Below, one piece after another: positions 1-55,829 of a stretch of 55,829 nt of DNA; within the stretch, counting starts at the first letter, position 1; every line of letters starts with the position of its first letter. The stretch spans positions 1 to 55,829 of IMG/VR virus record IMGVR_UViG_3300042541_001626; one strand, written 5' to 3'. The notes beneath the pieces are model-generated. The model saw nothing but the letters and a program-made list of their open reading frames with translations. It was not told the DNA's origin and made no database searches. The translations under genes were made by a program, and so were the position numbers. Origin of the DNA: a virus. Its lineage: Duplodnaviria; Caudoviricetes.

Positions 1-374
1 ACTAAATCCTTATGTTCATTGTCACTGAAGTCTCTCTAATAATGAACACCATAGTAACTACCTCATAACTTACTCTATCCGTTACTTATATAATACCACA
101 CAATAAAAATATTACCATAGATTATATCTTATAACATATAATACCATTAAAAATTTACTATCTATATGTCCTTACATATAATGGGGATTTTATTCACCTA
201 CATAGAGACCTTCCTAAATAAATGGGGGATTAGTTTACACTAAACAATCTACTGTAAACACCCACATAAATGGGGGGATATAATTATGAAGGAATGACGT
301 AGTGAATGAAATGAACGGGAGGAAGAGTGAGTAATTATATCCCTTCATTTATTATATAATTAAAATATTATTAC

Positions 375-382
375 TATCTTTG
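375..382 (+). promoter_or_regulatory. Bacteroidetes-type -7 promoter element (TAnnTTTG)
   Basis: TATCTTTG just upstream of the first array-bearing gene. The same motif lies at 3057, 11743, 27023, 28002 and 28684, and on the minus strand ahead of several genes. Confidence 0.6.
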
Positions 383-387
383 TGATT

Positions 388-843
388 ATGGTTAGTGATA
401 AATTAAAATCGATTATTTTTAAGAAGTTATACAGTGAGTTATCTCATTTGGAGATTATTAGGTTTAAGTCTGAGATATGGTTTATTGATAGAGAAGTTAG
501 ATGTTGGTATTTTATTTATAATGATAATGGAACTATGTGGTGGAAAAATTCTTTCTTTCGTAGTTTCTTTGAATTCTTTTCCATTACTGAAATCGATGAG
601 TTCGGATCAATTCTTTCTTCTTGGGTGGGAGAGGTCTTAAATTGTAAGGTAGACAGAGCCAGTTTTTTTCAATTGGCATTACCTTTACAGGTGGAAGAGG
701 TCTTAAATTGTAAGGTAATTACAACAGATCCAAGGAAAGAATTTTTTCTGTTCGCGGTGGAAGAGGTCTTAAAACATAAGTCAGAAAGGTTGGGTCATCC
801 CCCTGTTAGTGAGAATGTTGTTATTAATAATACAGAGAAATGA
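388..843 (+). CDS. Array-bearing protein, family A (MISDRL..WFIDRE..WW N-domain plus 22-aa repeat tail)
   Basis: Paralog of 840, 1314, 3081 and 15394. ATG at 388 aligns with the paralog starts. Tail made of VEEVLNCKV units. Confidence 0.85.
   Translation: MVSDKLKSIIFKKLYSELSHLEIIRFKSEIWFIDREVRCWYFIYNDNGTMWWKNSFFRSFFEFFSITEIDEFGSILSSWVGEVLNCKVDRASFFQLALPLQVEEVLNCKVITTDPRKEFFLFAVEEVLKHKSERLGHPPVSENVVINNTEK
624..791 (+). CRISPR. In-frame CRISPR-like array, 3 repeats / 2 spacers
   Basis: Repeats at 624, 690 and 756 (66-nt period), e.g. GGTGGAAGAGGTCTTAAATTGTAAGGTAATTACAAC. Spacers are 30 nt and unique. Last repeat is degenerate. Confidence 0.65.
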
Positions 844-1310
844 TTAGTGATAGATTGAAAGGTATTATACATAAGAAGTTGTGTGAGGATTTATCTCATT
901 TGGAAATTATTGAGTGGTATGGTGAGATGTGGTTTATTGATAGAGAGGAAAAGTTTTGGTACTTTATATATAATAAGTCTAATGGTGAGATGTGGTGGAG
1001 ATATTCTTTCTTTACCTCTTTCTTTCTTCTTTTCTCTTTACCCTCTGATGAATTTACCAGTATTCTTTCTTCTTGGGTGGAAGAGGTCTTAAATTGTAAG
1101 GTGTTGTCAATGCCTTCGGTTTTTTCATATCGTCATCTGTTGGTAGAAGATGTCCTAAATTGTAAGGTATCGTCAACCACACCAATAACAATCATCAATG
1201 TCGGAATGGTGGAAGATGTCCTAAATTGTAAGGTAACCAAAACTACCCACATGTACAATAATGGTGAAATTTGGGTGGAAGAAGTTTTAAATAATAATAT
1301 AACCGAATAG
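840..1310 (+). CDS. Array-bearing protein, family A
   Basis: Paralogous N-domain, four VEEVLN units, ATGA overlap with the upstream gene. Confidence 0.85.
   Translation: MISDRLKGIIHKKLCEDLSHLEIIEWYGEMWFIDREEKFWYFIYNKSNGEMWWRYSFFTSFFLLFSLPSDEFTSILSSWVEEVLNCKVLSMPSVFSYRHLLVEDVLNCKVSSTTPITIINVGMVEDVLNCKVTKTTHMYNNGEIWVEEVLNNNITE
1076..1309 (+). CRISPR. In-frame CRISPR-like array, 4 repeats / 3 spacers
   Basis: Repeats at 1076, 1142, 1208 and 1274, with 30-nt spacers. Terminal repeat is degenerate. Confidence 0.65.
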
Positions 1311-1313
1311 ATT

Positions 1314-1856
1314 ATGATTAGTGATAGATTGAAAGGTATTATATATAAGAAGTTGTGTGGGGATTTATCTCGTGTGGAGATTATTCATTATAGAACTTAT
1401 GTATGGTTTATTGATAGAGAAGATAAGTGTTGGTATTTAAGGTACGATAACTCTGATGGTCAACTCCTATGGAAGTACAGTTTCTTTTGTGATTTCTTCA
1501 CCATCTTTACAATGGATCGTGACGAATTTACCCCCATCATTTCTTCTTGGGTGGAAGATGTTCTGAATTGTAGGGTAAACACAACGGGAGTTGGAATTGT
1601 TAGTAAAAAAGAGAGGGTGGAAGAGGTCTTAAATTGTAAGGTAGACACAACAGCAACAAGACACCAAAGGTTTTATTGTCTGGTGGAAGAGGTCTTAAAT
1701 TGTAAGGTAAACACAACAGGAAGTTCATTATTAGAATTAGGTGGTAAGGTGGAAGAGGTTCTGAATCATAAAGTAAACTCAACTACCCACATGTACACTA
1801 ATGGTGAAATTCAGTCGGGGGAAGTATTAAACCACAATGTGGTGAATAATGTATAA
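1314..1856 (+). CDS. Array-bearing protein, family A
   Basis: Paralogous N-domain, five repeat units. Confidence 0.85.
   Translation: MISDRLKGIIYKKLCGDLSRVEIIHYRTYVWFIDREDKCWYLRYDNSDGQLLWKYSFFCDFFTIFTMDRDEFTPIISSWVEDVLNCRVNTTGVGIVSKKERVEEVLNCKVDTTATRHQRFYCLVEEVLNCKVNTTGSSLLELGGKVEEVLNHKVNSTTHMYTNGEIQSGEVLNHNVVNNV
1550..1849 (+). CRISPR. In-frame CRISPR-like array, 5 repeats / 4 spacers
   Basis: Repeats at 1550, 1616, 1682, 1748 and 1814 (degenerate), e.g. GGTGGAAGAGGTCTTAAATTGTAAGGTAAACACAAC. Confidence 0.7.
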
Positions 1857-1884
1857 TTAAATTATTTCATTATATTTATACTAT

Positions 1885-2328
1885 ATGAAATGTCTAATTA
1901 CAGAGTCACAAAGGGATGATCTATTGAAGAATCTTATTAAAGAACATGGGTATTACTTTGTTAGTAAGATAGTTGGTACTGATTATTTGTCTGAGGAGGT
2001 CTTTCATAGTAACCCTATGGAATTCTTATCTTTGTATGATGACCTTGATCATTTTGAAAGCTCTGAGAAACCTGGTCTTACTATATATCGTTATGAGAAA
2101 GGCGATAATATTTTTCTTGTGGCGAACTCGACTGGTGATGTATATATTAACTATGACGCCATATATGGAGCCCTTGCTATGTTTAAAGAGTCTCAGATAT
2201 ACTCCGTTAGGACTAGACTGCTCTTAAATTGGTTGAGGGACTCATTTGGGATTAAGTCCGATAGAAACCATATGTGGACTATCCACCCTGATCAGGATTA
2301 CTTTTCAGATTATCTACACTTAACTTAA
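1885..2328 (+). CDS. Hypothetical protein, family B (array-less paralog of 12492)
   Basis: Shares NPMEFL, YRYEKGxN and VYIxY with 12492..13004. MKCLITESQ leader and upstream TATTTAT. Confidence 0.8.
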   Translation: MKCLITESQRDDLLKNLIKEHGYYFVSKIVGTDYLSEEVFHSNPMEFLSLYDDLDHFESSEKPGLTIYRYEKGDNIFLVANSTGDVYINYDAIYGALAMFKESQIYSVRTRLLLNWLRDSFGIKSDRNHMWTIHPDQDYFSDYLHLT

Positions 2329-2335
2329 CCTTATT

Positions 2336-2647
2336 ATGTCACACGAATTAGAAAATGAAAATCTTGAGAAAGAACTTAATAGATTCCTTGATAAGATTGT
2401 TCCCGTTAAATACCCCGAGGTTAACCATATAATTGTTCAGGGTGAACTTTGGAGAACTTCTGGTAATTTCTACTATACCATTAATATTAATCCCACCTTT
2501 GCTGGATCTAAGAGATTACAAGATGATCCTAAGTTTGAAAATGAACTATTCGGGTATATCTTTAAAACCTCTGATTTTGCCCTTAAAATGTTTAAGCAAG
2601 GAAACACTGGTCATTATACCACTGAGGTTAGATGGTTTTGGGATTAA
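2336..2647 (+). CDS. Hypothetical protein
   Basis: Operonic ORF, 103 aa. Confidence 0.7.
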   Translation: MSHELENENLEKELNRFLDKIVPVKYPEVNHIIVQGELWRTSGNFYYTININPTFAGSKRLQDDPKFENELFGYIFKTSDFALKMFKQGNTGHYTTEVRWFWD

Positions 2648-2735
2648 TCTATAATGGAAAATATTTGCCGTTTTTATCTCTATAGTGGAAAATAATCTCC
2701 ATATATAATCTTTTCCCCCATTATAATGGAAAACG

Positions 2736-3002
2736 TTAATTAATCCTTGCTGATTTAAGAATCACCTCTAACATCTGAATCTTGTCCCTGTCGTCCTTGG
2801 TCTTCTTTGATTTACCCTTAAGATAATTGATTGCGTCCATAATCTCATCCCGCTTGTTATTTGTCGGCTTTGGTTTGACAACCTCCTTATCCTTTACTAC
2901 CTTTACATCATTGTTACCAAACAATATGTCCAAAGCTCTCCTGATACGATCTTTGTCGTCTACAAATAACCATAAGAAAATGTGTACTACTAATTTATCC
3001 AT
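2736..3002 (-). CDS. Hypothetical protein
   Basis: ORF with probable start MDKLVVH. Confidence 0.6.
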   Translation of the reverse strand: MDKLVVHIFLWLFVDDKDRIRRALDILFGNNDVKVVKDKEVVKPKPTNNKRDEIMDAINYLKGKSKKTKDDRDKIQMLEVILKSARIN

Positions 3003-3080
3003 ATTGTAAAGATACAAAATATTCCCTAATAATTTACCTATATTAAAAAAAAATCCTATCTTTGTTATAACGAATAAATT

Positions 3081-3875
3081 ATGATTAGCAATAGACTCAA
3101 AAACCTCATCTTTAAAAAGTTATATAAACACTTAAGCGGCGTAGAAATAATCCACTATGATGACTGTATATGGTTTATCGATAGAGAAACTAAGTTTTGG
3201 TATTTTAACTATCATACACTAGAAAATAAATTATGGTGGAGAGGCGCCTTCTTCTTCGATTTTTTTTTCCTTTTCTCGATGGATCATTCTGAGTTTGTTC
3301 CCATTATTTCTGAGTGGGTGGAAGAGACCTTAAATTGTAAGGTAAGCACAACTCGAAGACGAAGAACTGAGAGAGTTAATGAGGTGGAAGAGGTCTTAAA
3401 TTGTAAGGTAAGCACAACCCAAGATGGTGCACATGCTGAGGATGATTTGGTGGAAGAGACCTTAAATTGTAAGGTAATCACAACACGCAACGGAAACTAC
3501 GATGCCACACTTTTGGTGGAAGAGACCTTAAATTGTAAGGTAATTACAACAATAAATGAGCAATTCAAATACATAAACAAGGTGGACGAGGTCTTAAATT
3601 GTAAGGTAGACACATCTAAAAAAGAAAGTGCTAATTATGAATTAAAGGTGGAAGAGGTCTTTTATCGTGGTGCATTATGTGGAAAGGTGGAAGAGGCCTT
3701 AAATTGTAAGGTAGACACAACAAAAAATTTATCAATCCCATTATACCCAATGGTGGAAGATGTGTTAAATTGTAAGGTAAACACAGCTAGTTCCAATCAA
3801 GGGTTTTTACCACCAAAGGTGGATGAGGTTTTAAATTGTAAGGTAGACACATCTGCGATGGAAAGACCACTTTAG
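3081..3875 (+). CDS. Array-bearing protein, family A (longest tail)
   Basis: Paralogous N-domain plus 9 repeat units. TATCTTTG promoter at 3057. Confidence 0.85.
   Translation: MISNRLKNLIFKKLYKHLSGVEIIHYDDCIWFIDRETKFWYFNYHTLENKLWWRGAFFFDFFFLFSMDHSEFVPIISEWVEETLNCKVSTTRRRRTERVNEVEEVLNCKVSTTQDGAHAEDDLVEETLNCKVITTRNGNYDATLLVEETLNCKVITTINEQFKYINKVDEVLNCKVDTSKKESANYELKVEEVFYRGALCGKVEEALNCKVDTTKNLSIPLYPMVEDVLNCKVNTASSNQGFLPPKVDEVLNCKVDTSAMERPL
3317..3853 (+). CRISPR. In-frame CRISPR-like array, 9 repeats / 8 spacers
   Basis: Repeats at 3317, 3383, 3449, 3515, 3581, 3647 (truncated), 3686, 3752 and 3818. Consensus GGTGGAAGAG(GT/AC)CTTAAATTGTAAGGTANNCACAAC with unique 30-nt spacers. Confidence 0.75.
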
Positions 3876-3925
3876 TTTTTTTAACAATTGGGTAAATTAA
3901 CTATAAAACGCCATATTTATCTAAC

Positions 3926-4261
3926 ATGAAATACATTATAACAGAATCTAAACTTAATGCTGCGATTGATGAGTTCATCACAAAACAATTTGGTAAGTTG
4001 CATCATCAGTTAGACGGTAATAAACTTACATTGGTTAATGATAATGGTGACCCCATGATTATGATTACTGATAAAGATAATACTTATTTTGTTTGGGTGT
4101 TAGATGATGTTTGGAGAAGTGGATTTTTGATGTTCTCCATGAAACGTTTTGTGAATATGCAGCCCGTGTTACATAAATGGTTACATAAACATTATAACAT
4201 ACCTGTGGAAGAATCAAACATCTCCACATTTTCACGAGGTGAAGAAGAATACGTATACTAA
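3926..4261 (+). CDS. Hypothetical protein with MKYIITE leader
   Basis: TATTTAT upstream, leader motif. Confidence 0.8.
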   Translation: MKYIITESKLNAAIDEFITKQFGKLHHQLDGNKLTLVNDNGDPMIMITDKDNTYFVWVLDDVWRSGFLMFSMKRFVNMQPVLHKWLHKHYNIPVEESNISTFSRGEEEYVY

Positions 4262-4262
4262 T

Positions 4263-4712
4263 ATGAAATACATTATAACAGAAAATAAAATGTGTAGTAT
4301 TATGGAGAAGATGCTTAACGATGAGTTTGAAGGGTTCTCCGATATCTATTACTCTTGGGCTAACTTTAATTGTGGCATGGGAGAATGTTGTGATATGTAT
4401 GCCGTCGGTTTTGTTTTACCTAAAGCTCATTATGATAACTATCTATTTAAACTTGTTGATGGTGAACACTATGATGATGATGGTGATTACCCTGATGAAC
4501 TTTCTGATGATTTACCCGAACCTTGTTATGAACACCCTGATATCATGGAACCCAGGTTTGACACTATCCTTATCGGTGAGGAAATGTATGAAAAGATGGA
4601 AAACTATTTTAATTTCTTTAACGATTGGGAAAATGAATTACTACGTACTTTGAATCGTCTCTTCCATATGGACGCCAAAGAAATTATGACATTACCTTTG
4701 TCACCATTTTAA
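4263..4712 (+). CDS. Acidic hypothetical protein with MKYIITE leader
   Basis: Start reassigned to ATG 4263 (leader motif). Confidence 0.75.
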   Translation: MKYIITENKMCSIMEKMLNDEFEGFSDIYYSWANFNCGMGECCDMYAVGFVLPKAHYDNYLFKLVDGEHYDDDGDYPDELSDDLPEPCYEHPDIMEPRFDTILIGEEMYEKMENYFNFFNDWENELLRTLNRLFHMDAKEIMTLPLSPF

Positions 4713-5166
4713 ACCATTCAGGTGTTTCCCTATTCTTCCATACAGCAATCTTTGATTTCTCCCCCATGTAATAACTTCTATATGATTCAACCACGCAATT
4801 GGATTTATACTCATCGGGCATCGCCCTTGCTGGTTCGGTGAACTCTTTGTCCGCAATGTTTGGTTTGTTTATTAAACACCACTCTATTACATCCTGAGAC
4901 TTATGTCTTTTACCATAACGATATGTATACTCTTTACATAACTCCAAACCCAATTCACATAGGTATAAATAATTGGATAGTGACTCTCTTGCCCATATTG
5001 AACATGGATGATTCCTATGTGATAACTTGTATGGGGCTTCACCGCCTTGTACCCAATGAACACCACATAAAATTTGGGATGTCTCCAACACCATTTTTAC
5101 AACATGTTTGTCGCAGTGGTATTGTGCACACTTTTTTGTATCCGTATCTAATAAAAAAATATTCAT
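4684..5166 (-). CDS. Pyrimidine-dimer DNA glycosylase (DenV/endonuclease V-like) family protein
   Basis: MNIF-x-LD, CDKHVVKM-x-LE and HRNHPCSIWARES motifs typical of this phage family. Confidence 0.7.
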   Translation of the reverse strand: MNIFLLDTDTKKCAQYHCDKHVVKMVLETSQILCGVHWVQGGEAPYKLSHRNHPCSIWARESLSNYLYLCELGLELCKEYTYRYGKRHKSQDVIEWCLINKPNIADKEFTEPARAMPDEYKSNCVVESYRSYYMGEKSKIAVWKNRETPEWFKMVTKVMS

Positions 5167-5207
5167 ACCACAAATATATAAATTAATTATGGTACCACCA
5201 AGAAGTA

Positions 5208-6029
5208 TTATTTTTTAATTAAAGATAATCTTTCAGTTTCTATATCACAATATTCTTTAGATAATTCAGAACCTATGTAGTTTCTTTTTGTTAGTATACA
5301 CATTTTAGATGTAGTACCACTTCCCATAAATGGATCGTATACTACATCATCTTCATTCGACCAACTCACTATATGTCTTCTTACTAACTCTTCAGGGAAT
5401 ATTGCCGGATGTTTAAACGCCACTTTATCATTTGTTGTATTCCCACCTCCTACATAGAAATCCCATATATTATAATCAGGTACCATTTCTTTTACATAGT
5501 ATTCATTCTCGTTAAATTCACCATCTTGGTTTCTTGAAAACTTCTTTTTCCTATACGTTCTTTTGTCATTACATTTATTACTTCTTTCTCTTAAATCAAT
5601 GTTAGTGGTTTTTGGTTTACCCTTTGAAAAAACAAACATATACTCAAACATTTGTTGGTATCTTGTACCAGCATTTGGCATTGGGTTTAATTTACGGTAT
5701 ATCATAGTATCGTGAACCTTAAACCCTATATCCTTAAAGTACAACGCTTGTCTGAATGAGTTTAATGTTTCCGACCCATTAACCATACTATCATTCACAA
5801 CCCATACGACCACTCCGCCCTTTTTAGTCACTCGATATAACTCTCTCGCAATCTCCTCAAAAGGAAATGAATATCCATTAAGTTCATCACTTATCTTACC
5901 AACCCCATTATTATAATTTCTGATCTCATCATACGGTGGTGAAGTTACAGTTAAATCAATGGAGTTATCGTCCATAGATTTCATTGTTACTAAACAGCTC
6001 TCATTGTATGTTTTATTAATTTCTATCAT
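5208..6029 (-). CDS. N4-cytosine/N6-adenine DNA methyltransferase (beta class)
   Basis: TSPPY catalytic motif before the DPFMGSGTT SAM-binding motif; HPAIFP. Confidence 0.92.
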   Translation of the reverse strand: MIEINKTYNESCLVTMKSMDDNSIDLTVTSPPYDEIRNYNNGVGKISDELNGYSFPFEEIARELYRVTKKGGVVVWVVNDSMVNGSETLNSFRQALYFKDIGFKVHDTMIYRKLNPMPNAGTRYQQMFEYMFVFSKGKPKTTNIDLRERSNKCNDKRTYRKKKFSRNQDGEFNENEYYVKEMVPDYNIWDFYVGGGNTTNDKVAFKHPAIFPEELVRRHIVSWSNEDDVVYDPFMGSGTTSKMCILTKRNYIGSELSKEYCDIETERLSLIKK

Positions 6030-6714
6030 TTAATATCATATTAACACATTTATCATAAATAATATCAAAATTTTCACATTTGTCAACCGCGTCGTACTCA
6101 TGGTTACGTTTTCTTAACTCCTTGATAACCCAATAATCTATCTCACAAATACCAATATTGGTTATCCCCATATAACTCAAATATTCATCATTTGACATGA
6201 CTTTTATTGTGTTACCATTTTTTTCTATTTTGTTTTCCCCACATGCTAAAACCATACCAATAATAACTTCAACCTTATAAGGTAAATTTGTTTTAATCGG
6301 GTTTAGATTATCAGGTAATAGATTAAAATAACTACATACCTTTTCTTCATGTATGAAATTAGCAATACAACTCAAAGTATTAGACAATGAAGAAGAATTA
6401 AAGGATGCATTATTACCTTTTTGTTGGGATATCCTTATATCTATAATCCCATCTATTATTTTTACAGACATTAAATCAACCTTATTATTGTCTTGTGGTA
6501 ATTTCACAATTAACCTATCCTCTTGGAACTCTATCATCGCATTTTCTCTAAGATTGGCAATGATAGTATCTTTAGATGTTTTAGAGTATACTGAATTATA
6601 CGTACTAATAACAGTCATTTTAAATCCGTCCGAATTAATATCCACACCCCCATCAATAAGCCTCTGAATTATTTCAATGATTTGAGCTGGTGACGCCCCC
6701 TTCTTAATAGCCAT
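6016..6714 (-). CDS. Hypothetical protein coupled to the methyltransferase (possible cognate endonuclease)
   Basis: Overlaps the MTase start. No firm motif. Confidence 0.55.
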   Translation of the reverse strand: MAIKKGASPAQIIEIIQRLIDGGVDINSDGFKMTVISTYNSVYSKTSKDTIIANLRENAMIEFQEDRLIVKLPQDNNKVDLMSVKIIDGIIDIRISQQKGNNASFNSSSLSNTLSCIANFIHEEKVCSYFNLLPDNLNPIKTNLPYKVEVIIGMVLACGENKIEKNGNTIKVMSNDEYLSYMGITNIGICEIDYWVIKELRKRNHEYDAVDKCENFDIIYDKCVNMILNDRN

Positions 6715-6768
6715 AATAATACCTTTATTATAAAGATACGAAAAGTACTTTGAATTAACAATGGGGAT

Positions 6769-7278
6769 TTATAAATTATTCTCTATCTTATCCTTTTGGT
6801 AGTGCGTGTGTAGTATATGTATTAACATATGTAAGTGATATGTACATAGTATTATTATATTATAGATTTCGAAATATAACAAACCGAATAGTAATCCTAC
6901 TATGGGTGATGCCATGTATAAATACCCATAGAATTTAAGTCGTTTACTCTTGAATAAAGGGTATAGACAGGACACAAAAAATAAAACCGCTAATACGTTA
7001 TGTGTGTTGGGATATAATTTGGTGGAGAATGCGGTTACTAATACTAATAAAAAGGATGATATTTTCCAATTCTCTATTGATAAAAAGATATATGCTGTCA
7101 TTATGTTGGCAACTATAAATAATGGTTGTAGTGGGGTATTCCAATATTGCGATAATGATTTTAATTCCCCCTCGACGGATAATAATATAAATGGGTACAT
7201 CGCCGAGATAAGTATTACAATTATTTTAATACAGTGATCCAAATACTTCTTATAAAAACTTACAACCCTCCGATTCAT
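6769..7278 (-). CDS. Multi-pass membrane protein
   Basis: About five hydrophobic segments. Confidence 0.7.
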   Translation of the reverse strand: MNRRVVSFYKKYLDHCIKIIVILISAMYPFILLSVEGELKSLSQYWNTPLQPLFIVANIMTAYIFLSIENWKISSFLLVLVTAFSTKLYPNTHNVLAVLFFVSCLYPLFKSKRLKFYGYLYMASPIVGLLFGLLYFEIYNIIILCTYHLHMLIHILHTHYQKDKIENNL

Positions 7279-7316
7279 TGTCTTATGTTTTTGTTATTTA
7301 TTGTTTCACCACCTGT

Positions 7317-8099
7317 TTAATCTCTAACTCTATCATCACCATATAGTTGATGATATCTTTCTGTCATCTCATCCGAGTACATCTCTAACAAAAACTCTTC
7401 AATTTCTTCATATGGAAAATGGTCTGTCCCCCAATTTGATAACTCACCATGAAGTCCGTCTATCATAAGACTAATAACTCTGTCTTTGAATAACTTTAGT
7501 CCGTAATTACCCTTTAACTTGTAAGACGCATAGTCTAAAGAATCCTTAAACTCATCATTTATTTTATCGGGAGTAACTCTTCTTAAGAGATAGACCTTAG
7601 ACTCAGCAACTAAACCCGTCATCGATTGAATTCTATACATATCTTCCTGTATATTAATATCATTATGATTGGCAATCTCTAAAGAGACTCTAAAAATATC
7701 ATCTAAAATCTTATCATTTAACTTAAAATAATTAACTTTATCTTCTCTAATTAAACTTTGATTTTTATATCCTCCCCATACATCAACATAAACACCAAAT
7801 TCTCCAATATAAGCAATTTCAGAGTATTCAGTTTTGGTTTCATTATAAGGAATTTGTCCATCACCTATTTCATCTAAACTAATCCCACCACCTAATTCCT
7901 CACAAACATTAACAATATATTGAATCTTTTCTCTTTTTGTTATAATATCACCGTATTCAGAAACAACATCATATCCACCAAAAACTTTTAGTGTTGATCC
8001 TAATCCCATTTTGTTAATACTGTCACGGATTAAGTTAACCATCCTGTTGTTAGTCTCTTCCCTTAATACTTTTCTTATGTTTTCCTGTAGGTTCATCAT
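7317..8099 (-). CDS. Hypothetical protein with MNLQENI leader and an internal leader copy
   Basis: N-terminal MNLQENIRKVLREE and internal NIQEDMYRIQSMTGLVAES. Confidence 0.8.
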   Translation of the reverse strand: MMNLQENIRKVLREETNNRMVNLIRDSINKMGLGSTLKVFGGYDVVSEYGDIITKREKIQYIVNVCEELGGGISLDEIGDGQIPYNETKTEYSEIAYIGEFGVYVDVWGGYKNQSLIREDKVNYFKLNDKILDDIFRVSLEIANHNDINIQEDMYRIQSMTGLVAESKVYLLRRVTPDKINDEFKDSLDYASYKLKGNYGLKLFKDRVISLMIDGLHGELSNWGTDHFPYEEIEEFLLEMYSDEMTERYHQLYGDDRVRD

Positions 8100-8518
8100 A
8101 CTACATAAATACCTTTCATTTTATCTCTAACCAATTCATCAAATGTATTTCCTGGTATCACAAATACTTCCCCCTGATTTTCACCAACAGGTTCTATGTT
8201 TGTAACCATTTGTTTTGATAATACAATCAATATGTTTTCATCAAACCTTTTAAATAGTTTTGTTGCAATTTTTTCAGCTTTACCTAAGTTAGATGTGTTA
8301 AGTATTGACTGTATAGCAAATCCCATATGATGTCCTTTACCAGGTTTAACCCAAAAATCAATATCTGTCTTGTTGAACTTGTCTACGTATTTTTTAAAGT
8401 TCTCATCTCCATGATCACAGAAATAAATGTAAATCAAAACCTTCTCACTTGTTTCTAATTCAGATTCATTAATCCCCATCATTGATTGGATCCTTTGTAT
8501 GTTTTCTTGTAGGTTCAT
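8096..8518 (-). CDS. Hypothetical protein with MNLQENIQRI leader
   Basis: Leader motif, upstream TATTTAT on the minus strand. Confidence 0.8.
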   Translation of the reverse strand: MNLQENIQRIQSMMGINESELETSEKVLIYIYFCDHGDENFKKYVDKFNKTDIDFWVKPGKGHHMGFAIQSILNTSNLGKAEKIATKLFKRFDENILIVLSKQMVTNIEPVGENQGEVFVIPGNTFDELVRDKMKGIYVV

Positions 8519-8569
8519 ACTAATAAATATCGTATAATTTAAAATCCCCCATTGTTAGTGGAGGATCAT

Positions 8570-8743
8570 TTAAATCTCATCTTTTTCACTTACGCTCACA
8601 TCATCTTCGTAAGTTTTTCCTTCTTGGTAATCTAAAACTTTCTCCTCTAACCAACGGACATAATGATCACTATACTTTCCGTCGCCCTTGTAGTTTCCAT
8701 ACACTTTAAAGTACTCTTTTTGTAGTTCACATCTCTTACTCAT
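8570..8743 (-). CDS. Small hypothetical protein (not in ORF track)
   Basis: MSKRCELQKEYFKVYGNYKGDG..., 57 aa, overlaps the upstream gene's stop. Confidence 0.6.
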   Translation of the reverse strand: MSKRCELQKEYFKVYGNYKGDGKYSDHYVRWLEEKVLDYQEGKTYEDDVSVSEKDEI

Positions 8744-8927
8744 CTCTATACCCTCTAGTATTAATTTCCTTTGATAGTATATGTGCTGCCTTGGTTAAGT
8801 GCATCAGTATTTGGTGATACATATAATCTTGTGAATCTACTCCATGAGTTTTCATACTGTTCAGCGCCAAATCAACACTACGAATCGCTTCATTGAACTC
8901 TACCTCATGTGGTTTTAAAGCTTTCAT
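8736..8927 (-). CDS. Hypothetical protein
   Basis: ORF in minus-strand small-gene run. Confidence 0.65.
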   Translation of the reverse strand: MKALKPHEVEFNEAIRSVDLALNSMKTHGVDSQDYMYHQILMHLTKAAHILSKEINTRGYRDE

Positions 8928-9036
8928 ATCATTTACAGATTAAAAAATGTAATATACCTTGGGTTACCATAAACCCAATTAAAAATGCTACTATTGCTAT
9001 AATTATTTTTTTCATAATGTTTTTACTTGCGGGTTG

Positions 9037-9249
9037 TTAATCTTCATCATAATTAAATTTAGTCCAATCATTAACATATTTTTGTTTATCCCCATCTTGT
9101 AGGTTCATAAAGATTGGTTCACCTTCATCAGTTCTAATAACAACCCAATCTTCACCTTCGGATTCAATAATACTACCTGTTAAATCATATCTTCTACCAG
9201 CGAAACCATTACAGTAGAAGTCCTTAATTTCTTTACCGATATTACTCAT
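9037..9249 (-). CDS. Hypothetical protein
   Basis: ORF in small-gene run. Confidence 0.65.
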   Translation of the reverse strand: MSNIGKEIKDFYCNGFAGRRYDLTGSIIESEGEDWVVIRTDEGEPIFMNLQDGDKQKYVNDWTKFNYDED

Positions 9250-9283
9250 ATTCTTTTAAGTATTAAACACCAGGTTTCATCTT

Positions 9284-9652
9284 TTAATTAAATGGATTAC
9301 ACTCTAGCTCGTGTTCAATACTTCTATTTATACAATATGATTGCCACGCAGCATTTATATCATACGCTTCGCTATCTAGTATATCAATAAAGTAATCAGA
9401 CTCATCTACTGATGCGAAATGTTTTGCAATCTTTTCTAATAGTTCGCGATCAATGTTCCATTCTATACTTAGAAGTCTTATTGTTAATTGAATTGCTTTT
9501 TCGTGAGTACAATCATCTGCAGTCTTAAATAGGTTAGGAACAGTTTCACCTTCTGGCACAATAAGTAAACCATTTGCTTCATTAATTGTTGGTGGATAAT
9601 CTGCTCTATTTTGAACTGAGCCATCTATTCTTGAAATGAATGTATTACTCAT
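9284..9652 (-). CDS. Hypothetical protein
   Basis: ORF with ATGA overlap. Confidence 0.7.
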   Translation of the reverse strand: MSNTFISRIDGSVQNRADYPPTINEANGLLIVPEGETVPNLFKTADDCTHEKAIQLTIRLLSIEWNIDRELLEKIAKHFASVDESDYFIDILDSEAYDINAAWQSYCINRSIEHELECNPFN

Positions 9653-9951
9653 AATAACTCAAGATTTTCATATTTAAAAATATGTAGCGTTTCTTTTAGT
9701 AAATCTAGTTGTTCAATATTAGTATTACCTATTATGTATTGTGATAATATAATTTGAGTAAAGTTTAATACTTCTTCCTCACTGTACATCCTTTCAGCTT
9801 GGTAATTAGCAAATTTTTCCATCAAATCTGGTATATTATCAAAACCAAATCCAGAACAATTATCTAACTGTTCTGTCATAGATTCCATAAAATCACAATC
9901 TACATCCCAATAATCTTGTATAAACTCTTCCGCTGTTAATATTTTTTCCAT
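9649..9951 (-). CDS. Hypothetical protein with QAERMYSEEEV module
   Basis: Module shared with 10150, 10871 and 11100. Confidence 0.7.
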   Translation of the reverse strand: MEKILTAEEFIQDYWDVDCDFMESMTEQLDNCSGFGFDNIPDLMEKFANYQAERMYSEEEVLNFTQIILSQYIIGNTNIEQLDLLKETLHIFKYENLELL

Positions 9952-9974
9952 AACTATTTATTTTTTATTTTTAT

Positions 9975-10148
9975 TTAATTTCCTTCTATATGATTATAAA
10001 TTAATTCCATTACCCAAGCATTTTTAAATTCATACATCCCACAAGTTTCAGCCGCTTCTTGTCTGGTGTCATAAAAATTTATTTTACCATCCTCATCTTT
10101 CATAAAGTCCATATCTCTAAGATCTATGATTACATATTGTCCTTTCAT
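9975..10148 (-). CDS. Hypothetical protein
   Basis: Start MKGQYVI follows a junction repeat. Confidence 0.65.
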   Translation of the reverse strand: MKGQYVIIDLRDMDFMKDEDGKINFYDTRQEAAETCGMYEFKNAWVMELIYNHIEGN

Positions 10149-10149
10149 A

Positions 10150-10869
10150 CTATTTCTTTTTAAGTTGTTCAAACCAATCCTCAACCGTTAACCATCTAGA
10201 ACCCAATGTTAGATTACCTAAATTATGTTTATCTCTTTTTTCTAGTATTTCTTTAACTTCTTCCTCACTATACATTCTCTCAGCTTGCCATTTAGCGCCA
10301 GCTATAAATGAATGTCTATCTGATGGGATACAGTTTATGTAATGTCTTTCAGCCGCTTCTTCTAATTTTTCTTGTTTAGGTTTAGCATAACAATCATCAT
10401 CTGACTGAGTAGTTTCAGCATCACAATATTTACAAATGTGTAATTCTTGTTTAGGTTCTTCTTGTGGTATAGTGATTTTGTAATATAAATCCCATTCTCC
10501 TTTAGTTTCCCAACTTTCTATTCTAACAAACTCACAGCTACTATTCTTAACAAACCACTCCAAGAACTCATCATCAATATCTTGAACACCATCTGCAATC
10601 AAATCTTGGTTTGTTGTTAGGATAATTTTAAATTCTTTATCAGTGGTATTGTAACCTGAATCTATAACTGCTTGGAAAATTTGATTTAATCTTTCATTGT
10701 AATACCAATCATCCTTTTTAATAGGCTCATCAGATGTGATGTACATGTTTTGATTATTACTTCTAGCTGTTTGTGGTAAAAATTGATTTGATAAACATAA
10801 ATCACCATCCCCATATTCTAAAAATAATCTACTTGATTGATCTGTTGGTAATAAAAATATATTTTTCAT
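10150..10869 (-). CDS. Mosaic hypothetical phage protein (KIILTT..LIADGVQxIDDEFLEWFVKN; AKWQAERMYSEEEV)
   Basis: Start MKNIFLLPTD; shared modules. Confidence 0.75.
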   Translation of the reverse strand: MKNIFLLPTDQSSRLFLEYGDGDLCLSNQFLPQTARSNNQNMYITSDEPIKKDDWYYNERLNQIFQAVIDSGYNTTDKEFKIILTTNQDLIADGVQDIDDEFLEWFVKNSSCEFVRIESWETKGEWDLYYKITIPQEEPKQELHICKYCDAETTQSDDDCYAKPKQEKLEEAAERHYINCIPSDRHSFIAGAKWQAERMYSEEEVKEILEKRDKHNLGNLTLGSRWLTVEDWFEQLKKK

Positions 10870-10870
10870 A

Positions 10871-11113
10871 CTATTTCTTTTTAAATTGTTCAACTAACCA
10901 TTCTCTCGCATCATGTCTATGAGAACTTGCATACATATGAAATGCTCCATCAACTAACTTAATTACTTCTTGCTCACTATACATTCTCTCAGGTTTGTAA
11001 TTAACATTTAAAGTTGAGTCTTCACTTATCTTTTTATTAATTTTACTTATTTCACTTTGAGGGATAACGTCATAATGTACACCTTCAACCCATGTATTTT
11101 TAAAGTTTTTCAT
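10871..11113 (-). CDS. Hypothetical protein with ERMYSE module
   Basis: Start MKNFKNTW. Confidence 0.65.
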   Translation of the reverse strand: MKNFKNTWVEGVHYDVIPQSEISKINKKISEDSTLNVNYKPERMYSEQEVIKLVDGAFHMYASSHRHDAREWLVEQFKKK

Positions 11114-11348
11114 CGTATTTCTCTTTAAACCACTCTTCAAATGTATCTCCATGACCAGTTTCAATAATTGCAAACATACCGTGTTCATAAGCTTTTTTCA
11201 TATCTTCCTCACTATACATTCTATCAGCTTGCCATTTAGCTCCTAATTCAAACCCATTTTTAAATGATGTTGAATATAAATTACCCTCAACATGTTCATA
11301 TAACATCCACGCGGTTTGCTTGGCTTCTTCTAATGTTTCTTTGTCCAT
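11100..11348 (-). CDS. Hypothetical protein with AKWQADRMYSEED module
   Basis: Shared module. Confidence 0.7.
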   Translation of the reverse strand: MDKETLEEAKQTAWMLYEHVEGNLYSTSFKNGFELGAKWQADRMYSEEDMKKAYEHGMFAIIETGHGDTFEEWFKEKYDEKL

Positions 11349-11444
11349 TAACTAATTGTTTTGACAAAAATAAACAAAAATTACAAACTTGTCATTAAAT
11401 TTACGAAATATTATTTAAATTGGTTTCATTATATTTATAATAAC

Positions 11445-11693
11445 ATGAAGACGTTTAATAGAAATAAAAATATTGATCAGGGTAAACACGGTGAATTAAT
11501 TGAAAGGATTGCTCTTCAATACTTTAAACATCCCGACCATATTTGTGATTTACTGTGTTTTAAGGACTCAGAAGATGGTTATATATTATTGGTCTTAAGT
11601 ACTCGATCTTTTGATGAACAAAAATTAGAAAGTTATATTAATCAATTTGTACCATTTAACATTATTGTTTTGTATCACAAGTGTACAGATTAG
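11445..11693 (+). CDS. Hypothetical protein
   Basis: TATTTAT motif before ATG 11445. Confidence 0.55.
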   Translation: MKTFNRNKNIDQGKHGELIERIALQYFKHPDHICDLLCFKDSEDGYILLVLSTRSFDEQKLESYINQFVPFNIIVLYHKCTD

Positions 11694-11753
11694 TTATTAA
11701 ACTAATCAACAATTTCACTATATAAATAATAAAAAAATCACTATATTTGTTGT

Positions 11754-12470
11754 ATGGAAAATTTAAATAAACTCATTGCTTTTGGTGATACTCACGGAAG
11801 AAGTAAATGGAAATATATTGTTGAGAAGGAGAAGGATATTAATCGAATAATATTTGTTGGTGATTACTTCGATGATAAAGATGGTAAATACGACCCTAAT
11901 GAACAAATTGAGAATTTTAAAGAGATTATCGAATTTAAAAGAAGTAATCCCGAAAAGGTAATTCTTTTAATTGGTAATCATGACTTCCATTACCTGAAAG
12001 GTGTTAATGAAGAATATTCCTCATACCAATTCGGTAATTCCAAAAATATCAATCAAGTGTTACAACCCGCTGTTGATGAAGGTTTGTTACAAATGTGTTA
12101 TAAACACGATAATAACTTCTTTAGTCACGCTGGAATAACTAAAACATGGTGTGAGAATTGTGGTATAGATACGAATAATTTACAGGAATCTGTTAATAAC
12201 CTATTTAAAACCGATATAACTAAGTTTAAATTCACCATTGGTGATAACTACAGTCGGAGCGGAAATGATGTTACACAATCTCCCATATGGGTTAGACCAC
12301 AATCTTTAGTGAAGGATATGGTGGAAGGTATTGTTTGTATTGTTGGTCATACTCAGGTTAAAGACCTAACTATCTTAAATGACGATAATCTAATTCTTAT
12401 TGATTGTTTGGGAACAACCAATAGTTATTTAGTTATAGAAAACCACACAGTTAAAATAGGTAATTCGTAG
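11754..12470 (+). CDS. Calcineurin-like metallophosphoesterase
   Basis: GDTHG, GDYFD, GNHD, SHAG and VGHT motifs. Confidence 0.92.
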   Translation: MENLNKLIAFGDTHGRSKWKYIVEKEKDINRIIFVGDYFDDKDGKYDPNEQIENFKEIIEFKRSNPEKVILLIGNHDFHYLKGVNEEYSSYQFGNSKNINQVLQPAVDEGLLQMCYKHDNNFFSHAGITKTWCENCGIDTNNLQESVNNLFKTDITKFKFTIGDNYSRSGNDVTQSPIWVRPQSLVKDMVEGIVCIVGHTQVKDLTILNDDNLILIDCLGTTNSYLVIENHTVKIGNS

Positions 12471-12491
12471 TACCACCATATTTATAATAAC

Positions 12492-13004
12492 ATGAAGATT
12501 ATTATATCAGAGAATCAAAAGAAAAATTTACTTAAATCTATTGTTAAAAAACATGGGTGGGAATACGCTTCCAAACTTGCCGGTAAACCAGAAGAGTTGG
12601 CAAAATTGACATTCGACAATGATCCGATGGAGTTCCTACATATGTTTAACGATATGGATTTTGTTCAGTCAAAAAGTGAAAAAGACTGGACATTGTATCG
12701 TTATGAAAAGGGACATAATCTGATGATTTACGATAGAAAAAATAAATATGTTTACATAGATTATTCTGACATTTGGTTATTTTTGGAAGATGGTTTCGGA
12801 CTTAACTACTCTGAGACACAGGAACTTACAACAAGATGGGTGGATGAAGCATACAATTTAAGGGGGGTTACAACGAGATTTGGTTTAGTTCAACAGAAAA
12901 TGGTGGTGGATGAAGCATACAATTTAAGGGGAGTCACTATTACCCCACAAGTACCCCACAAGTACCCCACAAGTACCCCAAAGTGGATGAATCATACAAA
13001 TTAA
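12492..13004 (+). CDS. Array-bearing protein, family B
   Basis: Paralog of 1885. MKIIISENQ leader. Tail of VDEAYNLRGVT units. Confidence 0.8.
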   Translation: MKIIISENQKKNLLKSIVKKHGWEYASKLAGKPEELAKLTFDNDPMEFLHMFNDMDFVQSKSEKDWTLYRYEKGHNLMIYDRKNKYVYIDYSDIWLFLEDGFGLNYSETQELTTRWVDEAYNLRGVTTRFGLVQQKMVVDEAYNLRGVTITPQVPHKYPTSTPKWMNHTN

Positions 13005-13017
13005 GAGGAGTCACTAT
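12839..13017 (+). CRISPR. In-frame CRISPR-like array, second repeat type, 3 repeats / 2 spacers
   Basis: GGTGGATGAAGCATACAATTTAAGGGGGGTTACAAC (36 nt) at 12839, variants at 12905 and 12982. Spacers are 30 nt and 41 nt. Confidence 0.6.
12941..12980 (+). repeat. 11-nt tandem repeat TACCCCACAAG x3.6
   Basis: Read directly; occupies spacer 2. Confidence 0.9.
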
Positions 13018-13038
13018 CATACCATCCAAATTGAAAAA

Positions 13039-13299
13039 TCAATTAGTTTCATTATATAATCCAAGGTATTTGTTTCTAATCTCTAAAGCTAATTTTTTTT
13101 GAGAAAATGTGGGCACATTACCAAACCCATCTATTACATCCATAAATGTCTCATGTTCCTTATTGTCAGAATATCTATAAATGAAATTCATTTCATCCTC
13201 TGTAATGTTATACGTGGACATTACCACATCATCCATAACATTCATAAGGTTTGTCCCACCTTTAATACAATCAATCACTTCAGATCTAAGGATTTTCAT
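13039..13299 (-). CDS. Hypothetical protein
   Basis: ORF, 86 aa. Confidence 0.65.
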   Translation of the reverse strand: MKILRSEVIDCIKGGTNLMNVMDDVVMSTYNITEDEMNFIYRYSDNKEHETFMDVIDGFGNVPTFSQKKLALEIRNKYLGLYNETN

Positions 13300-13519
13300 A
13301 CTACTTTTTTTTTATTGTACCAATGGTTATATATAAAAATATAACCAAGAGAACTGTAAAATACGCAATCCTATAACCTTCTTCCCATGAATCGGGGTTT
13401 AAGATTTTTTTTATAAAGCAAGATGTTAAATACGCCAGTATTATTAATACCAAATACACAATATACTTTTTCATAATCTTCCCTTGTTTAATTTGTTTTA
13501 CAAATATATATAATCTATT

Positions 13520-13693
13520 TTAATTAACCAACGGTTTTTTAACTATTTCAAATGAATCTATAATCTGTTGCTTCTCCATTTCTTTAGCTTGTTTAATTAG
13601 TAAATCTAATTGTTCCCATTCTATTTTACAAAATTGTGGGTCACCATATGATTCTAATTCTTTGCCTAACCACTCTACAGCTGTTTGTTTCAT
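13520..13693 (-). CDS. Small QTAVEWL-family protein
   Basis: MKQTAVEWL...QAKEMEKQQIID; paralog of 14333 and 14550. Confidence 0.7.
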   Translation of the reverse strand: MKQTAVEWLGKELESYGDPQFCKIEWEQLDLLIKQAKEMEKQQIIDSFEIVKKPLVN

Positions 13694-13694
13694 C

Positions 13695-13856
13695 TTATTC
13701 TGATTTAAATGTTTTACCACACCTGCTACATTTAGAAACTTTTGGCATTCTACCATCATTAGGTATAAATCCAAATTCATCTATACAATCTTTAATCTTA
13801 CATGTCCAATTATGCCATCCTAACTTACATTGGATTTTACCTATTAATTTTTTCAT
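13695..13856 (-). CDS. Small Cys/His-rich protein (not in ORF track)
   Basis: MKKLIGKIQCKLGWHNW...KCSRCGKTFKSE, lying between two junction repeats. Confidence 0.65.
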   Translation of the reverse strand: MKKLIGKIQCKLGWHNWTCKIKDCIDEFGFIPNDGRMPKVSKCSRCGKTFKSE

Positions 13857-13857
13857 C

Positions 13858-14127
13858 TTATTCTGATTTATTTAATTCATCTTGAAATAATTTTGCTATT
13901 CTAGGACTAAAAGGTCCTATTGGTATTTTTTTTTTACTACCCCACCTGTTTGAGAAGTAAGTGTCGGTTTTAAGTCGGTATTTAAATTGCTCTTTAGTGT
14001 GAGGTTTTATTTTAATAGGTTCTATACTATAAACACTACCATCATTTGGGTCAATCTCAACAGACCAATTATTTAAATAATATTCATATGTCTCATCAAT
14101 AATCTGATTATTTCTTTCTTTATTCAT
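13858..14127 (-). CDS. Hypothetical protein ending KSE
   Basis: Cassette-run ORF. Confidence 0.65.
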   Translation of the reverse strand: MNKERNNQIIDETYEYYLNNWSVEIDPNDGSVYSIEPIKIKPHTKEQFKYRLKTDTYFSNRWGSKKKIPIGPFSPRIAKLFQDELNKSE

Positions 14128-14160
14128 ATATCACAAATTCTTTTTTCATCTTATTCTGAT

Positions 14161-14331
14161 TTAAAGGTTTTTACTTGTTGGTTTTCCTTTTGTTTCAACC
14201 CAAAGTTTTAACTCATTATATAAAATAATGTCATTATTAAATGTTGATCCAAATCCTTTAAACATATAAAGAAATTGTTTTGCCCACCATAGTTTAAACT
14301 TAAATGGTAATTTGTGAAAGTGTTTTTTCAT
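14161..14331 (-). CDS. Small hypothetical protein
   Basis: Start MKKHFHK at a junction repeat. Confidence 0.6.
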   Translation of the reverse strand: MKKHFHKLPFKFKLWWAKQFLYMFKGFGSTFNNDIILYNELKLWVETKGKPTSKNL

Positions 14332-14332
14332 C

Positions 14333-14548
14333 TTATTCTGATTTAAAAGTTTCGTTGTAATATTGTTCAGGTAGATAAGATCCATCATAATTACATTCAC
14401 TACCAACATAAAATCCATCCATTATTTGTTCCTTTTCCATTTCTTTGGCTTGAAAAATTATATCTTTAAAATGATCTTCCATCTGTTTTTTAGACCAATT
14501 CATTGGAGTTAGTTTTTCTACTAACCATTCTACTGCTGTCTGTTCCAT
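14333..14548 (-). CDS. Small QTAVEWL-family protein
   Basis: MEQTAVEWL...YYNETFKSE. Confidence 0.7.
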   Translation of the reverse strand: MEQTAVEWLVEKLTPMNWSKKQMEDHFKDIIFQAKEMEKEQIMDGFYVGSECNYDGSYLPEQYYNETFKSE

Positions 14549-14549
14549 T

Positions 14550-14771
14550 TTATTCCGATTTGAATGTTTTATTATAATAGTCATTCGCCTCTCCATTTCT
14601 ACTTCTAGGACCAAATGGTGGACTATAAAATCCATCAATATGTGCATCAATAATCTGTTGCTTCTCCTTTTCTATGGCTTGTTTAAGTAATAACCCAAAA
14701 CCTGATTTACCTACGTTTAAATCGTAGCTGTTCCATTTTTCTTCTAACCATTCTACTGCCGTTTTTTCCAT
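14550..14771 (-). CDS. Small KTAVEWL-family protein
   Basis: MEKTAVEWL...YYNKTFKSE. Confidence 0.7.
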   Translation of the reverse strand: MEKTAVEWLEEKWNSYDLNVGKSGFGLLLKQAIEKEKQQIIDAHIDGFYSPPFGPRSRNGEANDYYNKTFKSE

Positions 14772-14772
14772 G

Positions 14773-15000
14773 TTATAATTTTTCTATTTCAGATTTAACT
14801 TCTTCCCAATAATTAAACTGATTCTCTGAGGTTGTAAGGTCAGTGATAACAATTGAATTAATAATCTCATCAACAGCAATTAAAGCACATCGTATCGCAT
14901 CAGCATATTCACCAGTCGTATCTTGTGCATGAACCGCAGTATAAGTCATTGGATGAAACCTTTTAACTAACAGCTCAGCCCTTTCTTTTGGTGTTGTCAT
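14773..15000 (-). CDS. Hypothetical phage protein (TPKERA..CALIAVDEII..YWEEVK type)
   Basis: ORF in operon. Confidence 0.7.
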   Translation of the reverse strand: MTTPKERAELLVKRFHPMTYTAVHAQDTTGEYADAIRCALIAVDEIINSIVITDLTTSENQFNYWEEVKSEIEKL

Positions 15001-15272
15001 AACCCTTTAAAGTCTTTTTCATCTGTTATTAAATACCAATCACCATCATCCAATTTCATCTCATAACCATAATCCCTCATGCAGATGTGTAATTGTTTGC
15101 CCTCCTCAGTTTCAAGAGTAATAGAATTATATATCTCCTTTAAAACAATCTGATTCTCTATAGTTTCAATTCTCATAACTCTTAAAATATGTAATATTCG
15201 ACTGCCGTCTGTTTCATATTTCAAATATAGTGAAATTAAATTGGTTAGTCAAAAACAAAATTAAAATATTAC

Positions 15273-15309
15273 GATGTCACTAAGATGTCACTAAGATGTC
15301 ACTAAGATG
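15273..15309 (+). repeat. 11-nt tandem repeat GATGTCACTAA x3.4
   Basis: Read directly; intergenic. Confidence 0.9.
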
Positions 15310-15393
15310 GGGTTTACAAAACAGAATTAAAATAGTAATCTTTATAATGGATGGGGATTAATTATTTATTTTTAAATTGTCTATTTATTACAT

Positions 15394-15744
15394 ATGATTA
15401 GTGATCGATTGATAGATATTATACATAAGAAGTTATACACAGACTTAAATAATGTTGAGATAATCCATCACTATAATAGTATATGGTTTATCGATAGAAA
15501 AGAAAAGTTTTGGTATTTCAAATATGAAACCAATACTCATAAACTATATTGGAAAGGATCTTACTTCGCAAACTTTTTTACATTTTTCTCCATGGGTGAA
15601 CGTGAGTTTACTGGTATTCTTTCCGATTGGTCGGAAAAGATTTTCAACTGTAAAGTGAAAATAACCCAAAGACTTGAAATTAATATGGATCAACATTTGG
15701 AAGAGGTTCTTAATTATAAGAAAAGCGATGATCTCATTTCATAA
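15394..15744 (+). CDS. Family A paralog with a degenerate two-repeat tail
   Basis: MISDRL..WFIDRKEKFWY. Degenerate repeats at 15630 and 15696, 66 nt apart. Confidence 0.8.
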   Translation: MISDRLIDIIHKKLYTDLNNVEIIHHYNSIWFIDRKEKFWYFKYETNTHKLYWKGSYFANFFTFFSMGEREFTGILSDWSEKIFNCKVKITQRLEINMDQHLEEVLNYKKSDDLIS

Positions 15745-15820
15745 TTAAAATTACATTTAATATCCTCTAATTACACATTTACCATACATAAACAGATAAT
15801 TAATGTTATTATATAACCGC

Positions 15821-16087
15821 TTAAATATATGTAATTTCATAACGATTTTCAGGAATAAAATTTGAAATAAAATCCGATAAAATACGACCATTAATTTTAC
15901 GTAACGTATTTATCATTTCTTGGACAACCTTATCATCACTATGGTTATACCCCCATTTTATCATGATCTTATATATATTACCATCAAACTCAACGGTAAC
16001 ATCCTTATTAACACCTTCAAGGATATTCTCCATAGCTGTCTTTCTCTTTTTAATTAGAAATTCAACATGCCCACTTAAATCTTTCAT
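15821..16087 (-). CDS. Hypothetical protein
   Basis: ORF. Confidence 0.6.
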   Translation of the reverse strand: MKDLSGHVEFLIKKRKTAMENILEGVNKDVTVEFDGNIYKIMIKWGYNHSDDKVVQEMINTLRKINGRILSDFISNFIPENRYEITYI

Positions 16088-16307
16088 CGTTATATCCCTT
16101 AATTAAATCCTGTAACACCTCATCATTTTTTGATAACTTCAATACTTTGATCCAAGAAGTTTTGGATAGACTATGTCCGAACCTACCTAAGACGTTGTTA
16201 GTCGTTCCGTAATACTTCTCAGGATAGTTCTCCTTAATATGTTGTTTAACTTTGTCCTCAACTTTCCCTATGGACATTGCTTGTTCGTATGTAAGATCTT
16301 TTATCAT
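16062..16307 (-). CDS. Hypothetical protein
   Basis: ORF with TAnnTTTG upstream. Confidence 0.6.
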   Translation of the reverse strand: MIKDLTYEQAMSIGKVEDKVKQHIKENYPEKYYGTTNNVLGRFGHSLSKTSWIKVLKLSKNDEVLQDLIKGYNDERFKWAC

Positions 16308-16433
16308 ATCACAAAAATAGTAAATAATTCGGATTATACGTTTTGAAATTAAATTAATTATTTAAATAATTGATAAAGTTATTTTAATTAAAAAAAAATA
16401 AGTATATTTATAGAATAATTAAACAGACGCATT

Positions 16434-16622
16434 ATGAACTCAAAACTTTCATTTAATTTCGGATACACAAAACAAATGTCAGACACGTTTAACAACGAGT
16501 TGAAAGAATCTGATAAATGTTCAGTTCAGAATCCTGATTTTTACGGTAAATGGAATTTGGTCAAATTTGGCACACCCGAATATGAATCGGCCTTCAATAA
16601 AAAAAGAAATAAAAAACGATGA
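16434..16622 (+). CDS. Small hypothetical protein
   Basis: ATGA-coupled to the next gene. Confidence 0.6.
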   Translation: MNSKLSFNFGYTKQMSDTFNNELKESDKCSVQNPDFYGKWNLVKFGTPEYESAFNKKRNKKR

Positions 16623-17236
16623 GAAGTTTAATTAAAGAACTATTAAATGAAATTAAATTTTCACAAGAAAGGGCTGACGAATTAAAAGATAAGTTTGGAT
16701 GGAGATTTGTACAAAGTCAAAACCCAAAATCTGATAAAAAATATAAAAAACTACACATCTATACGTTCAAAACCCCAAAATATAAATATAATGTTCATAT
16801 TGAGGAATATGAGTATGATTATTATTTAATCTCTTTTTTCCCAAAACTGAATAAAGATTTTTTTGTAAAACAATCAAATCTGGGATCCAAAGGCGCTGAA
16901 CATTATGATGAATATTCGTACCTAACTAAAGAAAACATACCACTACAAATCCTATCTTTAATGGTTTCCGAAATGAAACAGATTTTAAAAGAAAAACCTT
17001 ATGCGTCATTTGGTTATTTTGGTGCGGCCGATTATAAAACAGGTGGAGATGAAGATTTATTTAACACAAAAAGAGTTAGAATATATAATAAGATGATTGA
17101 AGACGAATTATCGAATACTCATGTGGTTTTGTCAGACCCTACGTTTAGCGGATCAGTTATTATAAATAAAGATGTTTTAAAAGAATACCCACATTACGAA
17201 CAATACTGTGTCGATGTATTAGTATCACACTTATAA
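16619..17236 (+). CDS. Hypothetical protein with MRSLIKELLNE leader
   Basis: ORF, 205 aa. Confidence 0.75.
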   Translation: MRSLIKELLNEIKFSQERADELKDKFGWRFVQSQNPKSDKKYKKLHIYTFKTPKYKYNVHIEEYEYDYYLISFFPKLNKDFFVKQSNLGSKGAEHYDEYSYLTKENIPLQILSLMVSEMKQILKEKPYASFGYFGAADYKTGGDEDLFNTKRVRIYNKMIEDELSNTHVVLSDPTFSGSVIINKDVLKEYPHYEQYCVDVLVSHL

Positions 17237-17255
17237 ATCCATACCCAATCGGTCA

Positions 17256-18032
17256 TTACTCTTTTATTTCAGGAAGTTTAGTATCTTTAATAAATTTACT
17301 GTGTGACTTTTCATAAGACTTTTGAGTCTCATCATATGCGTCTTTGGTGTATTGCCAATTCCAATATAAACTATCGTTTGGTTTGAATCCGTAGAATTTA
17401 TGCACTTCTTTTTGTGTTTTGTTAACGGTTTCTCCATTCCAATTCTGACCCACACAAATGAATCCTGTTTCAATATCTTTAATAATGTTGGCTTCACCCA
17501 ATGTTGTATGTCTATTCTCCAACCAATTTAATCTTTCAATTAAGTTTTGATAATACATATTTGTTTGACCCCATCTAATTGAACTAAAAAATACCACAAC
17601 ATCAGACTCAAATAACTCTTTTGATATCTTCCACAACTCATCTGAAGGTTCATTTATATTCACCCAACATCTGTGATTACCTGTGGGATTTTTATCTTTA
17701 TCTTTAAGTTTGGCTTTCAACAACCCACAAGAGTTCCCATCCTTTCTCGATACATTACCTTCACATGGCAATATCTTAAGTTCGGGAACATCAATTAAAA
17801 CGGCACTGTCACCCAACTCTTCTTTAAGGTACATCGCAATCATTTTTGACTTCGGTATGTCTATGTTCTTTTCATCAAAATTATATCTATTGGAACAACT
17901 TAATAGTAATACTTTCTTTTTCTTTTTAAGGATATCTAAAGTTTGTTTAATTTCATTCCAAGCGTCCGATTGAACCATCCCTTCGGATATCATCATTGAT
18001 TTAATTCTATGTATGTTTTCTTGTAAATTCAT
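17256..18032 (-). CDS. Flavodoxin-like / NADPH-dependent FMN reductase family protein with leader
   Basis: VLLLSCSNR, I-x-PC-x-G, and DELWKISKELFESDVVVFFSSIRWG pattern. Confidence 0.7.
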   Translation of the reverse strand: MNLQENIHRIKSMMISEGMVQSDAWNEIKQTLDILKKKKKVLLLSCSNRYNFDEKNIDIPKSKMIAMYLKEELGDSAVLIDVPELKILPCEGNVSRKDGNSCGLLKAKLKDKDKNPTGNHRCWVNINEPSDELWKISKELFESDVVVFFSSIRWGQTNMYYQNLIERLNWLENRHTTLGEANIIKDIETGFICVGQNWNGETVNKTQKEVHKFYGFKPNDSLYWNWQYTKDAYDETQKSYEKSHSKFIKDTKLPEIKE

Positions 18033-18048
18033 ATCAGGTTTATTTTAG

Positions 18049-18657
18049 TTATCTATTATTATCTCTTTGTATATCAACAATTTGTAAATATAACCCTTTT
18101 AAGTCTTCATCACCTGATTCTATTCTATCCAAAACATTTTGTTCAGTATAAAGTGTATGGTCAACTATATAATCAATCATTTCTTCATCAGTAATACCTT
18201 CGGGTAATTCAGGTTCAGGAACACACTCATTATTACCCAAATAATAATCAGCCTCACCATTTAAATATAAACCACTCTCACCCATTCTTTCTTCAAATGA
18301 TGGTAATTTATAATCTTCGTACCAATCTTCAATAATACTCACTATAAATGATTGTCTTACTGAGAACATTTCCATAACAGAATTAATTAGTTCTTTAGAA
18401 ATAAGTAAAGAACCTTCATAAAAATCACCATTATCATCAAAATAAAAATGAACCGACAATCTTTCTATACCTGACACACATAAAGTATGTACTATAGATC
18501 CGTATGCACGATGTTTGGGTGTGTCCTGTTCAACGGAGCTTTTAAAATAAAAATTAAGGTATTTAATTATCGTTTGTATAGTTTTTTCACTAGGTCTTTG
18601 GAACTTTTTCTTAACTTCTTCCCTTAATATTTTTCTTATGTTTTCTTGTAAATTCAT
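18049..18657 (-). CDS. Hypothetical protein with MNLQENI leader
   Basis: Leader motif. Confidence 0.8.
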   Translation of the reverse strand: MNLQENIRKILREEVKKKFQRPSEKTIQTIIKYLNFYFKSSVEQDTPKHRAYGSIVHTLCVSGIERLSVHFYFDDNGDFYEGSLLISKELINSVMEMFSVRQSFIVSIIEDWYEDYKLPSFEERMGESGLYLNGEADYYLGNNECVPEPELPEGITDEEMIDYIVDHTLYTEQNVLDRIESGDEDLKGLYLQIVDIQRDNNR

Positions 18658-19463
18658 ATTAATTCGGAGGTATTCAAAGCATTCAAAGCCTTTTGATAAT
18701 TATCCGATGATAAAGCGTTTTTTAAATTAACATATTCACCATTATCTTTTTTCGCCTCCCATTCCTTATCGTTGGTTAATCTATAAGACCATTGTGTATC
18801 ATCTTTCAGTTTATATTCCCCAGGTTTCCATGAACTAAACTTATCTAAAGAACCATCATCCTTTTGGGGTTTATCATTTTGAGTAATAACATTTTGATTA
18901 TCAATATTATGAACGTTATTACCATTACTACAATCAGTATACTTTAAGAAAAATTGTCTAATTTTAATTGGTTTACTAACATTTAAATCTAATACCTGTG
19001 TCCAATTACAAGATTTAGAGTTTTTAGATTTTAATCGTGAAATCTGTTGACTCGCTCTACCATCGGCATTTGATCCCGCGGAACCTCTGGATGACACACC
19101 AATATAAGCATTACCATCTTTACTTTCATCAATGGTTATTGACCAATTAACACTGTAATCATTATTAACTGTTACACTAATATCTGTTACATCAGGTTTA
19201 ACTCCAGATTTAACCAAATCCTTTAAAACTTGATTAACACCTTTACCTTGATCCAATTTAACGTAAGAACTCCACTTACTTGGAACAGGTGATCCTGTTA
19301 ACATGTAACCACCAAAACCATCCATCTTTCGTCTATCAAACGAATGTAAAGCATCTCCCTTACTAATAATATTTTTTGGGACTTGATAACTACCGCTTAA
19401 TTTCATCGGTAAGTTATTACTTCCATACTCTTCTTTTAATATTTTTTTAATTAAATCTCTCAT
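18654..19463 (-). CDS. Hypothetical protein with MRDLIKKILKEE leader
   Basis: Leader motif, TATTTAT upstream. Confidence 0.8.
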   Translation of the reverse strand: MRDLIKKILKEEYGSNNLPMKLSGSYQVPKNIISKGDALHSFDRRKMDGFGGYMLTGSPVPSKWSSYVKLDQGKGVNQVLKDLVKSGVKPDVTDISVTVNNDYSVNWSITIDESKDGNAYIGVSSRGSAGSNADGRASQQISRLKSKNSKSCNWTQVLDLNVSKPIKIRQFFLKYTDCSNGNNVHNIDNQNVITQNDKPQKDDGSLDKFSSWKPGEYKLKDDTQWSYRLTNDKEWEAKKDNGEYVNLKNALSSDNYQKALNALNTSELI

Positions 19464-19515
19464 TTTAAAAACTCATTACCAATAAATATAATGAAATTCT
19501 TATATTTATCATCAT

Positions 19516-19824
19516 ATGGAATATAATATTAGCTCAGAACAATTAGACCGAATAATTAAACCTTATTTTGATAGGGAATTTAAACATGCTAAGTGGGGTG
19601 AACATGACGCCAAATATGGTGGAGGAAAATGGTTTGGAATTATAAATCAAGACGATGTAATGTTAGTTGGTCATCCATCACACGATAGTGATACATTCTT
19701 TACTGACGGTCGACACTTCTCAAGTATGTGGGATTTCTTTAGTATCGACGCTAAAGATTTTAATAAAGCTATCGGTAGATATATTAAAAAGAAATACGGT
19801 TGTGATTTCGAAAAAATTATGTAA
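19516..19824 (+). CDS. Hypothetical protein (MEYNISSEQ leader variant)
   Basis: TATTTAT upstream. Confidence 0.75.
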   Translation: MEYNISSEQLDRIIKPYFDREFKHAKWGEHDAKYGGGKWFGIINQDDVMLVGHPSHDSDTFFTDGRHFSSMWDFFSIDAKDFNKAIGRYIKKKYGCDFEKIM

Positions 19825-19828
19825 TCTC

Positions 19829-20092
19829 TTATCGTTTAACACTCTCAAGTCTATCGTTCCATACTTGGATTATCTTTATCGACCCATCGTTTTGTAATTC
19901 CTCATATTCCCTAACAACGAACAACGAACTATCCCCCACAATGCTCTTGTTATGTGTCTCCTTGTGATCATTATCCTTGTCAGTTGTAAAAATAGCAAAC
20001 ACATACACACCATAAATTAATATGAATAATAGTATGGTATACCAATGTTTAACTATACCACCGTTCTTTTGATCCATCGTATCTTCTGACAT
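19829..20092 (-). CDS. Single-pass membrane protein
   Basis: One hydrophobic segment. Confidence 0.6.
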   Translation of the reverse strand: MSEDTMDQKNGGIVKHWYTILLFILIYGVYVFAIFTTDKDNDHKETHNKSIVGDSSLFVVREYEELQNDGSIKIIQVWNDRLESVKR

Positions 20093-20136
20093 GATTGAGG
20101 GTTTACATATAAATACTTTTGTTTTATGTATAATTA

Positions 20137-20832
20137 TTATTTTTTAATTGATCCCCGTTTAATATTATAGTTAACCCCCAAACTGATCGTATGGATTAAT
20201 TTAATGGTATTAATACTTCGATAATTTACAATGTCGGTAATGGTAAATGATAGTTTGTTTTTCTGTTGGAATATTATTTTTAATGTCCCGTAAATTATCA
20301 CATCATTTGGTATAATCATATTTGGTTGATAATAATACTCGGCAGATATTGAATAGGATTTATAATCATATTTTAATTTACCTCGAATTGAATGTCTGAA
20401 AACGGTGGTTGTTGGCTTCTGGGAATATATCACATTCTCAACCATGGCAGCATAAGACATGGACACGTATTTCCACTTATGTCCATACCCTAACCCAATG
20501 AAATTATCGTATTTCAATCCCCTCGTTAGAGAATGATTAAAAATGTAACTAACAAATAATTTATCATACCCGATGTTTATTTTTTGTAACACATCATGAT
20601 TCATTACCTTCGTTGTATATCCGAATGAGTACGTGGTATTACTACTAATAAACCTGTTACGTTTAGTTATATTATTATCCCCACTAAAATTAAGATTAAG
20701 AGTCTTGGTATCATTGTTGATAAACATCCCAGTCAGGGCGTTGTTACAGACAAAAGATGTGGTGTCCGATTGGGGTAAGACTCTACCGCCCACCAATAAC
20801 ATTAATACGATTATGGAAATTAATTTAAACAC
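20137..20832 (-). CDS. Secreted outer-membrane beta-barrel-like protein (DUF481-like)
   Basis: Signal peptide, amphipathic strands, GLGYG, terminal SLGVNY. Confidence 0.55.
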   Translation of the reverse strand: MFKLISIIVLMLLVGGRVLPQSDTTSFVCNNALTGMFINNDTKTLNLNFSGDNNITKRNRFISSNTTYSFGYTTKVMNHDVLQKINIGYDKLFVSYIFNHSLTRGLKYDNFIGLGYGHKWKYVSMSYAAMVENVIYSQKPTTTVFRHSIRGKLKYDYKSYSISAEYYYQPNMIIPNDVIIYGTLKIIFQQKNKLSFTITDIVNYRSINTIKLIHTISLGVNYNIKRGSIKK

Positions 20833-20838
20833 CTGTTT

Positions 20839-21033
20839 TTAGTTAATTAAAGAATCATCTTTCTTTTCTTTAAATAATTTCTCTAACTGATCAACATTTT
20901 TAACTGTCGACCAATTACCCCTATTTAAACGCATCCATTTACCATCACTAAATCGTTTATAAACGGAAGACTCATTTTCATTTTCAATATAAACTATTGA
21001 ATAATTATAATCCTCTATTTTTAAAATCTTCAT
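20839..21033 (-). CDS. Hypothetical protein
   Basis: ORF. Confidence 0.6.
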   Translation of the reverse strand: MKILKIEDYNYSIVYIENENESSVYKRFSDGKWMRLNRGNWSTVKNVDQLEKLFKEKKDDSLIN

Positions 21034-21038
21034 ACTAT

Positions 21039-21395
21039 TTAAATTAAACCGTTAACAATATCTGTTAGTTCATCTAGTTTGATTGGTTTATCAACAAATT
21101 GTGACGCTCCTGTTCTCATTGCATGCAATATTTTATAATCATCCGTAACTGCAGTTAAAAATATGATTGGTGTTGTGTCGTCTTGTTTTTTTATCTCACC
21201 ACACATTTCTATACCATCCATATTTGGCATACGTATATCTGTTATAACAATATCGAATTTTTTATTTTTAAATTCAGATAACCCTATGGCTCCATCTAAT
21301 GCTGTTGTAACATCGAAACCATTTTTATTGAAGTGATATGATAAAAATATTAAGATGTCCTCCTCATCGTCCACTATAAGCATTTTATTTTTCAT
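21039..21395 (-). CDS. Stand-alone response regulator receiver domain
   Basis: LIVDDE, DIVITDIRMPNMDG, IIFLTA and KP motifs. Confidence 0.93.
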   Translation of the reverse strand: MKNKMLIVDDEEDILIFLSYHFNKNGFDVTTALDGAIGLSEFKNKKFDIVITDIRMPNMDGIEMCGEIKKQDDTTPIIFLTAVTDDYKILHAMRTGASQFVDKPIKLDELTDIVNGLI

Positions 21396-21991
21396 AATCT
21401 TTTAAGTATTAAACATCCTGTTTTATCTAAATAAGGTATTTGCTCAGGATGGTTGCATCCATCTGCATCACAACCATATTCCATACCACATACGTATGTA
21501 TCTGATGGATGAGGACATATTAATTTAATCTCAACTTCTATTTCTGTTGGTTGTTGTAGTGAATTTAGATATTCTGAACATATTGGGTGTGTATTATCTT
21601 CACCCATATCGGTACTCATACCTCTAAGGTGTCCTGCCATAAACGCATCCACAATATTATTATCATTAAACTTGTTATTACCCATCAACTCCATTGCTTT
21701 GTTGTAACCTTTTAAATAACCTATCCTAAAATAAGGGTCTTGTTTATACTTCACGCTATCCAATCTTAATGGGTCAGTGTTATTACATTCTTCTAAAGCT
21801 AATGCTCCAACATCAACAACTCCAAATATCTCATCACAGTTTTCTTTTGATAGTTTGTATTTTGGAATGCCTGCACTTGTTTTGCACCACCCAAAATCAG
21901 TACTACCAATAGCATAGTAATTTGTATCATTAAGAAAATAATGACCCATGTGGTAATCTTCAAGTTCTGTCTTAATCAATTTTGCTTTCAT
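21392..21991 (-). CDS. Mosaic hypothetical protein (paralog of 21993)
   Basis: Shared KLSKENCDEIFGV block and Cys-rich C-terminus. Confidence 0.8.
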   Translation of the reverse strand: MKAKLIKTELEDYHMGHYFLNDTNYYAIGSTDFGWCKTSAGIPKYKLSKENCDEIFGVVDVGALALEECNNTDPLRLDSVKYKQDPYFRIGYLKGYNKAMELMGNNKFNDNNIVDAFMAGHLRGMSTDMGEDNTHPICSEYLNSLQQPTEIEVEIKLICPHPSDTYVCGMEYGCDADGCNHPEQIPYLDKTGCLILKRL

Positions 21992-21992
21992 A

Positions 21993-22754
21993 TCAAATTC
22001 TTTTTAAAATTAAGCAACCATCTGAATCTAAATAAGGTATTTGTTCAGGATGATTGCATCCATCTCCATCGCATCCATATTGCATTCCACATACATATGT
22101 ATCTAATGGGTGAGGACAGATTAATTCAATCTCAACCTCAATTTCTGTTGGTTGTTGTAGTGATTGGATAAATTTATCAGTATCTTCTGCATAGCTGTTA
22201 TCATATTCAAGTTTAAAGTTATACCTTTCTATCATTTCTTCTTTTGTTAAACCTTCATAATCCCAACCAAATGCTATTGCTTTTCTAATATCCTCAACAG
22301 TAAACAACTTATCATTCAACTCCATTGCTTTGTTGAAACCTTTTTTATAGCCAACTTGAATATCACTTTTAACTACATCAAATGTATTGAAATGTTCTGT
22401 AAACTTATTAGCCAACTTCTCAACATCAATAACTCCAAATATCTCATCACAGTTTTCTTTAGATAGTTTCATAACCTCATAATCAGTTTGAAAATCTGAA
22501 TCAGATGATGCAATCATTTTATCACCATCCATTAAGGTGTAAATATTATTAACTTTAATTAGTTTTTCTTTAAACCAAAATTCATATTCTTTAATATCTG
22601 GAATTTTATTAATTTTTTGTTCTTTTATTAGTTGCGATGCTTTTCCATCCATTAGTTTAGTCAAATCGATTTTATCTGACTTATCATCAAGATTATCTAA
22701 TAAACCACTTGCCTCCCATTTTTTAATTAAGTCTTCTTTTCTTTCTTTTTTCAT
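21993..22754 (-). CDS. Mosaic hypothetical protein (paralog of 21392)
   Basis: Same shared blocks as 21392. Confidence 0.8.
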   Translation of the reverse strand: MKKERKEDLIKKWEASGLLDNLDDKSDKIDLTKLMDGKASQLIKEQKINKIPDIKEYEFWFKEKLIKVNNIYTLMDGDKMIASSDSDFQTDYEVMKLSKENCDEIFGVIDVEKLANKFTEHFNTFDVVKSDIQVGYKKGFNKAMELNDKLFTVEDIRKAIAFGWDYEGLTKEEMIERYNFKLEYDNSYAEDTDKFIQSLQQPTEIEVEIELICPHPLDTYVCGMQYGCDGDGCNHPEQIPYLDSDGCLILKRI

Positions 22755-23227
22755 ATTTCTTTTAATAAAAGTTCTTCTCCAGTAAGAGCAAAGTATAGGT
22801 TTTGTAGTTGGTGTACGTATTTAATTTCTTTTCCAATCCAGCTAAACTTATTTTCTCTTTTTATATGTGGTGTAAACGAATTGTTTTCATTTTTAAAAAA
22901 ATACCATTTTCCCACTTCACTAGAACTTAATTTGTCACTTATTGAATAAATGGTATTGTTTTCTTTTTTAAAACCAAACTTCAACAACCACTCTTCTGTT
23001 AGTAGGATTAGTTCACATTCTATATCATAAGACCCACTAGTTGTAGTCCCAAAAACTTTATTTTTTATACTCCAAAATAAAATTTGTTTTGCTCCTTCTT
23101 CGTATCTTTTACTCCCATCATTAAACCCTTCAATTTGAAATTCTAATGTTTCTAAAGGAATGTCTCTTTCTGAAAACTCTTCTTTTATTTTTACCCAATT
23201 CCCAATCCTTAAATCATTCGCTTTCAT
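22751..23227 (-). CDS. Bacteroidetes-phage hypothetical protein (LRIGNW..LTEEWLLKFGF..YVHQLQNLYFALTGEEL)
   Basis: Recognisable recurrent family signature. Confidence 0.75.
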   Translation of the reverse strand: MKANDLRIGNWVKIKEEFSERDIPLETLEFQIEGFNDGSKRYEEGAKQILFWSIKNKVFGTTTSGSYDIECELILLTEEWLLKFGFKKENNTIYSISDKLSSSEVGKWYFFKNENNSFTPHIKRENKFSWIGKEIKYVHQLQNLYFALTGEELLLKEI

Positions 23228-23534
23228 AATTTAAATCATTATTAATAATACCGTCAAATATAATTTTTGGGCTAATCTGTTTACCTCTCTGCTCTAACCA
23301 TTTTGTATATTTAAATCCATCATTATGTTGAACAATCCGTATTCCTCTCCACTTTACCTTACCTTTTGTAATCTCACCCTTTATTGGTGGTTCAGCCATT
23401 TTTCTTAAAGCTGATGTAAAAATTTCATCTTCCCTTTTTAGTTGCTCCTGAATGAATTCGTTTACAATATCGTCCAGATTAAAGTCTGGAGTTTCTGGTA
23501 AATCAAAATTTAATTTTTTAACTATTGGTTCCAT
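23214..23534 (-). CDS. Hypothetical protein
   Basis: ORF. Confidence 0.65.
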   Translation of the reverse strand: MEPIVKKLNFDLPETPDFNLDDIVNEFIQEQLKREDEIFTSALRKMAEPPIKGEITKGKVKWRGIRIVQHNDGFKYTKWLEQRGKQISPKIIFDGIINNDLNYESE

Positions 23535-23564
23535 GTTATGTGGTTTAATTTTTAAATTATACCG

Positions 23565-23606
23565 TAAAACCCAACCACCTTTAGTGATTGGGATGAAAGG
23601 TGGTTA
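23565..23606. mobile_element. Possible IS200/IS605-type end hairpin remnant
   Basis: AAACCCAACCACCTTTAGTGATTGGGATG hairpin; no transposase nearby. Confidence 0.35.
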
Positions 23607-23693
23607 ATGTTCTATAACCATCTAACCTTAGAATTTAAATATAATGAAATTAATTTGATTAGTCACTTAAATTATTATTAATATTTTTAATAA

Positions 23694-24698
23694 TTACCAA
23701 GTACCAAATCTTTTATGCCAATACAACGGTGAAAATGGATCATTCGCTTTAGCTGAGTCTTTACCACCCATTCTACTCCAAAAATTCTTTCTTCTTTGTG
23801 GATCTTTATGTTGAGTAAAATCTTTCATACCTCTATATCCACCCTTAACTATTTTATAGTTATCACCCTTTTTAGCCAAAACTTCCCATTTATGACTATC
23901 ACCTGATGAAGCTCTTTTTTTAACCCCAACCTTAGTAAAACCTTTTTTCTTATATCGTTCAGGTACTTCCTCATTCATTTGGTTAACATCAGATTGTATT
24001 TTATCCTCACACTTAGGAAGATATGTCTTGTAAATATCGGTAGCGATGTCTAGGTAATTGTACACTGTGTCCCAAATATCATCCAACACATCATCATACA
24101 TTATTTGAATCCCTTGTGTTCTCGGCCATAGTTTTGTCCCACGTCCCCCAATAAAATAAACATCGATCTTATAGTGACGATACGGTCTTTTTCCGTCTAA
24201 GACTTCTCTATCTTTTGGTGAAGTAACTTTAAACCCACAAATTATGTGGCCATATTCTTTCATAGTAATTTTTTCCAATACCTTTGATATAAGGCTGTTA
24301 TAATCTTTTTCAACTTCTTCTTTAATAAATCTATATTGAGATTCGGTAATAACAAAGACGCTCTTAACATTCTCACCTAGTTTTTTCTTATCTTCATAGT
24401 ACGATTTAGTATTATTATAACTATTAACCGTTGAAGACCCATTAATAACTCCACCTTTTAGATAATCCCCAAACATCGACTGAACAAACATTCTACCTTT
24501 ACGCCCTATTTCATGCATAAGATCCGCGTCTTCACCGGTAAACGGCTTTTTCATTAAAAACGTAATATTACCTTGTTTGCCATACTTAGTCGGAAATATA
24601 TCAACTTTAACCCCATGAAAATTCTCAGGCATTTCTATTGTTTTAAAGTGAGTTTCAACCATTTTTTCGATAACTCTTTCCAATTTACTACTATCCAT
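23694..24698 (-). CDS. Multi-module hypothetical protein with an internal ITESQ leader copy
   Basis: Start MDSSKLE after TATTTAT. Basic C-terminal module (HKDPQRRKNFWSR..SPLYW). Confidence 0.75.
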   Translation of the reverse strand: MDSSKLERVIEKMVETHFKTIEMPENFHGVKVDIFPTKYGKQGNITFLMKKPFTGEDADLMHEIGRKGRMFVQSMFGDYLKGGVINGSSTVNSYNNTKSYYEDKKKLGENVKSVFVITESQYRFIKEEVEKDYNSLISKVLEKITMKEYGHIICGFKVTSPKDREVLDGKRPYRHYKIDVYFIGGRGTKLWPRTQGIQIMYDDVLDDIWDTVYNYLDIATDIYKTYLPKCEDKIQSDVNQMNEEVPERYKKKGFTKVGVKKRASSGDSHKWEVLAKKGDNYKIVKGGYRGMKDFTQHKDPQRRKNFWSRMGGKDSAKANDPFSPLYWHKRFGTW

Positions 24699-24702
24699 AA
24701 TG

Positions 24703-24728
24703 ATAAATACTTTTATCTTTGTATTTAT
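24703..24728. promoter_or_regulatory. Divergent pair of TATTTAT putative phage (late) promoter motifs
   Basis: TATTTAT 4 nt before each divergent ATG. Similar divergent pairs at ~19482/19504 and ~26484/26500. Confidence 0.55.
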
Positions 24729-24732
24729 CACT

Positions 24733-25071
24733 ATGAAATACATTATCACAGAATCTAAATTAGATAATATTATTTATCAATACATCGAAGATATGTTTGA
24801 TGACTTACATTTTACTGCTGCGGAAGATGAAGAGGGTTATGAAATGAATTCTGCTCTACAGTTTTATTTTGGTGACTATGGGGACGATGAAAGCGCGTTT
24901 TATTGGTATGATAGCGATTACTTTAATAATGATTGTGAAAAATGTCCAATAGTTGTATTTGAAACAGACTTGTTAGATAAACTAAATTCGTTATTTTCAA
25001 ATAAATGGGAACCTATATTTAAAAAATGGTTATGGGAAACATTTCACATGAAGGTTAAAACCATTGAATAA
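24733..25071 (+). CDS. Hypothetical protein with MKYIITESK leader
   Basis: Leader motif; ends KKWLWETFHMKVKTIE. Confidence 0.8.
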   Translation: MKYIITESKLDNIIYQYIEDMFDDLHFTAAEDEEGYEMNSALQFYFGDYGDDESAFYWYDSDYFNNDCEKCPIVVFETDLLDKLNSLFSNKWEPIFKKWLWETFHMKVKTIE

Positions 25072-25075
25072 TTAA

Positions 25076-25933
25076 TCATTCGATTCTTTCATTAATTGTG
25101 TCGTTATGAACCAACTTAACACTACCTTTTCCTGTTAATGTTTGTACTTGGTATTGAAGCTCCCATATTAAATCATCAATATTTTGATGTCTAATAGATT
25201 CGACATGGAAATTTAAAAATAAAACAATGATCCCCTTATCAATTTTATAATCAACAACTTTAACCCCATTGGTTGATGACAATTCATCACACGCTTCAAA
25301 ATTAACAATCTCTTCGGCATCAGCTCCTCGTTCTTCTTGGTCGTCACATTTTTCTCTAAGGATTGATAATGAACTGTCAATTAGTTTTTGGAATTTGTTC
25401 GGTCTATTGTCTTCTTTCAAGATTTTGAAACGTAATGCCGATGGTATGTTATTACCTTCATCAGATTCATTGATGTTTTGTTTTGATTCCCAAACTTCCT
25501 TTAAATAATCATAAAAATTATTACGAACATATTGGATTATCTGATTTCTAAATATAACCTTTTCATCACCCATTAAATTAAGTTCGTCTGCCATTTCGGT
25601 ACCAACATAATCAGATATATGTAATCTAAAATGTTCAAAAGGTATAGATTGAAATTCTTTGTTAGTTAAGTTATTTTGAATTATTGAATCTAATTTTTCT
25701 TTTATCATAGATTCTCTTCTACGCAAACGAATATTATTTTCTTTTATAATCCTAAATCGTAATAAAGGTTTACCGTTAATCGTCACATCCCCCTTTTCAT
25801 TTTTACCGATATCCTTAACTATCACTTTTTTATTCTTAAACTTACCACCCATGATAGTATCACCAACCTTGATATCAAGTTTAATCATTTCATTTAATTG
25901 ATAGTATTGTTGTTCTGTTATTATATATTTCAT
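25076..25933 (-). CDS. Multi-module hypothetical protein with MKYIITEQQ leader
   Basis: Internal LRFRIIKE / LRFKILKE repeats. Confidence 0.8.
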   Translation of the reverse strand: MKYIITEQQYYQLNEMIKLDIKVGDTIMGGKFKNKKVIVKDIGKNEKGDVTINGKPLLRFRIIKENNIRLRRRESMIKEKLDSIIQNNLTNKEFQSIPFEHFRLHISDYVGTEMADELNLMGDEKVIFRNQIIQYVRNNFYDYLKEVWESKQNINESDEGNNIPSALRFKILKEDNRPNKFQKLIDSSLSILREKCDDQEERGADAEEIVNFEACDELSSTNGVKVVDYKIDKGIIVLFLNFHVESIRHQNIDDLIWELQYQVQTLTGKGSVKLVHNDTINERIE

Positions 25934-26478
25934 TTTTCCCCAGAAATATCATCTGAATACACCACTATGTTATCAAAATTAAAACCTAAATCTATTTTTA
26001 AGTCTCCTTTTTCTACAAGATAATCATCGGATAATATTATGTTTATGTTTGGTTGATATACGGTATATTTAATTACATACGGAATTTCTTCAGCTCCTAA
26101 AGCATCCAACAATGGGTTATACACATCCGTATTATAATGTTCCCATCTAACTATTATATCAACCATTTCACCAAATAAAAAATACTTAGGTAATTCTTCC
26201 AATTTATCAGAAAGATAATCAGAATCAATTGAATTAATTAAGTCATTATATTCTTGAGAAAACTGTGGAGAATCCTCCCAGTACTTCTCATGGTCATTAA
26301 TAAAAGTATATTTTATTTTATATTTATCTGTAGACCCCTTATTATCCTCCCAATTATAATCAATCCATACAGAAAGGTCGATGTCAATTCTAAACTTAAC
26401 CCGACCTTTTATAACCACCGAATCAAACAATTTGGTCAATGATTTTTCAATATCTTCTGTGGATTTATCTTTGTTCAT
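25930..26478 (-). CDS. Hypothetical protein
   Basis: ORF, 182 aa. Confidence 0.75.
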   Translation of the reverse strand: MNKDKSTEDIEKSLTKLFDSVVIKGRVKFRIDIDLSVWIDYNWEDNKGSTDKYKIKYTFINDHEKYWEDSPQFSQEYNDLINSIDSDYLSDKLEELPKYFLFGEMVDIIVRWEHYNTDVYNPLLDALGAEEIPYVIKYTVYQPNINIILSDDYLVEKGDLKIDLGFNFDNIVVYSDDISGEK

Positions 26479-26510
26479 GACTATAAATATATTGAAACAT
26501 ATTTATAGTC

Positions 26511-26999
26511 ATGAAATATATTATAACAGAAAACCAATACAGACAAATTGTTGAAAATGTTGATGACATTTTAGATAAAATTAGTTCTGGAAAAAAGTTA
26601 AGTCTATCAGATAAACGAAAATTAGACTTCTTTCAAAAACATCTAAATAACGGAGGTAACGAAAATGATTTCGAATATTCCGAACAAGATGGTCATAGTA
26701 TTGATGAAAGAGAAGGTGAGAAATTTACATATAACTTAAATGGTCGACCATTCACTTTTACTTTTTCGGAAGAAACCACAAATGGTGATGTGATAGATTA
26801 TTTTGGTGAAATTAAATTTAATGGTGATGAATACTTAGGGATGATCTCAGCTGATAGTAGAGGGTATTTTGTGGATTACGATTTCTATAGTGTATTTGAT
26901 GAAGATGCCAGACTACAAGACGTTCTTAAAGAAGAAGGTAATGAGGCTGAAATTAAAAACTTTTTTCAAGAAGAAATTATTGATCGACTCAAAAAATAA
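26511..26999 (+). CDS. Hypothetical protein with MKYIITENQ leader and VDDILDKIS (DUF6576-like) segment
   Basis: Leader motif; VDDILDKISSG..LSxSDK pattern. Confidence 0.75.
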   Translation: MKYIITENQYRQIVENVDDILDKISSGKKLSLSDKRKLDFFQKHLNNGGNENDFEYSEQDGHSIDEREGEKFTYNLNGRPFTFTFSEETTNGDVIDYFGEIKFNGDEYLGMISADSRGYFVDYDFYSVFDEDARLQDVLKEEGNEAEIKNFFQEEIIDRLKK

Positions 27000-27046
27000 T
27001 TGTTTATCCATTAATTAATGGTTACATTTGTCTAAAACAATTTAAG

Positions 27047-27595
27047 ATGGGTGTTCAAGGTAGAGTTCAAAGTGGGAAATTATTTGAGCAATCATTAATT
27101 AAAGATGGTTGGATTGTAAAACCAAAATCACCCAGACTTAAATGGTTAGGCGATGGTAAAAGTTCTTTCCAAAAAATGAAACACTGTGGATATAATCCTA
27201 AGTTATTCAAATTGGACGAATCTTCTACCGTGGAAAAGTATGACATTATACATCCAGAAACAAATCGATATAGAGAAGTTAAGAAATATATGAAAAAAGA
27301 TCTATCAACATGGACTCTTTATTCTGAACCATTCTTTAAAGTCGCAACCAAATCACAACAACGTCAAATTACTACAGAAGTTTATAATAGCTTCTCAAAA
27401 GATTTCTTTAACTTTCATTTAAAAACTGGTTTATTTGATGAAATTGTTAATAATATGACATCCTACAGCGAGGGTATTATGGTTGAAGATGGATTCATTC
27501 CAAGTAAACAGTTAGAATTTAGAACAATATTAGTCGAAAATAATTGGGCTGGTTACCATAGAATAACAATACAATTTAGACTGAAGCATGAATAG
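27047..27595 (+). CDS. Hypothetical protein, possible PD-(D/E)xK nuclease
   Basis: GKLFE...YD...REVKK spacing; TACATTTG promoter upstream. Confidence 0.5.
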   Translation: MGVQGRVQSGKLFEQSLIKDGWIVKPKSPRLKWLGDGKSSFQKMKHCGYNPKLFKLDESSTVEKYDIIHPETNRYREVKKYMKKDLSTWTLYSEPFFKVATKSQQRQITTEVYNSFSKDFFNFHLKTGLFDEIVNNMTSYSEGIMVEDGFIPSKQLEFRTILVENNWAGYHRITIQFRLKHE

Positions 27596-27651
27596 TATAA
27601 TTTGTTAGGTGGCTTTTCATTCATTAGCGTATTTATCAATAAAACAATAAT

Positions 27652-27960
27652 ATGAAAAAAATTATAAAACTTACAGAATCAGACTTAACACGTATCGTTA
27701 GGCGAGTTATTAAAGAACAAGACGATAATTACATAACTTGTTCGGATTGTGATGGTGAAGGTGTTGGTGATTGTTCGGATTGTGACGGTGAAGGTATGAT
27801 AGAATGTCCAGAGTGTGGGGGTTATGGTGAAGATAAGTACGGTGACATTTGTGACACTTGCGATGGGGACGCATCCATTGAATGTAAAAGTTGTGATGGT
27901 ACGGGAGAAGATGATTGCGATACGTGCGGAGGTTTAGGTAAATACCAAAGTTGGGATTAA
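27652..27960 (+). CDS. DnaJ-type CxxCxGxG zinc-finger protein with MKKIIKLTESDL leader
   Basis: Six CxxCxG repeats. Confidence 0.8.
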   Translation: MKKIIKLTESDLTRIVRRVIKEQDDNYITCSDCDGEGVGDCSDCDGEGMIECPECGGYGEDKYGDICDTCDGDASIECKSCDGTGEDDCDTCGGLGKYQSWD

Positions 27961-28013
27961 AAAAATATTAAATAAAATTTTTGAAAAATGGAAAATTCTA
28001 TTATCTTTGTTGT

Positions 28014-28238
28014 ATGAAAAATCTTATCACATATTATTGTTACTTTTTATATGACATTCTTTGGGGTTTAATCTTTATTGAATGGTCAATTAAATCGTTT
28101 AACGACCAATCTATATTTACGTTTGTTTTGTTTACCACCGTTTTATTTTTGGGTCTTAAAGATCTTATCAGGAAACACTCCAACTTTATGAAATATTACC
28201 CTTATTTTGAAAGTAAATGGAGTGGGGTTATTTTTTAA
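28014..28238 (+). CDS. Small membrane protein
   Basis: Two hydrophobic segments; TATCTTTG upstream. Confidence 0.55.
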   Translation: MKNLITYYCYFLYDILWGLIFIEWSIKSFNDQSIFTFVLFTTVLFLGLKDLIRKHSNFMKYYPYFESKWSGVIF

Positions 28239-28269
28239 AAATGCGAGTATTTATTAATAAAATGATAAT

Positions 28270-28575
28270 ATGAAAAAAATTATAAAACTTACAGAATCAG
28301 ATTTAACACGTATCGTTAAACGTGTTGTTATTGAACAAAACGAAGAGGATAGAATGGAAGGTGAAGGTATGTCCATCACAGTAAAAGATATATTTGAGGA
28401 GGTTAAAGATGCTCTTGACGAGATGGGAGGGTATCGAGATTCAATGAAAACAGAAGCTATGAAATTGGCAAGAAATATTATGTCTAACATGCAAGACGAC
28501 TTGGCTTACATTACCGAGAATTATGAGGATCAACTTTATGATATTCGTGGTGACGAAGAAGAAGATGAATATTAA
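28270..28575 (+). CDS. Acidic protein with MKKIIKLTESDL leader
   Basis: Leader nearly identical in DNA to that of 27652. Confidence 0.8.
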   Translation: MKKIIKLTESDLTRIVKRVVIEQNEEDRMEGEGMSITVKDIFEEVKDALDEMGGYRDSMKTEAMKLARNIMSNMQDDLAYITENYEDQLYDIRGDEEEDEY

Positions 28576-28601
28576 ATAACTTAACACATAAAAACTTTTA
28601 A

Positions 28602-28634
28602 AACCCCCCACTTTCTAATACAGGTGGGGTTTTT
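28602..28634 (+). terminator. Intrinsic terminator
   Basis: CCCCAC...GTGGGG hairpin followed by a T-tract. Confidence 0.7.
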
Positions 28635-28659
28635 TATTTTTAAAAAAGATTAAAAAAGG

Positions 28660-28691
28660 TTTGGCAAATCAAAGATGATTACATATCTTTG
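28660..28691 (+). promoter_or_regulatory. Bacteroidetes consensus promoter (-33 TTTG / -7 TAnnTTTG) ahead of the RNA cluster
   Basis: TTTG-N20-TATCTTTG. Confidence 0.75.
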
Positions 28692-29132
28692 TAAGACAAA
28701 CAACGGGGGTAGGAAAGTTAGAGATGAGTGTCCTACTCCCGTGATAAGAAAAGAAGTTCATTGAAATAAAATACGTGGTAGTAAAAAACGGGAAACTCGT
28801 AAAGTGTATCAACCTGTTAACACAAGATAGTGAAACGAGAGTGTGTGTTAACTACTAAACTACAAAGGTTTTAAACCCCGCTTTGAAGTAAACAGATAAC
28901 AAGCGACAGCAGAGGTGTAGTAAACCATGTAAGCAACTTAATAAGTGCGGGGACTTTATCCTTTTGGAGCTGGCATCACAAATGAATATGAAGAGGTTAT
29001 TATCCACAGTCAAGGGTGGAGTTGTTTATGGAGAAGATGTTATCTACAGTCTTCAGTGTAGACCCCTTAACCATAAGGCGGAAAGGAAGTAAAATCTAAC
29101 ATTCACTACTTGAGGTGACGGGGTTTATTTAT

Positions 29133-29237
29133 AGTCAGGTGGCGGAATTGGTAGACGCTAAATTAATGGGTGGATAGCGTGCCATTGGGGAAGAACCAAG
29201 AAAGTTACGCGTGTAGGTTCGAACCCTACCCTGGCTC
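29133..29237 (+). tRNA. tRNA-Leu-like element with non-canonical anticodon/variable region
   Basis: Acceptor AGTCAGG/CCTGGCT, D arm GCGGAATTGGTAGACGC, T arm GTAGG-TTCGAAC-CCTAC; 105 nt. Confidence 0.6.
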
Positions 29238-29267
29238 ATAATTAAATGATTGTTAAATAAAAAAGAT

Positions 29268-29525
29268 ATGAGATTATTATACACGGTGTTAGGGTTTTTT
29301 AGGTTATTTAAAAACGTTTTAATTATTGGATTATTTATTGGATTATTTACGTGGTATATTAAATGTCACGACCCTAAAAATTCGAAATATAGTTGGTTGT
29401 TTTGGAGTTGTTCAATATATACTGTAATAATATGTATCTATAGATCACATAACCCCCATGATTATTCACATTCAAGTACTGATTCGGATTTTATGTTTTG
29501 GGTTAAACATATGTTTAGTTTATAA
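29268..29525 (+). CDS. Small membrane protein inside the RNA cluster
   Basis: Two hydrophobic segments. Confidence 0.55.
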   Translation: MRLLYTVLGFFRLFKNVLIIGLFIGLFTWYIKCHDPKNSKYSWLFWSCSIYTVIICIYRSHNPHDYSHSSTDSDFMFWVKHMFSL

Positions 29526-29531
29526 AAATAT

Positions 29532-29645
29532 GGTCAGGTGGCGGAATGGTAGACGCCCTACTGAAAGAAGGTAGAGAAAGTGTTGGTTCGACTCCAATCG
29601 ATGAAATGGTTTCATTAGTTACAGGTTCGAATCCTGTCCTGGCCA
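29532..29645 (+). tRNA. tRNA-like element with an extra internal T-arm
   Basis: Acceptor GGTCAGG/CCTGGCC, D arm, internal TTGG-TTCGACT-CCAA, terminal ACAGG-TTCGAAT-CCTGT. Confidence 0.6.
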
Positions 29646-29807
29646 CTAAGTAAATTTTATCAATTTGATATACTTGTAAAACTTATAATAAATTGATGAT
29701 ACAATGTTGGGTTTCCTAGTAGTAACGGTATTAACCATGGTAAGTAAGCTACAAGATTCTAGTAAAAGCTCCAGATGGATTCCGAGCGACTAAAGTGTCT
29801 GGTTTAA

Positions 29808-29957
29808 AGTCGGGTAGTGTGATGGTTAGACACAAATTGACGGTTATGGTACGTACCGCTATCAAGAGAGCCGAGTGTCCGTAAACACTCTATGACTTCG
29901 GAAGGTGGATAGAAACGTTCAAATAGTATCTTGTAGGTTCGATTCCTACTCTGACTA
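29808..29957 (+). tRNA. tRNA-like element with a large (~95 nt) central region
   Basis: Acceptor AGTCGGG/TCTGACT, D arm GTGT..ACAC, T arm GTAGG-TTCGATT-CCTAC. Confidence 0.55.
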
Positions 29958-30027
29958 CAAAGGAAGTATATGAGAGTCCTGAATGTACACAAAAGATCCC
30001 TATTGACAGCTGGAAAGACAGCAACAT

Positions 30028-30113
30028 AGTCAGGTGGCGGAATTGGTAGACGCATGCATCCCGTAAGATTTGCACACTTTTAACGGTTACAGGTTCGAAT
30101 CCTGTCCTGGCAA
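30028..30113 (+). tRNA. tRNA-Leu-like element; anticodon stem does not fold canonically
   Basis: D and T arms as in the other copies, 86 nt; anticodon not assignable. Confidence 0.6.
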
Positions 30114-30325
30114 CATCGGTTATTTGATCTAGCACTAGGAAAATAACAGCCATTGGATGAAGCTAGCGTCGTGAATGGAGGTGTAAGATAAGACAGACTT
30201 ACAACGTTGGGGTACCAATAGATACAAATCCCCAACACAAAACAGATAGTTCTCGTTTACACTGTATAAAAGGAAGCGGTAGCTTAAAGTTGAAGTTGAA
30301 TGGGACATAACGTTGTCTAAAACTT

Positions 30326-30445
30326 AAAACAGATTGACCCAAAGGCATGGGTTGAAGCAGAGAGAAAAGATGTTGGTGATTAAATTCCTCACATATAAGC
30401 TATACTTTAAGCTCTACAATCTGAACAGGTGCTTCCTGTTTATTT
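30326..30445 (+). ncRNA. Structured RNA, scaffold copy 1
   Basis: CAGATTG/CAATCTG closing stem, ACCCA-AAGGCA-TGGGT hairpin, 3' AACAGG-TGCTT-CCTGTT hairpin. Confidence 0.6.
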
Positions 30446-30698
30446 ATTTTAATATTAAATGTGTTGTTCCCTTGAGAAAGGTACTAGGGTCAAAACGGAG
30501 CATAGGAAAGGTGAAGATTGCTACAACACAGAGGTTCTCAACCTTATTCCATGGGGGGAATTAAATTACTCCGTGTACTTTTGTAGTTAAAGTCATGTAG
30601 CTGTGTAAACAGAAAATTACAAAAAACGTAATAAGAAACAAAGGGCAGGGCACAAAGACACTGAACATTGGGAGAGGTTGAGGAACTCCCTTTATTAC

Positions 30699-30805
30699 AA
30701 AACAGATTGACCCAAAGGCATGGGTGGGAAGAAAGTAGTAAATAAGTTATCTGATAACTGAAGTCCCCTTTACAATCTGAACAGGTGCTTCCTGTTTATT
30801 TTTTT
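30699..30805 (+). ncRNA. Structured RNA, scaffold copy 2
   Basis: Same 5' and 3' blocks as copy 1 with a different middle; long T-tract. Confidence 0.6.
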
Positions 30806-30895
30806 AATTTTACATAATACTTTATTGATAGTTTGAAATAATTTGTTTAATTAAAATATTATAAATATATTTGTTAAAATAATAATAATTAAGTT

Positions 30896-31144
30896 ATGGG
30901 AAAGGTAATTTTAGAATTTGATTCAGTTGAAGAAAGAGATGATATCAAATCAGCATTAGATGGTTACAAATGGAAATTGGCAATGTGGGATTTAGATCAA
31001 AAATTAAGATCAACCGCTAAATATGGTGTCTCTATATTAGGTAATAATCAAGAGACTAGTACAATGGAATATGATATTACTGAAAAATATCGTGAACTTA
31101 TACGTGAAATACTTGACGAGTATTCGCTTAATATTAATGATTAA
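30896..31144 (+). CDS. Hypothetical phage protein
   Basis: ILEF..ALDG.KWK.AMWDLDQ.LR pattern. Confidence 0.75.
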   Translation: MGKVILEFDSVEERDDIKSALDGYKWKLAMWDLDQKLRSTAKYGVSILGNNQETSTMEYDITEKYRELIREILDEYSLNIND

Positions 31145-31160
31145 TTTTTATAAAAATAAG

Positions 31161-31388
31161 ATGACATACGAAGAACAAGATGAATGGAATGCTGTTCGAT
31201 ACAGAATGGACAACGAGGGTATTGACTATTGTTTTGAACATTATAGTAGTTTCGAGGAGATTAAAGATGAGAAGTTCCACGAACTTAGATTACAATTTTT
31301 AAAATCTTTGAAAGAAATTCGAAATTATGTTAACGAAAAATGCCAAGAAGAGGTAGAAGAAGATGATGAGTATGAGGGAGATGTTTAA
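31161..31388 (+). CDS. Hypothetical protein
   Basis: Start MTYEEQ. Confidence 0.7.
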   Translation: MTYEEQDEWNAVRYRMDNEGIDYCFEHYSSFEEIKDEKFHELRLQFLKSLKEIRNYVNEKCQEEVEEDDEYEGDV

Positions 31389-31662
31389 ATTTAAAACACT
31401 AAAGGAACAGTATGAAGAGTTGATTCTCTCCAAACTGTTTCCTGATAGAAAAATTGAGTTTGTTAGGGAAGAACTAACCGATAATGAAAAAATGATTATC
31501 GAGTTTACATACGAACTATTTCAAGAAAAAATGGATGATATGAAGATACTCAAAGACGAAATAACAAGAGTCTCAATTGAGAATGCGAATCTAAAATCAT
31601 TCAACGATAATAAAGATTATTATTACGACAATGATAAATACGATGAAGACGTAGATAATTAA
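31381..31662 (+). CDS. Hypothetical protein
   Basis: ORF. Confidence 0.65.
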   Translation: MFKFKTLKEQYEELILSKLFPDRKIEFVREELTDNEKMIIEFTYELFQEKMDDMKILKDEITRVSIENANLKSFNDNKDYYYDNDKYDEDVDN

Positions 31663-31706
31663 ACTTAAGACTCCAAATATTTGTCCCATATAGTATATTT
31701 ATTATT

Positions 31707-32210
31707 ATGGAACAATATAAGGATTCTTCTAAATTAGAACAATTAAGCGAAAAAGGTTTATCCCAATTTTTCAAACAATTGCGAAAATCATATGGTCAAG
31801 ATTTGGTTAACTCACCATTACCGTTAGCCAATGATGACGACTTTCTCAATGATTGTGATTCCACATCTACCATATTTGGTTTGGGTAAATGTGAATATAT
31901 TGATATTGATTATATCATATCAATAATTGTTGCAAATTCAAAAACAATTAACGATGGTATCATTACCCACATACCCAAACTTTCCAGATACTCTTTCGAT
32001 ATTAATGTTCATGAAACGGTTCGTCAAACAACAACCTATACTCACAAAAATTATTCATATGACTCAAAAGTTGTTGTCGAAATCGCAAAGAAAATGGATC
32101 TCGATGGGGATGTTAGTCATTGGGAGGGTGAGATTACAAATACGGACATTCACGACTCAGATGTAATAAATGTTGATTGGAATAATTTATCATTACACAG
32201 ATTAAGTTAA
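31707..32210 (+). CDS. Hypothetical protein
   Basis: TATTTAT upstream. Confidence 0.75.
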   Translation: MEQYKDSSKLEQLSEKGLSQFFKQLRKSYGQDLVNSPLPLANDDDFLNDCDSTSTIFGLGKCEYIDIDYIISIIVANSKTINDGIITHIPKLSRYSFDINVHETVRQTTTYTHKNYSYDSKVVVEIAKKMDLDGDVSHWEGEITNTDIHDSDVINVDWNNLSLHRLS

Positions 32211-32228
32211 AAAAATAGTTTGTTAATT

Positions 32229-32594
32229 ATGAAATATCTAATCACAGAATCCAAATTAAAAAATGTTATATATAACTTTTTAAATAACTATAATGATTTT
32301 AAAGATCTAAAGGAATTTGACGGTGACTTTATGGACTGGGAAAATGGTAAATGGGTTGAAGCTGCTGAGTTTGGTCATTTTGATTGGGATCCTATTATCA
32401 CTTATTACAAATACCCAAGTGAGACCGAAAAATACGATGATATAGATTTAGAAATCCTCCCGTTAGTCCATGTTAATGATAGTAATTTTAGAACTATGAT
32501 GGGCTCATTGTTTGGAGGTATGGATAAATATGAAGACATTTTTTTAGATTGGTTTGAAGATACTTATGGATATCGAGCAAACAATCTTACATAA
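32229..32594 (+). CDS. Hypothetical protein with MKYLITESK leader
   Basis: Leader motif; ends DWFEDTYGYRANNLT. Confidence 0.8.
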   Translation: MKYLITESKLKNVIYNFLNNYNDFKDLKEFDGDFMDWENGKWVEAAEFGHFDWDPIITYYKYPSETEKYDDIDLEILPLVHVNDSNFRTMMGSLFGGMDKYEDIFLDWFEDTYGYRANNLT

Positions 32595-32623
32595 AAATAA
32601 TAAAAATAATAAAAATAATTAAT

Positions 32624-33223
32624 ATGTTTAAATTAGAAGAAATTAAAAATACCCTACTTAAAAAAAATTATATTTGGTTTAACGATGATTCAAATAAAGG
32701 GTTTGATGTTAATATTGTTGGCGTCAGAAATGATTCTACAGGTAATAAAGTAACAAACTCATTCGATGATTATATTACCGTATCATATAAAGAGATGGGT
32801 GTTTGGAAATTCCATTCTTGGCCAGCAACCACCGATCCAGGTACTAAAGGGATCCTTGAGACAACTAATAAAAGTGGTATCGCTAGATTAGTTGAAGGTC
32901 AGTATCGTGGGTCTCACACCATCAGATTACATCAAGGTAAATACGAGGCATTAGGTCAAGCTAAGAATGTGAAAGTTTACCGTGACGCAAATCGTGATAT
33001 GAAATATGATGAGACAAAAATTCAAGAGGGCGTATTTGGTATTAATATCCACCACGCCGGAGTTGATTCAACATATGTCAATAACTGGTCGGAAGGTTGT
33101 CAGGTATTTAAAAAATTATCAGATTTTGAGGAATTCATGAAGATATGTAGAAAGGCTAGAGATATTCACGGTAACTCATTCACCTACACTTTAATCGGAA
33201 GTGACGATATTAAACAAATTTAG
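32624..33223 (+). CDS. Putative peptidoglycan-active enzyme (L,D-transpeptidase/YkuD-like; candidate lysin)
   Basis: GINIHH-x-WSEGC His/Cys motif; ATTDPG. Confidence 0.55.
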   Translation: MFKLEEIKNTLLKKNYIWFNDDSNKGFDVNIVGVRNDSTGNKVTNSFDDYITVSYKEMGVWKFHSWPATTDPGTKGILETTNKSGIARLVEGQYRGSHTIRLHQGKYEALGQAKNVKVYRDANRDMKYDETKIQEGVFGINIHHAGVDSTYVNNWSEGCQVFKKLSDFEEFMKICRKARDIHGNSFTYTLIGSDDIKQI

Positions 33224-33833
33224 TCGCAACATACTGAACCATCCAATCTGGATCCACTAACGATTCTTGTTGATGATCCAAAATATCATCAATTTTTTCA
33301 TAATTTTCTTCAGTCTCGTTATATTTGCCTTTTCTTTGGTAATCTTCATATAATCGAACAGCCTTTTCGATTTCCGACTTTTCCCTGCCACCAATACCAT
33401 AGACGAACGCCTTTAAAGGTTTAACATAATTAATAACTTTTAATGTATCATCCATCTCCATGATTATTTTAACGTTGACAGACTTAACAATAATTTCATG
33501 CGTCTTAGTTCTTAAAACTTTAACACTTTTAAGAAATTTTGTTATTTCTTGGGTTAATCCTTGGTTAACGTAAACTTCCTCATCATTAACAGATCTAAGA
33601 ATAGGACGATTAACCTTATTATTTAAACCAGTCAACTCTTGAAATGATCGTATACTATCCTCCGCGAAAGGAGCTAACGCAGAATAACTATACGACACAT
33701 CATTAGGATTACTCATCTCAAACATCATCACCCCATCATCACTATAACTAAACGGATACAATAAAATATCATTAATGGTCAAATGTCCTTTTATATATCT
33801 AAGGTATAATTCTAAGTATTTTTCAGATTTCAT
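33210..33833 (-). CDS. Hypothetical protein
   Basis: ORF, 207 aa. Confidence 0.7.
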   Translation of the reverse strand: MKSEKYLELYLRYIKGHLTINDILLYPFSYSDDGVMMFEMSNPNDVSYSYSALAPFAEDSIRSFQELTGLNNKVNRPILRSVNDEEVYVNQGLTQEITKFLKSVKVLRTKTHEIIVKSVNVKIIMEMDDTLKVINYVKPLKAFVYGIGGREKSEIEKAVRLYEDYQRKGKYNETEENYEKIDDILDHQQESLVDPDWMVQYVATKFV

Positions 33834-33916
33834 TTATTTTTTTTATCTTTAGTTACATATTTAAAAATAAATATTGTTATTTATATAAAAACTTACTCAG
33901 GATTATTTAAATTCGA

Positions 33917-34135
33917 TTACGAAATAATGAACATGTTTGTATTCGCGATTGGTAATCTCATAACAGGGAGTGCGTTACTGTTCTCGTTAGGTTTTTGCAT
34001 GACCTCGTAGAAACCCTCAGGAGCAACCTTAACGGTACTCACGTTATCCATTGTTTCTATGATTGTAGAATCTCCTCGTCGTCCGTCTGTAAGAACAATT
34101 GTCTTTGATTTTGTGTTGAATGTCAAACTTTGCAT
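33917..34135 (-). CDS. Hypothetical protein
   Basis: ORF. Confidence 0.7.
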   Translation of the reverse strand: MQSLTFNTKSKTIVLTDGRRGDSTIIETMDNVSTVKVAPEGFYEVMQKPNENSNALPVMRLPIANTNMFIIS

Positions 34136-34199
34136 ATTTCTTTTTTTTATTTAATATTAGTTAATTAAATAGGGAGAGTCAACCTCTCCCCTTTTTGAA

Positions 34200-34643
34200 T
34201 TAAATCATCTTCAAGATGACTTCGGTCTTACCGTCCCATTTAATAATTTTGGATTTAGGTACCCAAAATTCTAAAACCCCAATTTCTTCAACTTTTTCCA
34301 AATACTCGTTACGGAAACGTTCTGCTTGACTTGAGTCAGTAATGTATTTAATATTCAAGTGTTTTGCACATGTTTTACCCATTTTAGTTAACATAGAATG
34401 TTCATCTGTTAGAGTTTTAGCACAACATACACAAACATCCCCACGTTTTATTGTCATCTTACCTGCGAACTTAACGGCTCTTGGAGATACTGCTAAAACT
34501 TTAGTGATGTCCAATAAGATTGGGTTGAATTTCAAATTGTAATCTTCCTTCATTTTTTGACCAATAGTTCGGCCAACTTTGATTGTCTCACCTATAGTAG
34601 GGATATTTAATTTACGAACGTTTGATGTAACTGTAGTTGTCAT
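34200..34643 (-). CDS. Zinc-ribbon protein (CxxC..LTD..S...G..CA; DUF6011-like)
   Basis: CVCCAKTLTDEHSMLTKMGKTCAK. Confidence 0.6.
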   Translation of the reverse strand: MTTTVTSNVRKLNIPTIGETIKVGRTIGQKMKEDYNLKFNPILLDITKVLAVSPRAVKFAGKMTIKRGDVCVCCAKTLTDEHSMLTKMGKTCAKHLNIKYITDSSQAERFRNEYLEKVEEIGVLEFWVPKSKIIKWDGKTEVILKMI

Positions 34644-34710
34644 ATGTCTCTGTTTTAGTTTTGTTTAACAAAGATATATAACTTTTCCTGATTACAAAAA
34701 TTTATTTTAA

Positions 34711-35670
34711 TTATTTTGGATGTTGGAATACAAAAGTGGCGTTATCTCTAGATATAAAGTCTTTATTATCCGAAATGATCTTATCAGTGATTCCTTTTTC
34801 CAGATCTTCCGAGAATGGACTTGGATGAACATACCCATCAGGATTAATAACCATCTTGTTGGTTCCTTCAACAGTTCCCGCCTTGTTAATATTAACCTCA
34901 AACTTTATCTTATCTCTTATTTTTTTAACATTCATGATTGTATAATCAACTTTCTTCCTATCATCACCCCATCCAATTGTTAATAATTTTTTAGTTCCTT
35001 TCAAAGATTTGGCAAACCTATCATTGAAATTGGTCACTCTATTTGTTTTAATATTGGATAAACTTTCACCATTCATGATAGATTTTATCTCTTCAGGTGT
35101 CACAGTAATAACATCATCTTTTATTCTACTATCATAAGATTGTCTTCTAGGGTCAGCATGTGACATTTGTTTTGATGTTGATGATGAATAAGTATTACTT
35201 ACTCGGTACCATTGTTTTTCTATATATAAATAAATTGGATACCAATTATATGATTTTACAACATAATACCATTCATTATTACGGTTAACATCCCAAATCC
35301 CCTCTAAATTAGACCCTTTGAATGGGATTCTACCAATTGTATAAGTATACGCGTTATTGTTTGGTGTTTTTCTTTGTTTAAAACCTTTATAATCAACGAA
35401 GTTTTTACCATCCAAATTTTCATAGTCACCTTCTGGTCTGTAGTTGGCCGTATACACCTCATAATAGAATCTTGCGTCATAAGGACTTCTGTCAATCATA
35501 GGCATCATTGTCTTTATTAACTCAATTAATTCTGATTGAGTTTTGGCACTCCCCTTATGTTTGTTAAGATATCTAAACAATCTAATTTCTTTCTCAGACA
35601 ATGGTTTATCTTCCGATCCATCCAATCCATCCAATTGTTCTTTTAATATTTTTTTTATTAGGTCTTTCAT
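34711..35670 (-). CDS. Hypothetical protein with MKDLIKKILKEQ leader
   Basis: TATTTAT upstream; YVVKSY-x-WYP and YSSSTSKQ motifs. Confidence 0.8.
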   Translation of the reverse strand: MKDLIKKILKEQLDGLDGSEDKPLSEKEIRLFRYLNKHKGSAKTQSELIELIKTMMPMIDRSPYDARFYYEVYTANYRPEGDYENLDGKNFVDYKGFKQRKTPNNNAYTYTIGRIPFKGSNLEGIWDVNRNNEWYYVVKSYNWYPIYLYIEKQWYRVSNTYSSSTSKQMSHADPRRQSYDSRIKDDVITVTPEEIKSIMNGESLSNIKTNRVTNFNDRFAKSLKGTKKLLTIGWGDDRKKVDYTIMNVKKIRDKIKFEVNINKAGTVEGTNKMVINPDGYVHPSPFSEDLEKGITDKIISDNKDFISRDNATFVFQHPK

Positions 35671-35702
35671 ATTATCTATAAATATACCTAAAAAAGTATT
35701 TC

Positions 35703-36056
35703 TCACCAGACCTCATAAAATACTAAAGAGAATTTAGTACCCCTAATTTGATCGGATAATTTATTTAATTGTTTTTGTAGGTTTGAGTTTATATCTTGTT
35801 CACTTAAAATAGTTGATTCAGTAAAACCAAACATCTCTTTATATAACACAATCGATTTGTTTATATCATTACTTAACTTATTAGAAATCTCATGTTCAGG
35901 CACAACAATAAACAAATACTCACTAATTTCAGGATAATCAGTATACATATAATAAAACCTATAGTCAGGATGGTTCTTGACATCAGGATATTCCCCATAA
36001 ATCCGATCCATAAACAATCGTAATCGTTTAGGGTGAATAAGTTCATTCATAATCAT
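35703..36056 (-). CDS. Hypothetical protein
   Basis: ORF. Confidence 0.65.
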   Translation of the reverse strand: MIMNELIHPKRLRLFMDRIYGEYPDVKNHPDYRFYYMYTDYPEISEYLFIVVPEHEISNKLSNDINKSIVLYKEMFGFTESTILSEQDINSNLQKQLNKLSDQIRGTKFSLVFYEVW

Positions 36057-36112
36057 AAATATAATAAAAAACCCCCACTTTATCAGTGAGGGCTCCTATT
36101 ATTTTTCAATTT

Positions 36113-36553
36113 TTACTTTAAGAATCTTAGTTTATATAATGTTGAATTAATCAACTTACAAACATTATCAATCTCATTTTGAATGTACGAATCTTTACAA
36201 CAATCTCTTAAGTCTTCAACTTTACTGCATAAGTCTTTAAAATAGTTAATTGTTGTTGTGGTGTCTTTATAATCCTCAATGTCATATTTTTTGTATCCTT
36301 TAATAATACTATATTTACCTTGATATGACTCTATTAACCCATCAATTAATTCAACAATTTCATCGTAGTAATCGTTTAACGCTTTATGTTCTGCAAATGA
36401 TTTAGTTTGTAAATGTAAAGTATGAGCCTGAGTTCTTGAATGAAACAATAACGACGCCATTTCAATAAAATCTTTGGTACCTGTTTTTTGTTCAGAAAGT
36501 AAACCTCTTTTTTTCACTTCTTCAAATAATTTATCTTTAAAATCTTGATCCAT
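36113..36553 (-). CDS. Ferritin/Dps-like four-helix protein (DUF5856-like)
   Basis: HTLHLQTKSFAEHKAL..YYD...D.LIESYQG..IQNEID..TLYKLRFL. Confidence 0.75.
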   Translation of the reverse strand: MDQDFKDKLFEEVKKRGLLSEQKTGTKDFIEMASLLFHSRTQAHTLHLQTKSFAEHKALNDYYDEIVELIDGLIESYQGKYSIIKGYKKYDIEDYKDTTTTINYFKDLCSKVEDLRDCCKDSYIQNEIDNVCKLINSTLYKLRFLK

Positions 36554-36609
36554 AATAATTGTTTTATTATAAATACTTGATAGTTAAGAAAAAATAATTG
36601 TCACAAAGA

Positions 36610-36927
36610 TTATTTACCAATAATTAAATCATTAAAACTTAGTTTCCCCATACCATCAGTCGATTCTTTACTTGTAACCTCGTCATACATAAATGTTTTT
36701 GCAACGGAGATAATACTTTGTTCAGCCTGAGCAATCTTTGTTTCCATCCAATCTTCTAATTGGGTACCATCTTCCATCTCTTCCCACATTTTGTGAGCGA
36801 CGGTTGCAATCACATATAACTGTTCTTTTGCCATATATGAACCCTCTTGTTCATTCTCATTAACACGATCTTTAATTTTAAAAACCAAATTATTCAATTG
36901 ATCCTCAGTTATAATAATATTTTTCAT
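36610..36927 (-). CDS. Hypothetical protein with MKNIIITEDQ leader
   Basis: SYMAKEQL..LEDWMETKIAQA motif. Confidence 0.75.
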   Translation of the reverse strand: MKNIIITEDQLNNLVFKIKDRVNENEQEGSYMAKEQLYVIATVAHKMWEEMEDGTQLEDWMETKIAQAEQSIISVAKTFMYDEVTSKESTDGMGKLSFNDLIIGK

Positions 36928-37052
36928 ATTCACCTTTACATATAAATATAACAAACAAACATAAAAAAAGGAGGTAATTTCTTACCTCCCTTATATGGGG
37001 CCGACAATTCGGCGAAACCACCACCTTATTTTTCTAAACAAGGAAACAATGT

Positions 37053-37277
37053 TTATTCCTCAACCAACCCACCATCAATTTGGTTATTTGATGACGTAGA
37101 TATAGTTTGTTCAGTTTGTATTAGTGTAGGGGTTAATAAATAATCATACGCCTCTTTTAACTTTACAACAGCGAATGCAAAAATAAGAATAAATGATATG
37201 AAAACCAATTTAACTATTTGTTTCCAATTTTTAATCGCCATGTATAATATTATACCCAAAAAGATAAGAAATCCCAT
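37053..37277 (-). CDS. Small membrane protein
   Basis: Two hydrophobic segments. Confidence 0.6.
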   Translation of the reverse strand: MGFLIFLGIILYMAIKNWKQIVKLVFISFILIFAFAVVKLKEAYDYLLTPTLIQTEQTISTSSNNQIDGGLVEE

Positions 37278-37288
37278 AATTTTTAATT

Positions 37289-37564
37289 TTAATTAGTTAC
37301 TAATGCCTCTACTTTACTTTTCATGTGATCAGCCAACCCATAATTATCAATTGATGTTAATATAATAGAGTTAACTAAATATAAATATGGGATATGTATC
37401 AAAAAATCAACCCCATTAAAAAATGTTAAATCGTTCTTAAGTTCCAAACATCCCTGAACCATTTTTAAAAATAATTTAAATTGAACATCATTAACAAAGG
37501 TCTCATCAATTAATTTCCCAAATTTTTCATTCTCAATTCTAATGTTGTATGTTGAAGTCGTCAT
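37289..37564 (-). CDS. Hypothetical protein
   Basis: ORF. Confidence 0.7.
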   Translation of the reverse strand: MTTSTYNIRIENEKFGKLIDETFVNDVQFKLFLKMVQGCLELKNDLTFFNGVDFLIHIPYLYLVNSIILTSIDNYGLADHMKSKVEALVTN

Positions 37565-37781
37565 ATCTATTTATATTTAATACAAATCTACAAAAAATTT
37601 ATTATTCTACCAAATTAAGTTATTCACATAACTCAATTATGAGTTTTATGTTTATCCTTACGGGTATATTTTTTCTTATTACGATAAACGTTAGGTCTTG
37701 TCGCCATTAAAATCTCCGCTTGTGTAATCTCTATTGTTCTCATCGTTTATCAATTATTTTTAACAAAGATATAAATTAAAT

Positions 37782-38207
37782 TCAAATATCACGCTTCATT
37801 TCACGACTAATATCTCTCTCTTTAATATTTTCTCTTTTATCCCAAAGTTTTTTACCTTTTGCTAACACAATATCCATTTTCAATAGACCCCTCTCATTCT
37901 CATAAAGAATATGAGGAATGATAGTATATCCCTTGATCAATTCCGATTCTAATTTTCTTAATTGTTTTTTCTTTAATAACAATTTTCTATCAGCCCCAAT
38001 ATTATCATTCCCAATTCCTTGGATAAGTATTCCTTTCATAAATAATTCCCCATTCCTGAAATAACAGAACGAATCAGTCATAGACACCTTCCCTTCTCTA
38101 ATTCTCTTAACCTCAATACCAGTCAACTTAATTCCAGCTGAGAGTGTTTCCTCAATGAAATATTCAAACTTAACCTTCCTATTCTCTATACGAACCCTAT
38201 TCTTCAT
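37782..38207 (-). CDS. smpB: SsrA-binding protein SmpB
   Basis: NRK..FEY.I.ETLSAGIKLTGIEVK.IR.G, RKLLL, AKGKKLWDKRE.IK.RD. Confidence 0.9.
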   Translation of the reverse strand: MKNRVRIENRKVKFEYFIEETLSAGIKLTGIEVKRIREGKVSMTDSFCYFRNGELFMKGILIQGIGNDNIGADRKLLLKKKQLRKLESELIKGYTIIPHILYENERGLLKMDIVLAKGKKLWDKRENIKERDISREMKRDI

Positions 38208-38285
38208 AAGCATAAAGATACAACAAAAAATAAAAAACCCTAACAAATTATTTCAGTTTTCTATCTCCGATCATATTTATATTAT

Positions 38286-38627
38286 ATGATAATTAAAATC
38301 AACAATAACAAATTTAAAGTAAAACCAATGATCACCAAAAAAGATACCCAAAAAGGTATGATGGGTCGTGATTTTGATACCACATTTAATGGTATGTTAT
38401 TTTTAATGGATAAGGGTCATCATAGTTTTTGGATGAAGGGATGCATAATCCCTTTAGACATAATCTTCATTAATGGAAATACAATAACCAAAATTAGCCA
38501 CAACTGTCAACCATGTAAAACCGACGAATGTCCAAATTATATGGGAAGTGGTGACACTATCTTAGAACTTAAAGGCGGTACCTGTAAAAAATTAGGAATT
38601 GAATCTGGAGATATTATCCGTTATTAA
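38286..38627 (+). CDS. DUF192 family protein
   Basis: GMMGR, GMLF, FWMK...PLDIIFI and LELKGG motifs. Confidence 0.85.
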   Translation: MIIKINNNKFKVKPMITKKDTQKGMMGRDFDTTFNGMLFLMDKGHHSFWMKGCIIPLDIIFINGNTITKISHNCQPCKTDECPNYMGSGDTILELKGGTCKKLGIESGDIIRY

Positions 38628-40068
38628 ATAAGAATTTTTCATTACCACAATTAAATATTCTATAATACCCTAACTGACCCATAATTTCCACTTCAGTCAA
38701 ACTTTTATCATAACCCTTTTTAACTAATTTATGTTTTTGATAATTAATCCTATTTTCTCGTTTTCCCTTAATAACATAATGATAGTTTGGTTTAGTTATC
38801 CCAATTGAATGAAATCCTAAATTTATATATAACCCACCATTCGCCCAAGAAAGATCACAATACGACAACACAGTAACTGGATTATATTCTTTAATAAATT
38901 GTTTAAATAATTTAGATGCCCCACCAATAACCGAAATACCCGTTTTATTACAAAATCTAACTAATTCATATTCACTTTCTTTATTAGTTTTATTTAAAAT
39001 TTTCCTTGTTTTCATAAAGGTCATCAATGAAACTAATTCACCATTATAATATAAACCATAATTAATATTTGTATTAACAAATCCTTGTAAATGATTTTTA
39101 GTTAAAAATTCTCGTATAAGGTCTTTATTAACAATTTGTTTGAGTATCGTTTTTCTAGCATATATTTTATCCGATAAATTTAAAACATTACTAATAATTG
39201 ATTTAACAATACTCAATTTATCGTCAAAATCATCCTCAAAAATATGGATTAGTCTAACCCCATTATCATTACACATTTGAGTTTTTTTAAGATGATAATC
39301 ATTATTTAAAAATAATTCAGAATGCCACCTAACCCCATTAAATTCAAACCCCAGTTTTAATTCAGGTAAATAAACGTCAATTTCTTTTCGACCAATTTTA
39401 TATGATTGAATAATCTCTCCACTATATAATTCACCGATTAATTTCAATAATAAAACTTCCTTTCCCGATATATTTTTGTTGATAGGATTACATTCATAAC
39501 AACACTCAGTTTTACATACTTTCCTATTACTAAAGATTTTTTTAGGTATTTTAACTTCTCCATGTATGTCACAGTTAATAATAAAATTTTCATCATCTTG
39601 ACCAACAACTTCTGAATTATCTTCTAAGAACTGTTTAAATATAGTGTTTTTTCGTTTGTCAATTTCCCCCCCCATAAGATTTTTCCACTTTTCACTACGT
39701 CTAAAATGTTCTGACCCCCATTTCAACAAACTACTTTCTCGACTCTTTTGTTTAAAATTTTCACTTTTAAATTGATTACTCTCACCATATTTTGTTAAAT
39801 TAGTTTTATTTCTTTTTTCTTTGGAACAACTTGAAGAACAGGTATAATACCCCCCTCGATTAATCGATTGATTATATCTCCTATATTGTATTTTAACTTC
39901 TTTACCACACACGTCACATATCGCATCGACAATTAAGTGACTTTGGGGATTAACAAATTCTATTGGTAAATCATTAACTTTATTAAAAGTTACATCAATA
40001 TTATTTTTTCGATAATAATCACAAACATTACCAGTAATTCTAATTTTAAGATTTTTTGTTATAAGCAT
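38614..40068 (-). CDS. Hef-like homing endonuclease (Zn-binding N-terminus, Vsr/DUF559-like nuclease, GNAT-like C-domain)
   Basis: EIDVYLPELKLGFEFNGVRWHS, IHIFEDD, KIYARK, ELVRFC, GGASKL. Confidence 0.75.
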   Translation of the reverse strand: MLITKNLKIRITGNVCDYYRKNNIDVTFNKVNDLPIEFVNPQSHLIVDAICDVCGKEVKIQYRRYNQSINRGGYYTCSSSCSKEKRNKTNLTKYGESNQFKSENFKQKSRESSLLKWGSEHFRRSEKWKNLMGGEIDKRKNTIFKQFLEDNSEVVGQDDENFIINCDIHGEVKIPKKIFSNRKVCKTECCYECNPINKNISGKEVLLLKLIGELYSGEIIQSYKIGRKEIDVYLPELKLGFEFNGVRWHSELFLNNDYHLKKTQMCNDNGVRLIHIFEDDFDDKLSIVKSIISNVLNLSDKIYARKTILKQIVNKDLIREFLTKNHLQGFVNTNINYGLYYNGELVSLMTFMKTRKILNKTNKESEYELVRFCNKTGISVIGGASKLFKQFIKEYNPVTVLSYCDLSWANGGLYINLGFHSIGITKPNYHYVIKGKRENRINYQKHKLVKKGYDKSLTEVEIMGQLGYYRIFNCGNEKFLFNNG

Positions 40069-40122
40069 AAAAAATAGTTTACTATAAATATAGTAAACTA
40101 TTCAATTATGTCCTCCGAAATG

Positions 40123-41526
40123 TTAATTATTTATTTTATTTTGTAAAACTTTTACAAATTCACTTTGAATCATTTTTGTAAATTTAACATATGGTGAATC
40201 CTCACTTTCAGAATCATATTTATACGCTCCCGCTGGTGGTCTTTTTGACCTTCCAAGATAACTTAATCCAGAAATGTTAGTGATACATTTATGTCCACCA
40301 CTATTAGCCTGAATCAAATCCCAAGCATTAATACTTATCTTATCTAACATCTCTTTTTCCTCATCAGATAGATCAGTAAAAGGTTTCTCCATCATTTTAC
40401 CAATACGAGTTAACGTTTCTTTACCATTATCCATTGTCTTATATTTACTACCATACAACGCAACAAAATCTTTAAATGTAAATCCGACTGACTCCGATCC
40501 AAACCCTTTTGACCTTTCAGATATCCATTTAATCGATGATAAAGGAACCTCCCTTTCTTTTAAACTCCCTTCCCACTTAGAAAGTACTTCTTGAGCAATC
40601 TCCCCTAAGTTAACACCTTTTAACTCCCTTTCTTTCTTATATGGGTTACAAGACGCTTGAACTAAACCTAACGGCCAAGCAATAACAATAAAGTCAGCCT
40701 CAGGATTATTTTTAAATGGTGTATATCTATCATAAGAACCCGGCTTCATCATATTACCACCTCCATATTGAACAATGATATTACCCACAAGTTTAACATT
40801 GGGGTTGGTCTTCATTTGATTGATGTACGTTTCTTTATTCTTTTCTAATTCGGGTATTTTCGCGTACCCCTTTTCAACCATAATTCTTTTAATGTTTTGT
40901 AAAATATTCATTAAAGATGGTGTACATTTCATTATAAGTTCTTCTAAGAACCCTGGTTTATTTTTGAACGCTAATAACAATTTATTTGCAACTAAACCTA
41001 ATGCCATTTTGTTTTTGGCTAAAGATGAGTCTTTATCTAATTTAAATAAATAATTAATCACTTGATCAACAGATATATCATTCATTGCAAAATTTGCCGA
41101 ATCTACTGTTGATATTAAAAGAATATCTGATGATGGGAATAAATCTCTTGGTGAAACAATTTGTGAAATAGTTTCAACATTAGATCTAGCCTGTCTAAAA
41201 TTTGTTGTCGTCCCCACCTCAACTCCAGCTTGTCTATCGTGATGATCAAGGTGAACCGTAAACATAGGTTTTGAGTGGGCAAAATCACACAAACAATATA
41301 AAATTTTCTTATCTGGGTCAGATTTCTTTAATGACCATTCTTTGTCCCCATACTGAATTATTTGAGCATCAATAACATTAAACCCTTGATTCTCAAAATA
41401 ATGTTTCATCCCAATTCCACTAACCACTCCGTCAAGATCCTGATGGGTTACAATAACAACATCATTAAACATTTTCTTTAACTTATTAATGTCTCTAATA
41501 CCCGACTCTTTAATTAACTTTTTCAT
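40123..41526 (-). CDS. DHH-superfamily phosphoesterase
   Basis: HQDLDG, CDFAH, LDHH and C-terminal GGH motifs. Confidence 0.7.
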   Translation of the reverse strand: MKKLIKESGIRDINKLKKMFNDVVIVTHQDLDGVVSGIGMKHYFENQGFNVIDAQIIQYGDKEWSLKKSDPDKKILYCLCDFAHSKPMFTVHLDHHDRQAGVEVGTTTNFRQARSNVETISQIVSPRDLFPSSDILLISTVDSANFAMNDISVDQVINYLFKLDKDSSLAKNKMALGLVANKLLLAFKNKPGFLEELIMKCTPSLMNILQNIKRIMVEKGYAKIPELEKNKETYINQMKTNPNVKLVGNIIVQYGGGNMMKPGSYDRYTPFKNNPEADFIVIAWPLGLVQASCNPYKKERELKGVNLGEIAQEVLSKWEGSLKEREVPLSSIKWISERSKGFGSESVGFTFKDFVALYGSKYKTMDNGKETLTRIGKMMEKPFTDLSDEEKEMLDKISINAWDLIQANSGGHKCITNISGLSYLGRSKRPPAGAYKYDSESEDSPYVKFTKMIQSEFVKVLQNKINN

Positions 41527-41682
41527 ATTGTTATTTCTTTTAATTTAATTGAACATTTTTTACTTTTAGAAAGGTTTTTAAATTTTTCAATAACTTCTAA
41601 ATTTTTATATCCTCCTATTATTTTAGGTGACACCCCATTCTTAAACCCCTCATACAATGAATATTTATGGTCTAAGTGATAA

Positions 41683-42819
41683 TCATATTAATGCCCCCGC
41701 AATTTTACCAACGGATCCCCCACCCCCAAATAATGAGGTTAAGGTTGATATTGAATCTAAACCTCCTGATGAAGGTGATGGTGGTGGCGGTGTTAATGAC
41801 GGTAATGATCCTGGTGTGGATGATGTTTCACCCCCAACTTGATTTAAATCCATTTGAGCGAATTGTTTTGATTGGTCAGTTTTTTCATATTCATCAATTC
41901 TAGATTGTAAATCTCCATATTTTTCTTCTAATTCATCAGGGCCAACAAAATTTGCAACCCCTATATAATCTAATAAGCCTAAATACCATTTAGTTCTTCT
42001 CATGAGTGACCTTGTTGCTCGATTACCCCAAAGTCTACCCATACCACCTGAAACATATTTACTGGTTAAGGATTGACCCTCACCTTTATAGTTTCTAAAA
42101 CCACTGAACGATCCTTGTTTTTTCAATTCTGACGCTAACAATTCTTTTTCAGTTTTACTTAAAGCTGATTCTCCCTTAGACAATAGTTTACCCGTTATTT
42201 CGGTTGAAGCTTTCATTTCTTTTCCTGCTTTACCAAATATTGTAACAAATTCTTCAATCACTTTTACTAGACCAGTTCCTAATAATGGAACTTTTCCAAT
42301 CGACGCCCTTAACATCCCGATTAATTTCCCTCCCCACGTTGGCGCCGTCTCCACTAATTTAGCAACAGGCCCACCAGCAACTTTTGCGGTTTTAGCCATT
42401 TTAACGGCATCTCCAGCAATTGTGGCTGCTTTAAACGCTTTAGTCGCTCCACCCCCGACTTTCATAAGACCGATAACAGGTTTAGCGATTAAATCACCTA
42501 AATATGGAACTGCCGATATCCAAGATAAAATTGCAAATAATTTATCACCTTGTCTCCAATAACTAATTCCGTTAACAATATCAACAACCCCAGTAGGGTC
42601 AAAAATACCAACAATATCCCCTAAAGTATTATACCAACGAGATTCTGTTACTAATTTAGATTTTTTAGGATAAATAACTTTCAAGAATTCAACAACAAAT
42701 TGTTTATCATTAGTTGATAGTTTACTCCATTTTTCATTAAGAATTTTTAATTGTTCTTCTTTATATATTTGAACCATCGTTTCTTTTAATTCCGATTCAG
42801 TAAGTGATAATCTATTCAT
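41683..42819 (-). CDS. Leader-bearing protein with a pre-toxin-TG-like hydrophobic segment
   Basis: DIVGIFDPTGVVDIVNGISYWRQGD..AILSWISAVPYLGD followed by an Ala/Gly-rich helix. Confidence 0.6.
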   Translation of the reverse strand: MNRLSLTESELKETMVQIYKEEQLKILNEKWSKLSTNDKQFVVEFLKVIYPKKSKLVTESRWYNTLGDIVGIFDPTGVVDIVNGISYWRQGDKLFAILSWISAVPYLGDLIAKPVIGLMKVGGGATKAFKAATIAGDAVKMAKTAKVAGGPVAKLVETAPTWGGKLIGMLRASIGKVPLLGTGLVKVIEEFVTIFGKAGKEMKASTEITGKLLSKGESALSKTEKELLASELKKQGSFSGFRNYKGEGQSLTSKYVSGGMGRLWGNRATRSLMRRTKWYLGLLDYIGVANFVGPDELEEKYGDLQSRIDEYEKTDQSKQFAQMDLNQVGGETSSTPGSLPSLTPPPPSPSSGGLDSISTLTSLFGGGGSVGKIAGALI

Positions 42820-42885
42820 ATGGGATGTTTTACTATATAAATATCGTATAAATAAAAAAAGAGATATTAAACCTCTTTTTAAATT

Positions 42886-43992
42886 CTACTCTATATTAGT
42901 TAATGGTGGATTTTTAAATATTACAAAATGATTATCTTCAACTTTATAGTTTTTATTATCGAAGATTAACATTTTTTTACTATTGGTAAATATAATATAG
43001 TCTAAAGGTTTATTTTTATAATTCTTCATTTGATAAGATTTCACAACATGTTCATTTGTCTCCTCATTAAATTTATACCACAATAGTGGTTTTATTTGAG
43101 AATATTTAACACCGCTTTTTGTTATAATTTCAATATCTTTACTATCCCACCTATCTAAATTATTACCAGAACAATATTGTTTAATATTTTTAGGATCGAT
43201 ATTAAAAGGGTCTTCACTTAACATACTAACCGTTAAATTTTCAGTCTTGGTTCCTGAGACATAAGACTTGAAATTAATCTTAACAAGATCGTCCATCCTA
43301 TCACCTTTTGTAAATAATCTTACACGATTATTTGTTATCCAAGTTTCGAACGATTCAATACTTACATTGGTTGGGATATCCCCACCGGCAAACATTCCAT
43401 TCATATACCACTCAATCAGTTTTTTAATAACCATTGGGTTAGTATCAAAATAATTTAATATTGACCATGTCTGATTTGGAACATTAGTTCCTGGAATATT
43501 AATTAGTCCATCTTCACTTTCGCAAACACCTCCATTAATAAAACTATTCTTACCAATATTATTTGGGTATAAATCCAATAATGTTTTTATAATGAACTTT
43601 GGGAATCCTGATATTGATTTTTTTAAGAAGTTTTCATCTAATTTAATATCATGAGTTTTAAGACTTCCTTTTATCTTATCGTATTCATCAATAAAGATAT
43701 AAGGAACACTATTTAATTTAGTTAAATTAATTTTATCTAAAGAAAATTCAAATGTCTCATCTGTTAAAACATTAATAAACTTAACATTAATACCACTATC
43801 AACCGACTTTAATTCTTTAATTTTATTAACATCTTCTTTACTAACACCACTGACATAAACAAACTTTCTATTAAATTTTGTATCAGGAGCAAAATTAGTA
43901 TATCTCACCTCAATATCATTCGGAAAGTCCATTTCAAGTTGTTCTTCAAATAATAATTTAAAATATTGACTCTCCGTTATTAAAATTTTCAT
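42886..43992 (-). CDS. Hypothetical protein with MKILITESQ leader, possible C-terminal PD-(D/E)xK domain
   Basis: D-I-E-I...SQIKP. Confidence 0.7.
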   Translation of the reverse strand: MKILITESQYFKLLFEEQLEMDFPNDIEVRYTNFAPDTKFNRKFVYVSGVSKEDVNKIKELKSVDSGINVKFINVLTDETFEFSLDKINLTKLNSVPYIFIDEYDKIKGSLKTHDIKLDENFLKKSISGFPKFIIKTLLDLYPNNIGKNSFINGGVCESEDGLINIPGTNVPNQTWSILNYFDTNPMVIKKLIEWYMNGMFAGGDIPTNVSIESFETWITNNRVRLFTKGDRMDDLVKINFKSYVSGTKTENLTVSMLSEDPFNIDPKNIKQYCSGNNLDRWDSKDIEIITKSGVKYSQIKPLLWYKFNEETNEHVVKSYQMKNYKNKPLDYIIFTNSKKMLIFDNKNYKVEDNHFVIFKNPPLTNIE

Positions 43993-44027
43993 AACAATAA
44001 ATATACAGGAAACAAAAAAGGGATCAA

Positions 44028-44909
44028 TTAAATCCCTTCTTCAAATACTAATCTAGATTGTTTTTTATCATCAACAAACGCCTGAATTCTTTTTCTAGCA
44101 ATTTCCGCATAATTTTCTGACAATTCAATACCTATCCATCTTCTGTCTAATACTTCAGCCGCCACTAAACTAGTTCCGCTTCCGGTAAATGGATCCAAAA
44201 TCACATCGTTTTTGTAGGACAATATTTTGATCGCCTTGGTCGGAATATCCATCGAGAATGTCGCTTTAGTTAATGATTTAGTATCAGCAAAGTAATTCCA
44301 CTGACCAAAAACAAGTTCCATAAATTCTTTCTTATCGGAATCTTCATACACAACTTTCTTTTTTATGGTTCCATCCTCTTGCTCAATGTCAGTTGGTGTC
44401 CCCTTCCATTGTGGTTCCCCCTTAACAAGTTTTTTAGGACTATTTTTATACGCAATAATTAGACATTCTTTTGGGTTATAAATATATGGTTGGCTACAAC
44501 TCATCCAAGAACCCCAAGCGGTAGTCTTACTTCTATGGGGACTATCTTCAGCCAAATCAATTAACCCAAACCAATTAAACCCTAATTTTTTCATAATATT
44601 CCATATTTCAGAAACAATAAATACCCTACCACCTCTTTCTTTTAGGTTAATTTCAAATGGTACGTTTACACATATTCTACCATCATCCTTTAATACCCTA
44701 AAAGATTCCTCTAACCATTTAGTGGAGAATTTTAAGTACTCTTCTAAAGTTGTATTATCATCATAAACGTCATAGGATATGTTAACCGAATATGGTGGGC
44801 TAGTCACAATTAAGTCTATTGACCCCTCAGGAAGATTTGACATAACTTCCACACAATTCCCGTTGATAACCTGATTCAACATTTTTTCGATATTCTTTGT
44901 ATCTTTCAT
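44028..44909 (-). CDS. N4/N6 DNA methyltransferase (beta class)
   Basis: TSPPY and DPFTGSGTS motifs. Confidence 0.92.
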   Translation of the reverse strand: MKDTKNIEKMLNQVINGNCVEVMSNLPEGSIDLIVTSPPYSVNISYDVYDDNTTLEEYLKFSTKWLEESFRVLKDDGRICVNVPFEINLKERGGRVFIVSEIWNIMKKLGFNWFGLIDLAEDSPHRSKTTAWGSWMSCSQPYIYNPKECLIIAYKNSPKKLVKGEPQWKGTPTDIEQEDGTIKKKVVYEDSDKKEFMELVFGQWNYFADTKSLTKATFSMDIPTKAIKILSYKNDVILDPFTGSGTSLVAAEVLDRRWIGIELSENYAEIARKRIQAFVDDKKQSRLVFEEGI

Positions 44910-45687
44910 AATATTCTTTTTTTCTTTTTAAATAAATTTTAGAGTCGAAATAAATGTAATCTAAAAAACTTCTAATCCCAACTATATTAACAATCTTAAT
45001 GGTATATCTACCGCTATCTTCGTGTATTCTACCAATGTTGGGTAGTTTAGACATCACCTCAATTAGGAATTCTCTAAACTTTTCAGAGGCACAAACTATG
45101 GTGACTACGGACATCTTAGTGACTTCACTATAAAAAAAATTACCGTCACCATCATAATAACCCCTTATAAAATCTTTATAAAATTCCTCACTAATATTTG
45201 GATAATCAATAATAAACGTCTTTCTTGGGACACACCCTTGGTTAATTAAATCTTTAACCATTTCCCCACTATTGACTTGAATAACACAATTATTTGACAC
45301 TGAGGGGGTTCCCTTTTTTGATGTTGTTTTACTTACATTATAAAATATTTTATGTTCAGAATTTAAATCATTTTTAAATTTTATTAGATGGTTTTCATCT
45401 TTTACCGATAACTTTAACACTACTTGAGACCCGGTTTTAGTTTTTCTAACACAACCATCGGCAAATAAAAAACCTAACCAATACGCCTTATCTTCAGAGT
45501 CAATAACGTTAAAATAAGAATGGTTCACATTAAATCTACGATTAGTTAATTCTATGTTATTTTTATTTAGAATACGTTTTATTGGCCTTAAAGAGACCCC
45601 AAAACTTTTTGCAACTTTTTTTAAATTTTTCAATTCGTTATACCTTTCTATAACTAAATTATCATCTATATCTATTCTACTTCCCAT
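44827..45687 (-). CDS. LAGLIDADG homing endonuclease (two motifs)
   Basis: AYWLGFLFADGC and DFIRGYYDGDG. Confidence 0.88.
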   Translation of the reverse strand: MGSRIDIDDNLVIERYNELKNLKKVAKSFGVSLRPIKRILNKNNIELTNRRFNVNHSYFNVIDSEDKAYWLGFLFADGCVRKTKTGSQVVLKLSVKDENHLIKFKNDLNSEHKIFYNVSKTTSKKGTPSVSNNCVIQVNSGEMVKDLINQGCVPRKTFIIDYPNISEEFYKDFIRGYYDGDGNFFYSEVTKMSVVTIVCASEKFREFLIEVMSKLPNIGRIHEDSGRYTIKIVNIVGIRSFLDYIYFDSKIYLKRKKEYYERYKEYRKNVESGYQRELCGSYVKSS

Positions 45688-45733
45688 ATATATAAATATA
45701 TGTTAGTGTGTAGAAAGTCACATTTCTTTTTTT

Positions 45734-45940
45734 TTATTTAATGGTCTCTAAAAAATCCCATGTGTTATTTGAAAATTCTTCGAAAAGATCCCCATTTTCA
45801 TCATCCGATAAGTCAACAATGTCTTTGTCGATACAAATGTCCACAATGATTTCATGTACTTCACCAAGTGTTTGCTCATCATTTTTTAACCCATCATATA
45901 GATTAAGGATATAATTTTTTTGTTCTGGTGTTAGTTTCAT
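45734..45940 (-). CDS. Hypothetical protein
   Basis: ORF. Confidence 0.65.
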   Translation of the reverse strand: MKLTPEQKNYILNLYDGLKNDEQTLGEVHEIIVDICIDKDIVDLSDDENGDLFEEFSNNTWDFLETIK

Positions 45941-45942
45941 CT

Positions 45943-46176
45943 TTATTTATTTTCTAATGTTTCAATGTAATGTTCTAAATAAAATTTAGCTTTCTTTAAA
46001 TCTTCTAACTCTTTAGTGGGGTCTTTTTTACCTGCTCTTGAGATGTACTTAACAGTATTTCCAAGTGAGAATCCTAAACCCCAAGCATCAATCACTTTGA
46101 TGGCTTCATAAACATTATCAGCTCCACCATAATGATCTGGGTGATTCACTTGTTCTTTTTTAATTTGGTTATCCAT
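45943..46176 (-). CDS. DUF3310 (SaV-like) phage protein
   Basis: VNHPDHY..GNTVKYISRAGKK..EDLKKA.FYL. Confidence 0.88.
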   Translation of the reverse strand: MDNQIKKEQVNHPDHYGGADNVYEAIKVIDAWGLGFSLGNTVKYISRAGKKDPTKELEDLKKAKFYLEHYIETLENK

Positions 46177-46177
46177 A

Positions 46178-46372
46178 TTATTGTTTATTATTTCTTATTG
46201 AGTAGTAATTATTTTCTTCAACTATTATCCCTTCTTCGATTAATTTAGTTAAATATTTTTTAACTTCAAACTCATCAACATTTAAAATGTTATTACAAAT
46301 AAAGTTTAATTCTAATGGTTGTCTTAATTTAGACAAAAGTTTTTTGGTGTCATACAATTTCTCCATCTTCAA
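46178..46372 (-). CDS. Small winged-helix-like protein
   Basis: L..LIEEGII.E...YY pattern. Confidence 0.55.
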   Translation of the reverse strand: MKMEKLYDTKKLLSKLRQPLELNFICNNILNVDEFEVKKYLTKLIEEGIIVEENNYYSIRNNKQ

Positions 46373-46547
46373 TCATTCTTAAAATTTCTTTATCTTCAAC
46401 ACCTTTTTTATATAACTCAAATATCCTTTGAGACTCATCATCAGTAAAAATAAGAGCATCCGCTCCAAAAACTTTAAATAACGGATAATCCCTTTTTAGA
46501 AATAATATAACATTCTCTAATTTAACAAATCGTTTATTGAATCCCAT
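46350..46547 (-). CDS. Hypothetical protein (MGFNKR)
   Basis: ORF. Confidence 0.65.
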   Translation of the reverse strand: MGFNKRFVKLENVILFLKRDYPLFKVFGADALIFTDDESQRIFELYKKGVEDKEILRMIEDGEIV

Positions 46548-47325
46548 CTGATGATATTTTTATAGTATTATCGTTATTTGTTTTAACTGTTTGAGCAATG
46601 TAAGCCACAATTTTTCTCTTGAATATAGGTATTAATGTTTCCTCTAATGGGAAAATTTCATCACAGAAAACTTCAAACAACGGATATTTATGAGTTCTAA
46701 CCTTCTCTTTGGTTGACAAAAAATTAAGAATAATATCATTAATTGTCAAATTATTTATATTTTCTTGATGGATTAATTTTAAGAACGTTTTGTCTTGACT
46801 ATCTATTTTAGAAACTTTTCTAGTGTGATACTTCCACACATATACTATCTCATGTGCTTTATAATAAAAAAACCCAGTCTTTGACTCTAAATTAATTCTA
46901 TTCTTCTTTACTTTAACATGTATTGAATCATAGACAATCGACCATATTGATTTAGTTATTCCAAAATAATCTTGTAATCTTGGGAGGCTATATTTAAGGA
47001 TTTTTCGATACTCCAAATATTCATCCTCCGCCATAATTGGTATATCCTTAAACTTAAGATCTGAAATTATTAATTCATCATCAAAGGAAGATAAAACTTT
47101 ATCTGTGTATAATATTTGATTTTGATTCATTAAAGTTTGGATGTTACCCAAATGTAATGATAATTCGGTGAACATAGGGTATACCTTCATCTCCTCAAGA
47201 TTTTTATTTAACTTTTGGAAATAGTTAAGGAGAATATATTGTTTTTGTTCAGAATCAATAATCCCTTCGAATAACCAATCGGTATCCATAACAAACTTTA
47301 CCTTATTTTTTTTAAGTGTACTCAT
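46534..47325 (-). CDS. Hypothetical protein
   Basis: DW..G.IDSEQKQYILL.Y..P.EETLIP.FKRK. Confidence 0.75.
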   Translation of the reverse strand: MSTLKKNKVKFVMDTDWLFEGIIDSEQKQYILLNYFQKLNKNLEEMKVYPMFTELSLHLGNIQTLMNQNQILYTDKVLSSFDDELIISDLKFKDIPIMAEDEYLEYRKILKYSLPRLQDYFGITKSIWSIVYDSIHVKVKKNRINLESKTGFFYYKAHEIVYVWKYHTRKVSKIDSQDKTFLKLIHQENINNLTINDIILNFLSTKEKVRTHKYPLFEVFCDEIFPLEETLIPIFKRKIVAYIAQTVKTNNDNTIKISSDGIQ

Positions 47326-47370
47326 TTTACTTGAAAAGTATAACTGAACTTTTTGGATAAATGAATAGAT

Positions 47371-48783
47371 CTATTGAGTTATCATTATATAGTATTCTTC
47401 ACCATTAAAACTTTCTGAGTCATATTGCCCATCATTACTGTTCATTATCCCCCATCCATCAGACTCTACCAATCCTTTAGCCAACTCATCTTCATCAATA
47501 AAGTCCTTGATTTCCAAACCATAGTCTCTAATAAACCTTATTGGATCTCTCCTTACATTACGAACGTAATTCTCCACAACACTATCAATCATGTCTTGAG
47601 TTGGTTCGGTATCGGGTTCAATACTATCTAACTCCTCTTGAGCGTTATCACTATTTTCTGTCGCATCATCAATTCTAAGTTGAAGTTCCTCTTGTTGTCG
47701 TTCATACTCATCTTCATTATCGGTGTCATACTCCATTGATGTTTGTTCTTCCTCTAACCCACTGATATAAGTTTGTAATTCTTCAATATAAGTTTCTAAT
47801 TGTTCTTGTCGTTCTTCTTGTTCCGTAGTTAATTCAAAATCATCATCATTAAAAAAACTTTCAGGACTGTTATGAACATCATCACTAATCAGTTCATCGG
47901 CGTAACTTATAAGATAGTCCTCGTCAATATAATCTTCAAGAAACGAATCTCTATACCCTTCAATACCACTATCATCTATAATTTCTTTAGCATAATTTAA
48001 CGCTCCGTCTTCCATTTCTGAATATGTACCAACAGAATATTCTCTATCATCTAAGTCACTTACACCAATAACCTCAAATTGTTCCATACCAAAGAACTTA
48101 TATTTGAGTGGGGACATATTATAAACATCCGTGCTATTTTCTTCCAAATCACTTATCTCTTCCTCAATCTCACTAATTCTATCATACAATTCACTAATTC
48201 TATCAGACTCCTCTTCTTTGTCGTACTCTTCAGTTAATTGCTCTAACTCAATCTTTAAATTGTTAAGGGTTTCTTTGTCTTCATCATCTAACTCTTTAAT
48301 ATCACCTCTACCCACTAACCATTCAAACAACGCGTTGGCTTTAAGACCTTCTTCGTCAGCGTTTTCAATTGACCACTCATCATTCAACCTTCTTTCATCT
48401 GCTTCGGCCATTTTTACAGCAAGTATATCCGCAAGCCTTTTTCTTTCAATAGGTGTACCTCCATCCCATATACGACCTGTTACTTTTATCCCTGAAATAG
48501 TTGATACGTTTGTTCGAGATATATCTAATCGACCATCAACATACCCAACATTACCTAAGGAATCTGTTGGTGTATTACTAAGCTCTACGTCTCCTGTTAT
48601 CCATAATGGTTTACCTTGAAACTTAGGTAACTTACTAATTCCTTTACCGTGGTATCCAGATAGTCTCATTAATTTCAAATATTCTTCTGGACTTATTTTA
48701 TAATATTCCCCCTCAACCTGTTCGACAATAGTCTTAATTATGTCACGTAATTTAGTCTCAGTTATTGTGATCTGTCTTTTCAT
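47371..48783 (-). CDS. Acidic coiled-coil protein with leader and a short LRR-like segment
   Basis: MKRQITITETKL leader; ITGDVELSNT..SLGNV..VDGRLDISRT. Confidence 0.75.
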   Translation of the reverse strand: MKRQITITETKLRDIIKTIVEQVEGEYYKISPEEYLKLMRLSGYHGKGISKLPKFQGKPLWITGDVELSNTPTDSLGNVGYVDGRLDISRTNVSTISGIKVTGRIWDGGTPIERKRLADILAVKMAEADERRLNDEWSIENADEEGLKANALFEWLVGRGDIKELDDEDKETLNNLKIELEQLTEEYDKEEESDRISELYDRISEIEEEISDLEENSTDVYNMSPLKYKFFGMEQFEVIGVSDLDDREYSVGTYSEMEDGALNYAKEIIDDSGIEGYRDSFLEDYIDEDYLISYADELISDDVHNSPESFFNDDDFELTTEQEERQEQLETYIEELQTYISGLEEEQTSMEYDTDNEDEYERQQEELQLRIDDATENSDNAQEELDSIEPDTEPTQDMIDSVVENYVRNVRRDPIRFIRDYGLEIKDFIDEDELAKGLVESDGWGIMNSNDGQYDSESFNGEEYYIMITQ

Positions 48784-48898
48784 ATTAATAAATACCTCGT
48801 AAGAATTAAAATATATAACATTTATTTACAAATTAAGATTATTGGAGATATTTATCTATATAATAAAACTAAAAATAAACCTTAAAAAATATTTTACC

Positions 48899-49051
48899 AT
48901 GGGATGTGGATGTAAAAACAAAAATAATGGAACTCAGGCTCAGCCAGCTCAAACGGCTCAACCTAGCCAACCACAACAACAACAAGTAAAAAACCCAACG
49001 ATTCAAGAGTCTATCAAGAAAGTTGTTGAGAAGTATTACAATAAGAAATAA
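48899..49051 (+). CDS. Small MGCGCK protein
   Basis: Start reassigned; Gln-rich. Confidence 0.65.
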   Translation: MGCGCKNKNNGTQAQPAQTAQPSQPQQQQVKNPTIQESIKKVVEKYYNKK

Positions 49052-49072
49052 GTGTGTTACATTATTAGAATT

Positions 49073-49098
49073 GAAGAGGGTTTATCCCTCTTTTTTTG
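49073..49098 (+). terminator. Intrinsic terminator
   Basis: GAGGG-TTTAT-CCCTC hairpin followed by a T-tract. Confidence 0.7.
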
Positions 49099-49149
49099 TT
49101 TAATCTATTTAACATTATTATTTTTTTAACTATTAATTTCACATAACAA

Positions 49150-49986
49150 ATGTGTATGAGATATATTAATCCAAATTCAAGAAGAGGTATTGTTAACAAA
49201 TTGGCCGACTACATTCTAAATCAAATAGATAAATCACAAAAAACCCGATTACAGGTGACCGATTTTAAAACATTTTATGTCGTAAACGGTAACACCAATT
49301 CCGATAAAGTGTTAGACTTATCAATAATTAAAGAATCTTTTTATAATGAAAATAAAGAGATTTTAACATCCTTGGGGATTAAACAGATTAACATTATTGA
49401 CATTATCGAGTATAAAGAACCTGTTAACCAATTAGATTATTGTTTCGATTTTTACAATAGTGACAGACCCTTATATCATCAAAGCACTATTAACGAACTA
49501 AGAAATGGGTTGGATAAACAATATAACCAAAACCACCTTAACTCAATTAACTATTCCGATCGAGTTGAGATTGAGTTTAGTTATCCTTATAACTACGCAA
49601 ACTTAAACACATTTAACTATACTGAATTTATGTCGGTTTCATCAGAATTCCCATATGGATATAGTTTAAACATGGGTAGATTAGAACTATATTACTCAGA
49701 ATATATCTGTAACCATTTATTTACCCCATTAATCACAAATAAAATAGAATTTACTCTAACAAAACAAAAAGATAGTGAGGACGATTTAATCATTTCGATT
49801 AATTCAAAATCAATATATAATAAAGACCAAATTAAATCATTGGTGTTAGATACCTTTGATTTTAACTTTGGTAAATTTCAAAGCGATTTCTTAGATAATT
49901 ATGACTTAACAAAAGAAATTGATTTCCAATTATCTTCTAAACCATGGATGGTTAAAGATAAGACCAAAGACATGGTCTTATTCTAA
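49150..49986 (+). CDS. Hypothetical protein (faint S-adenosylmethionine synthetase-like traces)
   Basis: GIVNKLADYIL; FPYGYS. Confidence 0.6.
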   Translation: MCMRYINPNSRRGIVNKLADYILNQIDKSQKTRLQVTDFKTFYVVNGNTNSDKVLDLSIIKESFYNENKEILTSLGIKQINIIDIIEYKEPVNQLDYCFDFYNSDRPLYHQSTINELRNGLDKQYNQNHLNSINYSDRVEIEFSYPYNYANLNTFNYTEFMSVSSEFPYGYSLNMGRLELYYSEYICNHLFTPLITNKIEFTLTKQKDSEDDLIISINSKSIYNKDQIKSLVLDTFDFNFGKFQSDFLDNYDLTKEIDFQLSSKPWMVKDKTKDMVLF

Positions 49987-50271
49987 TTATATCATGAATG
50001 ATCTTATAATTCCAACACCTTCAGTAATTTCATTAAAATCATTTTCAGGGGAAAATAAATACGACTTGGGGGTTTCACTCTCAGCATCTTCAATAATCAT
50101 AAATGCTGGAACATAATCATTTCCCGTTATTTCAACAAATATGTTATGTTCTTCTTCATATTCATTAACGTCTCGTTCATAATAATCAATATTCTCATTC
50201 ACTAATTGATCCTTCATCATATCACAATAGGGACAACCTTTCATGGTATATAATACTACTAAATTATTCAT
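49987..50271 (-). CDS. Glutaredoxin
   Basis: CPYC and VP motifs. Confidence 0.85.
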   Translation of the reverse strand: MNNLVVLYTMKGCPYCDMMKDQLVNENIDYYERDVNEYEEEHNIFVEITGNDYVPAFMIIEDAESETPKSYLFSPENDFNEITEGVGIIRSFMI

Positions 50272-50587
50272 TGATTAAATTATTTGCTAATTGTTTAATT
50301 TGTGTCTCTGTTTGTGAACCTACTTGAGTTCGTATTTCTTTACCACCTGAGAATAATTTGATGGTGGGAATTGACCGAATACCTAATTGAGAAGCGAATT
50401 CTTTATTTTCCTCAACATTTAATGTAAACAGTTGAACTTCCGAATTTTCATTTCTATAGTGTTCAGAAACTTTTTCAAAGTCTGGCTTCATTATGCTGCA
50501 GGGTCGGCACCACGGAGCCCAAAAGTCCACGATTAATTTTTCCCCATTTTCAATCTTTTGTTTTAATTCTTTTACCGTAATTTCCAT
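50264..50587 (-). CDS. Thioredoxin
   Basis: VDFWAPWCRPC; IRSIPT. Confidence 0.92.
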   Translation of the reverse strand: MEITVKELKQKIENGEKLIVDFWAPWCRPCSIMKPDFEKVSEHYRNENSEVQLFTLNVEENKEFASQLGIRSIPTIKLFSGGKEIRTQVGSQTETQIKQLANNLINE

Positions 50588-50592
50588 TTTTT

Positions 50593-50901
50593 CTATTTTA
50601 ACCTTTTTAACATTCCTATTGAGTATTTAGCAACCTCATACCTATCAATCGTTGTTAAGATAAATAGAGTCACCCCTTCTTTTATATATATCATAATACC
50701 ACTTGAATCATATAAAACAAATTTTTCTTTTACAATATTTTCACCGTCACCAATAGTTTCATTAACCCACACTAGTTCAGACTTACTTAAAAACTTATCA
50801 ACCAATTCTTTAGATTTTTGTGAATTAAATTCTATTATCGATGGGTAAGAATTAAAGTTATTAATAAAATTATCAATACAATGTTTTGGTATAGTTTCCA
50901 T
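50593..50901 (-). CDS. Hypothetical protein
   Basis: ORF. Confidence 0.65.
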   Translation of the reverse strand: METIPKHCIDNFINNFNSYPSIIEFNSQKSKELVDKFLSKSELVWVNETIGDGENIVKEKFVLYDSSGIMIYIKEGVTLFILTTIDRYEVAKYSIGMLKRLK

Positions 50902-50903
50902 AT

Positions 50904-52634
50904 TTAAAAAAGTAAGTCATTATAAACCACATCTCCAAACAAATCATGACGTGGGGTATCTTTAGGTCTATTTAATATTCTAGGATCAACCCACGATAAA
51001 GATCTATTTGATCCTAAATCATAATGGGGATATAAGGGTTCAATAAAATGAGATTCTGATCTATAATTTTTATAACCGATTGTTAAAATTATCTTAGGTA
51101 ATTCAAATAGTTTAGATAAAACGATCTTACCTATCTTTAAATCAAGAATAGATAAAGGTTTTTTCCACTCATCACCCAAACTACGATTAAACCTACCCAA
51201 TGTTTGAGTTCTCCTTAAACATACTTCTCCATTATTTTCATAAATATTAAACTCAATGGTTCCTCTCACTTTAGAATCTTGACACCCCTCTCTAAGAGAA
51301 ATAATTATTGACGAAGCTCTATCGACATACCCTTTCACACAATTAGATTGAATAAAGGATTCCATGTTATAGTCATCAGAAGTCTTTAATAAAATTGGAT
51401 AATAAACTATCCCATCAACATTAAGAGGTTCCTGAACTCGATTATTAAATTCCTCACCATAAATCCTCTCAAACGTCCCATTAGTATAAAAAGAAATTTT
51501 TTCTGTCAAAGACATATGTTCACTAGTAAAACTCTCATAATCATTACTCAACCATTTTATAGGTTCAAATTGTCGTAATTGATTTATCATTTTGAAATGA
51601 TCATAATACGTATTAACATCTATCTCTCCACGTAAAACTTGTCGGAATATTTCAAAGGAATTCTTTTTCTCGTTTTTTGATAATTCATCAGAGTATTTCA
51701 TCATCCCCCCATCAATGTATAAACTACATCCAATAATTTCTTTACTGAGACTGTCGTCTTGAGACGCAATAAAGTCTTCACCAAAAAATTTGTGAGTAAA
51801 CTTAAGGAATTCTATACCACTAACATTATTAACCTGATGTAAAACTCTCCTAATTTTATCTCCTTGTAATTCATGTACCGCCATAAACGCATCCATAAAT
51901 TTTAATTTATGTTTAACATAATCTTTCTTCTTAGGCTGAGGGTAAACATTAATGAATGATTTCCAATTATTTGGGGTTTTTATCTTATGACCATCTAAAT
52001 ATAATTTATACAATACCTCACTAGGTGTACACGTATTATATTTATCAGAATTAGGGATGTTATTAATAAATTGTGTTATAATATCATTCACAATAGAATT
52101 ATTAATTAATAATTCTGGTGTTTTTTCAAAAACACTCCTAACCATTGATGATATCATACTAACCATTCGACTAATCGAATCATCATAAAAACAATTTCTA
52201 TTAACCTTTTTACGGAAATTTCTTTTCTTATGATAATTCATAATATATCCCGAATACAAAGAATGGGTAATATAATTAAAGGTTATATACTGAACCTTAG
52301 TTGAAACTCTAAAATATTTTTTACCTTGTAATCGACTCCTTTGATATTCAAAAAACTTAATTGCAACTTTTTTATCATCTTTAGTCACAACAACTGTTGG
52401 TCGATAAAGCATGACAGACGCCAACGGATTACCATAGTTTTTAACAAATTCTTCTTCAGTGAACAATGACTTATCCAAGTCCCATCTAAGTTGTTTTTGA
52501 GTATACATCGGAACTGCCTCGAATGGATCCCGTTCTCCATTTTCCCCAATAATACCACCACAATCATAAACACTACTACCTTTAAAGATTGTTGTTGTAT
52601 AATCTGAATGGGTAAATTTATATACTTCCGCCAT
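50904..52634 (-). CDS. PcfJ-like domain protein
   Basis: ESFIQSNCVKGY..IISLR...RGTIE...Q..G.FN. Confidence 0.6.
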   Translation of the reverse strand: MAEVYKFTHSDYTTTIFKGSSVYDCGGIIGENGERDPFEAVPMYTQKQLRWDLDKSLFTEEEFVKNYGNPLASVMLYRPTVVVTKDDKKVAIKFFEYQRSRLQGKKYFRVSTKVQYITFNYITHSLYSGYIMNYHKKRNFRKKVNRNCFYDDSISRMVSMISSMVRSVFEKTPELLINNSIVNDIITQFINNIPNSDKYNTCTPSEVLYKLYLDGHKIKTPNNWKSFINVYPQPKKKDYVKHKLKFMDAFMAVHELQGDKIRRVLHQVNNVSGIEFLKFTHKFFGEDFIASQDDSLSKEIIGCSLYIDGGMMKYSDELSKNEKKNSFEIFRQVLRGEIDVNTYYDHFKMINQLRQFEPIKWLSNDYESFTSEHMSLTEKISFYTNGTFERIYGEEFNNRVQEPLNVDGIVYYPILLKTSDDYNMESFIQSNCVKGYVDRASSIIISLREGCQDSKVRGTIEFNIYENNGEVCLRRTQTLGRFNRSLGDEWKKPLSILDLKIGKIVLSKLFELPKIILTIGYKNYRSESHFIEPLYPHYDLGSNRSLSWVDPRILNRPKDTPRHDLFGDVVYNDLLF

Positions 52635-52734
52635 AATTAAATAAAATGTAAGGGGTATTATTAATTTGAAAAAACTTAAGTCGTCCCCTAAAGTTTAGGA
52701 CACAAAGATACACCTTTTTCTATATAAAACTAAC

Positions 52735-53025
52735 TTAATTCAGAAAAATTAAACCAAAGCTGGTTTTTTGGACAATTTTAGATAATACATTTGTATCATA
52801 ATCAATTGATTTGTCTTTCTTAATGTCAATAACAATATTAATAATCTGTTTCTGAGTTAATGAGACTTCTCCGCCCTGTTCACTATTCTTAATACACTGC
52901 TCCCTAACTTTTTCATAAAAAGTTTCTTTTAGTAAATCACCAATTAGATCAATTAAATCATTTGGATTCTTATCGAAGAATCCAATTAATTGATTTAAAT
53001 AGATCTCAACGTCAACATTCTTCAT
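52735..53025 (-). CDS. Hypothetical protein
   Basis: ORF. Confidence 0.7.
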   Translation of the reverse strand: MKNVDVEIYLNQLIGFFDKNPNDLIDLIGDLLKETFYEKVREQCIKNSEQGGEVSLTQKQIINIVIDIKKDKSIDYDTNVLSKIVQKTSFGLIFLN

Positions 53026-53050
53026 ATTTTTACTTTTTAATTAGAAATTC

Positions 53051-54451
53051 TTAAATAGCGTAATAAAACCCGTTTCCTTCATGACTTAATCTGGCCATTA
53101 AATCTTCAGGGATTTGAATATTAGGATTACTATTTTTCAAGTTAATGAACTCCAACGATTGAAGGTCTTTAATACTTGAAGGTAATGAATCTAAATGTTT
53201 GTTATCCGGTAACGCTAAGAAATTTAATTTAGTTAAATTACCAATACTTTCAGGTAATGACTTAACAATGTTTTGTAACAATAAAGCCTCTAATGATGTG
53301 AATCGACCTAACGACTCTGGCACATCCAACGCAATATCTTCTTTAGATTTATTATTAATTAATAAATGTTCAATATTTACAGGTAAACTTTCAAATAATT
53401 CGTCAAACCCGTATAACGCCACGAATTTACCCGCCGAACTATCAGGATAGTTAATTTCAACTTTATTACCACCTTTGTTAACCAAACCTTTTGCGAACTC
53501 AGGTTTAAAGAACTCTTTTAAATCAGACATAGGCCCGTTTAGGTACTCAACAAGATTGATTTGTCTATCATGTCTATCCATATATTGATTTGATGGGAAA
53601 TGGAATTGGAATCTCTCTTGAGGTAATCCTGTCTTTTTACCAACCAATCCTTTATCATCGTTAGGGAATATAACATATAATGGACCATCTTTAATATAAC
53701 CATCAAAATAAGTTAAACCAGGTGATGATGTACACCATCTTGATTCTCCTTGGTCATATTCGTGGAACCCACCATACCAAATAGCAGCATCTTTACCAAC
53801 TTGACCACCCTCCATAATACGAATCATAGTCCATTTTGGGCCTTCATATATTATTTCACCACCAGCGTGGTTAAAACCTTCTCTTGATTTCTTAACTTCT
53901 TTTTTCTCAAGTTTTGCTTGATTTTTTTCCGGTATTTGGAAATCCTTTAACGTGTCAAATAAAGTTCTTGGAGTAAACTTATTAATATCTCTCTGTTCTT
54001 GTGGTAAATATACCTTAGATCTTTCAAATTTCTTTAAATCATCCGTAGTCTTATATAAATCCTCAATGAACAATCGTTTAAACTCTATTGTTGCGTTTTT
54101 ATATGCTCTACCCGCACGGTCAACTTCTTGATCTTCAGGTAAACCCAATTCACTCTCATTTGGATTTATAAAATTTTTCAATAACCATTGAGCGTACTTA
54201 CCAACTTTGATTTTATCCATCTCAACTTCAGTTGCCGTATCAGGATTAAATCCTTCAGGAGCTTTAGTTGTTGGGTCAGCAAATATAATTGTTTTTAACG
54301 TGTCAAAATCCATCAAACCTTTTGATTTAGTTTTTTCCATTTCTGGACTAACAGGTTTTTTACTAACCTGAGGTTTAACTAATTTATCAAATAGAACTTG
54401 GAATCTTGATTGTTCCAAAATTAACTTAGATAATAGTGTCGTAATTCTCAT
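53051..54451 (-). CDS. Leucine-rich-repeat protein with an RWCT domain
   Basis: VPESLGRFTSLEAL.L / LPESIGNLTKLNFL.L / LPSSIKDLQSLEFINL; SRWCTS. Confidence 0.8.
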   Translation of the reverse strand: MRITTLLSKLILEQSRFQVLFDKLVKPQVSKKPVSPEMEKTKSKGLMDFDTLKTIIFADPTTKAPEGFNPDTATEVEMDKIKVGKYAQWLLKNFINPNESELGLPEDQEVDRAGRAYKNATIEFKRLFIEDLYKTTDDLKKFERSKVYLPQEQRDINKFTPRTLFDTLKDFQIPEKNQAKLEKKEVKKSREGFNHAGGEIIYEGPKWTMIRIMEGGQVGKDAAIWYGGFHEYDQGESRWCTSSPGLTYFDGYIKDGPLYVIFPNDDKGLVGKKTGLPQERFQFHFPSNQYMDRHDRQINLVEYLNGPMSDLKEFFKPEFAKGLVNKGGNKVEINYPDSSAGKFVALYGFDELFESLPVNIEHLLINNKSKEDIALDVPESLGRFTSLEALLLQNIVKSLPESIGNLTKLNFLALPDNKHLDSLPSSIKDLQSLEFINLKNSNPNIQIPEDLMARLSHEGNGFYYAI

Positions 54452-54506
54452 TTTATTGTTTTTTTTATTATATAAATATTCAGTGAAAAGAAATAATTCG
54501 TTTTTT

Positions 54507-55355
54507 CTAATAATTCATGATTAAAAGTTCCTCCCCCATTGTTTGAGGTTTACCTTTTTTCGCAGCCGCAGCTTTAGCAAATTCTTTTCGTTCCCAAGAA
54601 TATTGATCTTTGGGAAACCATTCGGATAATTGAGGGAAGTCATAATAAGATAAAGAAAACTTACCTTTTATATCCTTTAAACAAACGGCTAATCTTTCAT
54701 GATCCTCTCTATTAAAATCGTGATTAGAGTAATAAGCCCCTTCACCAACAATATAATAAGGTGGATCAACATAAAAATATGTTTTTGGATTGTCATATTT
54801 TTTAATAACATCCTCAAAATCCATATTTTCAACGTCACTTATTTTTAAAAAATGTTCAACGTAATTAGAATTACTTAATTTATTTTTAAATGAAGTGAAT
54901 TTAGAATGATATTTACCTTTTAAATTAATAAATTTTGATTTTTCAGGATTAGCCCCTGAAAATACTTGACTTAAAACGTAAGAGTATTTTGCCGCCACTT
55001 CATAATCACCAGGTTTTACGCTGAAATTTTCCTTAAATATTTCAGCCTGAAACCTTATAAATTGTTCTTCACAAATCGGATCAGTCGGAAAAACCCCTTT
55101 TTCTTGGACGATTAATTTTTCACATTCTTCTAAAAGTCTTTGTGGGTTTCTAATACAATGAAATAAATTATAATTTAAAGGATTAAAGTCATTATACACA
55201 ACTTTTTTAAGATTAGGGTAATCCTGTAAGTTCATTTTAAGAAATACCCAAAACATTCCGCTAAAGCTCTCAACGTAAGTTTCAATATCATTAGGGATGA
55301 ACGGGATAATAAACGAAGATATTTTTGATTTACCCCCAATATAACTTAATGCCAT
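54507..55355 (-). CDS. Dam-like DNA adenine methyltransferase (D12 class)
   Basis: YIGGKS, VYND, YVDPPY and ELLIMNY motifs. Confidence 0.9.
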   Translation of the reverse strand: MALSYIGGKSKISSFIIPFIPNDIETYVESFSGMFWVFLKMNLQDYPNLKKVVYNDFNPLNYNLFHCIRNPQRLLEECEKLIVQEKGVFPTDPICEEQFIRFQAEIFKENFSVKPGDYEVAAKYSYVLSQVFSGANPEKSKFINLKGKYHSKFTSFKNKLSNSNYVEHFLKISDVENMDFEDVIKKYDNPKTYFYVDPPYYIVGEGAYYSNHDFNREDHERLAVCLKDIKGKFSLSYYDFPQLSEWFPKDQYSWERKEFAKAAAAKKGKPQTMGEELLIMNY

Positions 55356-55506
55356 GTCATTTATTTTATTTAAAATTTATTATTTTTTTTAATAGGTTAG
55401 TTTCCTTTGATTAAATATAAGAATTAAATCCCAAAAAGGTAAATAATTTCCCCAAATTTATTGATAAAATTCCAAATCACCTATATTATTATATAAAAAG
55501 AAACAA

Positions 55507-55650
55507 ATGGAAAAAAAAGAAGGTTGTAAGACATGTAAAAAAGGATTATCAGGGAGTCATTGGTCAATGATTATATTATCATTTTACATTCTATTTGCCG
55601 CAATTTACGGTACAGTTAAATTAATTGGTGGAATGATGTCTAAGTTTTAG
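55507..55650 (+). CDS. Small CxxC membrane peptide (not in ORF track)
   Basis: MEKKEGCKTCKK followed by a TM helix. Confidence 0.55.
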   Translation: MEKKEGCKTCKKGLSGSHWSMIILSFYILFAAIYGTVKLIGGMMSKF

Positions 55651-55829
55651 ATCGTTTAAATTTTACAAATAACTTAACAAACAAATCCCCAACACCATTA
55701 CCATTAAACCCTTTTGATTTAACTCTTAAGGGTTTTGACGTATCAAAATCCTCGGGTAGTTTAATTGAAATGTTTCCTGATGGGTGAGGTATCTCTAAAG
55801 TATTCTTACTTAAATCTTCCAAAGTTAAA
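55640..55829 (-). CDS. DnaJ C-terminal domain (partial, runs off the window)
   Basis: IPHPSG.I.IKLP....KPLRVKSKG..GDLFVKL. Confidence 0.7.
   Translation of the reverse strand, partial: LTLEDLSKNTLEIPHPSGNISIKLPEDFDTSKPLRVKSKGFNGNGVGDLFVKLFVKFKRSKT

What the first reader, a model, noticed from the sequence alone, without database searches (positions are those of the whole stretch)
388..3875. CRISPR-like arrays translated in frame as variable C-terminal tails of a phage protein family
Seen: four paralogous genes (388, 840, 1314, 3081) share an ~80-aa N-domain followed by 3, 4, 5 and 9 copies of a 36-nt repeat separated by unique 30-nt spacers. The period is exactly 66 nt, or 22 codons. The repeat reads VEEVLNCKVxTT and each spacer gives ~10 unrelated residues. 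Ordinary protein tandem repeats do not usually keep a fixed-length, fully non-homologous insert. Established: 36+30 nt is the geometry of type II and type VI-B arrays. Inference: a Cas1-Cas2-type integrase (host-encoded or elsewhere in the genome) treats this coding motif as a repeat and adds spacers, so one locus yields both diversified proteins and crRNA-like RNAs. No cas gene is visible in this window.
Basis: partly seen in the sequence, partly recalled or inferred. Interest (0 to 1): 0.95.

Follow-up and report, generated by a model that had tools for sequence, protein, structure and literature searches.

The report
CRISPR array translated inside phage genes
A family of genes in large freshwater bacteriophages ends in what looks like a genuine CRISPR array (Cas13b-type 36-base repeats and unrelated 30-base spacers) that is kept in the reading frame and translated, which ties phage genes to bacterial adaptive immunity in a way I could not find described.

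Summary
Four paralogous genes (388, 840, 1314, 3081), plus a degenerate fifth (15394), carry a 79-aa N-domain followed by 66-nt units.

Across 91 related sources (302 unique spacers), the variable block is exactly 30 nt. It sits one base out of codon phase, so the boundary is set at the DNA level. Spacers are all-or-none related. They look like random DNA of host-like G+C content (40%) filtered only for open frames.

The 36-nt repeat belongs to the repeat family of type VI-B (Cas13b) arrays of Flavobacteriales. Two models built only from seven bacterial Cas13b repeats pick out the phage repeats in exact register and on the coding strand, with no control hits. Synonymous sites are frozen at the bases conserved in bacterial repeats. 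The remaining variation is synonymous, and off-frame unit lengths are purged, so the sequence is dual-coded.

Orthologues differ by whole units. The window is a jumbo phage, not a giant virus. No cas gene lies in the window or in the related records searched. Related contigs carry a Cas12f-like gene with a canonical mini-array.

Not shown: integrase action, crRNA processing, or protospacers (one suggestive 27/30 match to a host aldehyde dehydrogenase gene). My best reading is host Cas1-Cas2 insertion plus recombination, with the transcript probably acting as a Cas13b decoy or hijack.

The parts
388..843 (+). g1: N-domain (388-624) plus array; repeats (36 nt, DNA register) at 624-659, 690-725 and 756-791 (degenerate)
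   Evidence: repeat model hits at 690-725 (22.2 bits) and 624-659 (10.8 bits)
840..1310 (+). g2: N-domain (840-1076) plus array; repeats at 1076-1111, 1142-1177, 1208-1243 and 1274-1309 (degenerate, carries the stop codon)
   Evidence: its last spacer is homologous to the last spacer of g3
1314..1856 (+). g3: N-domain (1314-1550) plus array; repeats at 1550-1585, 1616-1651, 1682-1717, 1748-1783 and 1814-1849 (degenerate). Spacer 1718-1747 matches an aldehyde-dehydrogenase-family gene at 26-27/30
   Evidence: (1682-1717 is the best hit, 23.3 bits); structure model
3081..3875 (+). g4: N-domain (3081-3317) plus the longest array; repeats at 3317-3352, 3383-3418, 3449-3484, 3515-3550, 3581-3616, 3647-3682 (degenerate, 39-nt unit), 3686-3721, 3752-3787 and 3818-3853
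   Evidence: contigs of another lake run join 3316 to 3515, skipping 3 units (weak evidence)
15394..15744 (+). fifth, degenerate paralog: the same N-domain followed by two decayed repeats with a 10-aa spacer
3926..4712 (+). two 'MKYIITE...' small-protein genes (3926-4261 and 4263-4712; a third at 1885-2328). They are probable distant paralogs of the N-domain family and carry no array here
   Evidence: hhalign probability 73.7%, E 2.9e-5. In L010 members of this family end in a repeat-like 36-mer

Best explanation
The 3' parts of these genes are CRISPR-type arrays. The 36-nt direct repeats belong to the repeat family used by type VI-B (Cas13b) systems of Flavobacteriales/Bacteroidota, and they are separated by 30-nt spacers. 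Because 36+30 = 66 nt = 22 codons and the repeat is open in one frame, the array is read through as a C-terminal tail with no predicted fold, fused to a small alpha/beta N-domain whose last helix is encoded by the first repeat.

Shown: repeat-family membership by model. DNA-level block boundaries that are out of codon phase. Spacers that are unrelated to each other and random-like, with host-like composition. Whole-unit differences between orthologues. Two simultaneous constraints on the repeat: peptide-level (synonymous-only drift, open frame, in-frame unit lengths) and nucleotide-level (synonymous sites frozen at the bases conserved in bacterial repeats).

Inferred: new units are inserted by a host Cas1-Cas2 integrase acting in trans, as shown experimentally for native VI-B arrays that lack cas1/cas2 in Flavobacterium columnare. 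They are then shuffled, lost and duplicated by homologous recombination between repeats. Units with in-frame stops or off-frame lengths are purged.

Inferred function (my odds about 35-40% within this explanation): the abundant sense transcripts present [30-nt spacer][36-nt repeat] units, the layout of a mature VI-B crRNA. They load host Cas13b with harmless guides, acting as an RNA decoy or hijack. Translation is retained because the conserved C-terminal cassettes, or translation itself, matter.
For: Geometry and boundaries: 421 complete 66-nt units and 302 unique blocks from 91 sources. Entropy is 0-1.7 bits at positions 1-35, 1.87-1.99 bits at positions 36-65, and position 66 is G in 284/302.

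All-or-none spacers: of 45,451 pairs, 17 differ at 7 or fewer positions and the rest match a column-shuffle null.

Random-like spacers: amino-acid and codon-position composition matches random DNA filtered for open frames. There is 1 in-frame stop in 3020 codons, against 4.2-8.4% in the other five frames. G+C is 40.1%, against 32.8% for open 30-mers from the phages and 39.1% for open 30-mers from Flavobacteriales loci.

Repeat family: the window's repeat with N at variable positions hits only 3 places in genome contigs, all of them 36+30 arrays, two shown to lie beside Cas13b. Independently found Cas13b loci give repeats 26-28/36 identical to the window's, in the same register. Covariance model R1, built from 7 bacterial repeats only, was run on the window with filters off and both strands. 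Its 11 best hits are all phage repeats, full length, + strand, in register (17-23.3 bits), and the best hit outside the arrays scores 11.9 bits. PWM from the same 7 repeats: 233 hits at 20 bits or more in phage DNA, 218 in register with the gene arrays, 0 in reversed and 0 in shuffled controls. The mean score is +15.2 in register and -9.5 to -31 at shifts of 1-3 nt. R1 hits only the 4 Cas13b genomes among 151 Flavobacteriales genomes.

Dual coding: among 69 distinct consensus repeats, GTG 64, GAG 62, AAG 60 (AAA 2), GTA 53, ACA 56/56 and preceding G 67. Family codon usage for these is 15%, 38%, 49%, 22%, 27% and 20%. Other synonymous sites drift. Off-frame unit lengths: 2/440 in phage arrays against 7/88 in native arrays.

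Unit turnover: orthologues with N-domains at least 93% identical differ by whole cassettes, in 25 groups. Unshared units: 707 at the 5' end, 147 internal, 368 at the 3' end.

Context: related contigs L060, L075 and L062 carry a Cas12f/V-U3-like gene. Downstream of it in L060 and L075 lies a canonical non-coding mini-array of the same repeat family.

Literature (passages read): VI-B repeats are 36 nt, spacers 30 nt, and the mature crRNA is 66 nt, spacer then repeat; VI-B loci lack cas1/cas2 (10.1101/092577). In-trans acquisition through II-C Cas1, from phage and host DNA (PMC8092290).
Against: No cas gene (Cas13b, Cas12f TNB domain, Cas1) was found in the window or in three related records of 107-195 kb. 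These are only 19-65% complete. The host is unknown, and a link to a Cas13b-bearing host is not shown.

The phage repeat departs from two stated VI-B hallmarks. Its 5' end reads GGUG rather than GUUG, so pair 2-35 is broken, and the U-run in the loop is reduced to UU. Three single repeats fold no better than shuffles (z +0.55, +0.65, -1.6).

Model scores are modest and depend on the lineage. Whole-record searches of the three divergent phages gave 0 of 3 with a hit at E<=0.1. Rfam gave nothing.

The best-scoring canonical array on a phage contig sits beside a Cas12f-like gene, not Cas13b, so the repeat family may not be exclusive to VI-B.

No convincing protospacer was found. 302 spacers against 548 kb of related phage DNA scored no better than shuffled controls. 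Searches of 50,697 phage records gave E>=1. In 401 Flavobacteriales genomes nothing exceeded 49.1 bits. The one block-exact match is 26-27/30 and is not significant by BLAST statistics alone, and no closer match appeared in a phylum sample (0 of 401).

Insertions are often internal and cassette order can be swapped, so recombination alone explains much of the mosaic.

Strong selection on the peptide and on the open frame is not explained by a pure RNA decoy. The unit-skipping joints come from short-k-mer contigs crossing a 35-nt repeat and may be assembly artefacts.
Confidence: 0.55

Rival explanations
1. Protein first. The phage exploits CRISPR adaptation as a diversity generator, so that each acquired spacer becomes a new 10-residue peptide cassette in a hypervariable tail (for example for binding or blocking variable host factors). 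Any crRNA-like RNA is a side product. This is.
For: The open frame is maintained through 302 blocks, although about 50% of random blocks would carry a stop. Off-frame unit lengths are purged, 2/440. Drift in the repeat is synonymous only, and 3'-terminal cassettes are conserved. There are several paralogs per genome, and 302 clusters at 50% identity keep the 22-aa period.
Against: The tail has no predicted fold (pLDDT 26-50). Cassette composition equals random translation, with no position-specific preference. No function or partner is known. Frozen synonymous sites show that the nucleotide sequence itself is under constraint.
Confidence: 0.15
2. Tolerated by-product. The 3' end of an ordinary phage gene happens to resemble a host repeat and is an off-target substrate for the host integrase. 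Because a unit is 22 codons, insertions without stops are nearly neutral and accumulate. The arrays have no function.
For: The first repeat encodes the last helix of the N-domain. The related MK.IITES genes in L010 end in repeat-like 36-mers, one duplicated at 65 nt and frame-shifted. 6 of 125 arrays continue after a stop. The spacers look like unselected DNA.
Against: Arrays are near-universal in a large, old family with lineage-specific repeats. Nucleotide-level conservation at synonymous sites holds across lineages. There are four to five array-bearing paralogs in one 56-kb window.
Confidence: 0.15
3. Phage-autonomous system. The arrays are used by a phage-encoded effector (such as the Cas12f/V-U3-like nuclease seen on related contigs, or one on the unsequenced 80% of this genome) against competing phages or the host, as virus-borne mini-arrays and huge-phage CRISPR systems are.
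For: The Cas12f-like ORF plus a canonical mini-array of the same repeat family lies about 1.6 kb from an 8-unit gene array in L060. The window is only about 19% of a genome.
Against: The in-gene repeats of L060 are only 16-20/36 identical to its own mini-array repeat. The Cas12f-like gene is found in 3 of 91 sources, all one population, and in 0 of 4 records. No spacer targets related phages.
Confidence: 0.12
4. Ordinary protein tandem repeat with a hypervariable linker, diversified by selection and shuffled by recombination. The likeness to Cas13b repeats is coincidence or convergence.
For: There is a conserved peptide repeat and an open frame. Recombination is evident from swapped cassette order. 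No cas genes and no protospacers were found. Single-repeat model scores are modest.
Against: The variable block is out of codon phase with step-like boundaries. There are no intermediates between cassettes. Block G+C is 7 points above the genome and not equilibrated. Synonymous sites are frozen against codon usage at exactly the bases conserved in bacterial repeats. In-register PWM/CM hits have zero controls at 20 bits or more. The lengths are 36+30 exactly, as in VI-B.
Confidence: 0.08

Closest known systems
Type VI-B (Cas13b) CRISPR arrays of Flavobacteriales/Bacteroidota
   Same: 36-nt repeat, 30-nt spacer and 66-nt unit. Repeat sequence is 26-28/36 identical, in the same register. Orientation is such that the transcript reads spacer then repeat, as in the mature 66-nt crRNA. 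The terminal repeat is degenerate. There is no adjacent cas1/cas2.
   Different: It lies inside a translated phage ORF with no Cas13b nearby. The 5' end is GGUG rather than GUUG, the loop U-run is shortened and the stems are weakened. Unit lengths are restricted to multiples of 3. Unit insertions are not strictly leader-proximal.
RNA anti-CRISPRs (Racrs) / solitary repeat units on phages (PMC10651486, passages read)
   Same: A phage-borne mimic of a host CRISPR repeat that could occupy Cas proteins.
   Different: Racrs are small non-coding RNAs and mostly single repeats. That survey found none for type VI, and it masked confident ORFs before searching. Here there are multi-unit arrays inside ORFs with diverse spacers. 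Inhibition has not been tested.
Virus-borne mini-CRISPR arrays (PMC6858448, search listing only) and CRISPR-Cas systems of huge phages (PMC7162821, search listing only)
   Same: CRISPR arrays carried by viruses, often without adaptation genes. The canonical mini-array in L060/L075 is of this kind.
   Different: As far as I recall, those arrays are non-coding and their spacers target competing viruses or host genes. Here the arrays are translated, and no target was found.
In-trans spacer acquisition by cas1-less arrays (F. columnare VI-B using II-C Cas1; PMC8092290, passages read)
   Same: It provides a demonstrated route by which an array without its own integrase gains 30-nt spacers, from both phage and host DNA.
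   Different: It was demonstrated for a chromosomal array with a leader. Whether a phage ORF can serve as a substrate is untested.
Multi-core precursor peptides with hypervariable cassettes between conserved flanks (cyanobactin PatE type; recalled, no call)
   Same: A conserved N-terminal part followed by repeated conserved flanks around hypervariable short cassettes.
   Different: No processing enzymes are nearby. The cassette boundaries are out of codon phase, and the flanks match a CRISPR repeat at the nucleotide level.

Membership tests
CRISPR array (generic) | Near-identical direct repeats of fixed length within an array | tested here: met
   36-nt repeats are homogeneous within arrays and differ between genomes.
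CRISPR array (generic) | Unique spacers of constant length with no mutual homology | tested here: met
   421 of 440 units are 66 nt. Only 17 of 45,451 spacer pairs are related, and the rest match the null.
CRISPR array (generic) | Spacers derive from foreign or host DNA (protospacers, PAM) | tested here: inconclusive
   No match beyond controls. One block-exact 26-27/30 match lies in an aldehyde-dehydrogenase-family gene in 4 genomes, on the same strand and in the same frame. No closer match in 401 more genomes.
CRISPR array (generic) | Polarised growth at a leader end, with a degenerate distal repeat | tested here: inconclusive
   Distal repeats are degenerate. There is a 5' bias of 707:368 but 147 internal differences and swapped orders. 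The array pairs counted are not independent.
CRISPR array (generic) | Associated cas genes | tested here: not met
   0 of 4 records with Cas1 or the Cas12f TNB domain, and 0 of 3 with Cas13b. The records are 19-65% complete. Orphan arrays are known, so this does not exclude the class.
Type VI-B repeat family | 36-nt repeat and 30-nt spacer (10.1101/092577) | tested here: met
Type VI-B repeat family | Sequence fits a model of Cas13b-associated repeats, in register and in the Cas13b-sense orientation | tested here: met
   R1: the top 11 hits in the window are the repeats. PWM: 218 in-register hits at 20 bits or more, with 0 controls. Divergent lineages are weaker: 0 of 3 records at E<=0.1.
Type VI-B repeat family | Complementary 5'-GUUG / CAAC-3' ends and a poly-U loop | tested here: not met
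   The phage has GGUG...CAAC, so pair 2-35 is broken in most lineages. The L060 lineage has ...CACC, which restores it. The loop reads AAAUUG. Folding energies are not better than shuffles.
Type VI-B repeat family | Bound and processed by Cas13b | not testable with these tools
   Needs biochemistry or small-RNA sequencing.
RNA anti-CRISPR (Racr) | Small non-coding repeat mimic that inhibits a Cas complex | tested here: not met
   The units lie in translated ORFs. Inhibition cannot be tested here.
Structured protein tandem repeat (solenoid-like) | Repeat units predicted to form a regular fold | tested here: not met
   The AlphaFold2 tail has pLDDT 26-50. No PDB fold match, best E 0.38.
Diversity-generating retroelement | Variable region templated by a nearby near-identical repeat | tested here: not met
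   No spacer has a related copy elsewhere in the loci. No reverse transcriptase appears among the 25 families listed for the 88 ORFs; 6 further families were not shown.

The most novel reading that the evidence does not exclude
Bacterial CRISPR adaptation machinery writes new codons into phage genes. Each acquired 30-nt spacer becomes a new 10-residue cassette of a translated protein tail, so a phage uses (or is used by) the host's immune memory system as a protein diversity generator. The same transcript meanwhile supplies Cas13b-type guide or decoy RNAs, making it a truly bifunctional RNA/protein array.
Probability: 0.15. Interest if true: 0.97.

Novelty: new variant of a known kind. Interest (0 to 1): 0.85.

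Why it matters
CRISPR arrays are regarded as non-coding. Here an array of the Cas13b repeat family is maintained in frame in a large gene family of jumbo phages: 956 database proteins, and 302 clusters at 50% identity.

If the inferred mechanism holds, three things follow. Host adaptation machinery can edit phage coding sequence. Phages may counter or hijack RNA-targeting type VI immunity through repeat mimicry; a published survey found no such mimics for type VI and masked ORFs by design. And sequences can be selected at once as peptide, as integrase substrate and as guide RNA scaffold.

It also warns that repeat finders which mask ORFs, and gene callers which ignore repeats, will both miss such loci.

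Tried and rejected
Giant-virus origin. I first suspected this from DUF5754/DUF7487 hits and the A+T richness. I rejected it after the PHROG and Pfam census.

Rfam. No family matched the arrays.

Repeat hairpin. RNAfold of single repeats gave no clear signal.

Bacteroidota promoter motif TAnnTTTG. It is not enriched (84 observed, 93 expected), so I dropped it as host evidence. Shine-Dalgarno-like motifs upstream of only 3 of 52 ORFs remain a weak hint of a Bacteroidota-type host; this rests on general knowledge.

Protospacer searches:
- 302 spacers against 548 kb of related phage DNA scored no better than shuffles.
- The window arrays against 50,697 phage records gave E>=1 only.
- The arrays against 401 Flavobacteriales genomes gave only low-complexity noise plus the aldehyde dehydrogenase candidate.
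- A 66-nt query centred on that spacer against 401 genomes of the phylum gave 0 hits.
- 88 native Cas13b spacers against the phage loci gave chance-level hits only.
- The L060 mini-array spacers against the phage loci gave self hits only.

Cas13b on viral contigs. A single-protein scan found no relative, but it reaches close relatives only.

Fold search of the protein model against the PDB found nothing at E<=0.001. The protein atlas gave only low-score viral hypothetical clusters.

Read laying. Unit-skipping joints were seen in contigs of other lake runs, but these are short-k-mer contigs crossing a 35-nt repeat. I keep them as weak evidence only. Stretches without cover in that call mean nothing.

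Whole-record search with R1 in three divergent phages found nothing at E<=0.1.

Supplementary files of the papers were not seen; the Racr paper's supplementary repeat lists might hold type VI-like candidates.

Papers. Passages were read for PMC10651486, PMC8092290 and 10.1101/092577. All other papers are known from search listings only. My statement that no prior description of translated CRISPR arrays was found rests on searches only.

Full report
WHAT IS THERE

On the + strand lie four paralogous ORFs: g1 388-843, g2 840-1310, g3 1314-1856 and g4 3081-3875. Each has a 77-79-aa N-domain followed by units reading VEEVLNCKVxTT plus about 10 variable residues. The repeat core occurs 20 times in these genes. 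16 of 17 intervals are exactly 66 nt; the exception is a 39-nt unit at 3648-3686. A fifth, decayed paralog lies at 15394-15744. The assembly is this single 55.8-kb contig.

WHAT KIND OF GENOME

I first suspected a giant virus. A census of 88 ORFs changed that. It shows SmpB, DUF3310, a response regulator, thioredoxins, DNA methylases, and strong PHROG hits to homing and HNH endonucleases. Related contigs reach 307 kb, and CheckV puts the window at about 19% of a genome. This is a jumbo phage of lake water. Only 3 of 52 ORFs have a Shine-Dalgarno-like motif upstream. By general knowledge that fits Bacteroidota hosts, but the host is not established.

THE FAMILY

A word-indexed search gave 956 proteins at E<=0.01, all from metagenomes, with lengths stepping by 22 aa. 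In the best 120, 365 of 412 motif-to-motif distances are 22 aa and 22 are 44 aa. I fetched 10 loci from IMG/VR and 80 from metagenomes. A profile of the N-domain alone finds 302 clusters at 50% identity. The N-domain is nearly always at the N-terminus. Different lineages carry their own repeat peptide but keep the 22-aa period.

NUCLEOTIDE ANATOMY

The 91 sources (548,197 bases) hold 421 complete 66-nt units and 302 unique variable blocks. Entropy per position is 0-1.7 bits at positions 1-35, jumps to 1.87-1.99 bits at positions 36-65, and falls to 0.42 at position 66, which is G in 284 of 302.

So the DNA-level repeat is 36 nt (position 66 plus positions 1-35) and the variable block is exactly 30 nt. 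The block begins at the third base of a Thr codon and ends at the second base of the last 'spacer' codon. Selection on peptides would give boundaries on codons. Gene conversion would give gradients. A step-like boundary out of codon phase points to replacement or insertion of a 30-nt block of DNA.

THE BLOCKS ARE UNRELATED AND RANDOM-LIKE

Of 45,451 block pairs, 17 differ at 7 or fewer positions; these are orthologous copies on related contigs, plus the g2/g3 terminal cassette. None differ at 8-10 positions. From 11 differences upward the distribution matches a column-shuffle null.

Composition is 40.1% G+C, against 31% for the loci. Codon-position and amino-acid composition match random DNA filtered only for the absence of in-frame stops, and are unlike the N-domain. 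Open 30-mers drawn from the phage loci would have 32.8% G+C. Those drawn from Flavobacteriales chromosomal loci have 39.1%.

The frame is clearly maintained. There is 1 stop in 3020 in-frame codons, against 4.2-8.4% in the other five frames, although only about 50% of random blocks would be open. 6 of 125 arrays continue beyond a stop.

THE REPEAT IS A CAS13B-TYPE REPEAT

Rfam has no matching family. The repeat in its DNA register reminded me of type VI-B repeats, so I tested this.

The window's repeat, with N at variable positions, matched only three places in 596 Gb of prokaryotic genomes: Bergeyella zoohelcum and two Capnocytophaga species. All three are arrays of 36-nt repeats and 30-nt spacers. 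In Bergeyella and C. stomatis the array lies next to Cas13b (NF038190, 839 and 432 bits). No Cas13b was found in the C. cynodegmi genome.

Because my choice of N positions was guided by recollection, I then gathered Cas13b loci by protein alone. This found 3 of 401 genomes in a phylum sample and 7 of 401 in an order sample. All 9 loci show 66-nt periodicity, and 8 give a clear repeat. The repeats are 26-28/36 identical to the window's (1682-1717) in the same register.

I built a covariance model from 7 distinct bacterial repeats only and ran it on the whole window, both strands, filters off. It returned 25 hits at E<=10. The best 11 are all phage repeats: full length, + strand, starting exactly at the G of position 66 (17-23.3 bits, E 0.0015-0.068). 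The best hit outside the arrays scores 11.9 bits.

A simple PWM from the same 7 repeats gives 233 hits at 20 bits or more in the phage DNA, of which 218 are in register with the gene arrays. There are none in reversed or shuffled controls. The mean score is +15.2 in register and -9.5 to -31 when shifted by 1-3 nt.

In 151 Flavobacteriales genomes the model hits only the four that carry Cas13b. Those four were training genomes; 0 of the 147 others reached E<=0.001.

According to the original description (passages read), VI-B repeats are 36 nt with complementary GUUG/CAAC ends and a U-rich loop. Protospacers are 30 nt. The mature crRNA is 66 nt, with the 30-nt spacer followed by the 36-nt repeat. 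Cas13b processes its own array, and the loci lack cas1/cas2. The phage mRNA carries exactly that layout in the sense orientation.

DUAL CODING

Between phage lineages the repeat varies almost only at synonymous sites, and within an array it is homogeneous. Taking one consensus per array (69 distinct consensus repeats), some synonymous sites drift freely: Val-4 is GTC 26, GTA 24, GTG 12, GTT 4, and Leu-5 uses six codons.

Others are frozen against the family's own codon usage: Val-1 GTG 64/69 (usage 15%), Glu-3 GAG 62/69 (38%), Lys-8 AAG 60 against AAA 2 (49%/51%), Val-9 GTA 53/69 (22%), Thr-11 ACA 56/56 (27%), and the base before the repeat G 67/69 (20%). These are repeat positions 1, 4, 10, 25, 28 and 34, where the bacterial alignment is invariant or nearly so.

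Unit lengths tell the same story. In native arrays 7 of 88 units are not multiples of 3. In the phage arrays only 2 of 440 are not, and 17 of the 19 units that are not 66 nt long are still multiples of 3. So the sequence is constrained both as a peptide or open frame and as a nucleic-acid repeat.

THE PROTEIN SIDE

AlphaFold2 with a 36-sequence alignment gives a small alpha/beta N-domain (pLDDT 66-81). Its last helix (residues 69-89) runs into the first repeat. The array-encoded tail is at pLDDT 26-50. There is no PDB fold match (best E 0.38), no Pfam family, and only low-score leads in the protein atlas. The neighbouring MK.IITES genes are probable distant paralogs.

HOW ARRAYS CHANGE

Among genes whose N-domains are at least 93% identical (25 groups), arrays differ by whole cassettes. 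The 3' cassettes are usually shared. Differences lie at the first or second position, and some are internal. Cassette order can be swapped.

Over 276 array pairs that share a cassette, unshared units number 707 on the 5' side, 147 internal and 368 on the 3' side. The pairs are not independent, and truncated sequences inflate the 3' count. This fits leader-side addition plus frequent recombination between repeats, but recombination alone is not excluded as the cause of the mosaic.

Contigs from other lake runs show variants lacking 1 or 3 units of g4, one unit of g3, and the whole of g2. These are short-k-mer contigs crossing a 35-nt repeat, so the evidence is weak.

CAS GENES AND CONTEXT

Cas13b was searched in three related records (107-195 kb, 37-65% complete). 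The Cas12f TNB domain and Cas1 were searched in those three and in the window. None was found. No close relative of one Cas13b was found on IMG/VR contigs.

Contigs L060, L075 and L062 belong to one population and encode a 437-aa protein matching Cas12u3 and Cas12f models over its full length (E about 1e-90), with Pfam Cas12f1-like TNB and OrfB_IS605 domains. L062 holds only its first 193 residues. Directly downstream in L060 and L075 lies a canonical non-coding mini-array: 3 intact repeats with 30-nt spacers. It gives the best model scores of all (32.6 bits by CM, 36.8 by PWM). It is about 1.6 kb from an 8-unit gene array whose repeats are only 16-20/36 identical to it. So these phages do carry CRISPR components, and the repeat family is not strictly tied to Cas13b.

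SPACER SOURCES

No convincing protospacer was found. One lead remains. Block 1718-1747 (the third spacer of g3) matches a gene of four Flavobacteriales genomes at 26-27 of 30 positions, with the alignment ending at both block edges. The match is on the sense strand and in the same frame, GSSLLELGG. In one of the four (L121) I identified the gene as an L-piperideine-6-carboxylate dehydrogenase of the aldehyde dehydrogenase family. By BLAST statistics over 401 genomes this is not significant on its own, and a phylum-wide sample gave nothing closer (0 of 401).

INTERPRETATION

The evidence best fits a CRISPR-type array of the VI-B repeat family embedded in frame in a phage gene. It would grow by integrase-mediated insertion of 30-nt spacers with duplication of the 36-nt repeat (inferred). 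The in-trans route demonstrated in F. columnare is a precedent, with spacers taken from both phage and host DNA. Recombination then reshuffles the units, and selection filters for an open frame.

What it does is open. I favour an RNA decoy or hijack of Cas13b. The Racr survey found repeat mimics on viruses for all types except VI and masked ORFs before searching, so it could not have seen these. Against this, the strong selection on translation is unexplained by a pure decoy, and it keeps the protein-diversification reading alive.

Also against the reading: the phage repeat breaks the GUUG/CAAC stem at position 2 and has a shortened U-run. Divergent lineages score poorly. No host link exists.

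NOVELTY

Five literature searches found nothing describing translated or in-ORF CRISPR arrays, or type VI repeat mimics on phages. I rate this a new variant of a known kind (virus-borne CRISPR arrays and repeat mimics), with high interest. If spacers are truly written into a functional protein, it would be categorically new.

Noticed in passing
L060:857-2170 (-) and L060:~440-700 (-); the same in L075; the gene's first 193 residues only in L062: A 437-aa Cas12f/V-U3-like nuclease gene is followed by a canonical non-coding mini-array: 3 intact 36-nt repeats with 30-nt spacers and degenerate end copies. Its repeat is the best match to the Cas13b repeat model. This looks like a compact phage-borne type V-like CRISPR system next to an in-frame array gene.
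   Followed up: partly
L010:9565-11228 (+): Three 'MKIIITES...' small-protein genes each end in a repeat-like 36-mer with GTTG...ACAAC ends. The PWM scores are higher on the antisense strand. One gene has two copies 65 nt apart, which shifts the frame and truncates the ORF, making a one-spacer 'array' in a second gene family.
   Followed up: partly
window 1885-2328, 3926-4261, 4263-4712: This is a paralog family of small proteins starting MK(Y/C)(I/L)ITE. hhalign gives 73.7% probability of homology to the N-domain of the array genes. Database protein P0122 fuses this prefix to two tandem N-domains.
   Followed up: partly
window 1-380: The contig end is non-coding and holds several short reiterated motifs (ATATAATACCA-like and AATGGGGGAT-like). 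It may be a genome terminus or a regulatory region.
   Followed up: no
window 2648-2707: Two 29-nt direct repeats 31 nt apart (TCTATAATGGAAAAT...) lie in the intergenic region between convergent genes.
   Followed up: no
window, whole: The phage encodes SmpB (the trans-translation factor), a response-regulator receiver domain, several thioredoxin-fold proteins, three or more DNA methyltransferase families, a pyrimidine-dimer glycosylase, and LAGLIDADG and HNH homing endonucleases.
   Followed up: no
L007:493-624: One array carries a TAG as the last codon of a spacer (the conserved G is kept) and is followed by a further intact repeat. An array therefore continues beyond its stop codon. In all, 6 of 125 arrays do this.
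   Followed up: partly
L060:2530-3027 and other lineages: In some lineages the repeat ends ...ACACC (Thr to Pro in the peptide). This restores base pair 2-35 of the terminal stem. It may be selection on RNA structure at the cost of an amino-acid change. C occurs at that position in 45 of 302 units.
   Followed up: partly

What the first reader, a model, noticed from the sequence alone, without database searches (positions are those of the whole stretch)
3317..3853. Repeat resembles type VI-B (Cas13b) direct repeats: guide hijacking or RNA anti-CRISPR
Seen: 36-nt repeats ending GGTAATCACAAC or GGTAAACACAAC, with an inner hairpin ACCTTA-AATTG-TAAGGT. The GTCTTA variant keeps pairing through G-U wobble. 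From memory (needs verification), the Bergeyella zoohelcum Cas13b repeat is GTTGGAACTGCTCTCATTTTGGAGGGTAATCACAAC, which matches the 3449 copy at about 26/36 positions without gaps, on the mRNA strand. Established: type VI-B is a Bacteroidetes system, Cas13b processes its own 30+36-nt crRNAs, and VI-B arrays can be filled in trans by type II-C Cas1-Cas2. The promoters here also point to a Bacteroidetes host. Inference: the mRNAs could load host Cas13b with decoy guides (RNA anti-CRISPR) or redirect it. The 5' GGTG in place of GTTG weakens the basal stem, which fits a decoy or a coding compromise.
Basis: partly seen in the sequence, partly recalled or inferred. Interest (0 to 1): 0.85.

Follow-up and report, generated by a model that had tools for sequence, protein, structure and literature searches.

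The report
Translated CRISPR-like array in phage gene
A family of huge-phage genes carries, in frame behind a small folded domain, 36-base repeats that resemble Cas13b (type VI-B) CRISPR repeats, separated by 30-base hypervariable spacers, so the same DNA appears to serve both as a coding sequence and as a CRISPR-type array.

Summary
The repeats are real: 8 full copies and 1 truncated copy, with a 66-nt period. They lie in frame inside a 264-aa ORF (3081-3875). This ORF is one of 5 paralogs in a roughly 290-kb freshwater phage and has at least 600 metagenomic homologs.

Two constraints overlap:
- **Coding:** 0 of 138 spacers carry an in-frame stop, and 184 of 184 unit distances are multiples of 3.
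- **Nucleotide level:** a 36-nt block is conserved, including its wobble bases and a G before the first codon. The next 30 nt carry no information.

Orthologous arrays differ by whole repeat-spacer units, share identical spacers, and have degenerate last repeats, as CRISPR arrays do.

I fetched real VI-B repeats from metagenomes; 13 of 16 neighbouring large ORFs are Cas13b. They match the window copies at 17-29 of 36 positions. The conserved wobble bases equal the VI-B consensus at 9 of 10 sites, and the tenth would create a stop codon.

Several results count against a simple VI-B reading:
- The VI-B hairpin is not kept.
- Related phages hold no cas gene.
- No protospacer was found.
- The same repeat class also sits beside Cas12f/TnpB-like genes in huge phages.

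The resemblance is therefore supported. The decoy or guide-hijack function is plausible but untested.

The parts
3057..3064 (+). Promoter-like motif TATCTTTG, ending 16 nt before the start codon
   Evidence: The motif stands 5-35 nt before an ORF start at 7 of its 10 occurrences in the window. That it fits the Bacteroidota -7 element TAnnTTTG is recalled. TAnnTTTG as such is not enriched (84 found against 93 expected).
3081..3875 (+). ORF of 264 aa: N-terminal domain followed by the in-frame repeat-spacer array
   Evidence: At least 600 homologs at E<=0.001. No Pfam, PHROG, PDB or Atlas family.
3081..3316 (+). Coding region of the N-terminal domain (about 79 aa, alpha-beta4-alpha2). It occupies the place of a leader.
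   Evidence: AlphaFold gives mean pLDDT 89.8 and pTM 0.77 with 45 sequences. No PDB fold match at E<=0.001. BFVD holds family members and 105-118 aa proteins that consist of the domain alone.
3317..3352 (+). Repeat 1 (36 nt). Its first G is the third base of the Trp codon that ends the N-domain.
3383..3418 (+). Repeat 2
   Evidence: Depth peaks here in other lake runs.
3449..3484 (+).
3515..3550 (+). Repeat 4
   Evidence: It matches real repeats at up to 29 of 36 positions.
3581..3616 (+). Repeat 5
3647..3685 (+). Truncated, degenerate unit of 39 nt, still in frame
   Evidence: family D2, spacings 66 then 39; 7 substitutions.
3686..3721 (+). Repeat 6
3752..3787 (+). Repeat 7
3818..3853 (+). 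Repeat 8, the last one. The stop codon follows 7 codons later.
3353..3817 (+). Seven 30-nt spacers between the repeats: 3353-3382, 3419-3448, 3485-3514, 3551-3580, 3617-3646, 3722-3751, 3788-3817
   Evidence: No information per position. No in-frame stop. In another lake run one unit is missing (joint 3328 to 3395 skips 66 nt), and in a further run other letters follow the repeat at 3686-3721.
382..843 (+). Paralog 1 with 3 repeat units
840..1310 (+). Paralog 2 with 4 units. Its start overlaps the stop of paralog 1.
1314..1856 (+). Paralog 3 with 4 units
15394..15744 (+). Paralog 5: the N-domain with one degenerate unit

Best explanation
The 66-nt units form a CRISPR-type array written in frame into the 3' part of a phage gene. 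Each unit is a 36-nt repeat plus a 30-nt spacer. The repeat belongs to the repeat class of Bacteroidota type VI-B arrays, which end in GGTAnnnACAAC.

The repeat is dual-coded. It encodes the peptide VEEVLNCKVxTT. Its synonymous sites, and the base before its first codon, are held to the bases of the CRISPR repeat wherever the reading frame allows.

The array grows and shrinks by whole units, as a CRISPR array does. I infer that a host Cas1-Cas2 acting in trans does this, because the phages carry no cas1.

The array is transcribed as part of the mRNA from the N-domain side, which is also the direction in which VI-B arrays are read from their leader.

My most likely mechanism, which is inferred, is this. 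The mRNA supplies many repeat-spacer units that the host's Cas13b can bind. This loads the enzyme with useless or phage-chosen guides and so weakens RNA-targeting immunity against a huge phage. Translation through the array keeps the transcript whole and expressed, with no polarity on the downstream units and tandem paralogs. That would explain why stops and frame shifts are purged.

My odds for each layer:
- About 0.75 that it is a dual-coded array with CRISPR-type unit turnover.
- About 0.6 that the repeat is related to, or mimics, the VI-B/II-C-compatible repeat class.
- About 0.3 that the function is titration or re-arming of Cas13b.
For: **Shown: the sequence codes**
- 0 of 138 distinct internal spacers have a stop in the ORF frame. 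The other five frames have 40-81 of 138.
- 184 of 184 distinct unit-to-unit distances are multiples of 3, and 170 are exactly 66. In real VI-B arrays 113 of 710 spacers are 29 or 31 nt.
- The N-domain folds with pLDDT 89.8.

**Shown: a nucleotide-level constraint exists**
- In 243 distinct units from the window and 45 viral loci, information is high from the base before the first codon to base 35, then near zero for 30 nt.
- The preceding base is G in 215 of 243 units.
- In 120 homologs the preceding residue is almost only one that has a G-ending codon: K 75 against N 3, E 45 against D 1, Q 32 against H 0, L 87 against F 3, M 41 against I 1.
- The same amino acid uses different fixed codons at different places. 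The first Val is GTG in 83% of units and the ninth Val is GTA in 81%.
- Among 26 genes under 80% identical, Lys is AAG in 21 of 21 and Asn is AAT in 24 of 24. Conserved N-domain residues use their modal codon in only 42-86% of cases.

**Shown: the bias points to VI-B**
- Wobble bases equal the VI-B consensus far more often than the window's codon usage predicts: 0.79 against 0.15, 0.64 against 0.27, 0.36 against 0.07, 0.81 against 0.22, 0.79 against 0.19, and 0.90 against 0.40.
- The one conserved wobble site that differs (repeat position 22) would give TGA.
- At the 23 positions my pattern did not fix, window copies match real repeats at a median of 10-12, against 6 for random window 36-mers (P 0.004-0.0004).
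- 13 of 16 large ORFs beside those arrays are Cas13b, with E<=1e-169.

**Shown: the array behaves like a CRISPR array**
- Orthologous genes with near-identical N-domains share spacers that are identical at the nucleotide level, in conserved order. They differ by whole units, and new units appear next to the N-domain.
- Mean mismatches to the consensus rise along the array: first repeat 3.9, middle 4.2, second-last 6.0, last 6.7 (46 arrays).
- Other lake metagenomes hold this same gene with one unit fewer, or with a different spacer.
- Spacer GC is 42%, against 28-35% for the phage loci.

**From papers (passages read)**
- VI-B repeats are 36 nt with GUUG/CAAC ends (10.1101/092577).
- VI-B arrays are read from the leader end and filled by II-C Cas1. 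The shared motif lies at the leader-distal repeat end (PMC8092290).
- An over-expressed non-targeting crRNA cut Cas13b phage defence about 1000-fold (PMC13187072).
Against: - Threaded on the structure that real VI-B repeats support, only 46.7% of phage cells pair. That is no better than slid controls, against 86.7% in real repeats with 0 of 500 shuffles reaching that value.
- The phage's own hairpin is shifted by one base, consists largely of G-U pairs, shows no covariation (96 of 500 shuffles reach it), and folds weakly.
- The 5' end reads GGTG. T at repeat position 2 occurs in 4% of units. There is no poly-U loop.
- For the family-wide consensus, the match at the 20 free central positions is modest: 8.25 against 5.7, P about 0.025.
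- My sample of real repeats was drawn with a pattern taken from the window's own 3' motif. Twelve matches are therefore built in, and I do not know what share of all VI-B repeats carries that motif.
- The same repeat class stands beside Cas12f/TnpB-like ORFs in huge phages (7 of 9), so Cas13b need not be the partner.
- No protospacer was found for any spacer.
- A decoy needs neither spacer turnover nor a folded N-domain.
- Ribosomes moving along the RNA should hinder Cas13b binding.
- The host is not identified.
- Short-read metagenome assemblies of repeat arrays can be chimeric between strains. This could mimic unit loss or reshuffling, though it could not create new spacers.
Confidence: 0.45

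Rival explanations
1. The array is a working guide array carried by the phage. Its repeat-spacer units are cut out and used by a Cas effector to hit competing phages or host transcripts. The effector could be host Cas13b, or in some relatives a phage Cas12f/TnpB-like nuclease. Translation is a side condition for expression.
For: Spacers turn over with polarity. Spacer GC is foreign to the phage. 0 of 18 spacers of a relative that is 82% complete match its own genome. Orphan arrays with host-like repeats, thought to use host Cas, are described in huge phages (passages of PMC7162821). Two records with the gene family also hold a canonical array beside a Cas12f/TnpB-like ORF: G010, and the contig that holds both L035 and L257.
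Against: No target was found in INPHARED, in IMG/VR by four exact words, in 0.5 Mb of relatives, or in 0.49 Mb of Cas13b-bearing contigs. Activating Cas13b causes dormancy, which would also stop the resident phage. Five relatives hold no Cas13b and no Cas12f TNB domain. The repeat hairpin is degraded.
Confidence: 0.2
2. The array acts at the DNA level on adaptation. The many phage-borne leader-like junctions either draw the host's Cas1-Cas2 away from the host array (a spacer sink), or the phage exploits spacer integration to write random 10-aa cassettes into a protein.
For: Unit gain occurs next to the N-domain. The best-kept end of the repeat is the leader-distal ACAAC motif, which II-C and VI-B repeats share and which was proposed to guide the acquisition complex (passages of PMC8092290). 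There are 2-12 family genes per genome. The frame and stop-free state are kept strictly. Spacer peptides evolve almost neutrally (7 synonymous against 11 non-synonymous variants).
Against: No integration event has been observed. No cas1 is present in the phages. Spacers are not taken from the phage's own genome (0 of 18), although a sink during infection should mostly collect such spacers. The repeat region has no confident fold (pLDDT 30-55).
Confidence: 0.15
3. It is an ordinary tandem-repeat protein of a phage. The likeness to CRISPR repeats is chance in AT-rich DNA. The nucleotide identity of the repeats comes from gene conversion and unequal crossing-over between units.
For: It is a real ORF with a folded N-domain and a strict 22-aa period. 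CRISPR finders are known to call repeat proteins by mistake (recalled). The family-wide central match is only P about 0.025. No cas gene, no protospacer and no conserved RNA structure were found.
Against: Gene conversion homogenises within a genome. It does not explain why the same codons recur in phages whose N-domains are 40-60% identical. It does not explain the G before the unit. It does not explain why the fixed wobble bases equal the VI-B consensus at 9 of 10 sites against the phage's own codon bias. It offers no source for entirely new 30-nt inserts of higher GC. The repeat region has no confident fold.
Confidence: 0.12
4. The repeats are DNA sites for something other than CRISPR. They could be recombination cassettes for contingency-type variation, or iteron-like binding sites lying inside a gene as in the lambda O gene.
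For: The repeats are conserved at the nucleotide level inside an ORF. Units are shuffled between strains.
Against: There are several arrays per genome and at least 600 homologs, which does not fit a single origin of replication. The bias toward the VI-B consensus and the 36+30 geometry are left unexplained. No recombinase is linked to the arrays.
Confidence: 0.05

Closest known systems
Type VI-B (Cas13b) CRISPR arrays of Bacteroidota
   Same: The repeat is 36 nt and the spacer 30 nt. The array is read from the leader side. The 3' motif GGTAnnnACAAC is shared, and 17-29 of 36 positions are identical to real repeats. The last repeats are degenerate and unit turnover is polar (passages of 10.1101/092577 and PMC8092290).
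   Different: The array lies in frame in a protein-coding gene, with no stop and no 29- or 31-nt spacer. The 5' end is GGTG rather than GTTG. There is no poly-U loop and the repeat hairpin is not kept. No cas13b or csx27/28 lies nearby, and the array sits in a phage.
Orphan CRISPR arrays of huge phages that are thought to use host Cas proteins (Al-Shayeb et al. 2020, PMC7162821, passages read)
   Same: The carrier is a huge phage. The arrays are compact (3-10 units). The phage has no adaptation or interference genes. The repeats are of a host-like class.
   Different: The published arrays are non-coding. Here the array is the C-terminal part of an ORF family with 2-12 copies per genome. I found no mention of VI-B-like phage arrays in the passages read.
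RNA anti-CRISPRs (Racr, solitary repeat units; Camara-Wilpert et al. 2023, PMC10651486, passages read)
   Same: A phage-borne mimic of a CRISPR repeat without cas genes could titrate the effector.
   Different: Racrs are small non-coding RNAs with at least 90% identity to a known repeat. Their finder masks ORFs and discards arrays, so this kind would be missed. That survey found none for type VI. Here identity is at most 81%, the units form arrays, and they are translated.
In-trans spacer acquisition by VI-B arrays through II-C Cas1 in Flavobacterium columnare (Hoikkala et al. 2021, PMC8092290, passages read)
   Same: An array without its own cas1/cas2 still gains spacers at the leader end. 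The shared repeat motif lies at the leader-distal end, which is the best-kept end of the phage repeat.
   Different: There the array belongs to the host and acquisition was shown by experiment. Here acquisition is inferred from comparing metagenomic variants.
Compact type V-like loci of huge phages (array beside a Cas12f/TnpB-like ORF), seen here in IMG/VR contigs
   Same: The repeat class (GTTG..GGTAnnnACAAC) and the 65-66 nt period are the same. Two records hold both kinds of array.
   Different: Those arrays have stops in all frames and stand beside a nuclease gene. Five relatives of the window have no such gene.

Membership tests
Type VI-B (Cas13b) CRISPR repeat/array | Repeat of 36 nt | tested here: met
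   The conserved block runs from the base before the first codon to base 35, which is 36 nt (243 units).
Type VI-B (Cas13b) CRISPR repeat/array | Spacers of about 30 nt | tested here: met
   170 of 184 unit distances are 66 nt. In real arrays 585 of 710 spacers are 30 nt.
Type VI-B (Cas13b) CRISPR repeat/array | Complementary ends 5'-GUUG and CAAC-3' (10.1101/092577, passage) | tested here: not met
   The 3' CAAC is kept in 70-90% of units per base. The 5' end is GGTG, with T at position 2 in 4% of 170 distinct repeats. Only 3 of 5 basal pairs can form.
Type VI-B (Cas13b) CRISPR repeat/array | [quoted passage not shown] | tested here: not met
   Positions 17 and 18 are A in 154 and 170 of 170 phage repeats. 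In real repeats they are T in 30 and 62 of 69.
Type VI-B (Cas13b) CRISPR repeat/array | Repeat hairpin recognised by Cas13b | tested here: not met
   Real repeats pair in 86.7% of cells, with covariation. Phage repeats in the same register pair in 46.7%, no better than slid controls.
Type VI-B (Cas13b) CRISPR repeat/array | Sequence likeness to real VI-B repeats beyond chance | tested here: met
   Window copies reach a median of 10-12 of 23 unforced positions against 6 for random 36-mers (P 0.004-0.0004). The family consensus gives P about 0.025. Wobble sites match at 9 of 10. The sample of real repeats was biased by the search pattern.
Type VI-B (Cas13b) CRISPR repeat/array | cas13b (with csx27/csx28) beside the array | tested here: not met
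   None was found in 5 related records, one of them 100% complete (that search had no positive control). Local tblastn gave 0 hits in 758,581 nt, while 28 of 80 control loci were positive.
Type VI-B (Cas13b) CRISPR repeat/array | Bound and processed by Cas13b | not testable with these tools
   This needs biochemistry.
CRISPR array in general | Near-identical repeats alternating with unique spacers of fixed length | tested here: met
CRISPR array in general | Polar gain of units, loss of whole units, degenerate terminal repeat | tested here: met
   Polarity is clear in 2 of 4 ortholog groups (4 distinct first spacers against 2 distinct last, and 5 against 1) and not in the other 2.
CRISPR array in general | Spacers match foreign DNA (protospacers) | tested here: inconclusive
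   No match was found in any collection searched. The large metagenome and genome collections could not be searched with spacers.
CRISPR array in general | Non-coding | tested here: not met
   The frame is open through every array.
RNA anti-CRISPR (Racr / solitary repeat unit) | Repeat mimic on a virus without cas genes | tested here: met
RNA anti-CRISPR (Racr / solitary repeat unit) | Small non-coding RNA with at least 90% identity to a known repeat (criteria of SRUFinder, passage) | tested here: not met
   It lies inside an ORF. The best identity is 29 of 36.
RNA anti-CRISPR (Racr / solitary repeat unit) | Inhibits the matching Cas effector | not testable with these tools
   This needs an interference assay.
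Structural tandem-repeat (solenoid-type) protein | Repeats conserved as amino acids with free synonymous sites, and a confident repeated fold | tested here: not met
   Synonymous sites are fixed. The repeat region has pLDDT 30-55.

The most novel reading that the evidence does not exclude
CRISPR spacer integration is being used as a writer of protein sequence. A host Cas1-Cas2 inserts 66-nt units into a phage ORF whose repeat has been recoded to stay open. Each acquisition then adds 12 fixed and 10 random residues to a phage protein. The same transcript doubles as a supply of Cas13b-type guides or decoys. This would be the first CRISPR array that is also a gene, and a new way to generate protein hypervariability.
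Probability: 0.1. Interest if true: 0.95.

Novelty: new variant of a known kind. Interest (0 to 1): 0.8.

Why it matters
RNA-targeting Cas13 is the CRISPR type that can still reach huge phages which shield their DNA (recalled from work on nucleus-forming jumbo phages). The 2023 survey of RNA anti-CRISPRs found repeat mimics for every CRISPR type except type VI. Its method masked ORFs and discarded arrays (passages), so it could not have found this kind.

The family has at least 600 members and would fill that gap in an unexpected form: a repeat-spacer array that is translated. If the array is extended by a host integrase, phage genomes record acquisitions, and CRISPR repeats can be recoded to live inside genes.

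It also bears on annotation. CRISPR finders would dismiss such arrays as repeat proteins, and gene callers would file them as hypothetical proteins.

The claim is directly testable with one transcript, one Cas13b and one stop-codon mutant.

Tried and rejected
- **Rfam** at E<=10 over 1-6000 gave no CRISPR-DR family and nothing on the repeats.
- **RNAalifold** on 69 real repeats predicted no pairs. I therefore wrote the structure by hand from the paper's description and tested it by counting pairs.
- **The genome-contig scan** with GTTG..CAAC three times over returned 40 arrays, mostly Chloroflexota (Caldilineaceae, Dehalococcoidia), and no Bacteroidota.
- **Printed Cas13b repeats in papers:** two searches with window motifs found none.
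- **The first related-loci run** with the single protein found nothing, because its patterns came from spacers. An alignment then gave 45 loci.
- **Megablast of 1-9000** against cultured phages gave no match.
- **Protospacer searches all came back blank:**
  - 213 phage spacers against the window and 45 loci gave only arrays and stray units.
  - blastn against 50,697 phage records gave E>=0.08.
  - Four exact words in IMG/VR found only the arrays themselves or nothing.
  - 18 spacers against a whole relative gave 0 second hits.
  - Phage spacers against 0.49 Mb of Cas13b-bearing contigs gave chance-level partial hits.
  - 681 real VI-B spacers against the phage loci gave only partial hits of 20-24 nt.
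- **N-domain:** no PDB sequence match, no PDB fold match at E<=0.001, and Atlas scores of 0.80 or less.
- **-1 frameshift site:** I considered the T_TTA_AAT heptamer and rejected it, because the first base is T in only 26 of 243 units.
- **Internal SD-like start or start-stop** in the repeat: not followed up.
- **Sequencing runs:** no RNA holder is listed for the stretch, so expression could not be examined.
- **Complex prediction** was not used. Phage-host pairs rarely pass, and I do not claim protein binding.
- **Supplementary files** of the Cas13b and Racr papers (repeat alignments, lists of solitary repeats) could not be seen and may bear on how general the GGTAnnnACAAC motif is.
Full report
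**What is there.** The stretch 3317-3853 holds 8 full copies and one truncated copy of a unit with a 66-nt period. The units lie in frame inside an ORF of 264 aa (3081-3875, + strand).

The window is an IMG/VR virus record of 55.8 kb, with about 30% GC, estimated to be 19% complete. It encodes SmpB, a response-regulator receiver, thioredoxins and several DNA methyltransferases. It is therefore a piece of a huge phage of bacteria. Other runs that hold the stretch are lake and freshwater metagenomes.

Four further paralogs stand in the window: 382-843, 840-1310, 1314-1856 and 15394-15744. Each has the same plan. An N-terminal domain of about 80 aa is followed by n units of 22 aa, made of the fixed peptide VEEVLNCKVxTT and 10 hypervariable residues.

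The family is large and unnamed:
- 600 proteins at E<=0.001 among 3212 candidates.
- 45 loci on viral contigs of up to 326 kb.
- 2-12 matches per related genome.
- No Pfam, PHROG, PDB or Atlas family.

**It codes.** I detected units without regard to stops.
- 0 of 138 distinct internal spacers have a stop in the ORF frame. The other two frames have 40 and 81 of 138, and the three opposite-strand frames have 45-55.
- At the DNA level and in any frame, 184 of 184 distinct distances between neighbouring units are multiples of 3, and 170 are exactly 66.
- Real VI-B arrays differ: 98 spacers of 29 nt and 15 of 31 nt among 710.
- The N-domain is predicted with mean pLDDT 89.8. The repeat part reaches only 30-55.
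- The few spacer variants that differ by point changes show 7 synonymous and 11 non-synonymous variants. The frame matters, and the peptide sequence seems to matter little.

**A nucleotide-level constraint lies over the coding.** In 243 distinct units from the window and 45 loci, information is high from the base before the first codon through base 35. It then falls to about zero for 30 bases.

- The base before the unit is G in 215 of 243 units.
- In 120 homologous proteins the residue at that place is almost always one with a G-ending codon: K 75 against N 3, E 45 against D 1, Q 32 against H 0, L 87 against F 3, M 41 against I 1 (593 units). This pattern follows the genetic code. It is not a chemical preference among residues.
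- Synonymous sites are fixed, and differently for the same amino acid. The first Val is GTG in 83% of units, the ninth Val is GTA in 81%, the first Thr is ACA in 92%, and the second Thr is free.
- Among 26 genes under 80% identical, Lys is AAG in 21 of 21, Asn is AAT in 24 of 24, and Val is GTG in 23 of 24. Equally conserved residues of the N-domain use their modal codon in 42-86% of cases.
- The consensus is the same in phages whose N-domains are 40-60% identical. Homogenisation within a genome does not explain that.

**The arrays evolve like CRISPR arrays.** Genes with near-identical N-domains in different contigs share spacers that are identical at the nucleotide level and stand in the same order. 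They differ by the presence or absence of whole units. Units unique to one contig stand next to the N-domain, and the units at the far end are shared.

Polarity is clear in 2 of 4 ortholog groups (4 distinct first spacers against 2 distinct last, and 5 against 1). It is not clear in the other 2 (3 against 3, and 3 against 4).

The repeats decay toward the far end. Mean mismatches to the consensus are 3.9 for the first repeat, 4.2 for middle repeats, 6.0 for the second-last and 6.7 for the last, over 46 arrays.

In other lake metagenomes, one contig joins 3328 to 3395 and skips exactly 66 nt. Another continues after the repeat at 3686-3721 with 27 other letters and then a repeat.

Spacer GC is 41.7%, against 28.5-35.4% for the phage loci.

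One caveat applies. These are short-read assemblies, and a mixture of strains can yield chimeric arrays.

**Comparison with real type VI-B repeats.** A scan of metagenome contigs looked for two successive repeats that begin GTTG and end GGTAnnnACAAC, with 29-31 nt between them. Of these, 80 are held, with 69 distinct repeats.

Of 16 large neighbouring ORFs tested, 13 are Cas13b (NF038190, E from 1e-169 to 1e-285). Two are a tape measure protein and one has no family. By local tblastn, 28 of the 80 loci hold Cas13b.

The window copies match these repeats at 17-29 of 36 positions. The 3449 copy matches at 18-28, and at 18-26 for the 13 loci with confirmed Cas13b.

Thirteen positions were fixed by my pattern, and 12 of them match by construction. 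At the other 23 positions the median match is 10-12, against 6 for random window 36-mers. P(median>=11) is 0.004 and P(median>=12) is 0.0004. For the family-wide consensus, the 20 central positions give 8.25 against 5.7, with P about 0.025.

The most telling result concerns the synonymous sites. The fixed wobble bases of the phage repeat equal the VI-B consensus base, against the window's own codon bias:

| Site | Observed | Expected from codon usage |
|---|---|---|
| Val GTG | 0.79 | 0.15 |
| Glu GAG | 0.64 | 0.27 |
| Val GTC | 0.36 | 0.07 |
| Lys AAG | 0.81 | 0.22 |
| Val GTA | 0.79 | 0.19 |
| Thr ACA | 0.90 | 0.40 |
| G before the unit | 0.84 | 0.15 (share of G at third positions) |

The one fixed wobble base that differs, at repeat position 22, would turn the Cys codon into TGA.

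Read in the phage frame, the VI-B consensus has stops at positions 5-7 and 20-22. The phage repeat departs from the consensus at both places. Five of the matching wobble sites lie in the part fixed by my pattern. For positions 1, 4 and 34 the paper's statement of GUUG/CAAC ends gives independent support.

**What does not fit VI-B.**
- Real repeats support a two-helix hairpin. 86.7% of cells pair, 0 of 500 shuffles reach that value, and slid controls give 39-52%.
- The phage repeats in the same register pair in 46.7% of cells, no better than slid controls.
- Their own hairpin is shifted by one base, is rich in G-U pairs, and shows no covariation. Single copies fold at -2 to -7 kcal/mol with z-scores from -1.7 to +1.05.
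- The 5' end is GGTG, and the loop is A-rich rather than poly-U.
- No Cas13b, Cas1 or Cas12f-type TNB domain is found in five related records, one of them 100% complete. The Cas1 and TNB searches rang in control genomes. The Cas13b search had no control, so I added a local tblastn with positive controls.
- No spacer matches anything I could search.

**A twist.** The same repeat pattern occurs in 41 stretches of viral contigs, with a 65-66 nt period and, in most, stops in all frames.

In huge-phage contigs, these arrays stand directly beside ORFs of 414-501 aa with OrfB_IS605 and Cas12f1-like TNB domains (7 of 9 tested). Five of the huge-phage records that hold such arrays (309-365 kb, 96-100% complete) contain no Cas13b (that search had no positive control).

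Two records hold both a canonical array of this kind and the coding family: G010, and the contig that holds both L035 and L257.

The repeat class is therefore not exclusive to VI-B. In F. columnare, VI-B and II-C repeats share the leader-distal motif, and VI-B is filled by II-C Cas1 (passages). That motif corresponds to the ACAAC end, which is the best-kept end of the phage repeat. This fits the view that the class is defined by a shared adaptation machinery. On that view the phage repeat is kept compatible with that machinery, and perhaps also with an effector.

**Mechanism.**
- *Shown:* the unit is dual-coded, the array shows unit-wise turnover, the repeat resembles the VI-B class, and the phages lack cas genes.
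- *Inferred:* a host integrase adds the units, the transcript is bound by host Cas13b, and translation is kept to secure full-length expression of the array and of the tandem genes that follow it.

The published result that an over-expressed non-targeting crRNA lowers Cas13b defence about 1000-fold (passages) makes a titration role plausible. The degraded hairpin, the translation and the spacer turnover make it far from certain.

**Novelty.** Orphan arrays in huge phages and RNA anti-CRISPRs are known (passages). The Racr survey reported no type VI case, and it masked ORFs. My searches for the peptide motif and for translated arrays found nothing relevant in the held library.

I file it as a new variant of a known kind: a phage-borne CRISPR-type array that is also a gene. 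Supplementary files of the cited papers were closed and may list related repeats.

Noticed in passing
L223, L230, L236, L239, L251, L257, L263 (IMG/VR contigs, several of 309-365 kb): Short non-coding arrays of the GTTG..GGTAnnnACAAC repeat class stand directly beside 414-501 aa ORFs with OrfB_IS605 and Cas12f1-like TNB domains (7 of 9 tested). No Cas13b was found in five such genomes. This looks like a compact type V-like locus of huge phages that uses a VI-B-like repeat.
   Followed up: partly
L103, L114, L156, L170 and about 20 IMG/VR stretches (e.g. L224, L227, L235, L241): One repeat of the same class forms arrays of 4-24 units near a 1199-aa tail tape measure gene (TIGR01760), on contigs of 16-50 kb. 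This is an orphan VI-B-like array on a tailed phage or prophage.
   Followed up: partly
L096:2038-5664: A 1209-aa ORF beside a VI-B-like array has no NCBIfam hit at E<=1e-5. It may be a divergent effector or an unrelated gene.
   Followed up: no
window 375, 3057, 24714, 28002 (+); 34676, 37771 (-) and others: The motif TATCTTTG stands 5-35 nt before an ORF start at 7 of its 10 occurrences, with no Shine-Dalgarno-like sequence between. It fits a Bacteroidota-type -7 promoter element (recalled). TAnnTTTG as such is not enriched (84 against 93 expected).
   Followed up: partly
window 3247-3279: The conserved Phe-rich motif FFxxFFxxFS of the N-domain is a T-rich tract 38-70 nt before the first repeat. 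Poly(T) tracts at a similar distance are described in II-C/VI-B leaders (passage of PMC8092290), so it could double as a leader element.
   Followed up: no
window 1885-2328, 3926-4261, 4263-4712: Small paralogous proteins that begin MKYIITE/MKCLITE flank the array genes. BFVD holds 105-118 aa proteins of an uncultured phage with the N-domain fold (TM 0.74-0.81, 16-22% identity). The N-domain therefore belongs to a wider family of small phage proteins that also exist without arrays.
   Followed up: partly
window 37785-38213 (-): A phage-encoded SmpB (PF01668, E 3e-43). No tmRNA or tRNA was found in the window by ARAGORN.
   Followed up: no
window 12941-12984 and 15273-15309: Two tandem repeats of 11 nt (4.1 copies with 97% matches, and 3.4 perfect copies). 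The second lies just upstream of paralog 5.
   Followed up: no
window 38614-40068 (-): A 484-aa ORF with a strong match to PHROG homing/HNH endonuclease families (E 3e-102) lies next to the SmpB gene.
   Followed up: no
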